Source: Macrostomum hystrix (taxonomy: Eukaryota > Animalia > Platyhelminthes). Taken from it: 64,000 bases of DNA. The notes beneath the pieces are model-generated. The model was not told the origin of the DNA and searched no databases. It saw nothing but the letters and a program-made list of their open reading frames with translations. A program made the position numbers and the translations under genes. The stretch is from NCBI GenBank assembly GCA_950097015.1, contig CATNEN010000001.1, forward strand, positions 26,598,001-26,662,000, in the 5' to 3' direction. The first letter of the stretch is position 1. Each line of letters begins with the position of its first letter. Below are positions 1 to 64,000 of this stretch, piece by piece.

Positions 1-395
1 GGGCATAAATATTTGTTGTCCGATATAGCCCACTCTAAAATGAGTTTGGGCAACTCTTACCATAGACAGTTAAGGCGTGCTACAAAAATGTAGTCTAAGT
101 GCGCAGTGATACCTCGTTACATCATTTGTGCACGCTCCAAATGTCTATGGCACAAAGTGTGTACAGTAAAGCACATGCAAAATCAAGAAAATTAAGAATA
201 ATTATTGCAAAATTAAGCATAGGAACTAGTAGAACTTAATTGATTAGTCACCAGGGTAATGAACCACCAGATTAGTCACAAGAATTTAATAAAAATTCTT
301 AAATCAACAAAATGATTATTGTGCGTACAAATATAGAATAACAAGCTTTTTTAAATAATAAACCAAGGGACTATTAAATACTAAATACTAGAGTA

Positions 396-521
396 TTTTA
401 GGATATAATGGATTTAGGATATAATGGATTTAGGATATAATGGATTTAGGATATAATGGATTTAGGATATAATGGATTTAGGATATAATGGATTTAGGAT
501 ATAATGGATTTAGGATATAAT
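396..521. repeat. 16-bp minisatellite (GGATATAATGGATTTA)n
   Basis: Perfect tandem copies with period 16. Confidence 0.95.
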
Positions 522-561
522 CGATCGATACGGGCACGGGCCAAATTTTTGTTGCGCAAAA

Positions 562-1878
562 GGAAGGTAGCTGAGGGGCAGGAGGAAGGCAGCTGAGGGG
601 CAGGAGGAAGGCAGCTGAGGGGCAGGAGGAAGGCAGCTGAGGAGTTAGGAGGAAGGCAGATGAGGGGCAGGAGGAAGGCAGCTGAGGGGCAGGAGGAAGG
701 CAGCTGAGGGGCAGGAGGAAGGCAGCTGAGGGGCAGGAGGAAGGCAGCTGAGGGGCAGGAGGAAGGCAGCTGAGGGGCAGGAGGAAGGCAGCTGAGGGGC
801 AGGAGGAAGGCAGCTGAGGGGCAGGAGGAAGGCAGCTGAGTGGCAGGAGGTAGAGGGGTAGGAGGAAGGCAGCTGAGGGGTAGGAGGAAGGCATATGAGG
901 GGCAGGAGGAAGGCAGCTGAGGGGCAGGAGGAAGGCAGCTGAGGGGCAGGAGGAAGGCAGCTGAGGGTCAGGAGGAAGGCAGCTGAGGGGCAGGAGGAAG
1001 GCAGCTGAGGGTCAGGAGGAAGGCAGCTGAGGGGCAGGAGGAAGGCAGCTGAGGGTCAGGAGGAAGGCAGCTGAGGGGTAGGAGGAAGGCAGCTGAGGGG
1101 CAGGAGGAAGGCAGCTGAGGGTCAGGAGGAAGGCAGCTGAGGGGCAGGAGGAAGGCAGCTGAGGGGCAGGAGGTAGAGGGGCAGGAGGAAGGCAGCTGAG
1201 TGGCAGGAGGTAGAGGGGTAGGAGGAAGGCAGCTGAGGGGTAGGAGGAAGGCATATGAGGGGCAGGAGGAAGGCAGCTGAGGGGCAGGAGGAAGGCAGCT
1301 GAGGGGCAGGAGGAAGGCAGCTGAGGGTCAGGAGGAAGGCAGCTGAGGGGCAGGAGGAAGGCAGCTGAGGGTCAGGAGGAAGGCAGCTGAGGGGCAGGAG
1401 GAAGGCAGCTGAGGGTCAGGAGGAAGGCAGCTGAGGGGTAGGAGGAAGGCAGCTGAGGGGCAGGAGGAAGGCAGCTGAGGGTCAGGAGGAAGGCAGCTGA
1501 GGGGCAGGAGGAAGGCAGCTGAGGGGCAGGAGGTAGAGTGGCAGGAGGAAGGCTGCTGAGGGGCAGGAGGAAGGCAGCTGAGGGGCAGGAGAAAGGCAGC
1601 TGAGGGGTAGGAGGAAGGCATATGAGGGGCAGGAGGAAGGCAGCTGAGGGGCAGGAGGAAGGCAGCTGAGGGGCAGGAGGAAGGCAGCTGAGGGGCAGGA
1701 GGAAGGCAGCTGAGGGGCAGGAGGTAGAGTGGCAGGAGGAAGGCATATGAGGGGCAGGAGGAAGGCAGCTGAGGGGCAGGAGGAAGGCAGCTGAGGGGCA
1801 GGAGGAAGGCAGCTGAGGGGCAGGAGGAAGGCAGCTGAGGGGCAGGAGGTAGAGTGGCAGGAGGAAGGCTGCTGAGGC
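562..1878. repeat. 22-bp G-rich minisatellite (GAGGGGCAGGAGGAAGGCAGCT)n with a 360-bp higher-order duplication
   Basis: Tandem 22-mers. The variant pattern starting at 841 recurs at 1201. Confidence 0.95.
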
Positions 1879-2009
1879 TTCTGAAACAATAATCAAGTCG
1901 CCAGGCGCTGCCAAAAAATTCAGGGGGGATTTCCCCTTGGTATAAAGACGAGCGGCAAAATGGCTCGGTAGTCCAGCTGTTAAAATCCATAAAAATAAAT
2001 GGCGCAGTT

Positions 2010-3022
2010 TCAAGCCAACATAGGACCAGTTATGGATAGCTTATCAGTTGCTGGAATGATCGGAGTCAGATTAGCAGAATCATCAGAATTGTCGCCAGTT
2101 TCCATGGCGATACTAGGCAATACTTCCGGCTTATGGGTCACTTCGCAGCTAGACTTATCGTGTCTGGTCTCATCTAGTCTATTATTAAAGGTTCTTGGTC
2201 TCTTGAAATATTCAGAAATATTATGCAACTGACGACGACGCACAGCGAAGAGTGACGCAATGACGACTACTAGCAGGACTGCTACAACGGCTATTATGAT
2301 GATGTATCGCGAATTGTGGCTTGTAGCGCTAATCGGTGTGGTCTGGTTTTCAGCAGGCAGTTGTTCTTTGGCAGCCTGGTGAAGGCATTGCTGAACAGCT
2401 GCACTGCGGAGACACGATTTTGAATTCAAGAAGCCCGAACACATCTGGGCATCGGCCACGGCATGCAGCTCCGTGGGACACACCTCGCAGCTGCAGTGGA
2501 CATCGTAATAGAAGCCGTCCCGTTGACACGGAAACTGAGCACCGCAGAGTTCAGGACTGCTGTGCGGGTCCTGCAACTGTAAAATTGGGATTACTTCTAC
2601 TATACTTACTACTCATTAATACTAATAATTGGGGGCTGGCTGGCAGAGCAGTCTAACGCGTTTGCCTCTCGCACCAAAGGTCCCTGAGCTCGATTCCGTG
2701 GCGAAGCCACATTTATTCGGGGCGCAGCCGCGGAGAGAAGGCTTGGGGGCTTGTCGCGAAATTTACGCCATTGAGGGCCAACCTCCAAGGCACAGTGAGA
2801 GTGTACACTGCCTGACGATGAGAAAGTCAGGACACATGTACACACCTGTGTGACGTTAACGCTGTATTAACGCTGTAATGAAAGCATGCGCCGTAACGGC
2901 ATGCAGCAATCATTTAACAATTAAAAAATGTAACTATGCAATAAAAAACTTACATTCGCACATTCAAAATAGCAGAAATTACTGGCCAGTGCAAACAGAA
3001 GCAGCAGAGCTGACAAGCCCAT
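2010..3022 (-). CDS. Cys-rich type I membrane receptor, TNFR(BCMA/TACI)-like, cluster member 1; exons 3022-2954 and 2576-2010 (211 aa)
   Basis: Exon 1 encodes signal peptide MGLSALLLLFALASNFCYFECAN followed by a GTAAGT donor. A TTTTACAG acceptor joins in phase 0 to the Cys domain CQRDGFYYDVHCSCEVC...MCSGFLNSKSC, TM IIIIAVVAVLLVVVIASLFAV, RRR stop-transfer and a cytoplasmic tail. Confidence 0.8.
2631..2853 (+). mobile_element. tRNA-derived SINE family A, 3'-truncated copy in the intron of receptor gene 1
   Basis: A-box-like TGGCAGAGCAG, B-box-like GCTCGATTCC; body matches 15333-15692. Confidence 0.85.
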
Positions 3023-3207
3023 TCTTTAACCAGCACTAGATAAGTTTTCCTAATTAAAACAAATGGCTAGTGATGAGTAGGAAGCTCAGCAGGCGTTTGA
3101 CTGCAATTCCCAAAAGTTAATCTGAAATTTTATTACATAAAATTACATAAAATTACATAAAATCTGAAATTTCGGTGACGGCTAAATAAGAACCATAAGC
3201 GGGAATA

Positions 3208-3603
3208 GGCAGGAGGTAGAGGGGTAGGAGGAAGGCAGCTGAGGGGCAGGAGGAAGGCAGCTGAGGGGCAGGAGGAAGGCAGCTGAGGGGCAGGAGGAAG
3301 GCAGCTGAGGGGCAGGAGGAAGGCAGATGAGGGGCAGGAGGAAGGCAGATGAGGGGCAGGAGGAAGGCAGCTGAGGGGCAGGAGGAAGGCAGCTGAGGGG
3401 CAGGAGGAAGGCAGCTGAGGGGCAGGAGGAAGGCAGCTGAGGGGCAGGAGGAAGGCAGCTGAGGGGCAGGAGGAAGCAGCTGAGGGGCAGGAGGAAGGCA
3501 GCTGAGGGGCAGGAGGAAGCAGCTGAGGGGCAGGAGGAAGGCAGCTGAGGGGCAGGAGGAAGGCAGCTGAGGGGCAGGAGGAAGCAGCTGAGGGGCAGGA
3601 AGG
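3208..3603. repeat. 22-bp minisatellite, same unit as 562-1878
   Basis: Tandem GAGGGGCAGGAGGAAGGCAGCT. Confidence 0.95.
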
Positions 3604-4689
3604 TACCTGATGGAAACAAGCAAAGTAGTTGATCGGTATCTATAGATTGCTAATTAAATTAAAAGTAAAATGTTAGAGTGGTAAATAGAAGGCAGAAATG
3701 TCGATACTCATGGTTAGTATAAAAAATATCGTCATCAAATTAAAATGTGTATTTAAAACACACACACACACACGAATAAAAGTAACCAGCAAAGTACAAC
3801 AGACGCGTAACAAATACGCTGAGCTGTTAGGACGTTTGTCAAAGAGTTGAGAGTAATTTTAAACAGCACAGACATTTAGCATGAAGGAATGCATGGCTGC
3901 ATGCGTATAGACACCCTGATCGGTTAGCTTCATGGTACTCAAGTGGCAGTTCGCTGTAAAATAACAAGTTCGCTGAAGCAGATGTTAAGCGGCAAGTCGG
4001 AAAGAGAACAGCAAGTAATTGTGAATGTATTGAAGTAAGGATCGAAAAAGTCAAGTGTAGCAGAATCTTACTAATTCGTTGACCAAATTAAAACTGTAGA
4101 GTAATGTATTTTGGATTTGGATTTGGATTACATAGATTTTGTTGTTTAGCAACTGAGTCAGCGTATAAAATGGCACATCTGCTTACAAGACGAAGCAAAA
4201 AAACGACAAACAGAATAAACAGTTTCAGCAGATCAGCAGACACAATTAAAATGCAGATGTGTGCGCTCAGGCACTCGTGTACATATTTACACAGGAAGCG
4301 TTTCAACTACTGTCAGATGAATTCAACAACAAAAAACTAAACTAAAAAGCTAAATGAGATTCTTAGATTAGAATTACATAATTAATGTCTTCAGGTAGTT
4401 ATTTTGTTTACGAGAATCGCGAATGCTCTGTTAAAATAGAAACAGCATCATTAAATCTATTGTCCGCATGCATGCACTTATCAATGATTAAAGTCAATTG
4501 GCATTTATTGGCATTAACAGCCTCATACTCAACAGTGATCGAACAATACAAGTGTGCCAGTTACCAGGCTTAGATAAAAAATCAAGTACCTACTCGATAA
4601 AAAGGTCGCTTAAAACTAGATTCTTACAATTTCAGTTAGAGGCCTGTTTTGAAAGTAGTAATTCTTTAACCCCCTCAATTGGACCACAT

Positions 4690-4780
4690 GTATCTGAAGG
4701 CTGCGTACGGCTGTTCAGTCCATGGACTGGGTGACGGCACACCCACCCTCAATTAATCCCAGCTTCTACTGCTACCCGAT
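4690..4780 (-). mobile_element. Fragment of SINE family B
   Basis: Reverse complement matches CCAGTCCATGGACTGAACAGCTGTACGCAG at about 53990-54020. Confidence 0.55.
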
Positions 4781-5233
4781 TATAGTTAAAGTATCTTGCA
4801 AAAAAATTGTTGGAGTTAACTAAAAATGGTTAATTGTTAGTCCAACTTTAGCGTAGTCGAGATATTCAGCGAACTTTGTCGAAGACCAAGGGCCAACTAC
4901 ATTGGCCTGTATAAATAAATACTATAAGCCTCTATGGCGAAAACATATTGCTGGCTTTTGCCACCAGACACCCCGACGAGAATCGTTGAATATCTCGACG
5001 ACGCCGATGTCTTGCTATTCTTGAAGTTGTTTCATCGGAAAATTTTAGCCCGCGTTCTGGATTTTCAGGCCGATCTTATTGATTTTATTTAACATATATT
5101 ACCCAGCAGTCTTTTTACTGTTAATTAATTCTCTGCTAATTAAGAATCTAAATCATTGCTAGGTACTCCAATAGTCCTTGTAACAAAAACTGTCAGTGTC
5201 AAGCTTCTACGACAGCCAGGCAGTTAAACAGAG

Positions 5234-7289
5234 TCAGTTATTGGGAAACACGCCAGCTCCTAGCAGCACGGTGCCGCACTGCTGACTTTTGCGCTGATTA
5301 TAAGCCGCATCCGCCGGTGAAAGCACTGGCGCCGACTGAGCCAACACGGAGCTGGAGTTCAGCTGCCCGTTAGCGGAGCTCAGCGACAAGCACGACGCAG
5401 GAATGTCTGGCGTGCGGGCGCAAGACGAGGGCGCATTGATGAACGAGCAGCAGCGATGTTGGCTGGGATTGCGGCACTGCGGGCAGAGCGCCAGCACCGG
5501 ACAGAAGGACTCCGGCGACTGAGTCTTGCAAGGGCCGCTGCGCGCCACAATGCACTCCTCGGCTGTCCCGCTGTCCGCCCTGATGAGCAGGCTCTCCGGA
5601 TCAAGCATTGGCTCCAGCGAACTGAAATCCATGGCGAGTCACTCACTAAAGTGTGACAGACACCTTGACCCACAGTGTATCAGTCACCTTGACCCACAGT
5701 GTAACACTCACCTTGACCCACAGTGTATCAGTCACCTTGACCCACAGTGTAACACTCACCTTGACCCACAGTGTATCAGTCACCTTGACCCACAGTGTAT
5801 CAGTCACCTTGACCCACAGTGTATCAGTCACCTTGACCCACAGTGTATCAGTCACCTTGACCCACAGTGTATCAGTCACCTTGACCCACAGCGTATCAGT
5901 CACCTTGACCCACAGTGTATCAGTCACCTTGACCCACAGCGTATCAGTCACCTTGACCCACAGTGTATCAGTCACCTTGACCCACAGCGTATCAGTCACC
6001 TTGACCCACAGTGTATCAGTCACCTTGACCCACAGCGTATCAGTCACCTTGACCCACAGTGTATCAGTCACCTTGACCCACAGTGTAACACTCACCTTGA
6101 CCCACAGTGTATCAGTCACCTTGACCCACAGTGTATCAGTCACCTTGACCCACAGTGTAACACTCACCTTGACCCACAGCGTATCAGTCACCTTGACCCA
6201 CAGTGTATCAGTCACCTTGACCCACAGTGTAACACTCACCTTGACCCACAGTGTATCAGTCACCTTGACCCACAGTGTATCAGTCACCTTGACCCACAGT
6301 GTAACACTCACCTTGACCCACAGTGTATCAGTCACCTTGACCCACAGTGTAACACTCACCTTGACCCACAGTGTAACACTCACCTTGACCCACAGTGTAT
6401 CAGTCACCTTGACCCACAGTGTAACACTCACCTTGACCCACAGTGTAACACTCACCTTGACCCACAGTGTATCAGTCACCTTGACCCACAGTGTAACACT
6501 CACCTTGACCCACAGTGTAACACTCACCTTGACCCACAGTGTATCAGTCACCTTGACTCACAGTGTATCCGTCACCTTGACCCACAGTGTATCAGTCACC
6601 TTGACCCACAGTGTAACACTCACCTTGACCCACATGTAACTCACACCAAGTGAAACTAGGCAACTGACAGTTAAGAGAAATCTTTGCCACGTAGAATAAT
6701 TAATAAGATAGAGGGACACAATTTTGAGCAGCAGTAAAAAACAGACTCACTCTTGCAGCCGGTCCACTCGACCTCGGACACCGGTGGAACTAGACGAGGT
6801 CAAGTATCTCCAAGCTCTTCGGCTGCGCGGACAAAGACAGAGGACAGCGACCGCCAGGCTAATTACGATGATGCTAACACAGAAGACGACGGCAATCGCG
6901 ATGCTGATGACACCGAATCCAGACCAATTAGTCAGGGAGGTGGCCTCCGCTGACAGTCTGGCTGTAGTAGAAGACTCCAAGGTGACTGCAGCGGTGCTTG
7001 CAGGAGAGGTTCGCACCCTGGACACCCGCATGGCAGCTCTACAGTAGCCCAGATCCAGCATAGTCTGACACTCGGCATGCTGCCACAGCCGCTTGTGATT
7101 CAGTGAGCAGTCGTACCTGAGCAGGTAGGGCTGGCAGCTCAATAGTCTGCAGTCGCTATCCAGATAGATCCAGTTGGGATCATAGTCATCCACTCCGGAG
7201 CAGAGCGAACTACTTATGGGATTCGGGACACTCTCAGCAGCCACAGAAAGCAGCGATACTAGCAGCAGCAAGATGGCTTCTGGACTCAT
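5234..7289 (-). CDS. Cys-rich type I membrane receptor, cluster member 2; exons 7289-6751 and 5621-5234 (308 aa)
   Basis: Signal peptide MSPEAILLLLVSLLSVAA, Cys domain ending ECQTMLDLGYC, S/T stalk, TM GFGVISIAIAVVFCVSIIVISLAVAVLCL. The GA|GTGAGT donor is phase-compatible with acceptor GATTTCAG|T at 5621, which opens into the 5234-5632 ORF frame. Exon 2 is less certain. Confidence 0.7.
5660..6645. repeat. 24-bp minisatellite CACCTTGACCCACAGTGT(ATCAGT/AACACT), intronic
   Basis: Two interspersed unit variants. Explains the repetitive ORFs in three frames. Confidence 0.95.
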
Positions 7290-10144
7290 TGAGCGACTCG
7301 ACTCAGCTGGTGTTCTGTTCGCTTGAGTCAAAAAAGAGACCAGACTGTGCTATGCAGGCTAGACAAGGGGTATGCTGCTTATTATCCACACAAGGCGCAA
7401 AGGGGGCGGTTAGAAACACGCGTACAAATAATTTTCTATTCTACTATTGTGTTGGTCTGAACAAACTGGAATGATACGAAATAAATAGGCAACTTCGAAA
7501 CAGGCCCTTAGGCTGTAGGTGCAGCATCTTCACTTGGTAACAGGCACACAGACGCGTAACTGCTAAAAATAGCCATTTTTAGCAAGTGGAGAAAGATGAA
7601 ACACTATTTTGCTAAATGCATGCCAACTATCGCCGCGTATTCACCGAAGCAAAAACACTTAAAGAATGCGTCTCACAGACTATCATTGCGCAGGTTGGAA
7701 GCTGAAAATAAAGACAAATTCGCTATTAATAGTGCCACCGCAAAAACCAACTGATAAATTATTCTTTAAATAAATTGAAACAATCTAGATGTGATTTGTA
7801 TTGTCAGATAATCAACTAAGCTAGTGACGTGCCAAACTAATTGAATACAAGAAGATGCTGGGTCGTTTAAAAATAAAGCCACAAGTTAATGTGTGCGTAT
7901 ATTTAAATCAATAAATGTATTGCAGCACGCGGTTTCACTATAGGACGAGCCTCTGCATCTAACACACGGACTGGAAGCGGGGAACTTGATCTAGCTAAAA
8001 TAAGACAAAATTTGAAAACAACATAAGAATATTTTTCCTTGCTGCAATCAATAAATTGACACATAGAAAAATTCTCGACACTGCGGACAAAAAAATACAA
8101 TGAAACTGAAAAAAATATGCAGTCAAGCAAGACATAGTTTTTGCACCAATTCATCGATTGAGACAATGTCCATTATATGTTATTGGAATGGAACTATGGC
8201 CAAAACCCATCTAACAGGTAGCTTGTACGGATAGCTGTTGACAAGTAGAGTTAATAACTTGGGCGAGTGGAAGTGGCAGAGATGAAGTTTTTGCCATAGA
8301 CATTTGAACTAAATTTCGCGTATTCTTGTTGTCTATGGTAAAGACACAGTCTATGGGAAATCGTTGGCCAAGTCCTACGAATGTTAACCGCAAAGTCCTT
8401 ACCAAGTTTCCACTACTATATATATATATAGACGCATTTGAGAAGCCTTCAGGAAAAATATTGCACAACTTTTTCGAGTCGTAATAAAAATGTGTTCACG
8501 ACTAAAATGAAACGATTGATGTATGGTTAAAATCGTCTAAAGAACATTATTCTTGATTGATTAGTTGAGCTATCGATCTAAATCTGCATGGAGACAGAAC
8601 CGCAGGTAATTATTAAAACAAAAATATAAACACAAAAAAGAATACAAAAAAATATAAATAAGTAACACACCTTATTGCACTATTGGATAATAAAAATCAT
8701 ATCCTAGTATGATGAAGAAAAAAATGAATTTAACTATTTTGCAAAATCTTACCAAAATAGCATGGAGACAAGCATAGCACAAAAAAGTTTGCAGAAATAC
8801 AGCACTCAAACAGGCAGGTGAGTAAAGTCTCACTTCAAGGACGCTCGCTAAATAGTAAAACCAAAATCTAAAACGTAAGCAAAAACATTGGCAGAATAAA
8901 GTAAATGATCATCTGATGGTCATTGAGGTGACCAAGAAATTGCGCCAATATTGAAAATGGCATTCCTAATCCAACAATGCGACAACGGTCACGTGACTGA
9001 GGACCTAGGCTAATACTAAATTTCGACCAAAAACTTCCAACCTTTCGATGGACTAACTTTCTAAGCTCTCCGTCAAGACATTCAGCGACTCTTGTCGAAG
9101 ACCCTGGTGACAAGGACAAGTAACATTGCTCTGTGTTAACATTTATGGTGAATCCATATTGATTAAAAATTGTTAAAAATAATCTGAAAAAAACTATGCC
9201 AACAATGATGCATTCTTGCCACCAGACAAATTCAACTAGAATCGACGATGCCGATGTTTTGTCATTATGGAATTTGTTTCGTCGGATAGGGCGAAAAAGG
9301 CTTTGCTTGTGTTTGGTATTTTGCCTGGCGATTAGTTGAATATTTTAGGAGACACAGAAAATAGTAGATGTGAGTGTTTCAAATACCCAAATTCTACTGT
9401 TAATAGAATCGTTAGAAACTGCCTGACAACAGAAAAAAAACTGCAGATGGAAGATTATGTTTACGCACATATTCATATCATTTCAAGCTAAGCGTAAGTA
9501 ATACACAGCGAAAGGTAAAGTTGTTTTATAGTGTACTACTGATAAAAATGGCACGAAATTGTCGTTATAAAACCGACAATAAGATATTATTTGTATGTGT
9601 ACAGGACAACGCATTGCGGCAATAGCAAAATTTGATTTATTTATCAAAAAGTTTGATGCAACTAACTGGTTTAGACCACAGATCTTATATACCTAGATGG
9701 GCCATCCAGCCAGGTGTTTTTTTAACTTGAAAATGCCGTAGCTTGTGGGACATTGTCACTATTTTGTTAGATTCTTTTTAAGGATTTTTTGAGCCAGCGT
9801 TTATCGAATGGATGGAGTAGCAGCATGTAACTGAAAATTCCAGTGCTCAGTGCAGCAAAGGACCAAGCTGCAGAAGTACAAGTGACTTCATTTTTAATTC
9901 ATATACTTCCATTCACTGAACAATATATCTGTGACTATTTCTGTGTACCAGTTGACCCTATATTGAAATCTATGGCTTCGATTGCAGTCGCTGCAGTGCC
10001 TAGGTATCTAGGTATATAGGATCTATGGTTTAGGATGAATTTTTTTGTTTCCTACCTACGAGCTATAAGGGTGCAAGCGAGTAGCTCAGTGACATTATTT
10101 ACAGTGAAGACACTTGCTGAAAAAGTCTTTGGCCCACAGAGGTA

Positions 10145-10891
10145 TTACAGCAGTGGCGAGTGCAGACTTTTTGTGTCCTCATTGGCCAGTTTTGAGGAGT
10201 CCGGCGAGCAAGGAATGACTGGCGCTTCTGCTGCATCGGTGGCAGCGGGAGGAGCCAAATTACTCACAACAGAATGCTGCGGCTCTGACCAACAGTCGGA
10301 AGTCTTGGTGATTTGATTTCTGGCTGGATTATGATACGATGGCAAGACAACCCACGAATCAGCAAGCTGACTATCTTTGCCATCGGCCAGTTCTGGATCG
10401 CGAATGCACATTGTGGCATTGTCGCAACAGCGGCAAGCTTTCATAATTTTTCGCTGGCTGTCTTCGGTGTCGGTTTTTTGGTGTCTCATGCCCTTCGCGA
10501 AACAGCAAGCCACTACCAAGCCCAAGATGACGCAGGCGAAAGCACCAAACGAGACACCAGGAATTAAAGAAACGATGTTATTGTTATCAACAACAGCTGG
10601 CTTACTTGTGACAATGCCAATAGTGACCGTGTCTTGGCAAAGATTCAGGCTGGCTAATAGAGTGCAAAACTCGTCATCAGACACTGCCGAACAGTCTTGA
10701 AGAGCCTCTAAGCAGGACTGGCATTTGCAATCGGTGTCTGGATACTGAACGGCTGAGCAGTTCAGAAGACCGCTGGTTCTCCTCAGGCAATCAGCAAGAC
10801 TACTTGGAAATAAGTATTGCAGTCTGACAGTTGACAGCTGCAGCAGCAGCAGCGTAGAAACTACTAGACCAGGAGGAAACAGACACGCCAT
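10145..10891 (-). CDS. Cys-rich type I membrane receptor, cluster member 3 (248 aa, single coding exon)
   Basis: Signal peptide MACLFPPGLVVSTLLLLQLSTVRL; 8-Cys domain DCLRRTSGLLNCSAVQYPDTDCKCQSCLEALQDCSAVSDDEFCTLLASLNLC; TM; tail motif ITKTSDCWSEPQ...LAPP shared with member 4. Confidence 0.85.
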   Translation of the reverse strand: MACLFPPGLVVSTLLLLQLSTVRLQYLFPSSLADCLRRTSGLLNCSAVQYPDTDCKCQSCLEALQDCSAVSDDEFCTLLASLNLCQDTVTIGIVTSKPAVVDNNNIVSLIPGVSFGAFACVILGLVVACCFAKGMRHQKTDTEDSQRKIMKACRCCDNATMCIRDPELADGKDSQLADSWVVLPSYHNPARNQITKTSDCWSEPQHSVVSNLAPPAATDAAEAPVIPCSPDSSKLANEDTKSLHSPLL

Positions 10892-11004
10892 ACTGTTAAG
10901 ACGCGGCCCTGTGTCACTTTGACGAGCTGTAATTAAAACAACACAGTTCATTTAAGCACAAATCTGATTAGTAAATAATAATTATACAACTCTGATTGGC
11001 CTGC

Positions 11005-11135
11005 AGGACACTGCGAGATGAAGACACCTGTGTGTGAGTACCTAAGGCGCAATGAGAGTGTACACTGCGAGATGAAGAAAATGTCAGGGCAGATGTGCAC
11101 ACCTGTTCACTCACCTGTGTGAGCGTGTGTGCACT
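11005..11135 (+). mobile_element. SINE family A internal fragment
   Basis: GAGAGTGTACACTGC...GTCAGGGCAGATGTGCACACCTG matches the SINE A core. Confidence 0.6.
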
Positions 11136-12117
11136 GAGGTTGTTATCAGTGAAAAAACTTTATCATAAAGCGAAAATAACCACATTGACTGACTCAGTGA
11201 CCGCTACAAACTAAGATATTAAGCATGAACACTTAAATGACAGTTTATCTGAAAGAAATAAGTTCAAAGAAGAACTCTGTGACAAAAAAACCAAAAATGT
11301 ATATTTGATTGGAGCAGAATTAATATGTACTTTTAGAAAAATAGAAAATGTATAAGTTGAATGATATCGCAAAATTGTTAGTGTTTGCTCCTAGTTAGAT
11401 CGAGTAGAATATACCGGGTGTAATTAAATGATATGATACATGTATCTATGTGGAATAAATCACGAAATCTTAATCAATTCAATTTAAGTTTTAATTACAT
11501 TTTTATAGAAAAAAGTTAAGTGGCGCTTGTTTCTAAATAATAAAAATGTTTTGATAAATGTTTATATGCTTATATACAAGGCAAACACAAAAAGATATGC
11601 TTGGCAATTCCTTGCAAGTCAGTAGTAGTTATCTACAAGAAAACAAAACTAAATTTCTGTCACTGAGCACGGTACTCTTTGACAGGCAAAAAATTAGTTT
11701 TACAACAGCGCTTTGATTTTAGAATCAATAAAAATCTAGCTCGTACATATACATTTATACACCCGTTTAACTTGTAACTTTTTGGCAATAACTTGAGCAC
11801 ACAGGAACACAGAAGCTGGACATTTTCATGGACATTTTCATGTTGGGTAACTTTCCTATCCATCAGCGGCTGCGTAGCGAACTGATTCAGTCTCTCCTCA
11901 CGAACTCAACCAATAAAAAATCAGCATTGCAATGCGACCTTATGTTAATTGACACTGGAGTACTGCGAAAATAAGTTGTACAGTTCAGATTTTTTCTGAT
12001 AAATAAATCACTATTTTTTAAAACTGGTATGAAGTCAAAAAAACTTCAAGCCAGAATAATATTTGGATAAGTTAAAAAACAATACATACAAGTGGCGGCA
12101 GCGAATGACCATGGGAT

Positions 12118-13011
12118 TTAGACACTGTTGTTGTTGCTCTTGTTGCCCGCGTTGCGTCTCTCGGCATTCTCGAGGTCTCTCTGGCGCCGCTGCTGTCTGG
12201 CCAGTTGGTCTGCGGACATCGGCTCAGAGCCACCAGGGATCCCGGGAGGCGCTATCAGTTCCCCATTGTCCTGGGGCTCGTGCCAACTATCCGAGGTCTT
12301 TGTCACTCCGTTCCTAGAACTATCGGATAGCTGAGTGGTGAATGCCGGCCGTTGGTTAGTCGCCACAGAAGGCATATTGTTAAGCGGCACAGACTCAATT
12401 GTAACCTGATTGATTTCCTTCTGACTGGCTGAGCGACAGGCATTGAACACCGGCCACTTGCACATTCGGCGGGGCAGCTTATTCCTTCGCACAAGAACTA
12501 CGAGGATAATGAACGCACAAGCAATAAGAATGAGTGAGCAGACAATACCGATGATGATTCTGTTGGCTGGCGGCTGGTCCGATTCTACTATTGTCGCATT
12601 GGATGCCACATTGCTCAGAGCTGTGCCATGCCTAATGGCCGCATTGTAGACTGCTGTAGTACTGAATTGCAGTGACACAGTCCAGGAGCTGCTCTTAGTG
12701 GACTGTGTGGTGCTCGTTGACGTTGAAGCGCCTGTCGTGGTCTCGAGGCAGTAGTAAAGCTCAGCAAGCCGACGGCACAGCTCATCCGTTGTGTTGGCCT
12801 GCTTGCATCGTAATCGCGTGGCTGAGCAAGGTCGGCAGGTGCAAAAAGCGTCGTAAAATTCTTCGTGAGAACAGGTGACAGAGGAGCCCGTATCTCTAAT
12901 GCACTCTGCGCGACTCAAAGGATAAACGCTGGATATTTTGTAGGTAAGCACAGAATCACCGAGCAGTAAGTGCATAAGCACTACAGCAGCAAAGTGAAAT
13001 ACAAGCTCCAT
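12118..13011 (-). CDS. Cys-rich type I membrane receptor, cluster member 4 (297 aa)
   Basis: Signal peptide; 8-Cys domain ECIRDTGSSVTCSHEEFYDAFCTCRPCSATRLRCKQANTTDELCRRLAELYYC; Ser/Thr stalk; TM IIIGIVCSLILIACAFIILVVLV; tail VTKTSDSWHEPQ...IAPP. Confidence 0.88.
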   Translation of the reverse strand: MELVFHFAAVVLMHLLLGDSVLTYKISSVYPLSRAECIRDTGSSVTCSHEEFYDAFCTCRPCSATRLRCKQANTTDELCRRLAELYYCLETTTGASTSTSTTQSTKSSSWTVSLQFSTTAVYNAAIRHGTALSNVASNATIVESDQPPANRIIIGIVCSLILIACAFIILVVLVRRNKLPRRMCKWPVFNACRSASQKEINQVTIESVPLNNMPSVATNQRPAFTTQLSDSSRNGVTKTSDSWHEPQDNGELIAPPGIPGGSEPMSADQLARQQRRQRDLENAERRNAGNKSNNNSV

Positions 13012-13112
13012 CTTTACATGGAGTTCAGCTGGTACTGAAAAAATTTGATCCGGGTGTTAAAAAATGCCCTTGTGTTCTTAAATATTAGGCTGGCTAATGC
13101 TTAATAATCAGT

Positions 13113-14285
13113 AACTGAGGTTAGTGCAGTTGTGAGGAACTGAGGTGATGGCAGTTGTGAGGAACTGAGGTGATGGCAGTTGTGAGGAACTGAGGTGATG
13201 GCAGTTGTGAGGAACTGAGGTGATGGCAGTTGTGAGGAACTGAGGTGATGGCAGTTGTGAGGAACTGAGGTGATGGCAGTTGTGAGGAACTGAGGTGATG
13301 GCAGTTGTGAGGAACTGAGGTGATGGCAGTTGTGAGGAACTGAGGTGATGGCAGTTGTGAGGAACTGAGGTGATGGCAGTTGTGAGGAACTGAGGTGATG
13401 GCAGTTGTGAGGAACTGAGGTGATGGCAGTTGTGAGGAACTGAGGTGATGGCAGTTGTGAGGAACTGAGGTGATGGCAGCTGTGAGGAACTGAGGTGATG
13501 GCAGTTGTGAGGAACTGAGGTGATGGCAGTTGTGAGGAACTGAGGTGAGTGCAGTTGTGAGGAACTGAGGTGAGTGCAGTTGTGAGGAACTGAGGTGATG
13601 GCAGCTGTGAGGAACTGAGGTGATGGCAGTTGTGAGGAACTGAGGTGATGGCAGTTGTGAGGAACTGAGGTGATGACAGTTTTGATCTGCTGAGGAACTG
13701 AGGTGATGGCAGTTGTGAGGAACTGAGGTGATAGCAGCTGTGAGGAACTGAGGTGATGGCAGCTGTGAGGAACTGAGGTGATGACAGCTGTGAGGAACTG
13801 AGGTGATGGCAGCTGTGAGGAACTGAGGTGATGACAGCTGTGAGGAACTGAGGTGATGACAGCTGTGAGGAACTGAGGTGATGGCAGTTGTGAGGAACTG
13901 AGGTGATGGCAGCTGTGAGGAACTGAGGTGATGACAGTTTTGATCTGCTGAGGAACCGAGGTGATGACAGTTTTGATCTGCTGAGGAACTGAGGTGATGG
14001 CAGTTGTGAGGAACTGAGGTGATGGCAGCTGTGAGGAACTGAGGTGATGGCAGTTGTGAGGAACTGAGGTGATGGCAGCTGTGAGGAACTGAGGTGATGA
14101 CAGTTTTGATCTGCTGAGGAACCGAGGTGATGACAGTTTTGATCTACTGAGGAACTGAGGTGATGACAGTTTTGATCTACTGAGGAACTGAGGTGATGAC
14201 AGTTTTGATCTGCTGAGGAACTGAGGTGATGGCAGTTTTGATCTGCTGAGGAACTGAGGTGATAACAGGTTTGATCTGCTGAGAA
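13113..14285. repeat. 25-bp minisatellite (GCAGTTGTGAGGAACTGAGGTGATG)n grading into a longer variant containing TTTTGATCTGC
   Basis: Direct tandem copies. Confidence 0.95.
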
Positions 14286-15332
14286 ACTACGAGAAATACT
14301 TGGGCTTATCTAGCCTGATTTAGGCTTAGAATAAAAGAATTCAGATAAATATAAAATTGAATGCTGAAAACTTTATTTAAGCCTGATTAAGGAAAATAAA
14401 TAAGAAGATCTAAAACAAACTACGTTGGGTCGCAGAAACCACGACCGAAGATCAGTATATATATTTTATTATGGCGATAAAATGACGAGAACGTTTGTTC
14501 AGAAATAATCCAAAAATAATGATATTAATAGATAACAACTCACAAATGCTACTGGACTAAATAACGGACAGTTTGCGCTTTAGAAAGGAGCTTCTACTTC
14601 AGTACAAATTTTTTGGTTAAATTTCAAACAAACGCGCATTCAATTTCAACTAGTTTGCAATCAATCAATCTATTTTTAACCGGTCAGACCAGCATCCAAA
14701 TTCGGCAACCTTGCATTTGATTTCAACAAAAGACATCCATTTTCAGCATAGCGCACTCGATTTCAATCCGTCACATTTTTCTTGTATTGTCTATGGCAAA
14801 AACTGTCAGCCTGTGAAAATAATCATTCGATTTCAACAATTTGCACCCAACATTTCAACATTTTCTCTGCAATAAAACAGAACGGAGCAGTTACAGTGAA
14901 AAAAAGGCTGGTTACGTATTTCCCGTTTGTCCGCCAACGCAGTCTTTCTTAAAGCATTTCATTTATTTGCCCCGGGAAAACGGGACGTTTACCATAGACA
15001 ACTCACAGACGTCGGGGGGGAAATAAAAAGAACGTAGCTCAAAGCTACCCATAGCTCAGACAGCCTTTCCAGCTTTACACGCCTAGTGTACACTTTTTAC
15101 CACAGACGCTTTTTCTTCAAACAGGTCTGCTTTTTACCATAGACTATGGACAGAGTCAGAGTTTATACACAGAGCGTAAAAGTGCAATCAAAGTTGGCGG
15201 GCAAACGGGGAATACATACCATATTTCACATTTATTTCAGCTTTCTATAGGGTGGAAAGGCACTCGGTGCGACATTCATTGACCTCGGCTTCGCCTGGGT
15301 CAATAAATTTGCGCCTCGAGCCTGCCACCATA

Positions 15333-15692
15333 ATAATAATAATTGCAGGAGGGCTGCGGGCAATGGCACATCATTTGGTGACACTAGACCCGCAGCCAGC
15401 GAGGAGGCAATTCTGCCCATTTCGCTGACTCCTGAGCACACACGCACATAAATACTGTACGCAGGCATACGCTCACACAGGTGTGCACATCTGCCCTGAC
15501 TTTCTCATCGTCAGGCAGTGTACACTTCACTGTGCCTTGGAGGTTGGCCCTCAAGGGCGTCAATTGCACGACAAGCCCCAAAGCCTTCTCTCCGCGGCTG
15601 CGCCCCAAATAAATGTGGCCTCGCCGTGAAATCGAACTTAGGGACCGTGGTGCGAGAGGCAAACGCGTTAACCGCTCTGCCACTCACCCCCC
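15333..15692 (-). mobile_element. tRNA-derived SINE family A, full-length copy with (ATT)n tail and 13-bp TSD
   Basis: Head GGGGGTGAGTGGCAGAGCGGTTAACGCG...GTTCGATTTC (A/B boxes); (ATT)n tail; TSD GCCTGCCACCATA at 15320-15332 and 15693-15705. Confidence 0.92.
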
Positions 15693-16647
15693 GCCTGCCA
15701 CCATAGGGAGCCGAAATAAATGGAAAATATTATACCTGTAGAATTCAGAAACATATAAACATATTTAAAGCAAGATTTAAGCATACGATAAGATAAAGCG
15801 GGGGAACACAGTTTCACATACTGCTAACAAAAATCCGAGTTAGCTTTGAAAGCTTGAGACGAAAAGGAAAGAATTGTTCAATCCCTTAATAAAACACTTA
15901 GTTGATATTTACGTTATCGAATACAAACACAGTGGGAGCTTAAAAATTCGCTTGTACATAAAAACCAAATCTAAAAAATATCCCAAAAACGTTGACATTC
16001 CCAACTCCCACTGGTACAACTTTAAACCTTTAGCAACACACTTAAACTCTCTACATTGACTGAACAGCCCATGGTACAAGTGGGGACAGGTGTAATAAAT
16101 TATAGTTTTTATACAGTAAAATTGTTCTTGACAAATTATTATTTTAAAAAGTCTGGATAACAACTAATAAATAACAATGAGACAATAAATAAAACTCGCA
16201 AGTGTGCTGAGGCACAAATCTCGCATATGTATTAGTTGAATCTCAAGATTGAGACACGAGAGAGAGTGAGATAAAGAGTCCGACTCGTAAAGAATAAGCA
16301 AATTAAAAAAAGGCATCAGAAATTTTGCATAACGGAAATACACTTGTGCCCATTTTCTTTGCCAATGTTAATAACCAACTGAAAATTGAAAGTACTAGCT
16401 GAAACCCCGCACTAAAAAACGATGGAAAATCGATAAATATTAGTCACTCTCGATTATCTAGGATATAAAAAAATAGAGGCTATACAAAACAAGATTTGGG
16501 AGAACTGACTCATCTGAGGATTTACCTACTTGACTTACTTGACTTAGCGGCAGGGGGCCTCCATGACGGACGCAGCGAGGAGGCGGCTGTTGCCGCCCAT
16601 ATCGCTAACCCCTGGCAGCCAGACGGCCTCCAGCGAGGCGGTGCCGC

Positions 16648-19600
16648 TCAGGGTGGTCCGTCGGTCGGTTCCGCCGCGCGATCTTCCTCGCCATAGGCTG
16701 GGAAGAAATCAGCTCGGCCGGTATCCCGGAGGAAGTGGGCGAGCTGAGGGATGTTCTCGGGCGAGCAGGCTTCGGCAAGAGTCGGTGCCGGCCCGAGGTG
16801 TTTTAGCCTAGCCCGGGTGAAGGCCGGGCAGTGGCAAATGAAATGCTCGGCGTTTTCACGGCCGGAGCAGCAGAAAGGACACGTTTCCTCAGGCACGTGG
16901 CCTTGGAGGTAGCGGTGTCTGGTGAAGCAGCCATGTCCCGAAAGGGCCATGGTGACTGCTCTCAGGTCTCTGCGGTTTAGCCTGAGTAAGGCCTTACGCA
17001 GGTTACTAGAGGGGGTTGGCACCGCAGCCCTGGACTGGCGACAGTTCAGGGTGCTGGACCACCTCCTCCGGTGCTGGGTCTCCATCCAGTGGTTGATGCT
17101 GGAGTTGACAACGGAGGCGGGGATCGGGGATTCCGGGCCCGGGCCCATCAGGGAGCTGGCTGCTCCAGCCTTTGCAAGCTCGTCCGCCATCTCATTCCCT
17201 GTGAGCCCGGCGTGCCCAGGGATCCACATCAGCTCCACCTTGTTAGACTGCGCCAAACCGTTTAACTGGGTGTTGCAGTCCAAGGTGGTTCTGGAGCGAG
17301 AGGTGCAGCGACTGAGGGCCTTGAGGGCTGCTTGACTGTCGGAGTGAAAAAAGATCCTCCGACCAGCCAGCTGCCTCTGGCGCAGCTCAGCCGCACAGAA
17401 GCTGATGGCGAGCATTTCGTTTTGGAAAACGCTTGAGCTCTTGCCACAGTGTTGGGAGTGGGTCCAGAGGACCTCGCCACCCGAGGCGACGCACACCCCG
17501 AATCCCGATTTACCGTTCATCAGGGAGCCGTCAGTGTAACAGTGGACTGCGGGGTCATCCCAGCAGTCCTTTACCTCATTACGAGGGAAGATGCTGACTT
17601 TGTACCTGTGGCTCCGGAGTAAAGTGGCCGGGGCCCCGTCCGAGAGGATGGTGAGCCCTCCGCACTCGCCCAGAGTTTTCAGGCAGAGGTCAGAGTGGGG
17701 CAGAAGGGAGCGCTTCGAGAAGGCTCGCGAATTCTGGAAGGATACACCCGCATCAAGGAGACGACGGGTGGACTTTGCCGCTTCCCCCTTAACAAAAATG
17801 TCAATGGGTGTAGCGTTGAGGAAAGCGTTCATGCCTTCAAAGGGAGTGGAGGGTGGGGCGCCCAGCGTCATGCGACAGGCTCTGCCCTGCACCCTATAAA
17901 GCGCCTCCAGGTTTTTCTGGATGCTCATGGCACTGGCCCAGATGAGGCCAGCGTAAGCGACTGACGGTCTAATGATCGCCGTGTAAATCCACCAAAGGTT
18001 TTTGGGGGTTAGCCCCCAAGTGGTGCCCACGGCTCGCCTGACTTGCGCCAGAATGGCCAGGGCCCTCTTGGCCTTTGTGGTAATGTGCGGGGTCCAGTTA
18101 AGCCTATGGTCTAGCAGGATACCAAGGCACCGGACCTGCTTTTCCATGGCAATATTCTTGCCATAGAGAGTCAGAGGCTCAATGGTCCAGCGCAGCCTGC
18201 TGGTAAACATAACCGCAACGGTCTTGGACTCAGAGAGTCGGAGCCCGCATTGGTCCGCCCAGCGCACCGCCCTGTTGATAAAGCCCTGAATGAGGTCCCT
18301 GGTGGTTTCCGCCGAGGGGCCCGCGCAGATGGCGGTCACATCGTCGGCATATCCCACCTTCAGGACTGGGTCAGGCCGAGTGCTTTTTAGCAGCTCATCC
18401 ATGACGAGATTCCACAGCAGTGGGGTGAGGACGCCACCTTGGGGCCCTCCTTTTAGGACAGGTGCCGAGAGCACCCTGCCTTCGAGGTGGGCCACCACGT
18501 GGCGATTCCGGATCATGTACATGACCCAACGGACGAGGTGGGGGTGAGTGGCCCTGGAAACCAGGGCCTTCTCAAAGGCTTCGAAAATAACGTTATCGAA
18601 GGCCCCCTCAATATCAAGGAAAACAGCCAGGGCAAAACCGCTGCCCAGCACTGCCTTCTCGAGAGTCTCCACAATGCAGTGGAGGGCGCTCTCCGTGGAC
18701 CGGCCCGCCCGAAAGGCGTGCTGGTTTGGTGAGAGCGGGGCCCGCCCTAGCTCTACAGTAAGAAGGCGCCAGAGCACCAGTCTTTCCATGAGCTTGAGGC
18801 AGGTGGAAGTCAAGCTTATCGGGCGATAAGACTTGACCGAGCGATAGTCGCCTTTGGCGGGCTTCGGGATGAAGACGACCCGGGCTTCATGCCACCGCGC
18901 TGGTACGTAGCCCAGCACGATGCAGGCCCGTAGAAGTCTGCAGAGGAGATGGAGGAAGCGGCCATTTTTAACCGCTTCATGCAGAAAGGCCGGATATATA
19001 CCATCTGGCCCAGGTGCTTTAAAAGGATTGAATGACTTAGCCGCGCGAACGATGCGGTCATTCGTAACGAGTGACTGAGCCAGGCCCTGACCTCCACGCG
19101 AGTGGTCGTCTGGGCCGAAGTGCGCCGGTACACTCGGGAAGAAATGCCCTAGCATAAGCTCGAGCGTTTCCTCCGGGCGCTCAGTGATCGAGCCGTCCGG
19201 CTTTTTAATCGATGAGAGCTTGGAGAAGCGGTCGTTGGTGAGCGCCTTTACCACGCGGGCCGTGGGCCGCGAGCCCTCAAGCCCTTCGCAGTATTGTCGC
19301 CACTTGTCCGCTTTTGCCCTTCTGACCCGGCCCTTAAACTCGTGGATGGCGCGAGTATAGGCCTCTTTGTCATCAGGGTCGTGCGAGGTTTTCAGCTTCC
19401 TCTGGAGAGCCTTAGCTCGGCGTCTTAGGACTCCGAGCTCGGGGTTCCACCAGGGGGCCGATTTTTTGCCTTTGTAGGCTTTGAGCGGGCAAGCCATTTC
19501 GTAGGCCTCTGTGATGGCGCCGCCCAGCAGGGCAGCCACTCCATCCAGGTCCTGCGTGGTTTCCATGGCCATGGAGGGGTCAGAATCCCGAAGGCCCTCA

Positions 19601-20352
19601 TGCAGCTTTTGGCTGAACGCGGGCCAGTCGGTATTTCTGACATTACGCCTCCAAATAGGCTTTTGCTTCTTATCGGGGGTGCCGATGTTGAAACGGATGA
19701 AACGGTGGTCCGAGAGCGAGCTTTCGGTCTCCCACACCTCCCACCCCAGCACCCTTGGGAGGATGCCGGGTGAGGCCAGGGTGACGTCAAGCACCTCAGC
19801 CCACCGCCCATTGTCGAAAGTGGGCGTGTTGCCCACATTGCAGAAGTTTAGAGGCGTGCCGCTGACGAAGGCCAGGAGCTCTTCGCCGCGGTCATTGATT
19901 TTTGAGCTACCCCAGTGGGTGTGATGCGAGTTTACATCTCCCGCGAGGAGCAGCTCGAAGTTTCGTGCCCTGGCGAATTCACAGAGGGCGACGAGGGTAT
20001 CGCTAACCACGGGGGCGTCGCCTGCCAGGTAGGCGGATGCCACGAGGGTCAACTTGTTAGGCACAATGTGTGCAGATTGGATGACGCAGATGTCCCCGTT
20101 AGAGAGATCGGGTCTCATCCACGCATTTAAGGCTTTTGCGGCATAGATCAGTGATCTAGGGCGGACAGAGTCTGCCATGCAGAAGCAGTCATAGCCAGCA
20201 GGAATGTTGCTTGGCTTGTTCTTTGATAGCCAGGGCTCCTGCACAAGTACAAGGCCCGGCATCATGCGCTCTGTCGTGCGCATCAGATTGACTGATGCTG
20301 CCACGCAGTGCTGGGTGTTAACTTGCAGACATGATATTCCGGGGATCATCAT
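16648..20352 (-). CDS. LINE ORF2: AP endonuclease, reverse transcriptase, RNase H, C-terminal CCHC knuckle (1234 aa, intact)
   Basis: VQEPW, GDVNSHH and SDH (APE); [28 protein letters not shown] and YADD (RT); YTDGS, SDSQAAL, WIPGH and GNEMAD (RNase H); CPFC...EHFICHC. Confidence 0.97.
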
Positions 20353-20364
20353 GCAGGCAGAGGT

Positions 20365-21495
20365 CTACTTGGAGGGGGACCCAGCCAGAAGGCGGTCCTC
20401 CTCCTCCGGGTCGATGTCGGTAGCCATGGGCTCCTCCGTGCCCAGGCCCCGAGCCGGAGACGGGAACTCGACGGCGTCAGCCGCCCAGTCCCCGCCCCCG
20501 GCCCCGAGCCCAGGCCCAGAGTCGCCCTCAACTGGAGCCGACACCGCTCCCTGGGCCGTGGGAGGGGCGCTCGAAGGGCCCTGCTCGATGGAGCTGGGCA
20601 CCTCTGAGGCCTCCCCCGTAGCCCTTGGTTGCGGCGCCTGCCCCGGTGGGCCACCGCGCATCTCAGCGCGCAGCTGGGCCATCTTGGCGGTTCGCACCAC
20701 CTCGGAGGCCCGCTGGAGAAGGCCCCGGCGCTTTGTGACACGCGCGGGGCGACGCTCAGAGCTGCCAGCGATGGCACGCTCTGGCCTTTTTTGGCGGGAC
20801 GACTGGGCCCTGCCCCCAGTCCCAGCCTTGGGGTCCGAGGACCCTTCATTGGCCGGTACGGTGGTGGGCCCGGTCTGACCTCGGGTTTTATCCGCCTCGA
20901 AGGCGAAGATTTTGGTCTTCCACAGACCAATGCAAATGTTGGCGCCATCTGGGTAGCGGCGTGTCCATTGCTCGGACAGGCCCAGAATGGCGGTGAAACC
21001 GGTGCCGTCGGGGCGCAGGATCGTGCGGTGCACGATCAGGCCCGCTGTCGGCAGCTCCCGGTTCATCGCGATGAGGCCCCTGCGGAGGTCCTCAGCGCTG
21101 GTGACGACACTTTTCGCCGGGACGAAGATACGGTGTCGCTTGGTCTTTGGTGGCTCGTTCTCCCGTAGGAACTCGAGGCCAGCCGCCCAGCTCTGCGTGG
21201 GCAGCAACTCGAGGAGCCGCCGCCCCGATTCCGCATCGCCGGGCCAGACGACGAAGCACGATTCCCTGGTAGCGCTTGCGCCGACCGCCAGGGGCTCGCC
21301 CTTCAGTTGAAGTTGCCACAACATAGCATCTATGTTGCGGCAAATGTCGCTGAGCTGTTCGCTGCTCAGCCTTTTCCCGTCTCTGCCGGTGATGATGACG
21401 GCAGGTTGCCTACGTGCGATGGCGGCGTAGGTAGCTTGTGGTCCCGGGCCCTGTCCGGTGGCGTCCCCACCCTCGGGATCTGCGTCGGCGGTGGG
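20365..21495 (-). pseudogene. 5'-truncated LINE ORF1
   Basis: Matches the C-terminal part of the copy B ORF1. Confidence 0.85.
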
Positions 21496-21503
21496 TTTAC
21501 CTA

Positions 21504-21712
21504 TTTACCTATCCAATTAGGAGATTTGGGAGCACTGCCTATCCAATTAGGAGATTTGGAAGCATTGCCTATCCAATTAGGAGATTTGGAAGCATTGCCT
21601 ATCCAATTAGGAGATTTGGAAGCATTGCCTATCCAATTAGGAGATTTGGAAGCATTGCCTATCCAATTAGGAGATTTGGGAGCATTGCCTATCCAATTAG
21701 GAGATTTGGGAG
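21504..21712. repeat. 30-bp minisatellite (CCTATCCAATTAGGAGATTTGGAAGCATTG)n
   Basis: About 7 tandem copies abutting LINE copy A. Confidence 0.95.
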
Positions 21713-21732
21713 TACTTAAGTATCAAGTTGGT

Positions 21733-22455
21733 TTAGGTGTGCACGCTGACTGATTGTAGATCCTCAACAGTAGGTATGTCTGGCCCCTGCTCTGCTTGTA
21801 CCGGATGCTCTTCGCTGTTGACGGGCTCATAAGGTACGATAGGCGGGGAAGTTGGTGAGACACCATTATGATGAGGCTGCAGTGGCTGTATATCCTCCCG
21901 TCGCTGTGGTTCCTCCGGTTTCCGTCGGTGCTGGCAGATCCAGTCGCGTAAACGATTTCGAAGGCCAAACTTGTGGCAGATAAAGAGCAGCGACAGTATC
22001 AGCACTATAGCAGCTCCCGCTATTCCAACAGCCACAAAAGTAGCATAGCTAGTATCCTTTAGAACACTTCCCACACCGCTTGTTTCGTCAGCGACTCGAG
22101 GACTCAAAGTCGTTGCAGAATAAAACACAGAGCTGCTTGTTGCTGCAGTGGATACGGTTGCTAGGGAGCCGCTATTCAGACCGCAATAACCCTGGCTGCG
22201 AAACGATGAGCATTCTGCAGCGTCAGGATATGCCGAGCACTGCTCTATCACAGGCACACAGGATTTGCACTCGCACAGGGCAGCAAAGAAATAGGCAGAC
22301 TGATTCAAGCAGTCAGTGACCAGCAATGATGACTCCTCGCGCAGAAAATCAATGCAGCTCTTAAAGCTTTCAGGCTTTGCCAAGCCTGACCTCAATTCCG
22401 CTTCCACCAAGTAGAACGTCAGGATGACGATGGGAATAGAAGTCTGTCGTAACAT
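21733..22455 (-). CDS. Cys-rich type I membrane receptor, cluster member 5 (240 aa)
   Basis: Signal peptide MLRQTSIPIVILTFYLVEA; 8-Cys domain SCIDF...DCLNQSAYFFAALCECKSCVPVIEQCSAYPDAAECSSFRSQGYC; TM FVAVGIAGAAIVLILSLLFI; Pro/Glu-rich tail. Confidence 0.85.
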   Translation of the reverse strand: MLRQTSIPIVILTFYLVEAELRSGLAKPESFKSCIDFLREESSLLVTDCLNQSAYFFAALCECKSCVPVIEQCSAYPDAAECSSFRSQGYCGLNSGSLATVSTAATSSSVFYSATTLSPRVADETSGVGSVLKDTSYATFVAVGIAGAAIVLILSLLFICHKFGLRNRLRDWICQHRRKPEEPQRREDIQPLQPHHNGVSPTSPPIVPYEPVNSEEHPVQAEQGPDIPTVEDLQSVSVHT

Positions 22456-22498
22456 GCGCTGAAACTGTAAGGTGCCGCGTGCTTAACTTTTGCAGTCT

Positions 22499-23460
22499 GA
22501 GAACTGACTGTCACCCTGCTGCCTGAACTGACTGTCACCCTGCTGACTGAACTGACTGTCACCCAGCTGCCTGAACTGACTGTCACCCTGCTGCCTGAAC
22601 TGACTGTCACCCTGCTGCCTGAACTGACTGTCACCCAGCTGCCTGAACTGACTGTCATCCAGCTGCCTGAACTGACTCTCACCCTGCTGACTGAACTGAC
22701 TGTCACCCTGCTGCCTGAACTGACTGTCACCCTGCTGCCTGAACTGACTGTCACCCTGCTGACTGAACTGACTGTCACCCTGCTGCCTGAACTGACTGTC
22801 ACCCTGCTGACTGAACTGACTGTCACCCAGCTGCCTGAACTGACTGTCACCCAGCTGCCTGAACTGACTGTCACCCTGCTGCCTGAACTGACTGTCACCC
22901 TGCTGACTGAACTGACTGTCACCCTGCTGCCTGAACTGACTGTCACCCAGCTGCCTGAACTGACTGTCACCCTGCTGCCTGAACTGACTGTCACCCTGCT
23001 GCCTGAACTGACTGTCACCCTGCTGCCTGAACTGACTGTCACCCTGCTGCCTGAACTGACTGTCACCCTGCTGCCTGAACTGACTGTCACCCTGCTGCCT
23101 GAACTGACTGTCACCCTGCTGCCTGAACTGACTGTCACCCTGCTGACTGAACTGACTGTCACCCTGCTGCCTGAACTGACTGTCACCCTGCTGCCTGAAC
23201 TGACTGTCACACTGCTGCCTGAACTGACTGTCACCCTGCTGACTGAACTGACTGTCACCCTGCTGACTGAACTGACTGTCACCCTGCTGCCTGAACTGAC
23301 TGTCACCCTGCTGACTGAACTGACTGTCACCCTGCTGACTGAACTGACTGTCACCCAGCTGCCTGAACTGACTGTCACCCAGCTGCCTGAACTGACTGTC
23401 ACCCAGCTGCCTGAACTGACTGTCACCCTGCTGCCTGAACCGACTGTCACCCTGCTGACT
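22499..23460. repeat. 24-bp minisatellite (GAACTGACTGTCACCCTGCTGCCT)n
   Basis: Tandem copies. Explains the repetitive ORF 22419-23495. Confidence 0.95.
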
Positions 23461-23911
23461 AAACAGATCTTTAACCTGATAGACATTTTAAACAAATAAA
23501 AGAATAAAAAACAGTATGCTCAAATTAAACAGTAACTCAAATTCAAGGGACAATATTTGTACTTTTGCTATCTAACAATTAGCGTAAATTAACAATTACC
23601 TAATAATTGTTATAAGCTATTTAAGCTACTGGTAAACAGCAATAATTTAGTAGCATGTGTGAATAACTTTACATACAATACGACACTAAATTATTGTAAT
23701 GTTTATAAGCTTCGAATAATAAGCAAAGAAAAGAAATTATTTTTCTAGATTAACCTTGTTTACGTTTTTTACTACTAATAGTAGTTTAGTTCTATGCAAC
23801 TGTTCTATTTTAAATATAAATCTAATCATATCCTTAATAAGCTACTGCCAGCTACACAAGCAGTAGTATATGAGGAGTCGGCACAGACTATCTCCAGTTG
23901 CCAGGCAGGTG

Positions 23912-26900
23912 TTAATGAGCCAGCGGCGGTGGGTCGGGCTCGGGGAATTCGCCAATGCTTGCCCAGTAGTAGTTGTACAGGCGGTACGGTTTGATCTCCC
24001 AGTGGATCCGGTGCTCCAGCGGTGTCAGCTGAATGCCCAGATCCGCCAGAGTCGGGTTGCCCGGAGTCAGCAGGTCGGTGACAAACTCGCGCTCGATGCG
24101 GTCCATTGTGTAGGGCGGGCTGACGGGCCGCAAAATCCGGTAAAGCAGCATCTTCATCTTCAGGCCGTAGCTGGCCCCATCGAAGTCTGTGATGCTGAAG
24201 TTTCTCGGATTGAAACGCAGCACCTGATGGATGTAGGTCACCAGGTGGTCCAGTCGGTATCTGCAGAATGGTAAGGCAGCGTTGAGATGCATTTAATGAC
24301 TGAGTGATGGCTTTAGTTAGTACTGTCCTCTCTAAGTACTGTATTCTCTGAGCAACATATCAGTGAAATAAATATTTTTCTTCGTTTTAAAAACAAGTCT
24401 TCTCCTTAAGGTACTTACATAAAGACCTTTTGGAGCACAGTCATAATATTTGAATAGTTATCTTATTTTGAGTATAGGCCTTTAGTTTGAGTACGGTCAT
24501 CTTCTTTGAGCAAGTCATCATCTGTTATTACAGACGTCTTCTTTGAGCACAATTATCTTTTTTGAGCACAATTATCATCTTTGAGCACAATTATCATATT
24601 TGAGCACAATTATCATCTTTGAGCACAATTATCATCTTTGAGCACAATTATAATATTTGAGCACAATTATCATCTTTGAGCACAATTATCATCTTTGAGC
24701 ACAATTATAATATTTGAGCACAATTATCATCTTTGAGCACAATTATCATCTTTGAGCACAATTATCATCTTTGAGCACAATTATCATCTTTGAGCACAAT
24801 TATCATCTTTGAGCACAATTATCATCTTTGAGCAAAATTATAATATTTTAGTACAGTCATATTTTTGAGTATAGTCATCTTTCTGAGTACAGTCATCTTT
24901 TTTAAGTCTTCTGTTTTGTGAAATTCTTACAAAAAGAATTCTTACAAATCGGTTAATATAGTATTATTCCCTGAGTAAAACTATTTTGAGTACGATACCC
25001 GTATTTATTCCTTTAAGTATTTTTTTAAAATGTGCCGCGCTCAGAGTTTTCTTTGAGATCCTTGAACTCACCGATGCGGTCCAACAATGTCGAAAGTTTT
25101 TCCAGCGGATTCCGGATCAACCAGAGCTTTGGCAACGCCATCGCCCACATCGCTGGCAAACACCGGCTGCTTGACGGTGGCCTTGCCCCGCTTGTAGAGC
25201 GGCATGACGCTCCGGCCAGACGGGGTGAAGATCCTGCGGTAGGGCCTGGCGTACAGGGTCAGGAAGTGGTCCAACTGGCCGAACATATCGGCTGGCCGGA
25301 ACACCACAGCCTCCGGGAAGGCTTCGCGAACGGCCAGCTCGCCGTAGAACTTTGAGCGCAGGAACTCGGAGCCGTCAGGCAGGACGTGACCTTCGGGCCG
25401 GGCGCTGGCATTCAACGAGCTGAAGTGGAGAAGCTTCTCAACGCCGCACTCCTTGGCGATGCGAGCGATCCGTTGGGCGCCCTTGACGTGCACATCTTCA
25501 AAGCTGAAATTCCTAGTATCATTGTTCTTACCGATCAGGTTCACCACGACATTGGAGTATTGCATGGCCTTTCTTAAGCTGGTCTCGTCCTCCAGGTGGA
25601 AGGGCAGGAATAAGATCTGGCCGAGATCGCCCATCAGTTTGAGCTCTTTTACATCGTAGGGATCGCCGCGGTAAGGACAAATCACCTGGCAGCCCATCTT
25701 GCCCAGCCTGTTGACAACGTACTTGCCAAAGAAGCCAGAGCAGCCAAACACCGTGGCCACCATGCCGCTGAATGAGCTGCGGCCGCCTTTGCCACGCTTG
25801 TAGTCAGTCAGGCGAGTAGCCGAGCTTGAGCAGCGATGAGGCTGTGGACTCTGCTGGCCCAGTTGCTGCCCTGGGTTCGGACAGACGATTAGTTCAGGAT
25901 TGTTACAGTACAAATTTATAGTGTATAATTTTTACTGGTGATAAAGGCCCAACTGCCAAGTAAAGCTACAGTTTTAGATTGAATTGCTTGTTTGGTTTTG
26001 TTCTCTTACAATGCTAGACAGTAGAAGACGAAGCAATTAATAAGAAAGACTAAAAAAAGTTTAAAATATAGGAAAGCTTTGAAAATTGTAAGAAATAAAT
26101 GAATGGGTTTACTTAAAATGCAAATAAAACAGTAACTACAAGTCAAGAATATATGACCGACCCTAACAACAAACTCAGTTTAAAAAATATGTGGGACAAA
26201 ATGTTTTACCAAGGATTTGCTTGCTACTGTTGAAACTTTTAAAAGTGTGCTCCAAAAAGTGTTTTGAATGCCTCTTGTGATAGAATTTTCAGCTTCAGCA
26301 ATAGGCAAGAATTAAGTGTTTCACCAGATACTAATACAACTGCTTGATATGTCCCAGCAACAAATTGACACATTAGATAAGACATATACTAGTCAAGTAC
26401 TTTTTGGGATGTTACACCATAACCAAGTCCTTTATTTTTCTGGCCATTACCATAAACTACTACTAAGTAAGTTAGAGATAAGAATATTGGAGGCAATAGT
26501 ATAACTACAGTTATAATTACAGTATATAACTACAGTAGTATAACTACAGTTATACTACACTGTCATTATACTACAGTGGTCCTTGAATCTGATTCCCTTC
26601 AAAACTTAAGGCTTTTAAAATTTCAAATTTACTCAGTATAGCAAGATTCAGGAGATATAGTGAACACCGAAAAGTTTTGGTTTTAATTTAACCGGATGAA
26701 CAATCAAACGGCTAATTGTCCGGTTAACCGGACGAATAATCAAACGGCTATTTGTCCGGTTAACCTTTATAATATTGTGATAACTAGGTAAAACAAGCTA
26801 TACTATCTAATCCAAATTGATAATCTAAATTATTTAAATAAAACTGTTTAATTTAAAAAGGTTACTTAAAATGATTGAGGTATTTAACTGGCCTTTGTAA

Positions 26901-27823
26901 ATTTATTTTTCAACTTTTTTTCTTTGTCTAAGTGTATCTGCATACATTTTGTGAAATTTTTAGGTGTTGGTCTACAAGGAGAAGTTCTTGGAATACAAAA
27001 AAATGGAAATTTTTGTTTGCTTGGCATGATCATATTTAGCACACTTAAATTGTAGTTGTAGCATTAACTAGTGAAATTAACAAATCCTGCCTGATGCTGC
27101 AGCTGAAAATATTAAGAGGTATCCAAAAAGGTAGTTGTTTGGTTATTCGTCCAGTTAACCAGTTAACCACCCAAGGACTTAATTTCTCCCCTTTCAATGA
27201 GCAGGAGCAACGATCCTCCCAAAGACCACTCTTGCCCTGCTAATAGCCATCTTGAGTCTTGACCTCACAAAGACCAAACTATACTACTATAGGCCCCTAC
27301 CCTTGAACTAAGTTAGTCCCTGAAACAACCGAATTTCTGGAAAAGGTTTTAATTTTTTTAATTAGCTGATAAGCGAAAATAATTTGAGACACAAACTTCA
27401 AATCTGAATGACTGTCCTTTTGCAGCTTGTTAATTATTTTATCTTACAAATGATAGAGGTTCTCGTGGTAGCGCTACAACCCCTACAACCTCGATTAACC
27501 GGACGAATAATCAAACGGCTATTTGTCCGGTTAACCGGACAAATAACAACTGCCATCCAAAAAACTCATCAAAGCACACTTTGCATGACAATTTGTATGA
27601 AAATAATAATGAACAGAACTAAAAAAATATACGAGGCTGTTCTTTCGTTTTAAATTCAGCTGCTAGCAATCAAATCAAAACGAAATAGGCGTAGGCAAAT
27701 ATGAAATACCAAAAACATACCTGACAAGGTAGAAGATCTAAGAAGAGCCGATGGTAGGGCATATCTATAAACAGAATGTTTTACTGGCAGTAAAGAACTG
27801 CAACATTGTACTTTCCACATCAT
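23912..27823 (-). CDS. NDUFA9: NADH:ubiquinone oxidoreductase 39-kDa subunit; exons 27823-27721, 25870-25072, 24260-23912 (416 aa)
   Basis: KRGKGGRSSFSGMVATVFGCSGFFGKYVVNRL and DLGQILF...SNVVVNLIG signatures. GT-AG junctions are phase-consistent (1 and 2). Exon 1 (MMWKVQCC...LLRSSTLS) resembles a mitochondrial presequence. Confidence 0.93.
24540..24900. repeat. 20-bp minisatellite (TTTGAGCACAATTATCATCT)n in NDUFA9 intron 2
   Basis: Tandem copies decaying at both edges. Confidence 0.93.
26685..27550. repeat. Dispersed TTAACCGGACGAATAATCAAACGGCTATTTGTCCGGTTAACC motif; possible non-autonomous DNA transposon remnant
   Basis: Direct copies at about 26690-26765 and 27495-27545, with an inverted partial copy at about 27138-27170. 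Confidence 0.5.
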
Positions 27824-30800
27824 CTAGCTAGTCTAGCTAATAAATGTAGGTAAATGTAATGATTGAGCTATGATAAATTAATTATTATCAGATCAGACAA
27901 CGGTTAAAGTTAGAAACTAAAAAACGAATTAATTAAAAATATATAAAGCTCAACAGTTGCATAGAATTTGGATAACTATTAGTTGCTTTTTAACCAGTTG
28001 TGTTAAAAAGCTGGTCAAATCAACATCAGCTAGAAGATTTTCGGTTTGACCTGTGATTCTGACCATTAATTTCTAATAAACATTCGAATGTTATTAAATT
28101 TATAATATTCGAATATACTTCGAAGAAGTTAAACATAGAACGCAATTAAGTATTTGCTTGTTGTAAGTAATAAAGCGTTAAAGAATAAATGAAACATTGA
28201 AAATTTATTTTGCTAATTCATTTTTATCATTTTAACTTGTTTTTTGTTTGAACGATTATAACTTTGCTAAGTTTGATTCCTTGTTTACTTACAATTTTCC
28301 CCTACATTCTTTCAGGAGAGGCCTAAGGAATCGTATTTTAGTGATCGTTCGAAGGTATGTTAAGTTCAATAATTTAGAATTAAAACCAGCCTTTTTGCTG
28401 CTCTTGTGGGATACAGTCTTAAGTTAGCTCCATTGTCTGTCTCTGTTTTTACTTTTTCTCCTGTTCACTTCATGATTCGGCTTTTCTTTATATTTATTGC
28501 AGACTCAGTTATGAATTTCGAGACATTTATTTTGCAATAAACTAGGGGCCTATTGTCAAATTTTATTCACATGTCTCTATTATGTCTCTCAAACCAGAAT
28601 TAATAATAGCAGAAACTATTTTCTGCTATTATTCTGCTTTTAAATTCTCAGCTAGCAAATCTTTCAATAGGCATGCAAAAGTTGTATTAGGACCAGTGGC
28701 GCAACAAGGGGGGGCGGGGTGGCGGCCGCCCCCCCTTTGGCCCGTGGGGGCAATGTACGCAAAGGGCAAGCCAAGAAACTTCTTAATTTATTACCTTATC
28801 TCATTCCCTGTCCCCCAAGTCCGCCGTACATAGACTATAGACCAAGTCCAAGACCATTGGTCATATATTAATTTTCAAGCTTTCATTATAATCGTGCGTG
28901 CATTCTGATTTTTTAAACCTTTTAAATTGTCTGGGCCCTACCCTACCGGCCCTTGAAATTGGTCCAGGAATGATAGGCGAAAACTGCGAAACAGAGCACG
29001 CTCCACCTGGTGGCCGTTCCCTTCGACCCGCGGGGCAATGTACGCAAAGGGCAATGTACCCAAAGGGCAATGTACGCAACCAAACAAGAATGTGTATTTT
29101 TTTAACTTCAAACCTAAGCTACAGATTTTCTATTCAAGATATGATGACAAATCAAAAGCCAAGTTATAGAAAACAGTTACATCTTTCTAAAAAGTATCTG
29201 CTTTTGCTATTTTGTCAAATAGAAAAAAGTTTTTCCTGCTTTTTATCTAAAACCAAACAATGATTTTCATGTATCTTCAAACCAAACAGAGAATTTGATG
29301 TTTGGTTTTAAAATTTGAGTGAGTAGTTTAATCTTATTTTAAGGAGTGGACTATCATGAATTATGTCATTTGAAAGCATTTTTCATGCTCTATAAATAAC
29401 GAAATTTATGGTTATTTAATTGGCAAGCAACCACATACAATCTTTGTCTAAAGTACATACTAAAAAAATGTTGTTAAAAAGTATGCTTTTGCAATAAAAC
29501 TTTCTACTGAAACATCAATATCTTTCTTTCCTCTTAATGCTTCATTGCACATCATGCCTCAGCTTGTAGATAATTTCTTCAACTTTCAAATTAGTTGTTC
29601 TGTGAAACACAATAGCTTGCTTCTGTCTTGCACGAGACCAAGGAAGGAGTCAAAATTCTTGTTCAGTTTTGAAGATACACTGTTCGGTTGATGATACATT
29701 ACCCTATTCCGTCTACATCAAATTAAAATTCTTATACATTAAAATACTAATTCAACTTTTTGCCAGACCCCAATTCATCAAAACTGTTTGTCATTAGCTA
29801 GTTAAGTTATTTTTTGGTTACTTTTGTAATAGGGCTTATAACTTTATTTTTCCTATCTCTTAGTAGTGTATTCTTCTGGCCTCTATTATTCCTTCTTCCT
29901 CTCTCTGACTCTTTGTATTATTTGTGTAAAAGCTATACACAGCCTCCTGATGCGCCACACAATAGCTGCCGCTATGCTGTTGGCTGCACATTGGTCGCAA
30001 TTTGGGGCAGGTGTAATAAATTATCATTTTTTAATATAAGTTACATGTAAAAACATTTTAAAAGTAAGCATTTGCTCTTGGCTTTCTGTTTTTAATTTTT
30101 GGTAAAAATGTTTCAATTTTAAACTTGAGTGATATAATATTTAAAAAACATTAACTTACTATAATGCTTGAAAATTTACCAAAAATTTACCAACATTAAC
30201 CAATATTTGTATATTCCTAAAATTTGAATTATTAAAACATAATCATTTATGTAGCTTGCTACCCTAAGCAAATGAAAACTTTGAAATGGTTTTAACTAAG
30301 ACTGTTCAGTAGCTCAGTATAAAGTGAAACTATTTTTTAAGTAATATTCCCTTTTTTACCATGTGGGCTAAAAATGATTTGCTACATTTCAGAACTGCCA
30401 TTACAAACTCAACCTGTTCTGCGCGCTAGATAGTCAAGCTTTCTTCACAATTCTTTAGAAAGAGGCCATGGAGACAAGAACAAAGCCTGCTACAGATGTT
30501 GGCTTGCAAGATTCATCCAATTTGCAAAGTGAGTATGCAGGGCATTGTCTGATTTTGTGAATTATTTGATTATTTTTTAATTATTGGCTTTTTCCAGGAT
30601 CTAATTAATGGCCCTTTTATTTCGTTGTCTTCTTTTTTAAGAGAACCACCACTCCAAAGCTAAACATATAAATAGGTGATGCAACACTGCTCAACTACAT
30701 TATTGCATTTATTTATTCCATTGACATTTTTAATCGTTTTTCAGCGGTTTGTAAAACAAAACATTCTGTTTCTACTTTTCCAAGCATAGTCGTGTAGAGC

Positions 30801-33800
30801 ACGTACTTTCAAACAAAAGCCAAAAAGAATCTAAAGAAAAAAATCTGCTTCAAACACAAGCTCGCTTTCTTGTGCGCAAATGCGCTTTAGTTAAACTAGA
30901 ATCATATTCTGACTGGCAGCTCTGTTTGTCTGTTTGTTTTTTTGTCTTTTTTATAATTCAACACGCGCGCACATCTAATCTACGAGTAATTGATGAGAAG
31001 TGCCTGCTAGAGACAGTAGCGACTTGAATATTACAATTGACAATTTACTAAGTATTTAGGGCCGAAATCGATAGAAATCATTCAGCTAGATCTTTTAGGC
31101 ACTTCTCGTCAAGCTCTAACCAACTTAAGTGTGGACCTGCTGTTATTTTTTGTTTCGTGTTTAAATTAATTTAATTTAATTTAATTTTTTATTCCTCGGA
31201 AAGCTAACTGTTAATTATTCTTATCTGCCTTGAGATTTATTGGTTTGATTACATTTTATTAATCAACTAATATTAGCCTAACAAATATTTTACGCATGGC
31301 TTCATTATATTAGCCACACTATATTTCACATCAGTTTATTTCATCAATATCTTTAATTACCTGCTTCCTTCTATTAATCTCAACTGCCATTTACATATCC
31401 ATTTAATTCCAAGTCACTATTAAATATCTAAAAACTTGGTGACTTGTGCGACTAGTAAACCATTGAAACAATACACGTTATTAGCAGTGGTAGAGTTATC
31501 AGTATTCTATCACATAGTCTTTGTTTTCTGTCTCCATCTGTCTCATACATTCAGGTAGCTTTCAATTCAATTCACTCACCGCATGCTATCCGTTTTATTC
31601 CGTGTAACTGGATGTTCGTTTCCCCACTTATCTTCACCCACTAATTAGTGGCAAAGAACTGAAAAAAAGTTCACTAATAAATGACTAGCGACCATTCAGT
31701 AATCTAGCAGACTTAGCTGTTGATTTTGTGTGCTTTGGTAGTATATAACCGCTTTGCCTCTCCTAGCATGGCCTGATTGTGTTTATGGCTAATCTAAAAC
31801 AAAAAACTGCACACGCATTATAATAGCTGTCTTCCGCACATCGGTGATCAGTTTCTATTAAAATCATTGTTATTTTATACTATTTTATAAATAGTTTAAC
31901 CACTATTGAGACAATAGCTAGCGGCTTATGAGGTTGCCTGGATAGTTTTATCACGAATTGCTCAAATTTAGAGCCTAGCCTAGTTGGGAAGTCGTGGCAC
32001 AGCCGCATATAAACGCTGTGTACAAACTTTTCGATTCTCCGAGGCTCCAGTTTTTTGTGGTGCCCATTATTAGCATCTAGTTTTAGCCTTAGTAGTAGAA
32101 ACATAGAAAAGTATAGTATTTAGAAATCAGTATACTACAATCGTAGGTCTAATAAAAAATTGAACTAAAAAATTCAGAAATAACTTTCCTCGACTCCCTT
32201 CTGCCGCTTCTCCGATTTCAGATACTAAAAAATAGAAATCTGCCTTTTATCTTGTTTGTTTAAATAACTATAGATTTTGTGCTTTCTTTACCATTGGAGA
32301 CAGGAGCAGTAGAATTAGCTATTGTAATCATAATTATTGTTGAATGTTGCTTTATTCAACTGTGTCAACACCTAATTCAATATGCTTATCCTGTTGATCG
32401 GACACTAACTATTAGTTGTTATTTACATAAATTGGTGACTACTAGAGATTTCATAACGAAAACAAACATACAAAACAATAAAAAAGTGACTTCTAATGAT
32501 AAAAATATGTTAGCCCAACTGCTGATTTGCACAATTTCTTTCACTAAAGCTTGCACTCATTGGCTTTCCAATCCTTAGCTTTAATAAATAACAGTTTTGT
32601 TTTCTGTAACTCGCACGTAGCTATTTAGTGCTCACTATAGTGATCTAGCTTGAGTTTTGAGTCTTTTAATCTCCTACCGCTGCTGCATTTAATAATTCAT
32701 GTATCTTCCTTGTTTAATTTCAATGATTAGTCTACCTGGCTTTGGTGGTTAATTGTTGTGCCTTGCGTGTGACTGTGTCCTGGCCGCGTTTCGGAAATTT
32801 GATACTAATTTTGACTGGCAAAATAGTCCTTGAGTCAATGCGATGCCTCTGGTAAGCTGAGTAGAGCAGACTCAGAAGGAACCGCTGCACAGACCAAGCA
32901 ATTAGCTCGGCCTTCACTAAATTGTTATTTACAAATCCATCACAATTGCAGCCAGTCTGTCAGCCAGGCATTGGTAACCAATTACGCCAAAGCAATTGTT
33001 GATCATTAAATTAATGAATAACTTAGTAAACTCAAATCATGTCTGTGCTGCACCTGGCTAAAATAAATATTCGTGCTCTCTGTTATTCTTACAACTATTA
33101 ATCAGTGAATAAGAGCATTTTGACTTTTAATTCCTAACCCAGTTGTGTGCTCTGTCATGATTGCTGCTTACAGCACGCCATAGTCCCATACATATCTATT
33201 TTTTTATTCTGGCTTAGAATACGGCTGTCGAATATTTTTATTTTTACCCTCTTAGTTCCTTCTAGTTAATTTTCTGCTAATTGCAATAACATATCAGCTT
33301 TTCTTTGGTGTCTGATTCTATTCCTGATTCCAGTGAATTGTGGGAGGGTCTGTCACCTGTTCTTCCTAGTCAAACCAGCTAATTTGCATGATTTCTGTCC
33401 CATTCATGATGCTTCAAGCAATGTCCATCACGCTCGATTGTCAACTAGATGTGCACCTGAATGTCGAAATCAACTCTTATCGTTGTGTTCGAGTGAGTTA
33501 CCATGGCAACCGAATCCCCGTAGGTTCTAGAAAAAGAATCGTCGACTGCGACTTTTAGCAGAAAATGTGTATCGCTTCGCGCTATCGATTGACAACTGTT
33601 TGTTACAATTGTAGATTAATAAGAATTGACGCGGCCGAGACGTAAGTAAAATCAATACAACTTGGCTGGTAACTTTCGCAGCTCTAGTGTGACCATAGTA
33701 AGGATTACTGAATCTTCTGTCATCAGCTGTTTATCTAATTAATCATTAGCCAAATTGTTGTGCCACTGCATCCCTAATGCGAGGCTTAACTTCTATTAGG

Positions 33801-35188
33801 ATTTGAGGAGACGGTAATAAGTCTGCCCTCCCTGTCTGTCTGTCTTAAAAAGCCAATAGTTCATTTTCTCTTTGTCTTTCCGGTTCGCGTTTTCATTTTG
33901 TGCGTTAAAACCAAACCGGCTTTCTAATCAAATGATTATTTTTCAAACTTGTTCTCCCTATTTGGCCGCTTGTTGCACTACTTGCTAGCGGGTAGTGTAA
34001 GTAGTGTGTGCAACGATACGGTTCGAGTTGTCGTTTTATTTTTCCAAGTGCTACGGCTCAGATTGTTATTTTTTCTTCATTTTTATCTCTGCAAGCTGCG
34101 TTTAATCATTGGCTTATTCAGTGCCTCAAATGCCAGAGGCACCCCATGTCCCTCCCTATGCATCGTGACCCACCAGGATCTATGTGCTGCTAGTGTTTGC
34201 TTGCTTGCTTGTTTGTTTGTTTTAACTGCACCCGCACAGACAAAAAACAGCGCGAATTTAAATTTATTTATTATGTCCTTGTGTGCGCATTAAATGAATA
34301 TTGTGACAAAATACCAACTAAAATTCAATCTGCACTTCTGCCCACCCTCCGACCCGGTCAGTTTGCTCTTCAGTGGATCCAAGTTGCAACTATAGAAATA
34401 CTTTCGACCAGGCCTTTTATTGCTTAGATAGTCCTTAAAGCACTAAATGATCTGTGCTTAACTCTTCTGCATCATTGCATTCGATACCTAAATTAACATC
34501 TGGCTTGATCAACTCAATATCGCTGCTATTTTAATTGTCCCCAGATTGAGAACACTGGCTTTTGAGCACATTCTGCTCAAATAGCTGTATTCTCCCAACA
34601 TCATAGCCTCTTCCCGTCTATGCCCCGTGTACACAACACTTTTTATAGCCTCTTTGTCGTTCGTTTAACAATTGCTAGATTAATATCTTATAAGATAATT
34701 AATTAATTAATTCTGTTAATTAAATTAATCAGTAATGCTACTTTAGTTGTGTTTTTTCGCAATTTAATTTCCCGATGGCACGGTTTTTTTGTTGTGGTTG
34801 ACGGTGACAAAATGTGGAACACTCAGTTTTTAAACAAGAAGCTCAAACTCTAATCCCGTGTATCTATTTGCCTAGTTACTATATTGCACTCAGACTGAGT
34901 CAGCTCAGGCCAGGTATGCTCGCTCTATCCAATGTCCTGTGGCCTGTGTTGAGACTGCGTGCTTGGGGATTACCGAATTCTCGCATCATTAAACATTTGG
35001 GATATTTTTATAACACTTTCATTAACATTGAACATCTGTTTCCAGCTACTCAATGCCAGGTAACGTATGTCAGGCAGTAACTATGTGCGGGTAGCAACCA
35101 TTTTTCCAGTCGAATGCCGAATCCTAATCTGTCCCTTCACCCTCCCCCCTCTTTCTTTTTCCCGCTCCTGAACGAATCGATGACGCAG

Positions 35189-38100
35189 AGCCAGCAGCCA
35201 AGACCAACAGCGTCCGTGACGAGCCAGCCGATGCCGCAGCTAGACCCGTTGCCAGCCCCGTGTGCGACACTGTTGAACTGCCACCCGAGTAAGTCAACCG
35301 TGTCATTGTACTCAGGGAAATCTGATCATCAGAAGGGCTGTGGCCACTGGCGGCAGTAGATCCACAGCCATTCCGCTGACTTTTGAGCACACACGCACAC
35401 AGGTGTGTACGTCTGCCCTGACTTTCTCATCGTCAGGCAATGTACACTCTCGAAAGCGAAATCGACCTTGGTGCAAGAGGTGCGCGTTAACCGCTCTGCC
35501 ACTCACCCCCACACGCACAGAAACTGTACGCAGACTCACATAGGTGTGTACACGTGCCAACACTTTCTTATCTTCATTCAGTTTAGGCAGTGTAGGTACA
35601 CTCACTGTGCCAATCCTCAAAGCCATCCGCTCGCAATTCACTTCAGCTTCATCGACAAGCCGGCTGGCGAACCGTCCGACAGCGACCGTCGGCAGCAGCT
35701 TCAGCAGCGCATCGACGACTGCCGCCGGCCCTACGCCGTCCTGGCGCGCGACGGCAACAGCGAGATCGACTGGCCGCGCGACCTACTGCGCCTGACACGC
35801 GCCTCGCCGCCGCTGATCTACAGCCGCGCCCGGGCGCCGGCCAGCACCGCGTCGTCGGCTCCGTTAGAGAAGTCGCACAACAAGAAGCAGAAGAAGAATA
35901 AAAAGAGCAAAGCTGCCACTGCGTCAGATAAGAAGGCCAGCAAAGCATCGTCAGGTAGTGGTGCCATGACAACTCGAAGTCGCAGCAGGCAGCAGGTGCA
36001 GCCGGATGAGCAGTCAGCTGAGCAGTTAGTTGAGCACAAGCGGAAGCGGAAGCGCAGCAGAAGCGGCTCGCGCAGTCACAGGGGCGCCGCCGGAGATTCC
36101 AGCCAGTCGCCGGCGAAGGCCAAGCGCAGCCGCAGTCGGACCGATGAAGCCGAGCAGCTGGACGGCAAGAAGCGAAAGAAGGAGGCGTCCTCGACACCAG
36201 CCAAGTCTGGCAAAGACCAGCAGCCGGCTGCGAGCAAGAACAAGAAGAAAAAGAAAAAGAAGAACGAGGGCAAGCAGAAGAAAAAGCAGTCGGCTACTTC
36301 GGCAGGCAAGACGGCCGCTGTGCGAGTCAATCCCGGCGAGTGGGAGCAAGACGAAGAGGATGATGAAGACGAAGACGCAGAAGAAGATGAGTCCGATCTG
36401 CTAGGGACTGCGGGCGGAGCTTCCGGCCTCGACTTGGCCAGCATTCCGCGCCCGTCCGACAGTCCGGCTCCGCTGCTGTCCGAGGTGCCAATGCCCAGCG
36501 GCGAGGGCCCCGCTAGGCCAGCCGCCTCTGCTGCCGATGTCAGCCTGACGGAGATCCCGATGCCAGCCTCCGTGCCGACCCCGCTTGTTGACATTCCGGT
36601 GCCGCAGGCACCTCCACCGGACATTCCACTGCCTCGGGAAGAGCGGCCGCCTCTGCCGCAGGAGTCCAAGGTGGCACAGGCGCCAACAGTGCAGCCACAT
36701 CAGCCTCCGAAAGCTTCGAGTAATTCAACTTCGACTCCAGCCTCGCAGCCAATGATGATGGTCGTGGCAGCTGGCAAAGCTACCCAGGCCAAGCTGCTGC
36801 CTCTGTCTGTTTCCGTGTCCACGGCTGCTGCTGCAGCTGCCGCTGCTGCCGCCGCAGCGGCGTCATCTGCCTCTGCGGGTGGTGGCTTCGAAGTTGTCAC
36901 CAATGCATTCGGCAAGTTTGGACCAAAAAAGGAGCCAACATCGCAGCCGCAGCAGCAGCAGCAGCATGATGCTCCATCAACGGCCAGCCAGCAGTCCACA
37001 GTCAAAGCCGAACCTTCTGTCGGTGGCGTTCTTGGAGGCGGTTTGGTCGACTACAAAGACTCTGATCACGAGGATCGAGAGGACGAAAGTTCCAGCCGAT
37101 CGCCGAAGCCAAAGCGGGTCAAGGGAACCGAAAAGAGCACATGGGATACCTCGGATGAAGATGAGGATGATGCTGGAACTGCTGGAGCTGCAGCCCCGGC
37201 TGCTGAGAATCAGGCGCAGCAGGACTCAGCCAGCAAGGCTGTCCCAGCCTCCAACACTGCGACATCCAGCACAGCAGCAGCTCCTGCAAGCGGTAACAAT
37301 GGTAGCAATGGCAAAAATGTCAGCTCAAACGCGACGACGACCACTCAACAGCAGCAGCGCAGGTCAAGGTCTCGGGGCGGAGGCGGCGGCACACGTCGTC
37401 GATCTTCGCGCTCCCCGCGTGGCGGCGGCGGTGGCGGTGGTCGCAGGCGCGGCCGCTATTCAACATCGAGGTCGCGCTCCCGATCCCGATCTAGCCGGTC
37501 CAGATCCCGCTCGAGGTCCCTGTCAAGCCGGAGCCGAAGCCGCAGTCGGTCCTATTCGTCCCGCTCGTACAGCACGTCGACTTATTCGCGTTCGTATTCG
37601 TCCGGCTCGTCCTATTCCTCCTACAGCGACGACAGCCGCGGCCGCTCTTACAGTCGGTCTCGGTCGAGGACTCGCTCGCGTTCACGCGGCCGCAGCAGCC
37701 ACCGCAGATCGTCTGGCGGCGGTGGGCAGTACCGCAGCTCGAGGCGGAGGCGCACTCCTAGGCATCACGGCGGCGGCGGAAGCGGTCGTGGTGGTGGTCC
37801 TAGCAGCGCCGTGGCGCGTTCATCAGGCAAATCAAGCGCCACTGCTTCATCCTACAAGTCACGCCCACCTCCTGCTGCCAAGCCGCGCCAGCAGCAGCAG
37901 CAAAAGAAAAAGGGCCAGCAGCAGCAGGGTGGAGGTCGCGGTAGCGGTGGAGCCGATAAGGGCAGAGAGCAGCCAGTGTTCGGTCCACACCTGCCGGGCG
38001 GAAACGGCGGAGGCGGCGTCGGGCGACAGGGCGGAGGCCGTCACGGTGGCGGTGACTGGCGCTCGTCCCAGGATCACCAGAGCAAGTCTGGCAAGGGCCA

Positions 38101-39884
38101 GCAGCAGCAGCAGGCTGGCGGTAGGGGCAAAGGCGGGGGCGGAGGTCGCGGACCTGGCGGCGGTTCGGACTCGGCTTACATCGGCCCGCAGGTGCCAGAA
38201 GAGATGGCCGAGCGCCTGGGCCTCGGCGTCAAGGCTGGTGGCGACGCTTCCTCGCCGACCGCGTCTTCAGAGCAACAGCAGCGAGCAATGCAGCCGCCGT
38301 ACTCTTCAAAAGAGCAGCAGCAGTACCAGGAGCTGATGAAGCGCGCTCAGGAGCATGCTAGGATGCAGGCCGCAGCTGCTGCCGCCGCCACTTCAGGCTC
38401 GCCGTCTGGTGAAGCTGCATCCGGCACTCCGGGCGCCGAGCTGCCCAGGGCTACCTCCGCTGCTGCCGCCGGTGCAACTGGAGGCGCCATGTCACCCGGG
38501 ATGCTGGTCCAGCTGCCACCGCACCTACCGCATCATCCGCACCACCAGCTTCAGCAACAGCAGCAGCATGTAGATCCAGCCGTTGCCTACTCAATGGCGG
38601 CTGCCGCAGCCGCTGCAGCTGCAGGTGGCGGCCTGCCCTCTCTAGCCAGCATCGGGGGCGTTGGTGTCAGTGGCGCCGGCGGAGTTGTCGGTGCCGTCGG
38701 CCCGCTGCCTCCGCACCTCAGCCTGGCATCGAGCGCTGCCGGAGCCGCCGCTGCCCCATTTCTGCACGCTGCACAGCTGGCTCAGCACCAACAACACCTG
38801 CAGCAACAGCATCTACATCAGCAGCATCTGCAGCAACAGCACCTGCATCAGCAGCACCTGCATCAGCAGCACCTGCAGCAGCAGCACCAACTGGCTCAAG
38901 CCCATCACGCTGGGTCGCAATTCTCAGGAGCAGCAAGCCAACACCTGCAGCAGTTCATCATGCAGCAGCAGGTGGGTCACACTCTTCTGCTTCTATTCTG
39001 TAAATCTGTTGAAGGCAGTTTGTTTATTCTGTTTTTGTCTTTCTTTTCAGGCTGCTATGGCTGCGGCTGCCGCTTCGGGTGCCGGGCAAATTCAAGCTGC
39101 GAACCAAGCCGCTGCCGCAGCAGCCGCAGCAGCCGCGACTGGCAACTCCTCTGGCGCCGGTGCAGCTGGCGGTGGAGGCAGCAGCGGAGGCGCAGGCACC
39201 GCAGCCCCTGCGCCTGGCAACACTACGCCGAATAACATCGCCCCTTCTGCAACCACGCCATCCGCTGGCGAGCCCGTCCAGCAGCCGCAGCCTCCGCCGC
39301 CGGCCGCTTTGGCAGCCGCTGCGGCCGCCGCTGCAGCCGGAGCTGCTCCAACTTCCACTGCCTCCGGGCTGCCTTCGCTGCAACTGCTGCAGCTGCAAGC
39401 AGCTCAGCTGCAGGCATTCCAGCAGCAGCAACAGCAGCAGCAAGCGCAACACCAGCATTCTATGGCCGCCACCACCCAGGCTGCCCTGCAACTGGCCGGT
39501 GGGCTGCACCAACAGCCGCAGTTCCTGCAGCCCAGTCAGCTGCTGCGCTTTCTGCCACCGGCAGCTGCTGCTGCTTCGAATCCCTTCCTGGCTCTGCCTG
39601 GCGCCCAGCAGAACCTGCTGTTCCAGCAGCAAGTAGCCGCCGCTGCCGCAGCCTCTCCAGCCGGCCTGCTGCAGCAGCACTTCCTGGCCGCTCAGAGCGC
39701 CGGTCTGCAGCGCTTCCTGAATCCCCTGAACCCGCTGGCTGCCGCTCAGCAGCTAGCAGCTGCGGCTGCCACCAGCCAGGCCGCCGCTGCAGCCACCGGG
39801 CCAGTCATCATCAACGGACAGCTGTTCATGAGAGCCCCGGCCGCAGCCGCAAGCAATCCGCTGTTTCTGCAGCGCAACGGCTGA
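35189..39884 (+). CDS. GPATCH8/ZNF804-like SR-rich nuclear protein, 3' exons 35189-35288 (tentative), 35647-38971 and 39051-39884
   Basis: AVLARDGNSEIDWPRDLLRLTRASPPLIYS resembles the conserved GPATCH8/ZNF804 motif VLSKD...WPSELL.FT.AEP.ISYS. It is followed by Lys-rich NLS tracts, an RS domain, YIGPQ and a His/Gln/Ala-rich C-terminus. Junctions CAG|GTGGGT and TTTTCAG|GCT are in phase. The 5' exons are unresolved. Confidence 0.75.
35325..35625 (-). mobile_element. SINE family A, internally deleted copy plus an adjacent fragment (intronic)
   Basis: Contains CTGACTTTCTCATCGTCAGGC and the head CGCGTTAACCGCTCTGCCACTCACCCCC. Confidence 0.75.
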
Positions 39885-40669
39885 CAAGTCGCTTGTTTAG
39901 ACTAACTCGATGGTCTGTGGATTCACCTTTCACTTCAGTTTCGGCGCACTATTTTGAGTGGATTTCAGCTTCTTTAAGGGCTTCTTGAGCACTGTGTTAT
40001 CACCCATATAGTTTCTAAATTATATTTATTTCTTATTCTAAAGCTTTGGAACAAAACTGCACAATTGTGCCGCCTGTCCTTCTGTTTGTTAGTTAACTGC
40101 ATACTGTTTTGGTTTGTTTAAGTTGCTTGTTTTTCTCCTTTTACGTAATGCCGCATATTTGTCTCATCCATCCATTGTTTTATCTAGAGCTCTGCGAGTC
40201 AAATCCATGCTGCAATAGTACCTGAGTTCATGCTCTGTTCACTTGTTTTATTGAAGTATTTAATTAGTTAATTATCTGAAATATTATCTGGCCTCACTAA
40301 CTCACTGCTCACTGCTGTGCGTGCTCGGTCTCGCGAGCGAGGCTGCTCATTTGGGATGCAACAGCAACCTAGATCCTCAAGATGCCATTGTGAACCACCG
40401 TATCCCGATAGTTTAATATTGTCTACATGTTAAGCCCTCCGCTAACCGCATCATGTGTACATAATCAACTGCCCAACACCTCTCCTGTCTCCAGCCCTGC
40501 CTGCTGAATAATGAAATTTTCCGTAATTTGAATGCGAAATATACACCCTGGTCTGATGCTGGGTTCCGTTTCAGAGCAGAAGCTTTCACGTGTAAATCGT
40601 TGAATCGTGCAGCTTTTTGGAGGGCTGTTTAATTTTACTAAGTAGATTGACTTGCCAGTTTGGGTTAGG

Positions 40670-41140
40670 TGTAGCCTGAGGTATGGGGTGTGTGTAGCCT
40701 GAGGTATGGGGTGTGTGTAGCCTGAGGTATGGGGTGTGTGTAGCCTGAGGTATGGGGTGTGTGTAGCCTGAGGTATGGGGTGTGTGTAGCCTGAGGTATG
40801 GGGTGTGTGTAGCCTGAGGTATGGGGTGTGTGTAGCCTGAGGTATGGGGTGTGTGTAGCCTGAGGTATGGGGTGTGTGTAGCCTGAGGTATGGGGTGTGT
40901 GTAGCCTGAGGTATGGGGTGTGTGTAGCCTGAGGTATGGGGTGTGTGTAGCCTGAGGTATGGGGTGTGTGTAGCCTGAGGTTTGGGATGTGTTTAGCCTG
41001 AGGTTTGGGATGTGTTTAGCCTGAGGTTTGGGATGTGTGTTTAGCCTGAGGTATGGGGTGTGTGTAGCCTGAGGTTTGGGATGTGTGTAGCTTGAGGTAT
41101 GGGGTGTGTTTAGCCTGAGGTTTGGGGTGTGTGTAGCCTG
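40670..41140. repeat. 23-bp minisatellite (GTAGCCTGAGGTATGGGGTGTGT)n, left part of the array split by LINE copy B
   Basis: Tandem copies; the array resumes at 47482. Confidence 0.95.
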
Positions 41141-41255
41141 ACTTACTTGACTTAGCGGCAGGGAGCCTCCATGACGGACGCAGCGAGGAGGCGGCTGATG
41201 CCGCCCATATCGCTAACCCCTGGCAGCCAGACAGCCTCCAGCGAGGCGGTGCCGC

Positions 41256-44200
41256 TCAGGGTGGTCCGTCGGTCGATTCCGCCGCGCGATCTTCCTCGCC
41301 ATAGGCTGGGAAGAAATCAGCTCGGCCGGTATCCCGGAGGAAGTGGGCGAGCTGTGGGATGCTCTCGGGCGAGCAGGCTTCGGCGAGAGTCGGTGCCGGC
41401 CCGAGATGTTTTAGCCTGGCCCGGGTGAAGGCCGGGCAGTGGCAGATGAAATGCTCTGCATTTTCGCGTCCGGAGCAGCAGAAGGGACACGTTTCCTCAG
41501 GCACGTGGCCTTGAAGGTAGCGGTGTCTGGTGAAGCAGCCATGTCCCGAAAGAGCCATAGTGACTGCTCTTTGGTCTCTGCAGTTAAGCCTGAGTAAGGC
41601 CTTACGCAGGTTACTAGAGGGGGTTGGCACCGCAGCCCTGGACTGGCGACAGTTCAGGGTGCTGGACCACCTCCTCCGGTGCTGGGTCTCCATCCAGCAG
41701 TTGATGCTGGAGTTGACAACTGAGATGGGGATCGGGGACTCCGGGCCCGGGCCCATCAGGGAGCTGGCTGCTCCAGCCTTAGCAAGCTGGTCCGCCATCT
41801 CATTCCCTGTGAACCCGGCATGCCCAGGGATCCATAGCAGCTCCACCTTGTTAGACTGCGCCAACCCGTTTAACTGGGTGTTGCAGTCCAAGGTGGTTCT
41901 GGAGCGAGAGGTGCAGCGGCTGAGGGCCTTGAGGGCTGCTTGACTGTCGGAGTGAAAAAAGATCCTCCGACCAGCCAGCTGCCTCTGGCGCAGCTCAGCC
42001 GCACAGAAGCTGATGGCGAGCACTTCGTTTTGGAAAACGCTAGAGCTCTTGCCACAGTATTGGGAGTGGGTCCAGAGGACCTCACCACCCGAGGCGACGC
42101 ACACTCCGAATCCCGATTTACCGTTCATCAGAGAGCCGTCAGTGTAACAGTGGACTGCCGGGTCATCCCAGCAGTCCTTTACCTCATTACGAGGGGAGAT
42201 GCTGACTTTGTACCTGTGGCTCCGGAGTAAAGTGGCCGGGGCCCCGTCCGAAAGGATGGTGAGCCCTCCGCACTCGCCCAGAGTTTTCAGGCAGAGGTCA
42301 GAGTGAGGCAGAAGGGAGCGCTTCGAGAAGGCTCGCGAATTCTGGAAGGAGACACCCGCATCAAGAAGACGACGGGTGGACTTTGCTGCTTCCCCCTTGA
42401 CGAAAATGTCAATGGGTGTAGCGTTGAGGAAAGCATTCATGCCTTCGAAGGGAGTGGAGGGTGGGGCGCCCAGCGTCATACGACAGGCTCTGCCCTGCAC
42501 CCTATAAAGCGCCTCCAGGTTTTTCTGGATGCCCATGGCGCTGGCCCAGATGAGGCCAGCGTAAGCGACGGACGGTCTAATGATCGCCGTGTAAATCCAC
42601 CAAAGGTTCTTGGGGGTTAGCCCCCAGGTGGTGCCCACGGCACGCCTGACTTGCGCCAGTATGGCCAGGGCCCTCTTGGCCTTTGTGGTGATGTGTGGGG
42701 TCCAGTTAAGCCTATGGTCTAGCACGAGACCAAGGCACCGGACCTGCTTTTCCATGGCAATATTCTTGCCATAGAGAGTCAGAGGCTTAATGGTCCAGAG
42801 CAGTTTGCTGGTAAACATAACCGCAACGGTCTTGGACTCAGAGAGTCGGAGCCCGCATTGGTCCGCCCAGCGCACCGCCCTGTTGATAAAGCCCTGGATG
42901 AGGTCTCTGGTGGTTTCCGCCGAGGGGCCCGCGCAGATGGCGGTCACATCGTCGGCATATCCCACCTTCAGGACTGGGTCTGGACGAGTGCTTTTCAGCA
43001 GCTCATCCATGACGAGATTCCACAGCAGTGGGGTGAGGACGCCGCCTTGGGGCCCTCCTTTTAGGACAGGTGCCGAGAGCAGCCTTCCTTCGAGGTGGGC
43101 CACCACGTGGCGATGCCGGATCATGTACATGACCCAGCGAACGAGGTGGGGGTGAGTGGCCCTGGAGACCAGGGCCTCCTCAAAAGCTTCGAAAACAACG
43201 TTATCGAAGGCCCCCTCAATGTCTAGGAAGACAGCCAGGGCAAAACCGCTGCCCAGCACTGCCTTCTCGAGAGTCTCCACGATGCAGTGGAGGGCGCTCT
43301 CCGTGGACCGGCCCGCCCGAAAGGCGTGCTGGTTTGGGGAGAGCGGGGCCCGCCCTAGCTCTACAGTAAGAAGGCGCCAAAGCACCAGTCTTTCCATGAG
43401 CTTGAGGCAGGTGGAAGTCAAACTTATCGGGCGATAGGACTTGACCGAGCGATAGTCGCCTTTGGCGGGCTTCGGGATGAAGACGACCCGGGCTTCGTGC
43501 CACAGCGCTGGTACATAGCCCAGCACGATGCAGGCCCGTAGAAGTCTGCAGAGGAGATGGAGGAAGCGGCCATTTTTGACCGCTTCATGCAAAAAGGCCG
43601 GATAAATACCATCTGGCCCAGGTGCTTTGAAAGGGTTGAATGACTTTGCCGCGCGAACGATGCGGTCATTCGTGACGAGTGACTGAGCCAGGCCCTGACC
43701 TCCACGTGAGTGGTCGTCTGGGCCAAAGTGCGCCGGTACACTCGGGAAGAAATGCCCTAGCATAAGCTCGAGCGTTTCCTCCGGGCGCTCCGTGATCGAG
43801 CCGTCTGGCTTTTTGATCGATGAGAGCTTGGAGAAGCGGTCGTTGGTGAGCGCCTTTACCACGCGGGCCGTGGGCCGCGAGCCCTCAAGCCCTTCGCAGT
43901 ATTGCCGCCACTTGTCCGCTTTTGCCCTTCTGACCCGGCCCTTAAACTCATGGATGGCGCGAGTATAGGCCTCTTTGTCATCAGGGTCGTGCGAGATTTT
44001 CAGCCTCCTCTGGAGAGCCTTTGCTCGGCGTCTCAGGACTCCGAGCTCGGGGTTCCACCAGGGGGCCGATTTTTTGCCTTTGTAGGCTTTGAGCGGGCAA
44101 GCCATTTCGTAGGCCTCTGTGATGGCGCCGCCCAGCAGGGCAGCCACTCCATCTAGGTCCTGCGTGGTTGCCATGGCCATGGAGGGGTCGGAATCCCGAA

Positions 44201-44960
44201 GGCCCTCATGCAGCTTTTGGCTGAACACGGGCCAGTCGGTGTTTCTGACATTACGCCTCCAGATAGGCTTTTGCTTCTTATCGGGGGTACCGATGTTGAA
44301 GCGAATGAAGCGGTGGTCAGAGAGCGAGCTTTCGGTCTCCCACACCTCCCACCCCAGCACCCTTGGGAGGATGCCGGGTGAGGCCAGGGTGACGTCAAGC
44401 ACCTCAGCCCACCGCCCATTGTCGAACGTGGGCGTGTTGCCCACATTGCAGAAGTTAAGAGGCGTGCCGCTAACGAAGGCCAGGAGCTCTTCGCCGCGGT
44501 CATTGATTTTTGAGCTACCCCAGTGGGTGTGATGCGAGTTTGCATCTCCCGCGAGGAGCAGCTCAAAATTTCGTGCCCTGGCGAAATCACAGAGGGCGAC
44601 GAGGGTATCGCTGACCACGGGGGCATCGCCTGCCAGGTAGGCGGATGCCACGAGGGTCAACTTGTTGGGCACAATGTGTGCAGATTGGATGACGCAGATG
44701 TCCCCGTTAGAGAGATCGGGTCTCATCCACGCATTTAAGGCTTTTGCAGCATAGATCAGTGATCTAGGGCGGACAGAGTCTGCCATGCAGAAGCAGTCAT
44801 AGCCAGCAGGAATGTTACTTGGCTTGTTTTTTGATAACCAGGGCTCCTGCACAAGTACAAGGCCCGGCATCGTGCGCTCTGTCGTGCGCATCAAATTGAC
44901 TGATGCTGCCACGCAGTGCTGGGTGTTAGCTTGCAGACATGATATTCCGGGGATCATCAT
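41256..44960 (-). CDS. LINE ORF2 APE-RT-RNaseH-CCHC (1234 aa, intact)
   Basis: Same motifs and length as 16648-20352. Confidence 0.97.
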   Translation of the reverse strand: MMIPGISCLQANTQHCVAASVNLMRTTERTMPGLVLVQEPWLSKNKPSNIPAGYDCFCMADSVRPRSLIYAAKALNAWMRPDLSNGDICVIQSAHIVPNKLTLVASAYLAGDAPVVSDTLVALCDFARARNFELLLAGDANSHHTHWGSSKINDRGEELLAFVSGTPLNFCNVGNTPTFDNGRWAEVLDVTLASPGILPRVLGWEVWETESSLSDHRFIRFNIGTPDKKQKPIWRRNVRNTDWPVFSQKLHEGLRDSDPSMAMATTQDLDGVAALLGGAITEAYEMACPLKAYKGKKSAPWWNPELGVLRRRAKALQRRLKISHDPDDKEAYTRAIHEFKGRVRRAKADKWRQYCEGLEGSRPTARVVKALTNDRFSKLSSIKKPDGSITERPEETLELMLGHFFPSVPAHFGPDDHSRGGQGLAQSLVTNDRIVRAAKSFNPFKAPGPDGIYPAFLHEAVKNGRFLHLLCRLLRACIVLGYVPALWHEARVVFIPKPAKGDYRSVKSYRPISLTSTCLKLMERLVLWRLLTVELGRAPLSPNQHAFRAGRSTESALHCIVETLEKAVLGSGFALAVFLDIEGAFDNVVFEAFEEALVSRATHPHLVRWVMYMIRHRHVVAHLEGRLLSAPVLKGGPQGGVLTPLLWNLVMDELLKSTRPDPVLKVGYADDVTAICAGPSAETTRDLIQGFINRAVRWADQCGLRLSESKTVAVMFTSKLLWTIKPLTLYGKNIAMEKQVRCLGLVLDHRLNWTPHITTKAKRALAILAQVRRAVGTTWGLTPKNLWWIYTAIIRPSVAYAGLIWASAMGIQKNLEALYRVQGRACRMTLGAPPSTPFEGMNAFLNATPIDIFVKGEAAKSTRRLLDAGVSFQNSRAFSKRSLLPHSDLCLKTLGECGGLTILSDGAPATLLRSHRYKVSISPRNEVKDCWDDPAVHCYTDGSLMNGKSGFGVCVASGGEVLWTHSQYCGKSSSVFQNEVLAISFCAAELRQRQLAGRRIFFHSDSQAALKALSRCTSRSRTTLDCNTQLNGLAQSNKVELLWIPGHAGFTGNEMADQLAKAGAASSLMGPGPESPIPISVVNSSINCWMETQHRRRWSSTLNCRQSRAAVPTPSSNLRKALLRLNCRDQRAVTMALSGHGCFTRHRYLQGHVPEETCPFCCSGRENAEHFICHCPAFTRARLKHLGPAPTLAEACSPESIPQLAHFLRDTGRADFFPAYGEEDRAAESTDGPP

Positions 44961-44972
44961 GCAGGCAGAGGT

Positions 44973-46520
44973 CTACTTGGAGGGGGACTCAGCCAGAAGG
45001 CGGTCCTCCTCCTCCGGGTCGATGTCGGTAGCCATGGGCTCCTCCGTGCCCCGGGCCCGAGCCAGAGGCGGGAACTCGACGGGGTCAGCCGCCCAGTCCC
45101 CACCCCCGGCCCCGAGCCCAGGCCCAGAGTCACCCTCAACCGGTGCCGACACCGCACCCTGGGCCGTGGGAGGGGCGCTCGAAGGGCCCTGCTCGATGGA
45201 GCTGGGCACCTTAGAGGCCTCCCCCGTAGCCCTTGGTTGCGGCGCCTGCCCCGGTGGGCAACCGCGCATCTCAGCGCGCAGCTGGGCCATCCTGGCGGTT
45301 CGCACCACCTCGGAGGCCCGCTGGAGAAGGCCCCGGCGCTTTGTGATGCGCGCGGGGCGACGCTCAGAGCTGCCAGCGATGGCACGCTCTGGCCTTTTTT
45401 GGCGAGACGACTGGGCCCTGCCCCCAGTCCCAACCTCGGGGTCCGAGGACCCTTCAGTGGCCGGTACGGTGGTGGGCCCGGTCTGACCTCGAGTTTTATC
45501 TGCCTCGAAGGCGAAGATTTTGGTCTTCCACAGACCAATGCAGATGTTGGCGCCATCTGGGTAACGGCGTGTCCATTGCTCGGACAGGCCCAGAATGGCG
45601 GTGAACCCGGTGCCATCGGGGCGCAGGATCGTGCGGTGCACGATCAGGCCCGCTGTCGGCAGCTCCCGGTTCATCGCGATGAGGCCCATGCGGAGGTCCT
45701 CAGCGCTGGTGACGACACTTTTCGCCGGGACGAAAATGCGGTGTCGCTTGGTCTTTGGTGGCTCGTTCTCCCGGAGGAAGTCGAGGCCAGCCGCCCAGCT
45801 CTGCGTGGGCAGCAACTCAAGGAGCCGCCGCCCTGATTCCGCGTCGCCGGGCCAGACGACGAAGCACGATTCCCTGGTAGCGCTTGCGCCGACCGCCAGG
45901 GGCTCGCCCTTCAGTTGGAGTTGCCACAGCATAGCATCTATGTTGCGGCAAATGTTGCTGAGCTGTTCGCTGCTCAGCCTTTTTCCGTCTCTGCCGGTGA
46001 TGACAACGGCAGGTTGCCTACGTGCGATGGCGGCGTAGGTGGCATGTGGTCCCGGGCCCTGTCCGGTGGCGACCCCACCCTCGGGATCAGCGTCGGCGGT
46101 GGGCACAGGGCCCTCTGCCTCCGCTTCTCCTTCAGGCCGAGCCGCCGTCCGGATGGGCGCCGGGACCTCCTTGGCCCGCGACCCTGGCCTCGGGGCGTCG
46201 TGGGCTCCGCCCCGTGCAGGAGCCTGGGCAGGAGGCGCAAGGCCCCCCGCCCCAGCCCCCGCCCTAGGCAGAGCCCCTTCGGCCCCTCTGGTCTGGGCCC
46301 GGTCCTCGGTCGATGGAGCCGGCTTGCCGTGGGCCATTAAGCGCCTACGACGCTTTGCCGCTCCAGAGGTTGAGGAGCGCTTAGCGCCCCGGTCATCGCG
46401 CGAGTTGGGCAGCGCGGCATTTGTGGCGGTCGCGGGGCCAGCTAGCCCGGGCGCCGCAGCGTGTATGGCCTCGGGCACCATGGTGTCCTCGGCCGGAGCA
46501 GTTGGTAGGCTGGAAGCCAT
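44973..46520 (-). CDS. LINE ORF1 (gag-like; probable DUF4780-type domain as in LOA/Lian elements)
   Basis: First ATG at 46520 (MASSLP); SGAAKRRRR and TYAAIAR motifs, then a globular region VITGRDG...KIFAF; no CCHC knuckles; stop 12 nt before ORF2. The domain assignment is from recalled family features. Confidence 0.8.
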   Translation of the reverse strand: MASSLPTAPAEDTMVPEAIHAAAPGLAGPATATNAALPNSRDDRGAKRSSTSGAAKRRRRLMAHGKPAPSTEDRAQTRGAEGALPRAGAGAGGLAPPAQAPARGGAHDAPRPGSRAKEVPAPIRTAARPEGEAEAEGPVPTADADPEGGVATGQGPGPHATYAAIARRQPAVVITGRDGKRLSSEQLSNICRNIDAMLWQLQLKGEPLAVGASATRESCFVVWPGDAESGRRLLELLPTQSWAAGLDFLRENEPPKTKRHRIFVPAKSVVTSAEDLRMGLIAMNRELPTAGLIVHRTILRPDGTGFTAILGLSEQWTRRYPDGANICIGLWKTKIFAFEADKTRGQTGPTTVPATEGSSDPEVGTGGRAQSSRQKRPERAIAGSSERRPARITKRRGLLQRASEVVRTARMAQLRAEMRGCPPGQAPQPRATGEASKVPSSIEQGPSSAPPTAQGAVSAPVEGDSGPGLGAGGGDWAADPVEFPPLARARGTEEPMATDIDPEEEDRLLAESPSK

Positions 46521-46752
46521 TTGAAAGCTGCAATGAGGAGAGGGGCTTCCTGTAGACACAGGCAGGAATAACCCGCTCAGCCGCGATCCCAAAGCTGAGC
46601 GGGGGCAGCCAAAAAAGACAAGTTACAACCCGGGGTGGGATGCCAGGACCACCGGGAGGAACCGTAGGAGGCCAGACTACTCCCTGGTCAAGCGTCCATC
46701 AGCACGGTCAACACTGGGACATTAGAGGGCGCTATTTGGCCAGCGCCGAGGC

Positions 46753-47192
46753 CTGCGGACTGGCCGCATACCCTGTTAAGGTCAAAGGGTGACACCTTTC
46801 CCTCAGAGCCGAAGCCAGAGGTACCTGATCACGCACAGGTGCACGAACGCTGCGGACTGGCCGCATACCCTGTTAAGGTCAAAGGGTGACACCTTTCCCT
46901 CAGAGCCGTAGCCAGAGGTACCTGATCACGCACAGGTGCACGAACGCTGCGGACTGGCCGCATACCCTGTTAAGGTCAAAGGGTGACACCTTTCCCTCAG
47001 AGCCGTAGCCAGAGGTACCTGATCACGCACAGGTGCACGAACGCTGCGGACTGGCCGCATACCCTGTTAAGGTCAAAGGGTGACACCTTTCCCTCAGAGC
47101 CGTAGCCAGAGGTACCTGATCACGCACAGGTGCACGAACGCTGCGGACTGGCCGCATACCCTGTTAAGGTCAAAGGGTGACACCTTTCCCTC
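46753..47192. repeat. 97-bp tandem repeat (about 4.5 units) inside the LINE 5' UTR
   Basis: TGCGGACTGG recurs at 46754, 46851, 46948, 47045 and 47142. Confidence 0.95.
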
Positions 47193-47254
47193 CAACCGGG
47201 GCTAGAGGTACCCAGTTAGGCCGGAGGCCCTGGATGGGTCGTCCAGCGCTGTTG

Positions 47255-47481
47255 CCCATTCTGTCCGGCTGCCCTAGGGTCAGCCTTGAACACTCGCGGG
47301 ACGTGTACCCATGGGTCAGCTGACGGGACAACGTGGAGAGGATTCCTTCACCCGGAGGCACAGGTCTCCTTCCTGCCAAACCTGCTCAAAAAACTACTGC
47401 AGGTGTGAGGCATCGCAGACCTTAGCCCGTAGGCCTGGTCTGACTCATACCACACAGGCATTGTGTCCCGCCGGTGCGAGC
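47255..47481 (-). ncRNA. HDV-like (CPEB3-type) self-cleaving ribozyme at the LINE 5' end
   Basis: P1 GCUCGC/GCGAGU with a G1-U wobble; 160-nt J1/2; P2 CCCAU/AUGGG; P3 GGG/CCC; L3 UACACGU; P1.1 AC/GU; P4 GGCUG/CAGCC; J4/2 CAGA. G1 (47481) is the element boundary. Confidence 0.85.
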
Positions 47482-47855
47482 GTGTGTAGCCTGAGGTATG
47501 GGGTGTGTGTAGCCTGAGGTTTGGGATGTGTTTAGCCTGAGGTTTGGGATGTGTGTTTAGCCTGAGGTTTGGGTTGTTTGTAGCCTGAGGTATGGGGTGT
47601 GTGTAGCCTGAGGATCAGGATGTATGTAGCCTGAGGATCCGGATGTGTGTAGCCTGAGGATCAGGATGTATGTAGCCTGAGGATCAGGATGTATGTAGCC
47701 TGAGGATCAGGATGTATGTAGCCTGAGGATCAGGATGTATGTAGCCTGAGGATCAGGATGTGTGAAGCCTGAGGATCAGGATGTATGTAGCCTGAGGATC
47801 AGGATGTATGTAGCCTGAGGATCAGGATGTATGTAGCCTGAGGATCAGGATATGT
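47482..47855. repeat. 23-bp minisatellite, right part, drifting to GTAGCCTGAGGATCAGGATGTAT
   Basis: Tandem copies. Confidence 0.93.
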
Positions 47856-48141
47856 GCGTACTGTCCACTGGCTAGCATAACTGAAAGAATGAGAAAGCTA
47901 CAAATGAAGATGAAAGCAATTTTTGGCCGGACCAGTTTGATCAGTTAAAATGCTAAAACAACAAAAATTATCGGAACTAAAATATTTTACACCCGACGAC
48001 TACTTAAAGTAGTAGTGGATTTGGAGTTCCCAGGCTAAACTCTACTGCTGTAGCGAATCGGCAGTCTGCATTACATGCGGATAGCATAAAAGCAGGAATG
48101 TTAATTGCTAAGCACCAGTAGATCCTAGGCCAGGTTTTACA

Positions 48142-49234
48142 ATGAAACTGGCGCTATTCATTATCTGTGCCTTCTTGCTGGGCTGCGACAATGTCCTCGG
48201 ATTCCTCTACGTTGGCTGCTTTGTTGATGAAGGAGCAAGGGATCTGAGCGGGCCGGCAACATCCAGCAGCGGCATGACCCCTGAGCAGTGCAGCCGCATC
48301 TGCTCGCCCGGTCGGTTCCCGTACTTCGGCCTGCAGGCAGGTTCTTATTGCTTCTGTGGAAGCTCCTACGGATCGTACGGAGCAGCCAGCGAGCACGAAT
48401 GCGGCAACCCGTGCTCGGGAAATTCAGTCCACCGCTGCGGCGGAGGCTGGCGAAACTCTGTGTTTGCTCAGGCCTTCGACAGTGAGTTAGCTGACATTTA
48501 CTGACACCCACGTAATGCGAAAGCTTTAAAGCATTAGTTTCGGATACGAAATCTAAATCCGTTGAGTCAGATTAGAGTAGGAGGTGAGTCGCGGAGCGGT
48601 CTACGCACTTGCCTGGCGAACCAAGGTTTCTGAGCTACTTTTTCCTTTCCGATCGGGCCATTGCACCGCTCTTCAGGTAAGACCCGACCGCGGTGGTCTC
48701 CGAGGTTCTTGAGCTCGATTCCACGGAGAGGCTGCATTAATTTCGTACGCAGCTGCAGAGAGAATGCTTGGAAGCTTGTCGTGCAATTTACACCTGAGGA
48801 TCTACCTCCAAGGCGCACATGCCTGACAATGAAAACTTCAGGGCATATGTACACTCCCTTTGTGTGTGCTTGAGTGCGATGTGTTCAGGAGTCTACGGAA
48901 TGGGCATTCGGAACGTACCTCATTGTGTCCATGTACTTTAGTATTCCTTGAGAGACGAGAGACCGTGGCTGACACCTGTAATTTTATTACGGCATTTATT
49001 ACAGGCGCCGAGTTCGCTTTGAAAGACAGACTCAGTGTGGAGAGGACACCAGCTCGGCAGTCAGGCATTCGAACAGTGGCTACCAGATCCGATATAGAGT
49101 GCCTGGTCCAGTGCAACTCTGTGCCCGGCTGCAAGGCGGCGGTGTACTCTGAGCCGCACCTGCTGTGCCACCTGCTGAAGGCTGCCAACCCGCCAGCCAG
49201 CTTAGCTGGACAGCTCTTCATTATGAGTGCCTAA
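48142..49234 (+). CDS. Secreted WSC-domain + PAN/apple-domain protein; exons 48142-48481 and 49005-49234 (189 aa)
   Basis: Signal peptide; WSC motif YVGCFVD...MTPEQC...YFGLQAGSYCFCG...CGNPCSGN...CGG; A|GTGAGT donor and TTACAG acceptor in phase 1; exon 2 RSDIECLVQCNSVPGCKAAVY...CHL is PAN-like. Confidence 0.85.
48645..48880 (+). mobile_element. SINE family A, decayed copy in the intron
   Basis: GAGCTCGATTCC B-box-like motif; GCTTGTCGTGCAATTTAC and CCTCCAAGGC core. Confidence 0.7.
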
Positions 49235-50099
49235 TAGCTGGAAACTGAAATCCTGTGATTGCTGATAAAAACTCCGCAACTCTGTTTGAAGGCCTGTCGT
49301 GATCAATCAGGCAACCGTTTTACCACACTGAAAATCTGATATCATTCTCAGCATCCCAGATGTAAAAAATACAATGATTAATATTTGCATCGTAAGCGAA
49401 ATTCGCAAAAGAGCATGTTGTCAGGCAAGAATAGTTTTTTTCTGTGAATTACCTTTGTTTTAATTTACCCCGGTAGCAACAGAACTTGAAACGCATTAAA
49501 AGCATTTCGATGCACAAGCATGTGCATTTCTGGCAGATCTGTATTTACGAGTATCTGCCAGAAAGTAGAAAGCGTTTTCATAGAGCTCATTGTTTTCTCC
49601 GTAATGGATCAGCTATTACTATTTATCATTTAACTGCACACTGAGTGAACTGGCCGGATATTAAAACGGACATAGCTCGTATTCTCCTTCTGCAATTTTA
49701 AATGTCACTAATCCAAGGACAATTTTCTGAGCAATAAATGAATGTACGATAAAAAACTTGTGAATTGATAGCAGTTTGAACGAGTGTAGAAATCCAGTGC
49801 GATAAGCTGCTTGTCTACTGTGAATTTTAAAAATAAATTGAAACACTTTTTAAGCTGTTCCGGCCCTTCGAAGCAGGAAATCAGTACGACGAACTCACAT
49901 GAGTTTTTTGTCATTGTCATGTTAATGGGCCAAGCAAAACTTTCTAAAGCATTGAATAAATGAAAAGGCAGCGATGTAACTAATGCAGTATGAAGTTGGA
50001 CTTTTCCGTTATAAATTGAAGACAGTTGTTAAAAGGTTTGAAATAAATATGCCACGCCAAGCGAGTACAGGAAAGATCGGAATCTCGGTGGAACGCAGC

Positions 50100-51137
50100 T
50101 CACTGGGTGTGCCGGATCCACTGCAGGAACTCGTTGTAGTCCAGCTCGCAGTCTCCGTCTTTGTCATTCTGCTGCAGGAAGCTCTGAAGTGCCTCAGCGT
50201 TGTAGCCATGCTCTCCTCCGTGCATCTCGCGCAGCACAGCGTCAAGCTCGTCCCGGCTGATCTTGCCGGAGCCGTTGGTGTCGAAAGACTCGAAGACGCC
50301 ACGCCAGACCATCACTCTGAGGGCAGTCAGGGTTGGCTTCTAGCCACCGTCAGGCAACAGAGAGTCAAAAATGCAAGATATTTTCCCATCGGCTCATAAA
50401 TACACTTACTGCCTCTCCTCCTTAGGAAACAGGCCCAGTGAGCTCTGGTACTCAGCCCGGCTGATTTTACCATCGCGATTGCGATCAAACGATTCGATGT
50501 AGCTCTGAAATTCAATGCGGAGGTTCGCCACTCATTGCAACGAGTATGATAATAATATTATGTGCCTTATGTGATGCTTTAACTGGAATATATATAAGAT
50601 GCCGTTATGCAGGGGTCGGCAAACTCCGGCTCGCGGGCCAGATGCGGCCCTCAAAGCTCCCAAATCCGACCCGTTGCCCCTTCCGACACCTACAGTATCC
50701 AGTCTCATCTCTCCTGTCGCTCATCTCTCCCGTATCTTATTTCTCCCGTGTCTCATCTCTCCCGTGTCTCATCTCTCCCTGTCTCGTCTCTCCCGGTTCT
50801 CTGTCTTAAATCTCCCGTGTCTCATCTATCCCCTATCCCACATTTCTATAGTCAATGCGGCCCGCTGTCGTCTTTTAGGTTCTCTCTTTGGCCCGCTAGC
50901 TAACAAGTTTTGCCGACCCCTGCTTTAATGTCTAAACCAATCGCAATTTACCCCCGCACCATCTTCAAAGCGGTTTACATACATCATATGGGCAAATGAT
51001 GCTGTTCTCACCGCTAGAGCGCTCTCATCCACCTTCTTGTCGAGGAAGACTCGCTTCAACTCGCTCAGGGTGATCTCTCCAGATCCGTCCAGGTCGCAGT
51101 CGTCGAAAAACTTCAACAACTCTTCATCGGAGGCCAT
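50100..51137 (-). CDS. 4-EF-hand calcium-binding protein (SmE16/calmodulin-like) paralog 1; exons 51137-51012, 50504-50410, 50316-50100 (145 aa)
   Basis: EF loops DLDGSGEITLSE, DRNRDGKISRAE, DTNGSGKISRDE and DKDGDCELDYNE; in-phase GT-AG junctions. Confidence 0.9.
50610..50922. mobile_element. hAT/Charlie-type MITE in an EF-hand gene intron
   Basis: TIRs CAGGGGTCGGCAAA...TTTGCCGACCCCTG; internal TCTCATCTCTCCCG repeats; the 8-bp flanks match only partly. Confidence 0.85.
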
Positions 51138-52133
51138 GCTGGGTGTGTGGCTGCTCTGGTGCTGCTCCTGGTTAACTGGTCGAATAGTTCTTGGCTGAAT
51201 TGCCTCGCTGCTGGTACCAGAGCTGTCTGGACTTGGCAGTCGGTAGCTGTGCTGTTTGTTTCCCACCTTGACTGCCGGCACACTCACCTAGGGTTTATAT
51301 AGACCACTCGGGAGCTGTGAAGCTATGCGTCACCAGGCCTAGCAGCTGGGAGCACGCCGTGCTTATATTGAAGGCATCGGGGCGTCACCGGTCTCGTGGG
51401 AACATTCGCACGACGGTGAATCTTTCTGTAGCTCAAGAGAAGCACGATGAGAAAATCCAGCCTAAATCGAGTCGCTTTTCAGATTTTCGGTCACCAAACT
51501 GCGCATGTAGCACTCGGCTGCAGATTCGACAGAATCTTTTGTTTGTTCGAGCGAATGAATTTGCATTCCAAATGGAACTTTCAAGTCAGACACTACGTTA
51601 TACACGGTCATCTATTTTTAATTAGCTTTAAAAGCAATATGATTACTTCGTCTTCCAAATTTGAAGGCACAGCGGCGAAAAATGAACAGTGCAAATTTAA
51701 ATGCCAGGATTTTGAAGGATTTTACTCGCCAGAAAGGTACCTCGCGGAAATCACGGACACCAACAAGTTACGAAGACAGTTTCGACTTTCGACAGTTTCG
51801 ACGCAGTCGCTGTCAACGTTTCGACTTGGAAACCACAAGCTAGCTAATTGCAAAACCTAAAGTCTCATTTGATAAACTGAATCCAGATCCACCTTGCCTT
51901 TTTAAATGCAACTCGACATTGTAGTCGCCGTTAGCGATAAATTGTCTTCAAACATAGAAAATGCTACACCCGACGACAAAGAAATCTACTTAATGTTGCA
52001 AGACAATGGTAACTTTTCATTTACTTTCTTTACGTTTGTTCTGTTCCATAGTATTTTCGACTAAATGTAAACTTAATCAACGAAAAGCCATTTTATTAAA
52101 AATGTGATTCAGATTAGCACACTATTCGCCTGT

Positions 52134-52767
52134 TATTATTTATTATTATTAAGACGCTGAAGAGTCAGAGACCCTTAGCGCTCACACGCTCGCGAAAAAG
52201 CTCAGAGGGGCAGGAAGTAGCCTCAAGCGGAGTGAGGTTGATGGCCTGTAGGTCATTAGTGAAGGTCTTTAAGAGAGTTTCAGTGCGCGCATGTCCGCGT
52301 CGAAAAGGATCGCTTGGCGGATTTAGCACAACGATCGCAAGGGGGTTGGTTTCTCCGCGTCCGTAGCTGCGTAGCACGTGGCCGAGAAGCCGCTGTCTCC
52401 GCGCCCTGAGAATGGAGCTCACCGGCGGGACGCAGGAGCGAGCAGCGAGCGCACGGTTTGACAGCCTTTCGGGGTAGCGTACGTCCAGAGCGAAACGCAG
52501 GAAGGCTCTGAAAGTGGCGTCGAGAGCCCGCTTGCGAGATTCCGTGATTGGCAGAGCCTCCAAGCCATAAAGGAATATCGGCTCTACGGCAGCACGAAAA
52601 ATCCGGATTTTGAGTTGGTAAGGCACGGGCGAGCAGAAGATGGGGCTCAGCTGTCGAGCAGCTGTCCAGGCTTGCGCACGACGATCGGCGACGATGTCCT
52701 CCGGAGAGACCACCAGCGAGCCGAGGTACCGAAAATCCGAGCAGACAGAGATTTCGTCACCGTATTT
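52134..52767 (-). mobile_element. 5'-truncated RTE-like LINE (RT C-terminus) with (AAT)n tail
   Basis: FRYLGS...KIRIFRAAVEPIFLYG...GHVLR; TSD TATTCGCCTGT at 52123-52133 and 52768-52778. Confidence 0.88.
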
Positions 52768-53367
52768 TATTCGCCTGTCCAATTAACAGTAATAATAAAA
52801 CATACACTGTACCACGCTCGTTCAGATGAGTCACCCAAGAGGGCCTCATAAAATACGCGTAAAACGCGTAAAATAAACATTATGCTTTTTGTTCTACCGA
52901 AACTGGCTTGAACAGGGCCCTAAACAGCTCAGCCAGCACTCGCATGCGTACAGTTCCTGTCTGTGCTAGCGTGAGAGTGACCGAGAGACCCTTGCAGAGA
53001 GAAGAGAGAGAGTGAGAGAGAGAGCTAGAGAATAGAGCCAGGGTGAGATCAGCCATTTCTCGCTTGTCTAAACTCGCAGTATTTGTAATTTAGAAAGTCC
53101 AGCTAATTGCACCCACCCTACACGCAAGATTGGTCTGTGCTTGCAGCCAGACAGTGAGGGTTGAATATACTGGAGCAATTCAGAGTGGAGTCCAGCTGGG
53201 TTTCCGGTCTGGGCACGATTGTCAAGAGCGAATTGCCCCTCCCCACCTCAATGCATCGCTTCTGCATTTCGGTGTCTCTAAATGGTAGCTCTCTTGCCAT
53301 CTGTCCCTGTGTATCCTCAGTAATTTTGGTGAATCGAAGCAAATACCAGAGCTATTAGTGCCCTACA

Positions 53368-54616
53368 ATGTCTACGAAAGAAGAAATGGAAGCGATCTTC
53401 CGTGCCATGGACACCAATGGCGACGGTGTGCTGTCTGAGCAGGAACTCACAGAGCACCTGGTGCTGAAGATGGGCTTCAACCAGGACTTTGTCAAGGTAT
53501 TTTATGGTGAATTTTTTGGGAAATTAAACATGAGAAAGCTGTTTTGAGAAGCATCGCTTATGGTATATAATTTAACATTCACCATATAATGTAAAGGCTA
53601 ACCGTCAGGGGCACAGTGAGAGTGTACACTACTTGCAAGTCAGGGTGACCACCTGTGTGAGTGTGCCTGTATACAGTATCTGAGTGCCCAGGAGTCAGTG
53701 GAATGGACATAATTGCCTCCTCGCTGGCTGTGGATCTACTGTCACCAAATAATGTACTAGTGCTCACAACCTGCTTCAAATATTATTATTAAGAAAATAC
53801 TAGGCCTACAAGCGATCAGTGTGGGTTGTAGCCTAGTGGTTAGAGCGTCAGACTCACGACTTAAAGGTCGGAAGTTCGATTTCTGACTCCATTGGAACAG
53901 TTTGTGTCCTACTGAATCGCTTCAGTTCACCCAGCTGTTAAATGTATGCCAGCATTAGCTGGTGTAATTAAGCGTAAGTGTTGCGTCCCCCAGTCCATGG
54001 ACTGAACAGCTGTACGCAGACTTCAATTCAGATGCGCCACGCGGCAGCCTACGGCTATGCTATTGACTGAACGTCTAATTGGTATAATTAAGTTTACTTT
54101 AAACTTTCAGAACTTCCTGGCGAATTTCGACTCGAACTCGGATGGCAAGGTGACACTTGACGAGTGCCTGCAGAAACTGGGGCTGATCCCAGACCCGGAG
54201 ATTGAGTAAGCACTACATGGCACGTATTGAATGTACTCAATTAAATGCAATGTTGACCACAATATCGAAAATAATAATTACAATGAATGTGGCCTCGCCG
54301 TAGAATCAAGCTTAGGGACATTGGTGCGAGAGGCAAACGCGTTAGACCGCTCTGCCACTGACCCTCCAATGTTGATCATACACACAATGTCTACCCCAGG
54401 TATTCCGCTTGGAAGTCGGTGTTCAACTCGTTCGACAAGGACGGATCCGGCTTCATCGAGGCGGATGAGCTACCGAAAGTTCTGGCGGAGATTGGTAGCA
54501 CAACTAAGTACGACCAGTCACACTTCCAGAACTGGATTAGCCAGCACGACTCCAACGCTGATGGTCGCGTGAGCTACGCCGAGTTTCTTGACTGGATCCG
54601 CGGGCCGAAGAATTGA
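53368..54616 (+). CDS. 4-EF-hand calcium-binding protein paralog 2; exons 53368-53496, 54111-54205, 54400-54616 (146 aa)
   Basis: DTNGDGVLSEQE, DSNSDGKVTLDE, DKDGSGFIEADE and DSNADGRVSYAE; same intron phases as paralog 1. Confidence 0.92.
53605..53790 (+). mobile_element. SINE family A, 3' half with (ATT)n tail
   Basis: GGCACAGTGAGAGTGTACACT...TTGCCTCCTCGCTGGCTG...ATATTATTATT. Confidence 0.75.
53821..54080 (+). mobile_element. tRNA-derived SINE family B with a Nin/Deu-like core
   Basis: A box TAGCCTAGTGG, B box GTTCGATTTC, then TCAGTTCACCCAGCTGTTAAATG, which resembles the Deu/Nin SINE core as recalled. Confidence 0.65.
54283..54366 (-). mobile_element. SINE family A head fragment in an intron
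   Basis: Matches the tRNA-like head of 15333-15692. Confidence 0.75.
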
Positions 54617-56502
54617 AGAATTTCGTCCTGATGCAATGAAACTGAACTTTTATTGATATTGCAATCGCTTCCAATTTTAACTAGTTTTTCCCTTGTACGA
54701 AATTCTGCTAATCTTTCCATTTTTAACTGAAATCTGCAGCCTCTGTGGAATGCGTTCGAGTTCTATACTGAACTTCTTGTCGGAGTATAGAAGACGGTAA
54801 GAATGCCTAATGTGATTATAGGTATGCCATTATAGTTTTTCTATCACTGGTGAGAACTACAATGTAACAATATTACAAACTTACAATGCCCAAAAATGGC
54901 ATGCTTGGTCTCCTATAGACTCTGATGTATCTCGATCATCTCGATGGGGACTAGCTATAGATGTAACAAAGGATTTATTTTCTAGTGAAGACTGGTCATA
55001 GATATGATAAGCTAGACTGAAATTTGAGACATTGCAGAAGAAAATTTAAGAAAAATATCAAGTCAGTCTTAAATTTAAACTTCTGATAGGGTCTTAGTAC
55101 CTATGGATTTATACATTTGAAACCCTCCAGTGGATTATTCAATTGACTTTGTCGGAGATTTCGATCCTAATCGCTTAAGCCAATCGAATATCGACGCCGT
55201 ATTGTCTGCTGGTAGACGTAATCACCAAGACGTCTTGGTAGCGCCCGGCCTGATCGCATTCAGTTTGCCAACCAAGCATTCGAAAATGGCACTTTGCAAA
55301 CGAAACAAACAACCCCCCAGACAAACGACGACTTGCCTTCAACTCAAACATTTTGCACTAAATTCCAACAGTGGGCTAGATAGAGCGAGTACGAGTATCA
55401 GCTACTTTGTCTATTGCTCAAACTGCGGTAAAGTCCAATCAATTCAGACACTTTAATTCAATATAGCATTTCACGGTCAAATTTAATCCACTATTGCGAA
55501 ATTCAATTCGTTTCGCTGTCGCTTGAGATATTCTATGGCCAAATCTGCTGTTTGGTTTCACTCAATTTAATCCTGGGACACCTATTTCGTGTTTGTACGA
55601 AGTATGTCCTACTTGGGTGGTCTCGAATCCCCTTGCTCGTCTCTCTCTTCAGTGAATTGCATCTTATTGTAAAAAAAGCGTGCAGTAATATCGCGCGAGT
55701 TGTCTATGGCCATTTTTCCACGTATTATTGGCCGGAAAATAATTTGCATAATGGGCATTAATTCATTAATTACCATTAATTCATCTATGGCCATTAACGG
55801 GCAAGACTTTGCCCGCCGGGCAAAAAGGTCATGGTACAATCCGATTCGACAAACTTTGCATATTTAATCATAATCCAATCCAATTACAATTTAATTTAAA
55901 AAATATTCTGGTGCGCAGAGCGACATTCGCGTACATTTAGCTCATGGACGCTGACCCTCCGGTGGAATGAGCTGCGGGTTCTGTTAATGAGGCCGTAAGC
56001 TTGACGGACCAGACGGAAGCTGAATTGGCAGCGAAAAAACTCCATAGGCAAGTTTTCGGCGATCACTGAGGCCAATAGACGTTTGCAGTCGGCCTCCGAG
56101 TTGTCCAGCAAGGCCATGATGGATCTGTGCATGGTTGAGAGTTGAAAATCATCACTAAGGCCTTGAACAACCGCAGGATTTTATCCTCGCAGCACTAAAG
56201 CGGTCGGCGAGAGCCAAACCACGCAATAGAGAGCTAAGAGGCACGTGTTGTGTTGCACGTGTCACCCTTACTCCACTGCCTCTTTAATAAACTTTTTGGG
56301 GTGGGTGAATGAACAAAACTCTGCGCACACAGCGCGTAAAAGCCCGCACAACCATTGGATTGTGGAGCATGCAAGTTTTACCACTGCTGCCAATGTGACA
56401 GAAATGGGGAAATGGAAACTTTCAATGGCCTCACATTTGCCCAGATCAAAATAAAAGTTTCAGGGATTTTAAAAAGGATATCGATTCCTCACAATCCCAG
56501 GA

Positions 56503-56575
56503 GCCCCAGTGGCGCAATGGATAGCGCGTCGGACTTCTAATCCGGAGGTTGAGGGTTCGAGTCCCTCCTGGGGTG
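56503..56575 (+). tRNA. tRNA-Arg (anticodon TCT), intronless
   Basis: Acceptor GCCCCAG/CTGGGGT; anticodon loop CTTCTAA; T-arm GAGGG-TTCGAGT-CCCTC; T8 Pol III terminator just downstream. Confidence 0.93.
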
Positions 56576-56896
56576 TGCGTATTTTTTTTGTTTGGAAAGA
56601 AGCATGGAATATTATGAATCAAGTCCCGAGTCGCACAAAAGCTCCTTATTTTATTTTACTCGTTCAAAGTTCGTAATGTATTTGCTCATTATCAAAGATG
56701 CGGCGCTATCAATAACAATCATGCCATTTGAGTTATATCTATAATATGTGGGAATTCCTATTACAGCATCAAGCTGAATTATAAGACAGAAGCTTTGCGA
56801 ATAAAATATAAAAAATAAGACAGTAGAAATCCATGGGAGAGTTTGCACTTTTAGTCGGCGGGCGCTCCACATCCGCCTCGCCCTGTCTTCCACCCC

Positions 56897-57508
56897 TCAC
56901 TTGGAGCCCCGCACCCAGTTCAGGAACTCCGGGTAGCTGATCTTGCCGTCCTTGTTGGCATCGTGCTCGGCGATCCACCGGCGGAACTGGTCCGGGTTGT
57001 AAGCCGTCTTGCTGCCGATCTCGGCCAGCAGGTGCGGCAGCTCGTGCTCGTCGATGAAGCCGGAGCCGTCCTTGTCAAACTTTTGAAAGATCTGATACCA
57101 CTTTGAGTAGCTTCAATGGGAAACGATTGTCAAAATTGCCGTCAGCAACAGAAAATAAATATTTGAGCTGAAGCGGAAAGTGGCGCTCAAGCAAGGACTC
57201 ACTTCTTCTCTCCGCTAGGCATTAGGCCGAGCTTCTCGCGGTACTCGGCTTCGGTGACTCGACCGTCGCAGTCGCTGTCAAAGGTGGCCAGGAACTCCTG
57301 AGGGTTGCAGGCAAAGTTTTGGAACCTGGCGAGACTTCTGGCTGCAGAGGAAGATGTTAGCAAGTTAAACATTGAAACAAACCTCTACAAACTTCTTGTT
57401 GAAGTTGCGGCTGACCAGGAAACTGGAGATTTCGGCTTTGGTGAGGATCCGGTCGCCATCCCGATCCATCTGGTCGAAGATGTCCATGAGCTCCTGCTGG
57501 TCGGCCAT
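56897..57508 (-). CDS. 4-EF-hand calcium-binding protein paralog 3; exons 57508-57383, 57297-57203, 57110-56897 (144 aa)
   Basis: DRDGDRILTKAE, DSDCDGRVTEAE, DKDGSGFIDEHE and DANKDGKISYPE; 95-nt middle exon as in the paralogs; the last acceptor is AAG. Confidence 0.9.
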
Positions 57509-58528
57509 GTCACAATTGCCTGCTGTTCTAACAGATGAAAATAATTGTTAACCAGAATGCTTCTCTTCTGTTCCCATCTGAGAGCTGAGCTGGGACCAAC
57601 AATTTATAACGGAAATTTTTATCTCCCGTCAGCCAGGACTGACCAATCGGTCCACAGAGCTTCACATGGGCTCGATGAGTCGCCGACAAGAGCAGGCAGA
57701 CAGATGGGAGCGCAGCTGCCATGGCGGAGTCCGGCTCGGACGGTGGCGTCGGAAGTGGCCAGGCTGAAGGGATCAATTATTTGCAGGACAGGATCGCGTC
57801 GTCCTTGAAATCGGCCTTTCCGGAGGACGGAGGGTTGGCACGGGAAAATTGCAACAACTGCATCCTCAATTATTCCGGCCTTCGCGTAGCAAACGCTGTT
57901 GAAAAACATGATGCCGCTAGCATCGGCCCCCATTTGGTAATCAACTCAATCGACCCAGCAATTAGGCTCAGGAAGAGCTGGAGCAAGAGGAAGGCGTCGC
58001 GTGCCTGTTATCTATATTGCACTGGGTCCAATCGGTACTTAATGCCCCGTCCCTATCCATTGCATCTCCCTCGGGCCTCGATTTTGTAAAATTTCAGTAA
58101 AGAACTGAAAAACATAAGCTCAAAAAGAGAAATAGTCTCATCGGACAAAGACCGCAGAGCAAACAGCCTCTGACCCTCCTGCAATTACAGGCAATTGTGG
58201 CTAGCTAATCTAATTCTATCTGACCCATGATGGTTACTGCAGAATCGAGTAGGATTAAAGGGATTAACAGCATTCAAACAGAAAAAACTGAAATGCAGAT
58301 TTTATCTATTTATTGCTAGAAGTCTACCCTTTGTGAGTCCCATGTCGGTTGTTGGCATTTGAGAAATCGATCCGCTTCTCAGAGCAGAGCTGGCAGTCAG
58401 CGGTGGGTCATTCTCTGCTCAAAAACAGCTGCAGATCGAGTCGCAGAAACTGCTCAGCTTTTGAGTACGTCGTATGCCAAGGGGAAAAAATAGAACGACT
58501 TATCCCCTGAGACTTGGGTTCATTGTAA

Positions 58529-58601
58529 GCCCCAGTGGCGCAATGGATAGCGCGTCGGACTTCTAATCCGGAGGTTGAGGGTTCGAGTCCCTCCTGGGGT
58601 G
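58529..58601 (+). tRNA. tRNA-Arg (anticodon TCT), identical second copy
   Basis: Identical to 56503-56575; T6 tract about 35 nt downstream. Confidence 0.92.
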
Positions 58602-59073
58602 GACTTTCGAGATCAGTGAATTCGCGAGTCGCACATTTTTTGACGAAATAAAACTTTACTAATCTTTCATAGATTTGATTGTCCAATATTTTGTAATTCT
58701 GGATGTTGTTTAATTCTGTAGAGCGTAAAGTTTCAGCCCGTGTTGAAGATTTTGATGGCGATTGGTTGAATCTTTTGGAAGATGCAGAAAAAAGCAAAAT
58801 TTGGGCATTAGAAATACCCATATAGTCTTTCTACGCTCGAACTGTTAAATAATGTTTCTGCCAGATGTTAATGAGTATAGCACATAAAGTTATCAAATAT
58901 TCGTCACTGAATCACATCCTGGGTGGCCAATACCGAAATGACAGCGCGAAGTCTTAACTCTTGGCAATCATTCGCTAGATTATATACATGTACATGTACG
59001 TATAGATTCAATAGCATCTGAAGGCTGTTAGGTAGTCACTCTTGAGTAATACCGAAGCAAAGCAAAGCGGACG

Positions 59074-59284
59074 AAATAATAATAATAATTGACTTTCTCA
59101 TCGTCAGGCAGTGTACACTCTCACTGTGCCTTGGAGGTTGGCCCTCAAAGGCGTAAATTGCACGACAAGCCTCCAAGCCTTCTCTCCGGGGCTGCGCCCA
59201 AATGAATGTGGCCTCGCCGCGGAATCGAGCTCAGGGACCTTGGTGCGAGTGGAAACGCGTTAACCGCTCTGCCACCGACCCCCT
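59074..59284 (-). mobile_element. SINE family A short form (head + core + (ATT)n tail)
   Basis: Well-conserved head and core, with the tail joined directly after GAGAAAGTC. Confidence 0.85.
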
Positions 59285-59680
59285 TCATGCACCTGTTACT
59301 AGCCAGACATGAAATCTATGAAGCATACTCGTAGATACCGTTCTCTCATGGAGACAGATGTACGAGTTCAATAACTTTTTAATGTCTTTCTGACACGGTC
59401 ATTCTCAACGGGGCATCCTATTTTGCTTTCGCCATTCGAACATTATTTTCAAATTTTAGCGCATCCTTAAGGTAGTGCCGGGCTTTTATTGACAGGTAAA
59501 AAAATCCAGATGCATTTTGTAATGGGCGGGTGCCTGTCAGAACTTAGCTGACGCAGAGCTGACACCGGACAGAGGTAGTGTTTTATGATTGGAGCTTTTA
59601 GCTTTCATTATCTTTAGGCTTTCACCGGCCTCAATGACGGTAGGTGATTGACGTTGGCAAACTTCAGTTTCAGTCTTGGT

Positions 59681-60469
59681 TCAGCCGAATGGAGACAGGC
59701 ACTCACAATAGCCTCCCGCTGAGGCTTGGTAGTTCTGGGCTCGCAGGTCGATGAGTCGCAAATAGTCGGTTGCGGCTCGATCCTCAACTCCGCCGCCATT
59801 GTTGGGCTCTCCGCTGCCCCACAGTCCAGAGGAGATGCCCAGGCCGCAGCTGACCCACTGCCAGCCTCCCGATGGCTCCGGACTGCCCGGAAGCTGCCAG
59901 CCACCCAGATAGATGGCTGAGAAGCCTGAGCCAGCTGGAAAGCTTGACAGCTTACTGGCCACCATCAGCGTGACTTTGTTTCTTTCATTTAAGTCCGTCA
60001 CATCCGCCATGATGACGAGTCCAGGCTCCGCATCGCACATGGCCTTGCATCTTGTCCAGTTACCAACGCAGCTCATGAACTTGTACTTGACGCCGCAAGA
60101 GTCGCTCGCGTATCCGGCAGGACACAGAGCTCCGGGCGGCAGTCCTGACTGCTGCTTCACAAACAGCTGTCCTGTGCGGCTGCAGCCGCAGTCTCTCACG
60201 CTCTTGCTGCACCTGTCGAACACGAACAGCTGGCACGGACCGTCGGACATGGAGAAGGCCTGACATTGCTGTCTGCTGCTGCACAGACTCGAGCACTTCA
60301 TGCTGGACTTGGCATCGGCGTGGGTCTCGACGAACTGAGCGTTGATGCACAGCAGCCCGTTGATTCTGTAGTAGAAGCTGGCAGAGGTCGCCAGAGACAG
60401 CGCCAGCGACACCAACACCAAGAGAAGTCGCAGGCTCCTGACTGCTCTAGGACTGCTCAAGAGAAGCAT
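59681..60469 (-). CDS. Secreted PAN/apple + C-type lectin protein (single coding exon)
   Basis: Signal peptide LLLVLVSLALSLATSA; PAN motif SSMKCSSLCSSRQQCQAFS...CQLF; CTLD NWTRCKAMC...IYLGG...WQW...WGSGEPNN...YCEC. Start may be 60469 or 60520. Confidence 0.85.
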   Translation of the reverse strand: MLLLSSPRAVRSLRLLLVLVSLALSLATSASFYYRINGLLCINAQFVETHADAKSSMKCSSLCSSRQQCQAFSMSDGPCQLFVFDRCSKSVRDCGCSRTGQLFVKQQSGLPPGALCPAGYASDSCGVKYKFMSCVGNWTRCKAMCDAEPGLVIMADVTDLNERNKVTLMVASKLSSFPAGSGFSAIYLGGWQLPGSPEPSGGWQWVSCGLGISSGLWGSGEPNNGGGVEDRAATDYLRLIDLRAQNYQASAGGYCECLSPFG

Positions 60470-61939
60470 GTTTGTTCTTATTCTTGCAGGAGCTGAGCCA
60501 GTCTTAGATACAGCATTCATGCCTTTATTTAAGTTCTATAAGCTGTAGTTTTCGAATGCATTTCTATAAAGCCAGCCAATCAGCCGCTTTCATAGAAATA
60601 TGCAAATGCCACACCTGAAGCTGGGCTACTAAGAAACCCACACCACATAAAATGATTAAATAGGCCAGCTGCAAGGACAGTTCGTATCAAGTCTTCTTGT
60701 GGAACAGGCCGCAGTTGAACACACGCATATAAATGTGTATGTTGCTTACATGGCTGACCAGCGCACTCATCAGCCAGCGGTTGCTACTCGACAATTAAAT
60801 TAGTTTAAGCGACTTAAATATGCCGGTACAGGTATTAAGCAATAGTGGTAACGAAAATGATCATTAAAAATAGTTTTTTTATCATAGAGAATACGCATGG
60901 CATAGGCATAGCGAACAGAAAAACACCGAGACACAAAAACAACTCAAACTGGTGGGCCTGGCCTCTCAGTTTATCTCCACATTCATCTGTGCTCAAAGCA
61001 CACTCACTGCAGCTCCCGGGGAAATGACTCAACAAAAGCGGCAACGGAAAAGCAAAGGTGTCGGCGACAAAACGAAAAAAGAACAGCCAGAACAGGTGTG
61101 GTGACACTGACAGGTGCCAATCTAGTTTTAAAGACTGACTGCTCACAGAAAAACAAACAATTGCAACAAAAAATCATTTTGTTATCAAATTGAACGGAAT
61201 CACCTAGCAACGAAAATAGATAAATTTATTCTAGGTAAACGAAATCATAGCCTCACATAGCCTCAGGACCGATCGAGGTTATAATTGCCGAAGAACTGAA
61301 AAAAACTAGCAGATAGCGAAAGCGTAAGGAAATGAGCTACTGATAAGTAGTGTGCAGGGCATTCGAACCTTCAAAAGCTAAAAAACGCTTTCAGAAAAAA
61401 TGTAGAAAAAACTCGCACGCGGGCAAAAAACGAACAGATTTTCACGTAAGGCCGAGTGACTGCAGTCTTGTAACAGTTATTTAATTTTAATCGTTAGTTC
61501 TAATCAATTGGAACGTTAATTTTAGGAAAACGACCACAGCTTGGCAACTCGCCAGCTTAAATGATAAAATTATTAGGAAAACTCGTCAACTTGGTAAGCA
61601 AACTTTGTACAGACTTAACTAGGAAATATGAGCTTATCGAAATGAGCAGCAATTTACATTTGAGTGAGTACCAACATCGCATACTAGTAGTAGTAGGTTT
61701 AGTAATAGCAATATTATAATTTTAAACACGGAGATAAATAAACAAAAATTAGCAATCACAGCCAAAATCAGAATATGGAGTTTGTCAGTTTCGCTTAAAG
61801 CCACAGGCGAGCAGGTGACATTGCTTAGTGATGGCTAGTTTAAATCCGGACAGAGCTGAAACAAGAAAACAGTTGCGACACTTATTTGCAGCATATGGCG
61901 GAAAATAGAGGAAAACTATAGGGACATGGGTATGTGATG

Positions 61940-62372
61940 AGATTAAGGGTCAGGGGATGAGAAAAAAGGTCAAGGTCTAAGGGAATAAGGGTCAAGGGAT
62001 GGAAATAAGGGTCTGGGGATTGGAATAAGGGTCAGGGGATGGGAATAAGGGTCTGGGGATTGGAATAAGGGTCAGGGGATGGGAATAAGGGTCAGGGGAT
62101 GGGAATAAGGGTCAGGGGATGGGAATAAGGGTCTGGGGATTGGAATAAGGGTCAGGGGATGGGAATATGGGATAGGGGATTGGAATAAGGGTCAGGGGAT
62201 GGGAATAAGGGTCAGGGGATGGGAATAAGGGTCAGGGGATTGGAATAAGGGTCAGGGGATGGGAATATGGGATAGGGGATGGGAATACGGGTCAGAGGAT
62301 AGGAATAAGGGTCAGGGGAAGGGAATAAGGGGTAGCAGAAGGGAATAAGGGTCAGGGATGAGAGTAAGGGTC
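61940..62372. repeat. 20-bp minisatellite (GGGAATAAGGGTCAGGGGAT)n
   Basis: Tandem copies. Confidence 0.93.
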
Positions 62373-62628
62373 CTTAGATGCTGAACAGTCAACAATAACG
62401 AAAGGAAATTCAGAATTGGAGAGTCAGTAACTATTGAGAGCCACAGAGGTGTGAACAGAACTCACTTAAGTCGAGCTGTAATTTTAGTGGGCAACAAAAT
62501 AGCCCAGCGGGCAGGACATCAAGATAAATAAACTTGGGAATGACGACGAACGAGCGGCGGATGGCAGCAGCAGCAGCATTAGCAGCAGCAAAATTGAGAA
62601 CCAAATTAGTAAGCACAAGAACACAAGC

Positions 62629-62724
62629 TCAAGAAGTAGACAACTGGTGCTGTTGCTGCCTGGACTGCTGGTACTGCAGCAGCTGCTGCGCGTCAATTAG
62701 GTCCGAGTCCAGGCTTCGCACCAC
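62629..62724 (-). CDS. Possible terminal exon (VVRSLDSDLIDAQQLLQYQQSRQQQHQLSTS*) of a gene extending beyond the window
   Basis: CTCTGCAG acceptor and a GC-rich, Gln-rich frame ending in TGA; no homology recognised. Confidence 0.35.
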   Translation of the reverse strand: MVRSLDSDLIDAQQLLQYQQSRQQQHQLSTS

Positions 62725-63107
62725 CTGCAGAGCAGCGGGGTACATTTAGTTAGACTGTTTAGCGTTCTATTTAACAGCTAGCTACTTATAGTAGCATAGA
62801 TTAGAAATCTGTCTGCTAAAAAACAATCGAATTTGCGCACAACTCTACTCCATTAGTTAATCAGTAAGTAGACTGCAAGGAAAATTCATAGAAATTTGTG
62901 ACACAAGCATCTGTTGCGCTTTCACATATAACAGTTCAAATCAGGTCACACAATGAGACTACTCTAGACTAGAAACAATTTTATCACTTATAAATCCACC
63001 GTTCTTGCTGAAGTGTGAATTGAAAACTGGAAGTCAAAACAACAAATTTTATTCACCAGTCGAGTGCTATCCTAATATGCAAACTAATTAAGGACCTCGA
63101 TTTTAAA

Positions 63108-63302
63108 ACCGGAGAGAAGGCTTGGGGGCTTGTCGTGCAATTTACGCCCTTGAGGGCCAACCTCCAAGGCACAGTGAGAGTGTACACTGCCTGACGATGA
63201 GAAAGTCAGTGCAGATGTACACATCTGTGTGCGTGTGTGCTCAGGAGTCAGCGAAATGGGCAGAATTGCCTCTTTGCAGGCTGCGGGTCTAGTGACACCA
63301 AG
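63108..63302 (+). mobile_element. SINE family A, headless copy
   Basis: Core and 3' region match 15333-15692. Confidence 0.85.
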
Positions 63303-63657
63303 TACTATTTATAGTACTATAAGGACTTTTGAAATAAAACATCACAGATAAACGATAACAGATTTCCCATGCATCACAAAAATCTCCCACCTGTCCACCA
63401 ATCCTAATTACTAAGCTACTCAAGAAGAATCTTGACAAAAGGCGCACAACACAACCCGATTATTTCGAGGAAACAAGTACATAGAATCGGAACGTATAAC
63501 ACAGGTACAAAGGTAAATTTTAGCGAAAGACTTACTTATTAGAACTAATTTAGGGTCATGACTTCGCCAATGACAGGCAAAATAAACGGCAAAACAGGGT
63601 CACCTTGGACGATTTTAGCAAACATCAAATTGGAATAGATGGTATTTATTTATAGAG

Positions 63658-64000
63658 GCTTTATCTACCTGTCCTCTGCTCATCCTCATTCTTATCTACC
63701 TGTTCTCTGCTCATACTCAGTCTTATCTACCTGTTCTCTGCTCATCCTCATCCTTATCTACCTGTTCTCTGCTCATACTCAGTCTTATCTACCTGTCCTC
63801 TGCTCATCCTCATCCTTATCTACCTGTCCTCTGCTCATCCTCATCCTTATCTACCTGTTCTCTGCTCATCCTCATCCTTATCTACCTGTTCTCTGCTCAT
63901 ACTCAGTCTTATCTACCTGTCCTCTGCTCATCCTCAGTCTTATCTACCTGTCCTCTGCTCATCCTCAGTCTTATCTACCTGTTCTCTGCTCATCCTCATC
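63658..64000. repeat. 31-bp minisatellite (CTTATCTACCTGTTCTCTGCTCATCCTCAGT)n
   Basis: Tandem copies running to the window end. Confidence 0.93.

What the first reader, a model, noticed from the sequence alone, without database searches (positions are those of the whole stretch)
47255..47481. HDV-like ribozyme whose cleavage site is the exact 5' end of a full-length LOA-type LINE
Seen, on the minus strand: P1 GCUCGC (47481-47476) pairs with GCGAGU (47297-47292), giving the G1-U wobble. P2 is CCCAU (47315-47311)/AUGGG (47259-47255). P3 GGG/CCC closes L3 UACACGU (CPEB3 has UUCACGU). L3 'AC' can pair with the 'GU' right after P1, an unusual A-U plus C-G P1.1. P4 is GGCUG/CAGCC, and J4/2 is CAGA (C-n-R-A) with the candidate catalytic C at 47263. 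The 160-nt J1/2 is closed by its own stem, GGCGGGACA/UGUCCCGUC. The base 5' of G1 is already host minisatellite. Established: HDV-like ribozymes process the 5' ends of R2, RTE, L1Tc and some R1/LOA-group elements. Inference: this element is cut out of read-through transcripts, needs no promoter of its own, and carries a 6-bp-P1, large-J1/2 variant that may be undescribed in this lineage.
Basis: partly seen in the sequence, partly recalled or inferred. Interest (0 to 1): 0.92.

Follow-up and report, generated by a model that had tools for sequence, protein, structure and literature searches.

The report
HDV-like ribozyme heading flatworm LINE
The first 227 bases of this intact jumping gene (a LINE in a Macrostomum-type flatworm) fit the hepatitis-delta-type self-cutting RNA in every sequence feature, and the predicted cut lies exactly where every full-length copy begins; this is a well-supported new example of a known trick, not a new kind of ribozyme.

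Summary
G47481 is the first base of a 6,343-nt intact LINE (window 41139-47481).

All 36 full-length heads examined start at this G next to unrelated flanks. Target-site duplications abut it with no extra base in 12-13 of 14 copies, and an empty-site allele ends exactly there. A permissive HDV descriptor gives about 0.6 hits per 128 kb of shuffled sequence, so the coincidence is not chance.

Weak points:
- There is no covariation, because all heads are 95-100% identical.
- No Rfam model matches.
- No RNA data were available, so cleavage is inferred rather than shown.

- 'LOA-type' was not testable here.
- 'Needs no promoter' is unshown.
- The 'possibly undescribed large-J1/2 variant' is not supported. 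Active R2 ribozymes with J1/2 loops of 216-498 nt are published.

This scan already reported the same head on other contigs of this genome (s1-394531, s1-408102).

One new point: the roughly 730-810-nt head (ribozyme plus a 97-bp repeat array) is 95-96% identical across five LINE families. Their ORF2 proteins are only 60-75% identical and their ORF1 proteins 33-47%. The head therefore looks like a recently exchanged 5' cassette.

The parts
41139..47481 (-). Full-length non-LTR retrotransposon, 6,343 nt
   Evidence: The 5' end is fixed by 36 copies, TSDs and an empty site. The 3' end is fixed by a second copy and by the tail ...TAAGTCAAGTAAGTCA shared across families.
47255..47481 (-). Predicted HDV-like self-cleaving ribozyme (i=1-227), cutting 5' of G47481
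   Evidence: Sequence, descriptor scan and constrained fold.
47476..47481 (-). P1 5' strand GCUCGC; G47481 is G1
   Evidence: Invariant in 26 distinct heads.
47316..47475 (-). J1/2 insert of 160 nt. Its closing stem is 47472-47464 with 47330-47322. The interior is the variable part of the head.
47311..47315 (-). P2 5' strand CCCAU
47298..47310 (-). P3 hairpin GGG-UACACGU-CCC. L3 bases A176 and C177 form P1.1.
47290..47297 (-). P1 3' strand GCGAGU followed by the J1/4 GU, which is the P1.1 partner
47264..47289 (-). P4 domain: U193-A218 and C194-G217, an internal loop, GGCUG/CAGCC, bulged A202, CC/GG, and loop CUAG
   Evidence: Lineage variants A202C and A212U occur here.
47260..47263 (-). J4/2 CAGA; candidate catalytic C at 47263
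   Evidence: invariant.
47255..47259 (-). P2 3' strand AUGGG
46753..47192 (-). 97-bp tandem repeat, 4.5 copies, in the 5' UTR; part of the head shared between families
44973..46520 (-). ORF1, 515 aa from the ATG; no Pfam match and no CCHC knuckle
41256..44960 (-). ORF2, 1,234 aa: APE endonuclease, reverse transcriptase, RNase H
41139..41255 (-). 3' UTR with a conserved hairpin and an (AAGTC/AAGTAAGTC)n-type tail
47482..47491 (-). Upstream copy of the target-site duplication GGCUACACAC (10-13 bp)
41129..41138 (-). Downstream copy of the target-site duplication

Best explanation
The first 227 nt of the element's RNA form an HDV-like, CPEB3-like nested double pseudoknot. Its 160-nt J1/2 insert folds on itself. 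When the element is transcribed from any upstream start, the ribozyme cleaves 5' of G1 (47481), using C219 (47263) in J4/2. Upstream host RNA is discarded, and the LINE RNA is left with a 5'-hydroxyl and first base G1. Reverse transcription to that end yields new copies that all begin at this G.

Shown here: the fold fits, and the boundary is exact.
Inferred: catalysis, co-transcriptional timing and the 5'-OH end.

The element may also carry its own promoter; the data do not decide this.
For: 1. Every sequence feature of the family that I could check is present: the P1/P2/P3/P1.1/P4 topology, a G1-U wobble closing P1, a 3-bp GC-only P3 with a 7-nt L3 differing from the CPEB3 consensus by one base, a canonical 2-bp P1.1, and C-N-R-A directly before the P2 3' strand.
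2. A descriptor scan finds 47481. It gives 0.6 hits per 128 kb in shuffles and hits at 3 other places in the real window.
3. 29 of 30 heads from the DNA search, plus 7 heads from two other ORF families, start at exactly this G with unrelated upstream DNA. The exception, L025, holds two copies truncated by 8-12 nt.
4. TSDs of 11-14 bp abut G1 with no extra base in 12-13 of 14 copies.
5. Contigs from four public runs carry the empty site of copy L002 and break exactly at flank|G1.
6. The HDV-like nested helices cost -94.3 kcal/mol, plus about -5.2 for P2, against an unconstrained MFE of -99.7.
7. Variants shared by lineages or seen in the runs fall in the J1/2 interior (i=21-151) or downstream of i=235. 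None falls in P1, P2, P3, P1.1 or J4/2.
8. The genome holds other LINE-head HDV-like ribozymes. The best scores 34.3 bits against the CPEB3 model, whose cut-off is 35.
9. The mechanism is established for R2, Baggins, R4, Dong and L1Tc (PMC3774820, PMC4035085).
Against: - There is no covariation: 25 of 32 pairs never vary and none has a compensatory change, because all heads are 95-100% identical.
- No Rfam family matches at E<=10, even when only the 3' core is searched.
- P1 has 6 bp, not 7.
- Two recently active lineages carry A212U, which breaks one P4 pair.
- No RNA run was available, so neither cleavage nor read-through transcripts were observed.
- The depletion of variants in the core is only modestly significant: about 3-4 expected and 0 seen.
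- My descriptor was written after I had seen the candidate.
Confidence: 0.8

Rival explanations
1. Dual system. The head is both an internal promoter that starts transcription at or near G1 and a ribozyme that trims read-through RNA, as in the Pr77/L1TcRz head of L1Tc. The 97-bp repeat array would be the promoter or enhancer part. This rivals only the reader's claim that the element needs no promoter of its own.
For: - A 4.5-copy 97-bp tandem array lies just downstream of the ribozyme. It travels with the ribozyme as one cassette across five ORF families.
- Pr77 is documented as promoter plus HDV-like ribozyme (PMC4035085).
- Tandem monomers act as promoters in mouse L1 (my own knowledge).
Against: Nothing here tests promoter activity. 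No RNA data were available.
Confidence: 0.35
2. Promoter only. G1 is a transcription start site set by an internal promoter, and the HDV-like fold is a non-catalytic coincidence.
For: - An exact shared 5' end alone is also what a precise TSS would give.
- There is no covariation and no Rfam hit.
Against: - A full HDV descriptor match landing on that exact base has a background of about 1e-5 to 1e-4 per position.
- 5' junctions carry no extra base in 12-13 of 14 copies. Capped LINE RNAs often add an extra G (my own knowledge).
- Several other LINE families in this genome carry HDV-like heads.
Confidence: 0.1
3. Decayed ribozyme. The head descends from an active HDV-like ribozyme but no longer cleaves efficiently, for example because P1 has only 6 bp or because the large J1/2 misfolds. 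It is kept for another role, such as translation or RNA stability.
For: - P1 is 6 bp.
- The unconstrained MFE uses part of P1 and P2 differently.
- Some predicted R2 ribozymes were inactive in vitro (PMC3774820).
Against: - P1, P2, P3, P1.1 and J4/2 are invariant in all recently active lineages.
- The 5' ends are exact in young polymorphic insertions.
Confidence: 0.07

Closest known systems
R2 retrotransposon HDV-like ribozymes, especially the silkmoth forms (PMC3774820)
   Same: An HDV-like double pseudoknot at the 5' end of a non-LTR element processes it out of a longer transcript. The J1/2 loop is very large: 216-498 nt in silkmoths, and active with a C-to-U knockout control.
   Different: R2 is site-specific in 28S rDNA and often cleaves upstream, at -28, using 28S sequence in P1. 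Here P1 lies wholly inside the element, insertion is not site-specific, and P4 is present. ORF2 is of the APE+RT+RNase H type, not the R2 type.
Baggins1 (LOA clade), RTE, R4 and Dong ribozymes (Ruminski et al. 2011, cited in PMC10879173; summarised in PMC3774820)
   Same: Cleavage falls at the exact 5' end of a dispersed LINE. The proposed role is 5' processing of co-transcripts.
   Different: I could not read the primary paper, which is not held. I also could not place this element in the LOA clade. The sequences are unrelated as far as I could test.
L1Tc Pr77 / L1TcRz head of trypanosomatid L1Tc/ingi elements (PMC3185411, PMC4035085)
   Same: The ribozyme sits at nt +1 of the element. The head is shared by several element families. 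A promoter-plus-ribozyme dual function is possible.
   Different: Pr77 is a compact 77-nt head conserved by descent within one clade. Here the head is about 730-810 nt with a 160-nt J1/2 and 97-bp repeats. It is near-identical across families whose proteins are 60-75% (ORF2) and 33-47% (ORF1) identical, which points to recent exchange.
Mammalian CPEB3 ribozyme (Rfam RF00622)
   Same: The core is very similar. L3 is UACACGU against UUCACGU, J1/4 is GU, and J4/2 is C-N-R-A directly before P2.
   Different: The Rfam model does not match. P1 is 6 bp rather than 7. J1/2 is 160 nt. P1.1 is fully Watson-Crick. The RNA sits in a retrotransposon, not an intron.

Membership tests
HDV-like self-cleaving ribozymes | Nested double-pseudoknot topology: P1, J1/2, P2, P3, L3, P3', P1', J1/4 (P1.1), P4, J4/2, P2' | tested here: met
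   All helices are present in the right order and were found by the descriptor scan. 99.2% of cells are paired across 26 distinct heads, against 31-47% when the partners are slid.
HDV-like self-cleaving ribozymes | Cleavage 5' of the first P1 nucleotide, with a G-U wobble closing P1 | tested here: met
   G1-U190 is present and invariant. Only the position is shown, not the chemistry.
HDV-like self-cleaving ribozymes | Catalytic C at the start of a C-N-R-A J4/2, directly before the P2 3' strand | tested here: met
   C219-A-G-A is followed by AUGGG and is invariant.
HDV-like self-cleaving ribozymes | 3-bp P3 with a 7-8-nt L3 that supplies a 2-bp P1.1 with J1/4 | tested here: met
   GGG/CCC with L3 UACACGU; A176-U192 and C177-G191 can pair. 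The CPEB3 consensus is shown for comparison.
HDV-like self-cleaving ribozymes | Helices supported by compensatory changes among relatives | tested here: inconclusive
   0 compensatory pairs; 25 of 32 pairs never vary, because all heads are 95-100% identical.
HDV-like self-cleaving ribozymes | Match to a curated covariance model (RF00094, RF00622, RF02682 and others) | tested here: not met
   No hit at the gathering score or at E<=10, whether the whole head or only the 3' core is searched. The Rfam models are narrow and do not allow a 160-nt J1/2.
HDV-like self-cleaving ribozymes | Mg2+-dependent self-cleavage giving 2',3'-cyclic phosphate and 5'-OH ends, abolished by C-to-U | not testable with these tools
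   This needs a bench assay. No RNA runs were available.
Ribozyme-headed non-LTR retrotransposons | Predicted cleavage site equals the element's 5' boundary in independent insertions | tested here: met
   36 heads start at G1. TSDs abut G1. An empty-site allele breaks there.
LOA clade of non-LTR retrotransposons | ORF2 with APE, RT and RNase H domains | tested here: met
   Pfam Exo_endo_phos_2, RVT_1 and RNase_H match. The I, R1, Tad1, Ingi and Nimb clades share this domain set, so it is not specific.
LOA clade of non-LTR retrotransposons | RT-domain phylogeny groups the element with LOA, Bilbo or Baggins references | not tested
   No reference RT sequences could be obtained. The named database hits are uncharacterised proteins.

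The most novel reading that the evidence does not exclude
The roughly 730-810-nt head (ribozyme, structured J1/2 and 97-bp monomer array) is a mobile 5' cassette. It has recently been swapped, probably by template switching or recombination, among at least five co-resident LINE families whose ORF2 proteins are only 60-75% identical. On this reading, selection acts on the ribozyme (and perhaps promoter) cassette as a unit that is separate from the coding body.
Probability: 0.6. Interest if true: 0.5.

Novelty: new member of a known kind. Interest (0 to 1): 0.4.

Why it matters
This adds a clean, recently active flatworm example to the list of LINEs that use an HDV-like ribozyme to define their RNA 5' end. 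Hundreds of copies, insertion polymorphism and exact junctions make it a convenient system for bench tests. Those tests include how a 160-nt J1/2 domain affects folding. The sharing of one head by five diverged LINE families suggests that ribozyme heads move between families. That bears on how LINEs acquire and replace 5' UTRs.

Tried and rejected
- **Rfam.** Scans of the whole window, of 47100-47600 and of the 3' core alone found nothing for this region.
- **Rfam models on the whole genome.** CPEB3 gave other LINE-head ribozymes (best 34.3 bits), which are not relatives of this head. The HDV model gave nothing.
- **Covariation within the genome.** The two odd copies in L025 are 5' truncations, not P1 variants. 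Heads from families A to C are about 96% identical, so the pair counts are uninformative. The family D copy I fetched is truncated inside the repeats.
- **Relatives from other species.** Searching the genome with P0004 led back to the same family.
- **RNA evidence.** The look-up of sequencing runs listed four runs from one study, of unknown kind and held as contigs. No read starts or read-through RNA could be seen.
- **Clade assignment.** No reference RT sequences were available. ORF1 has no Pfam domain and no CCHC motif.
- **Literature.** Ruminski 2011 (PMC3308841) is not held. No paper mentions HDV-like ribozymes together with Macrostomum.
- **Other descriptor hits.** Those at 39.4-39.5 kb and 20.5-20.7 kb were rejected as GC-rich, low-complexity or ORF1 coding sequence. 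The plus-strand hits at 47297 and 47324 were not inspected.

Full report
**What is there.**
On the minus strand, window 41139-47481 is a 6,343-nt non-LTR retrotransposon.
- ORF1 is 515 aa from the ATG (44973-46520). It has no Pfam match and no CCHC knuckle.
- ORF2 is 1,234 aa (41256-44960) with APE endonuclease, reverse transcriptase and RNase H domains.
- The 5' UTR is 961 nt and contains a 97-bp repeat in 4.5 copies (46753-47192).
- The element ends in ...TAAGTCAAGTAAGTCA.
- It sits inside a 23-bp minisatellite with a 10-13-bp target-site duplication.
- The closest named proteins come from Macrostomum lignano (77% identity over part of ORF2). The genome is 220 Mb, so the host is a Macrostomum-type flatworm.

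**The observation.**
With i = 47482 - position:
- P1 is 1-6 with 185-190, including the G1-U190 wobble.
- J1/2 is 7-166, closed by a 9-bp stem (10-18 with 152-160).
- P2 is 167-171 with 223-227.
- P3 is 172-174 with 182-184, around L3 UACACGU.
- P1.1 is A176-U192 and C177-G191.
- P4 is 197-201 with 211-215, plus two inner pairs.
- J4/2 is C219-A-G-A.

I add that U193-A218 and C194-G217 can extend P4. J1/4 is then just GU and C219 follows P4 directly. That is the arrangement in the Rfam CPEB3 consensus (...GCG UUCACGU CGC GGCCCCU GU CAG...CUG CGAA UUCUGCU).

Forcing P1, P3 and P4 while leaving the P2 strands free gives -94.3 kcal/mol. P2 adds about -5.2. The best nested fold is -99.7, so the pseudoknotted fold is competitive.

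**Is it more than chance?**
I wrote a permissive HDV descriptor:
- P1 of 6-7 bp;
- a Watson-Crick 3-bp P3 with L3 of 7-8 nt;
- a 2-bp P1.1;
- P4 of at least 4 bp;
- C-N-R-A before a 5-bp P2;
- J1/2 up to 220 nt.

It finds 47481. In 20 shuffles of the window it gives 0.6 hits per 128 kb. In the real window it gives 10 hits at four places. Two of the other three lie in GC-rich CAG-type or ORF1 coding sequence on the minus strand. The third, on the plus strand inside the ribozyme region (47297, 47324), I did not inspect. The per-position background is therefore 1e-5 to 1e-4. The hit falls on a base that independent evidence marks as the element's first. The descriptor was written after I had seen the candidate, which inflates the fit somewhat.

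**The 5' boundary.**
- A DNA search of the genome gave at least 209 candidates. The 40 that were scored are 95-100% identical.
- In 29 of 30 fetched loci the copy starts at exactly GCTCGC, next to unrelated upstream DNA. The exception, L025, holds two copies truncated by 8-12 nt.
- Seven more heads from other ORF families start at the same G.
- For 14 copies I located the 3' end. TSDs of 11-14 bp abut G1 with no extra base in 12-13 of them. L013 has one extra base, and L004 lies in a repeat and is ambiguous.
- Contigs from four public runs (one study, kind not recorded) carry the flank of copy L002 and continue into non-element DNA exactly at flank|G1. That DNA is the L002 3' flank after a single TSD copy. 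This is an empty-site allele, so the insertion is polymorphic and young, and its first base is G1.

**Conservation and covariation.**
I aligned 26 distinct heads (A1) and counted pairs on the pseudoknotted structure.
- 99.2% of cells are paired. No pair has a compensatory change, and 25 of 32 pairs never vary. The covariation test is therefore uninformative.
- Variants shared by lineages, and variants seen in the runs, lie in the J1/2 interior (i=21-151) or downstream of i=235.
- Three lineage-level variants lie in the core: U181C (last L3 base), A202C (a P4 bulge) and A212U, which breaks U200-A212 in P4.
- None lies in P1, P2, P3, P1.1 or J4/2. About 3-4 would be expected there at the local rate, which is only modest support.

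**Databases.**
- No Rfam family matches this region at the gathering score or at E<=10, even for the 3' core alone.
- Run on the whole genome, the CPEB3 model finds other LINE-head ribozymes (best 34.3 bits, cut-off 35; L3 UUCACGU). The HDV model finds none.
- Earlier notes of this scan list several ribozyme-headed LINE families in this genome, including this same head on two other contigs.

**A shared head.**
Searching the genome with a related protein showed several ORF2 families. I compared full-length representatives, labelled WIN, A, B, C and D.
- ORF2 proteins are 60-75% identical and ORF1 proteins 33-47% identical.
- ORF2 DNA is 64-74% identical, and most of ORF1 does not align.
- The first 730-810 nt (ribozyme plus 97-bp array) are 95-96% identical between WIN, A, B and C. 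Family D shares the array at 90-94%, but its fetched copy is truncated inside it.
- Heads linked to ORF1 lineages at 82-100% identity to WIN, and to families A and C, are all 95-100% identical.

Co-divergence cannot explain a noncoding head that is 96% identical next to proteins this different. The head must have been exchanged recently between families. Recombinant 5' ends are known in mouse L1 (my own knowledge), and a shared ribozyme head is known in the trypanosomatid L1Tc/ingi elements (PMC4035085). The step in identity here is unusually sharp.

**How it most likely works.**
The element is transcribed from upstream, or from its own promoter, which is undecided. The head folds, and C219 catalyses cleavage 5' of G1. 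The LINE RNA then starts at G1 with a 5'-OH, and reverse transcription to that end gives copies with exact host|G1 junctions.
- The fold and the boundary are shown here. Catalysis is inferred.
- Junctions without an extra G fit an uncapped RNA (my own knowledge of L1 junctions) but do not prove it.
- The 97-bp array that travels with the ribozyme could be a promoter or enhancer, as in the dual Pr77 system.

**Compared with what is known.**
- HDV-like ribozymes process R2, and cleavage at the element's 5' end is reported for Baggins, R4, Dong and L1Tc (PMC3774820).
- Planarian R2 also has a predicted ribozyme (same paper).
- J1/2 loops of 216-498 nt occur in active silkmoth R2 ribozymes (same paper), so a 160-nt J1/2 is not new.
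- I could not test whether the element belongs to the LOA clade.

No RNA runs were found.

**Verdict.**
This is a real and well-supported new member of a known kind, and this scan had already seen it on other contigs. Confidence that it is a functional ribozyme is about 0.8. Interest is moderate, raised a little by the shared-cassette observation.

Noticed in passing
L050, L051, L052, L053 compared with window 41139-47481: Five co-resident LINE families have ORF2 proteins 60-75% identical and ORF1 proteins 33-47% identical. They nonetheless share a 95-96% identical 5' head of about 730-810 nt (ribozyme plus 97-bp repeats). Identity drops sharply before ORF1, which points to recent exchange of the head between families.
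   Followed up: partly
window 41139-41255 (-) and the 3' UTRs of L050-L053: The 3' UTRs of the five families share a conserved block (CAGGGGTTAGCGGAATGGGCG...CGCCTCCCCGCTGCGTCC) and the tail TAAGTCA(A)AGTAAGTCA. One hairpin changes GGCGG/CCGCC to GGCGA/TCGCC, which looks compensatory. This may be the RT recognition structure. Tail repeats (AAGTC/AAGTAAGTC) vary between copies.
   Followed up: no
L002:1783 (G000:C7, about 616608): Contigs from four public runs carry the empty site of this insertion, that is, the flank, one TSD copy and the other flank. The family is therefore polymorphic for insertions and was recently active.
   Followed up: partly
window 16531-21495 (-): A second copy of the same family, 96% identical and 5'-truncated. 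It starts at element position 1379 and so lacks the ribozyme head.
   Followed up: partly
window 56503-56575 and 58529-58601 (+): Two identical tRNA-Arg(TCT) genes lie 2 kb apart.
   Followed up: no
window 40669-41141 and 47485-47851: A 23-bp minisatellite (about 36 units in all) was split by the LINE insertion.
   Followed up: no
L043:1501-1573 (-), L044, L045: Other HDV/CPEB3-like ribozyme candidates in the genome have L3 UUCACGU or UUCACGC and score 27-34 bits against Rfam CPEB3 (cut-off 35). L045 sits directly after a CAG repeat.
   Followed up: no
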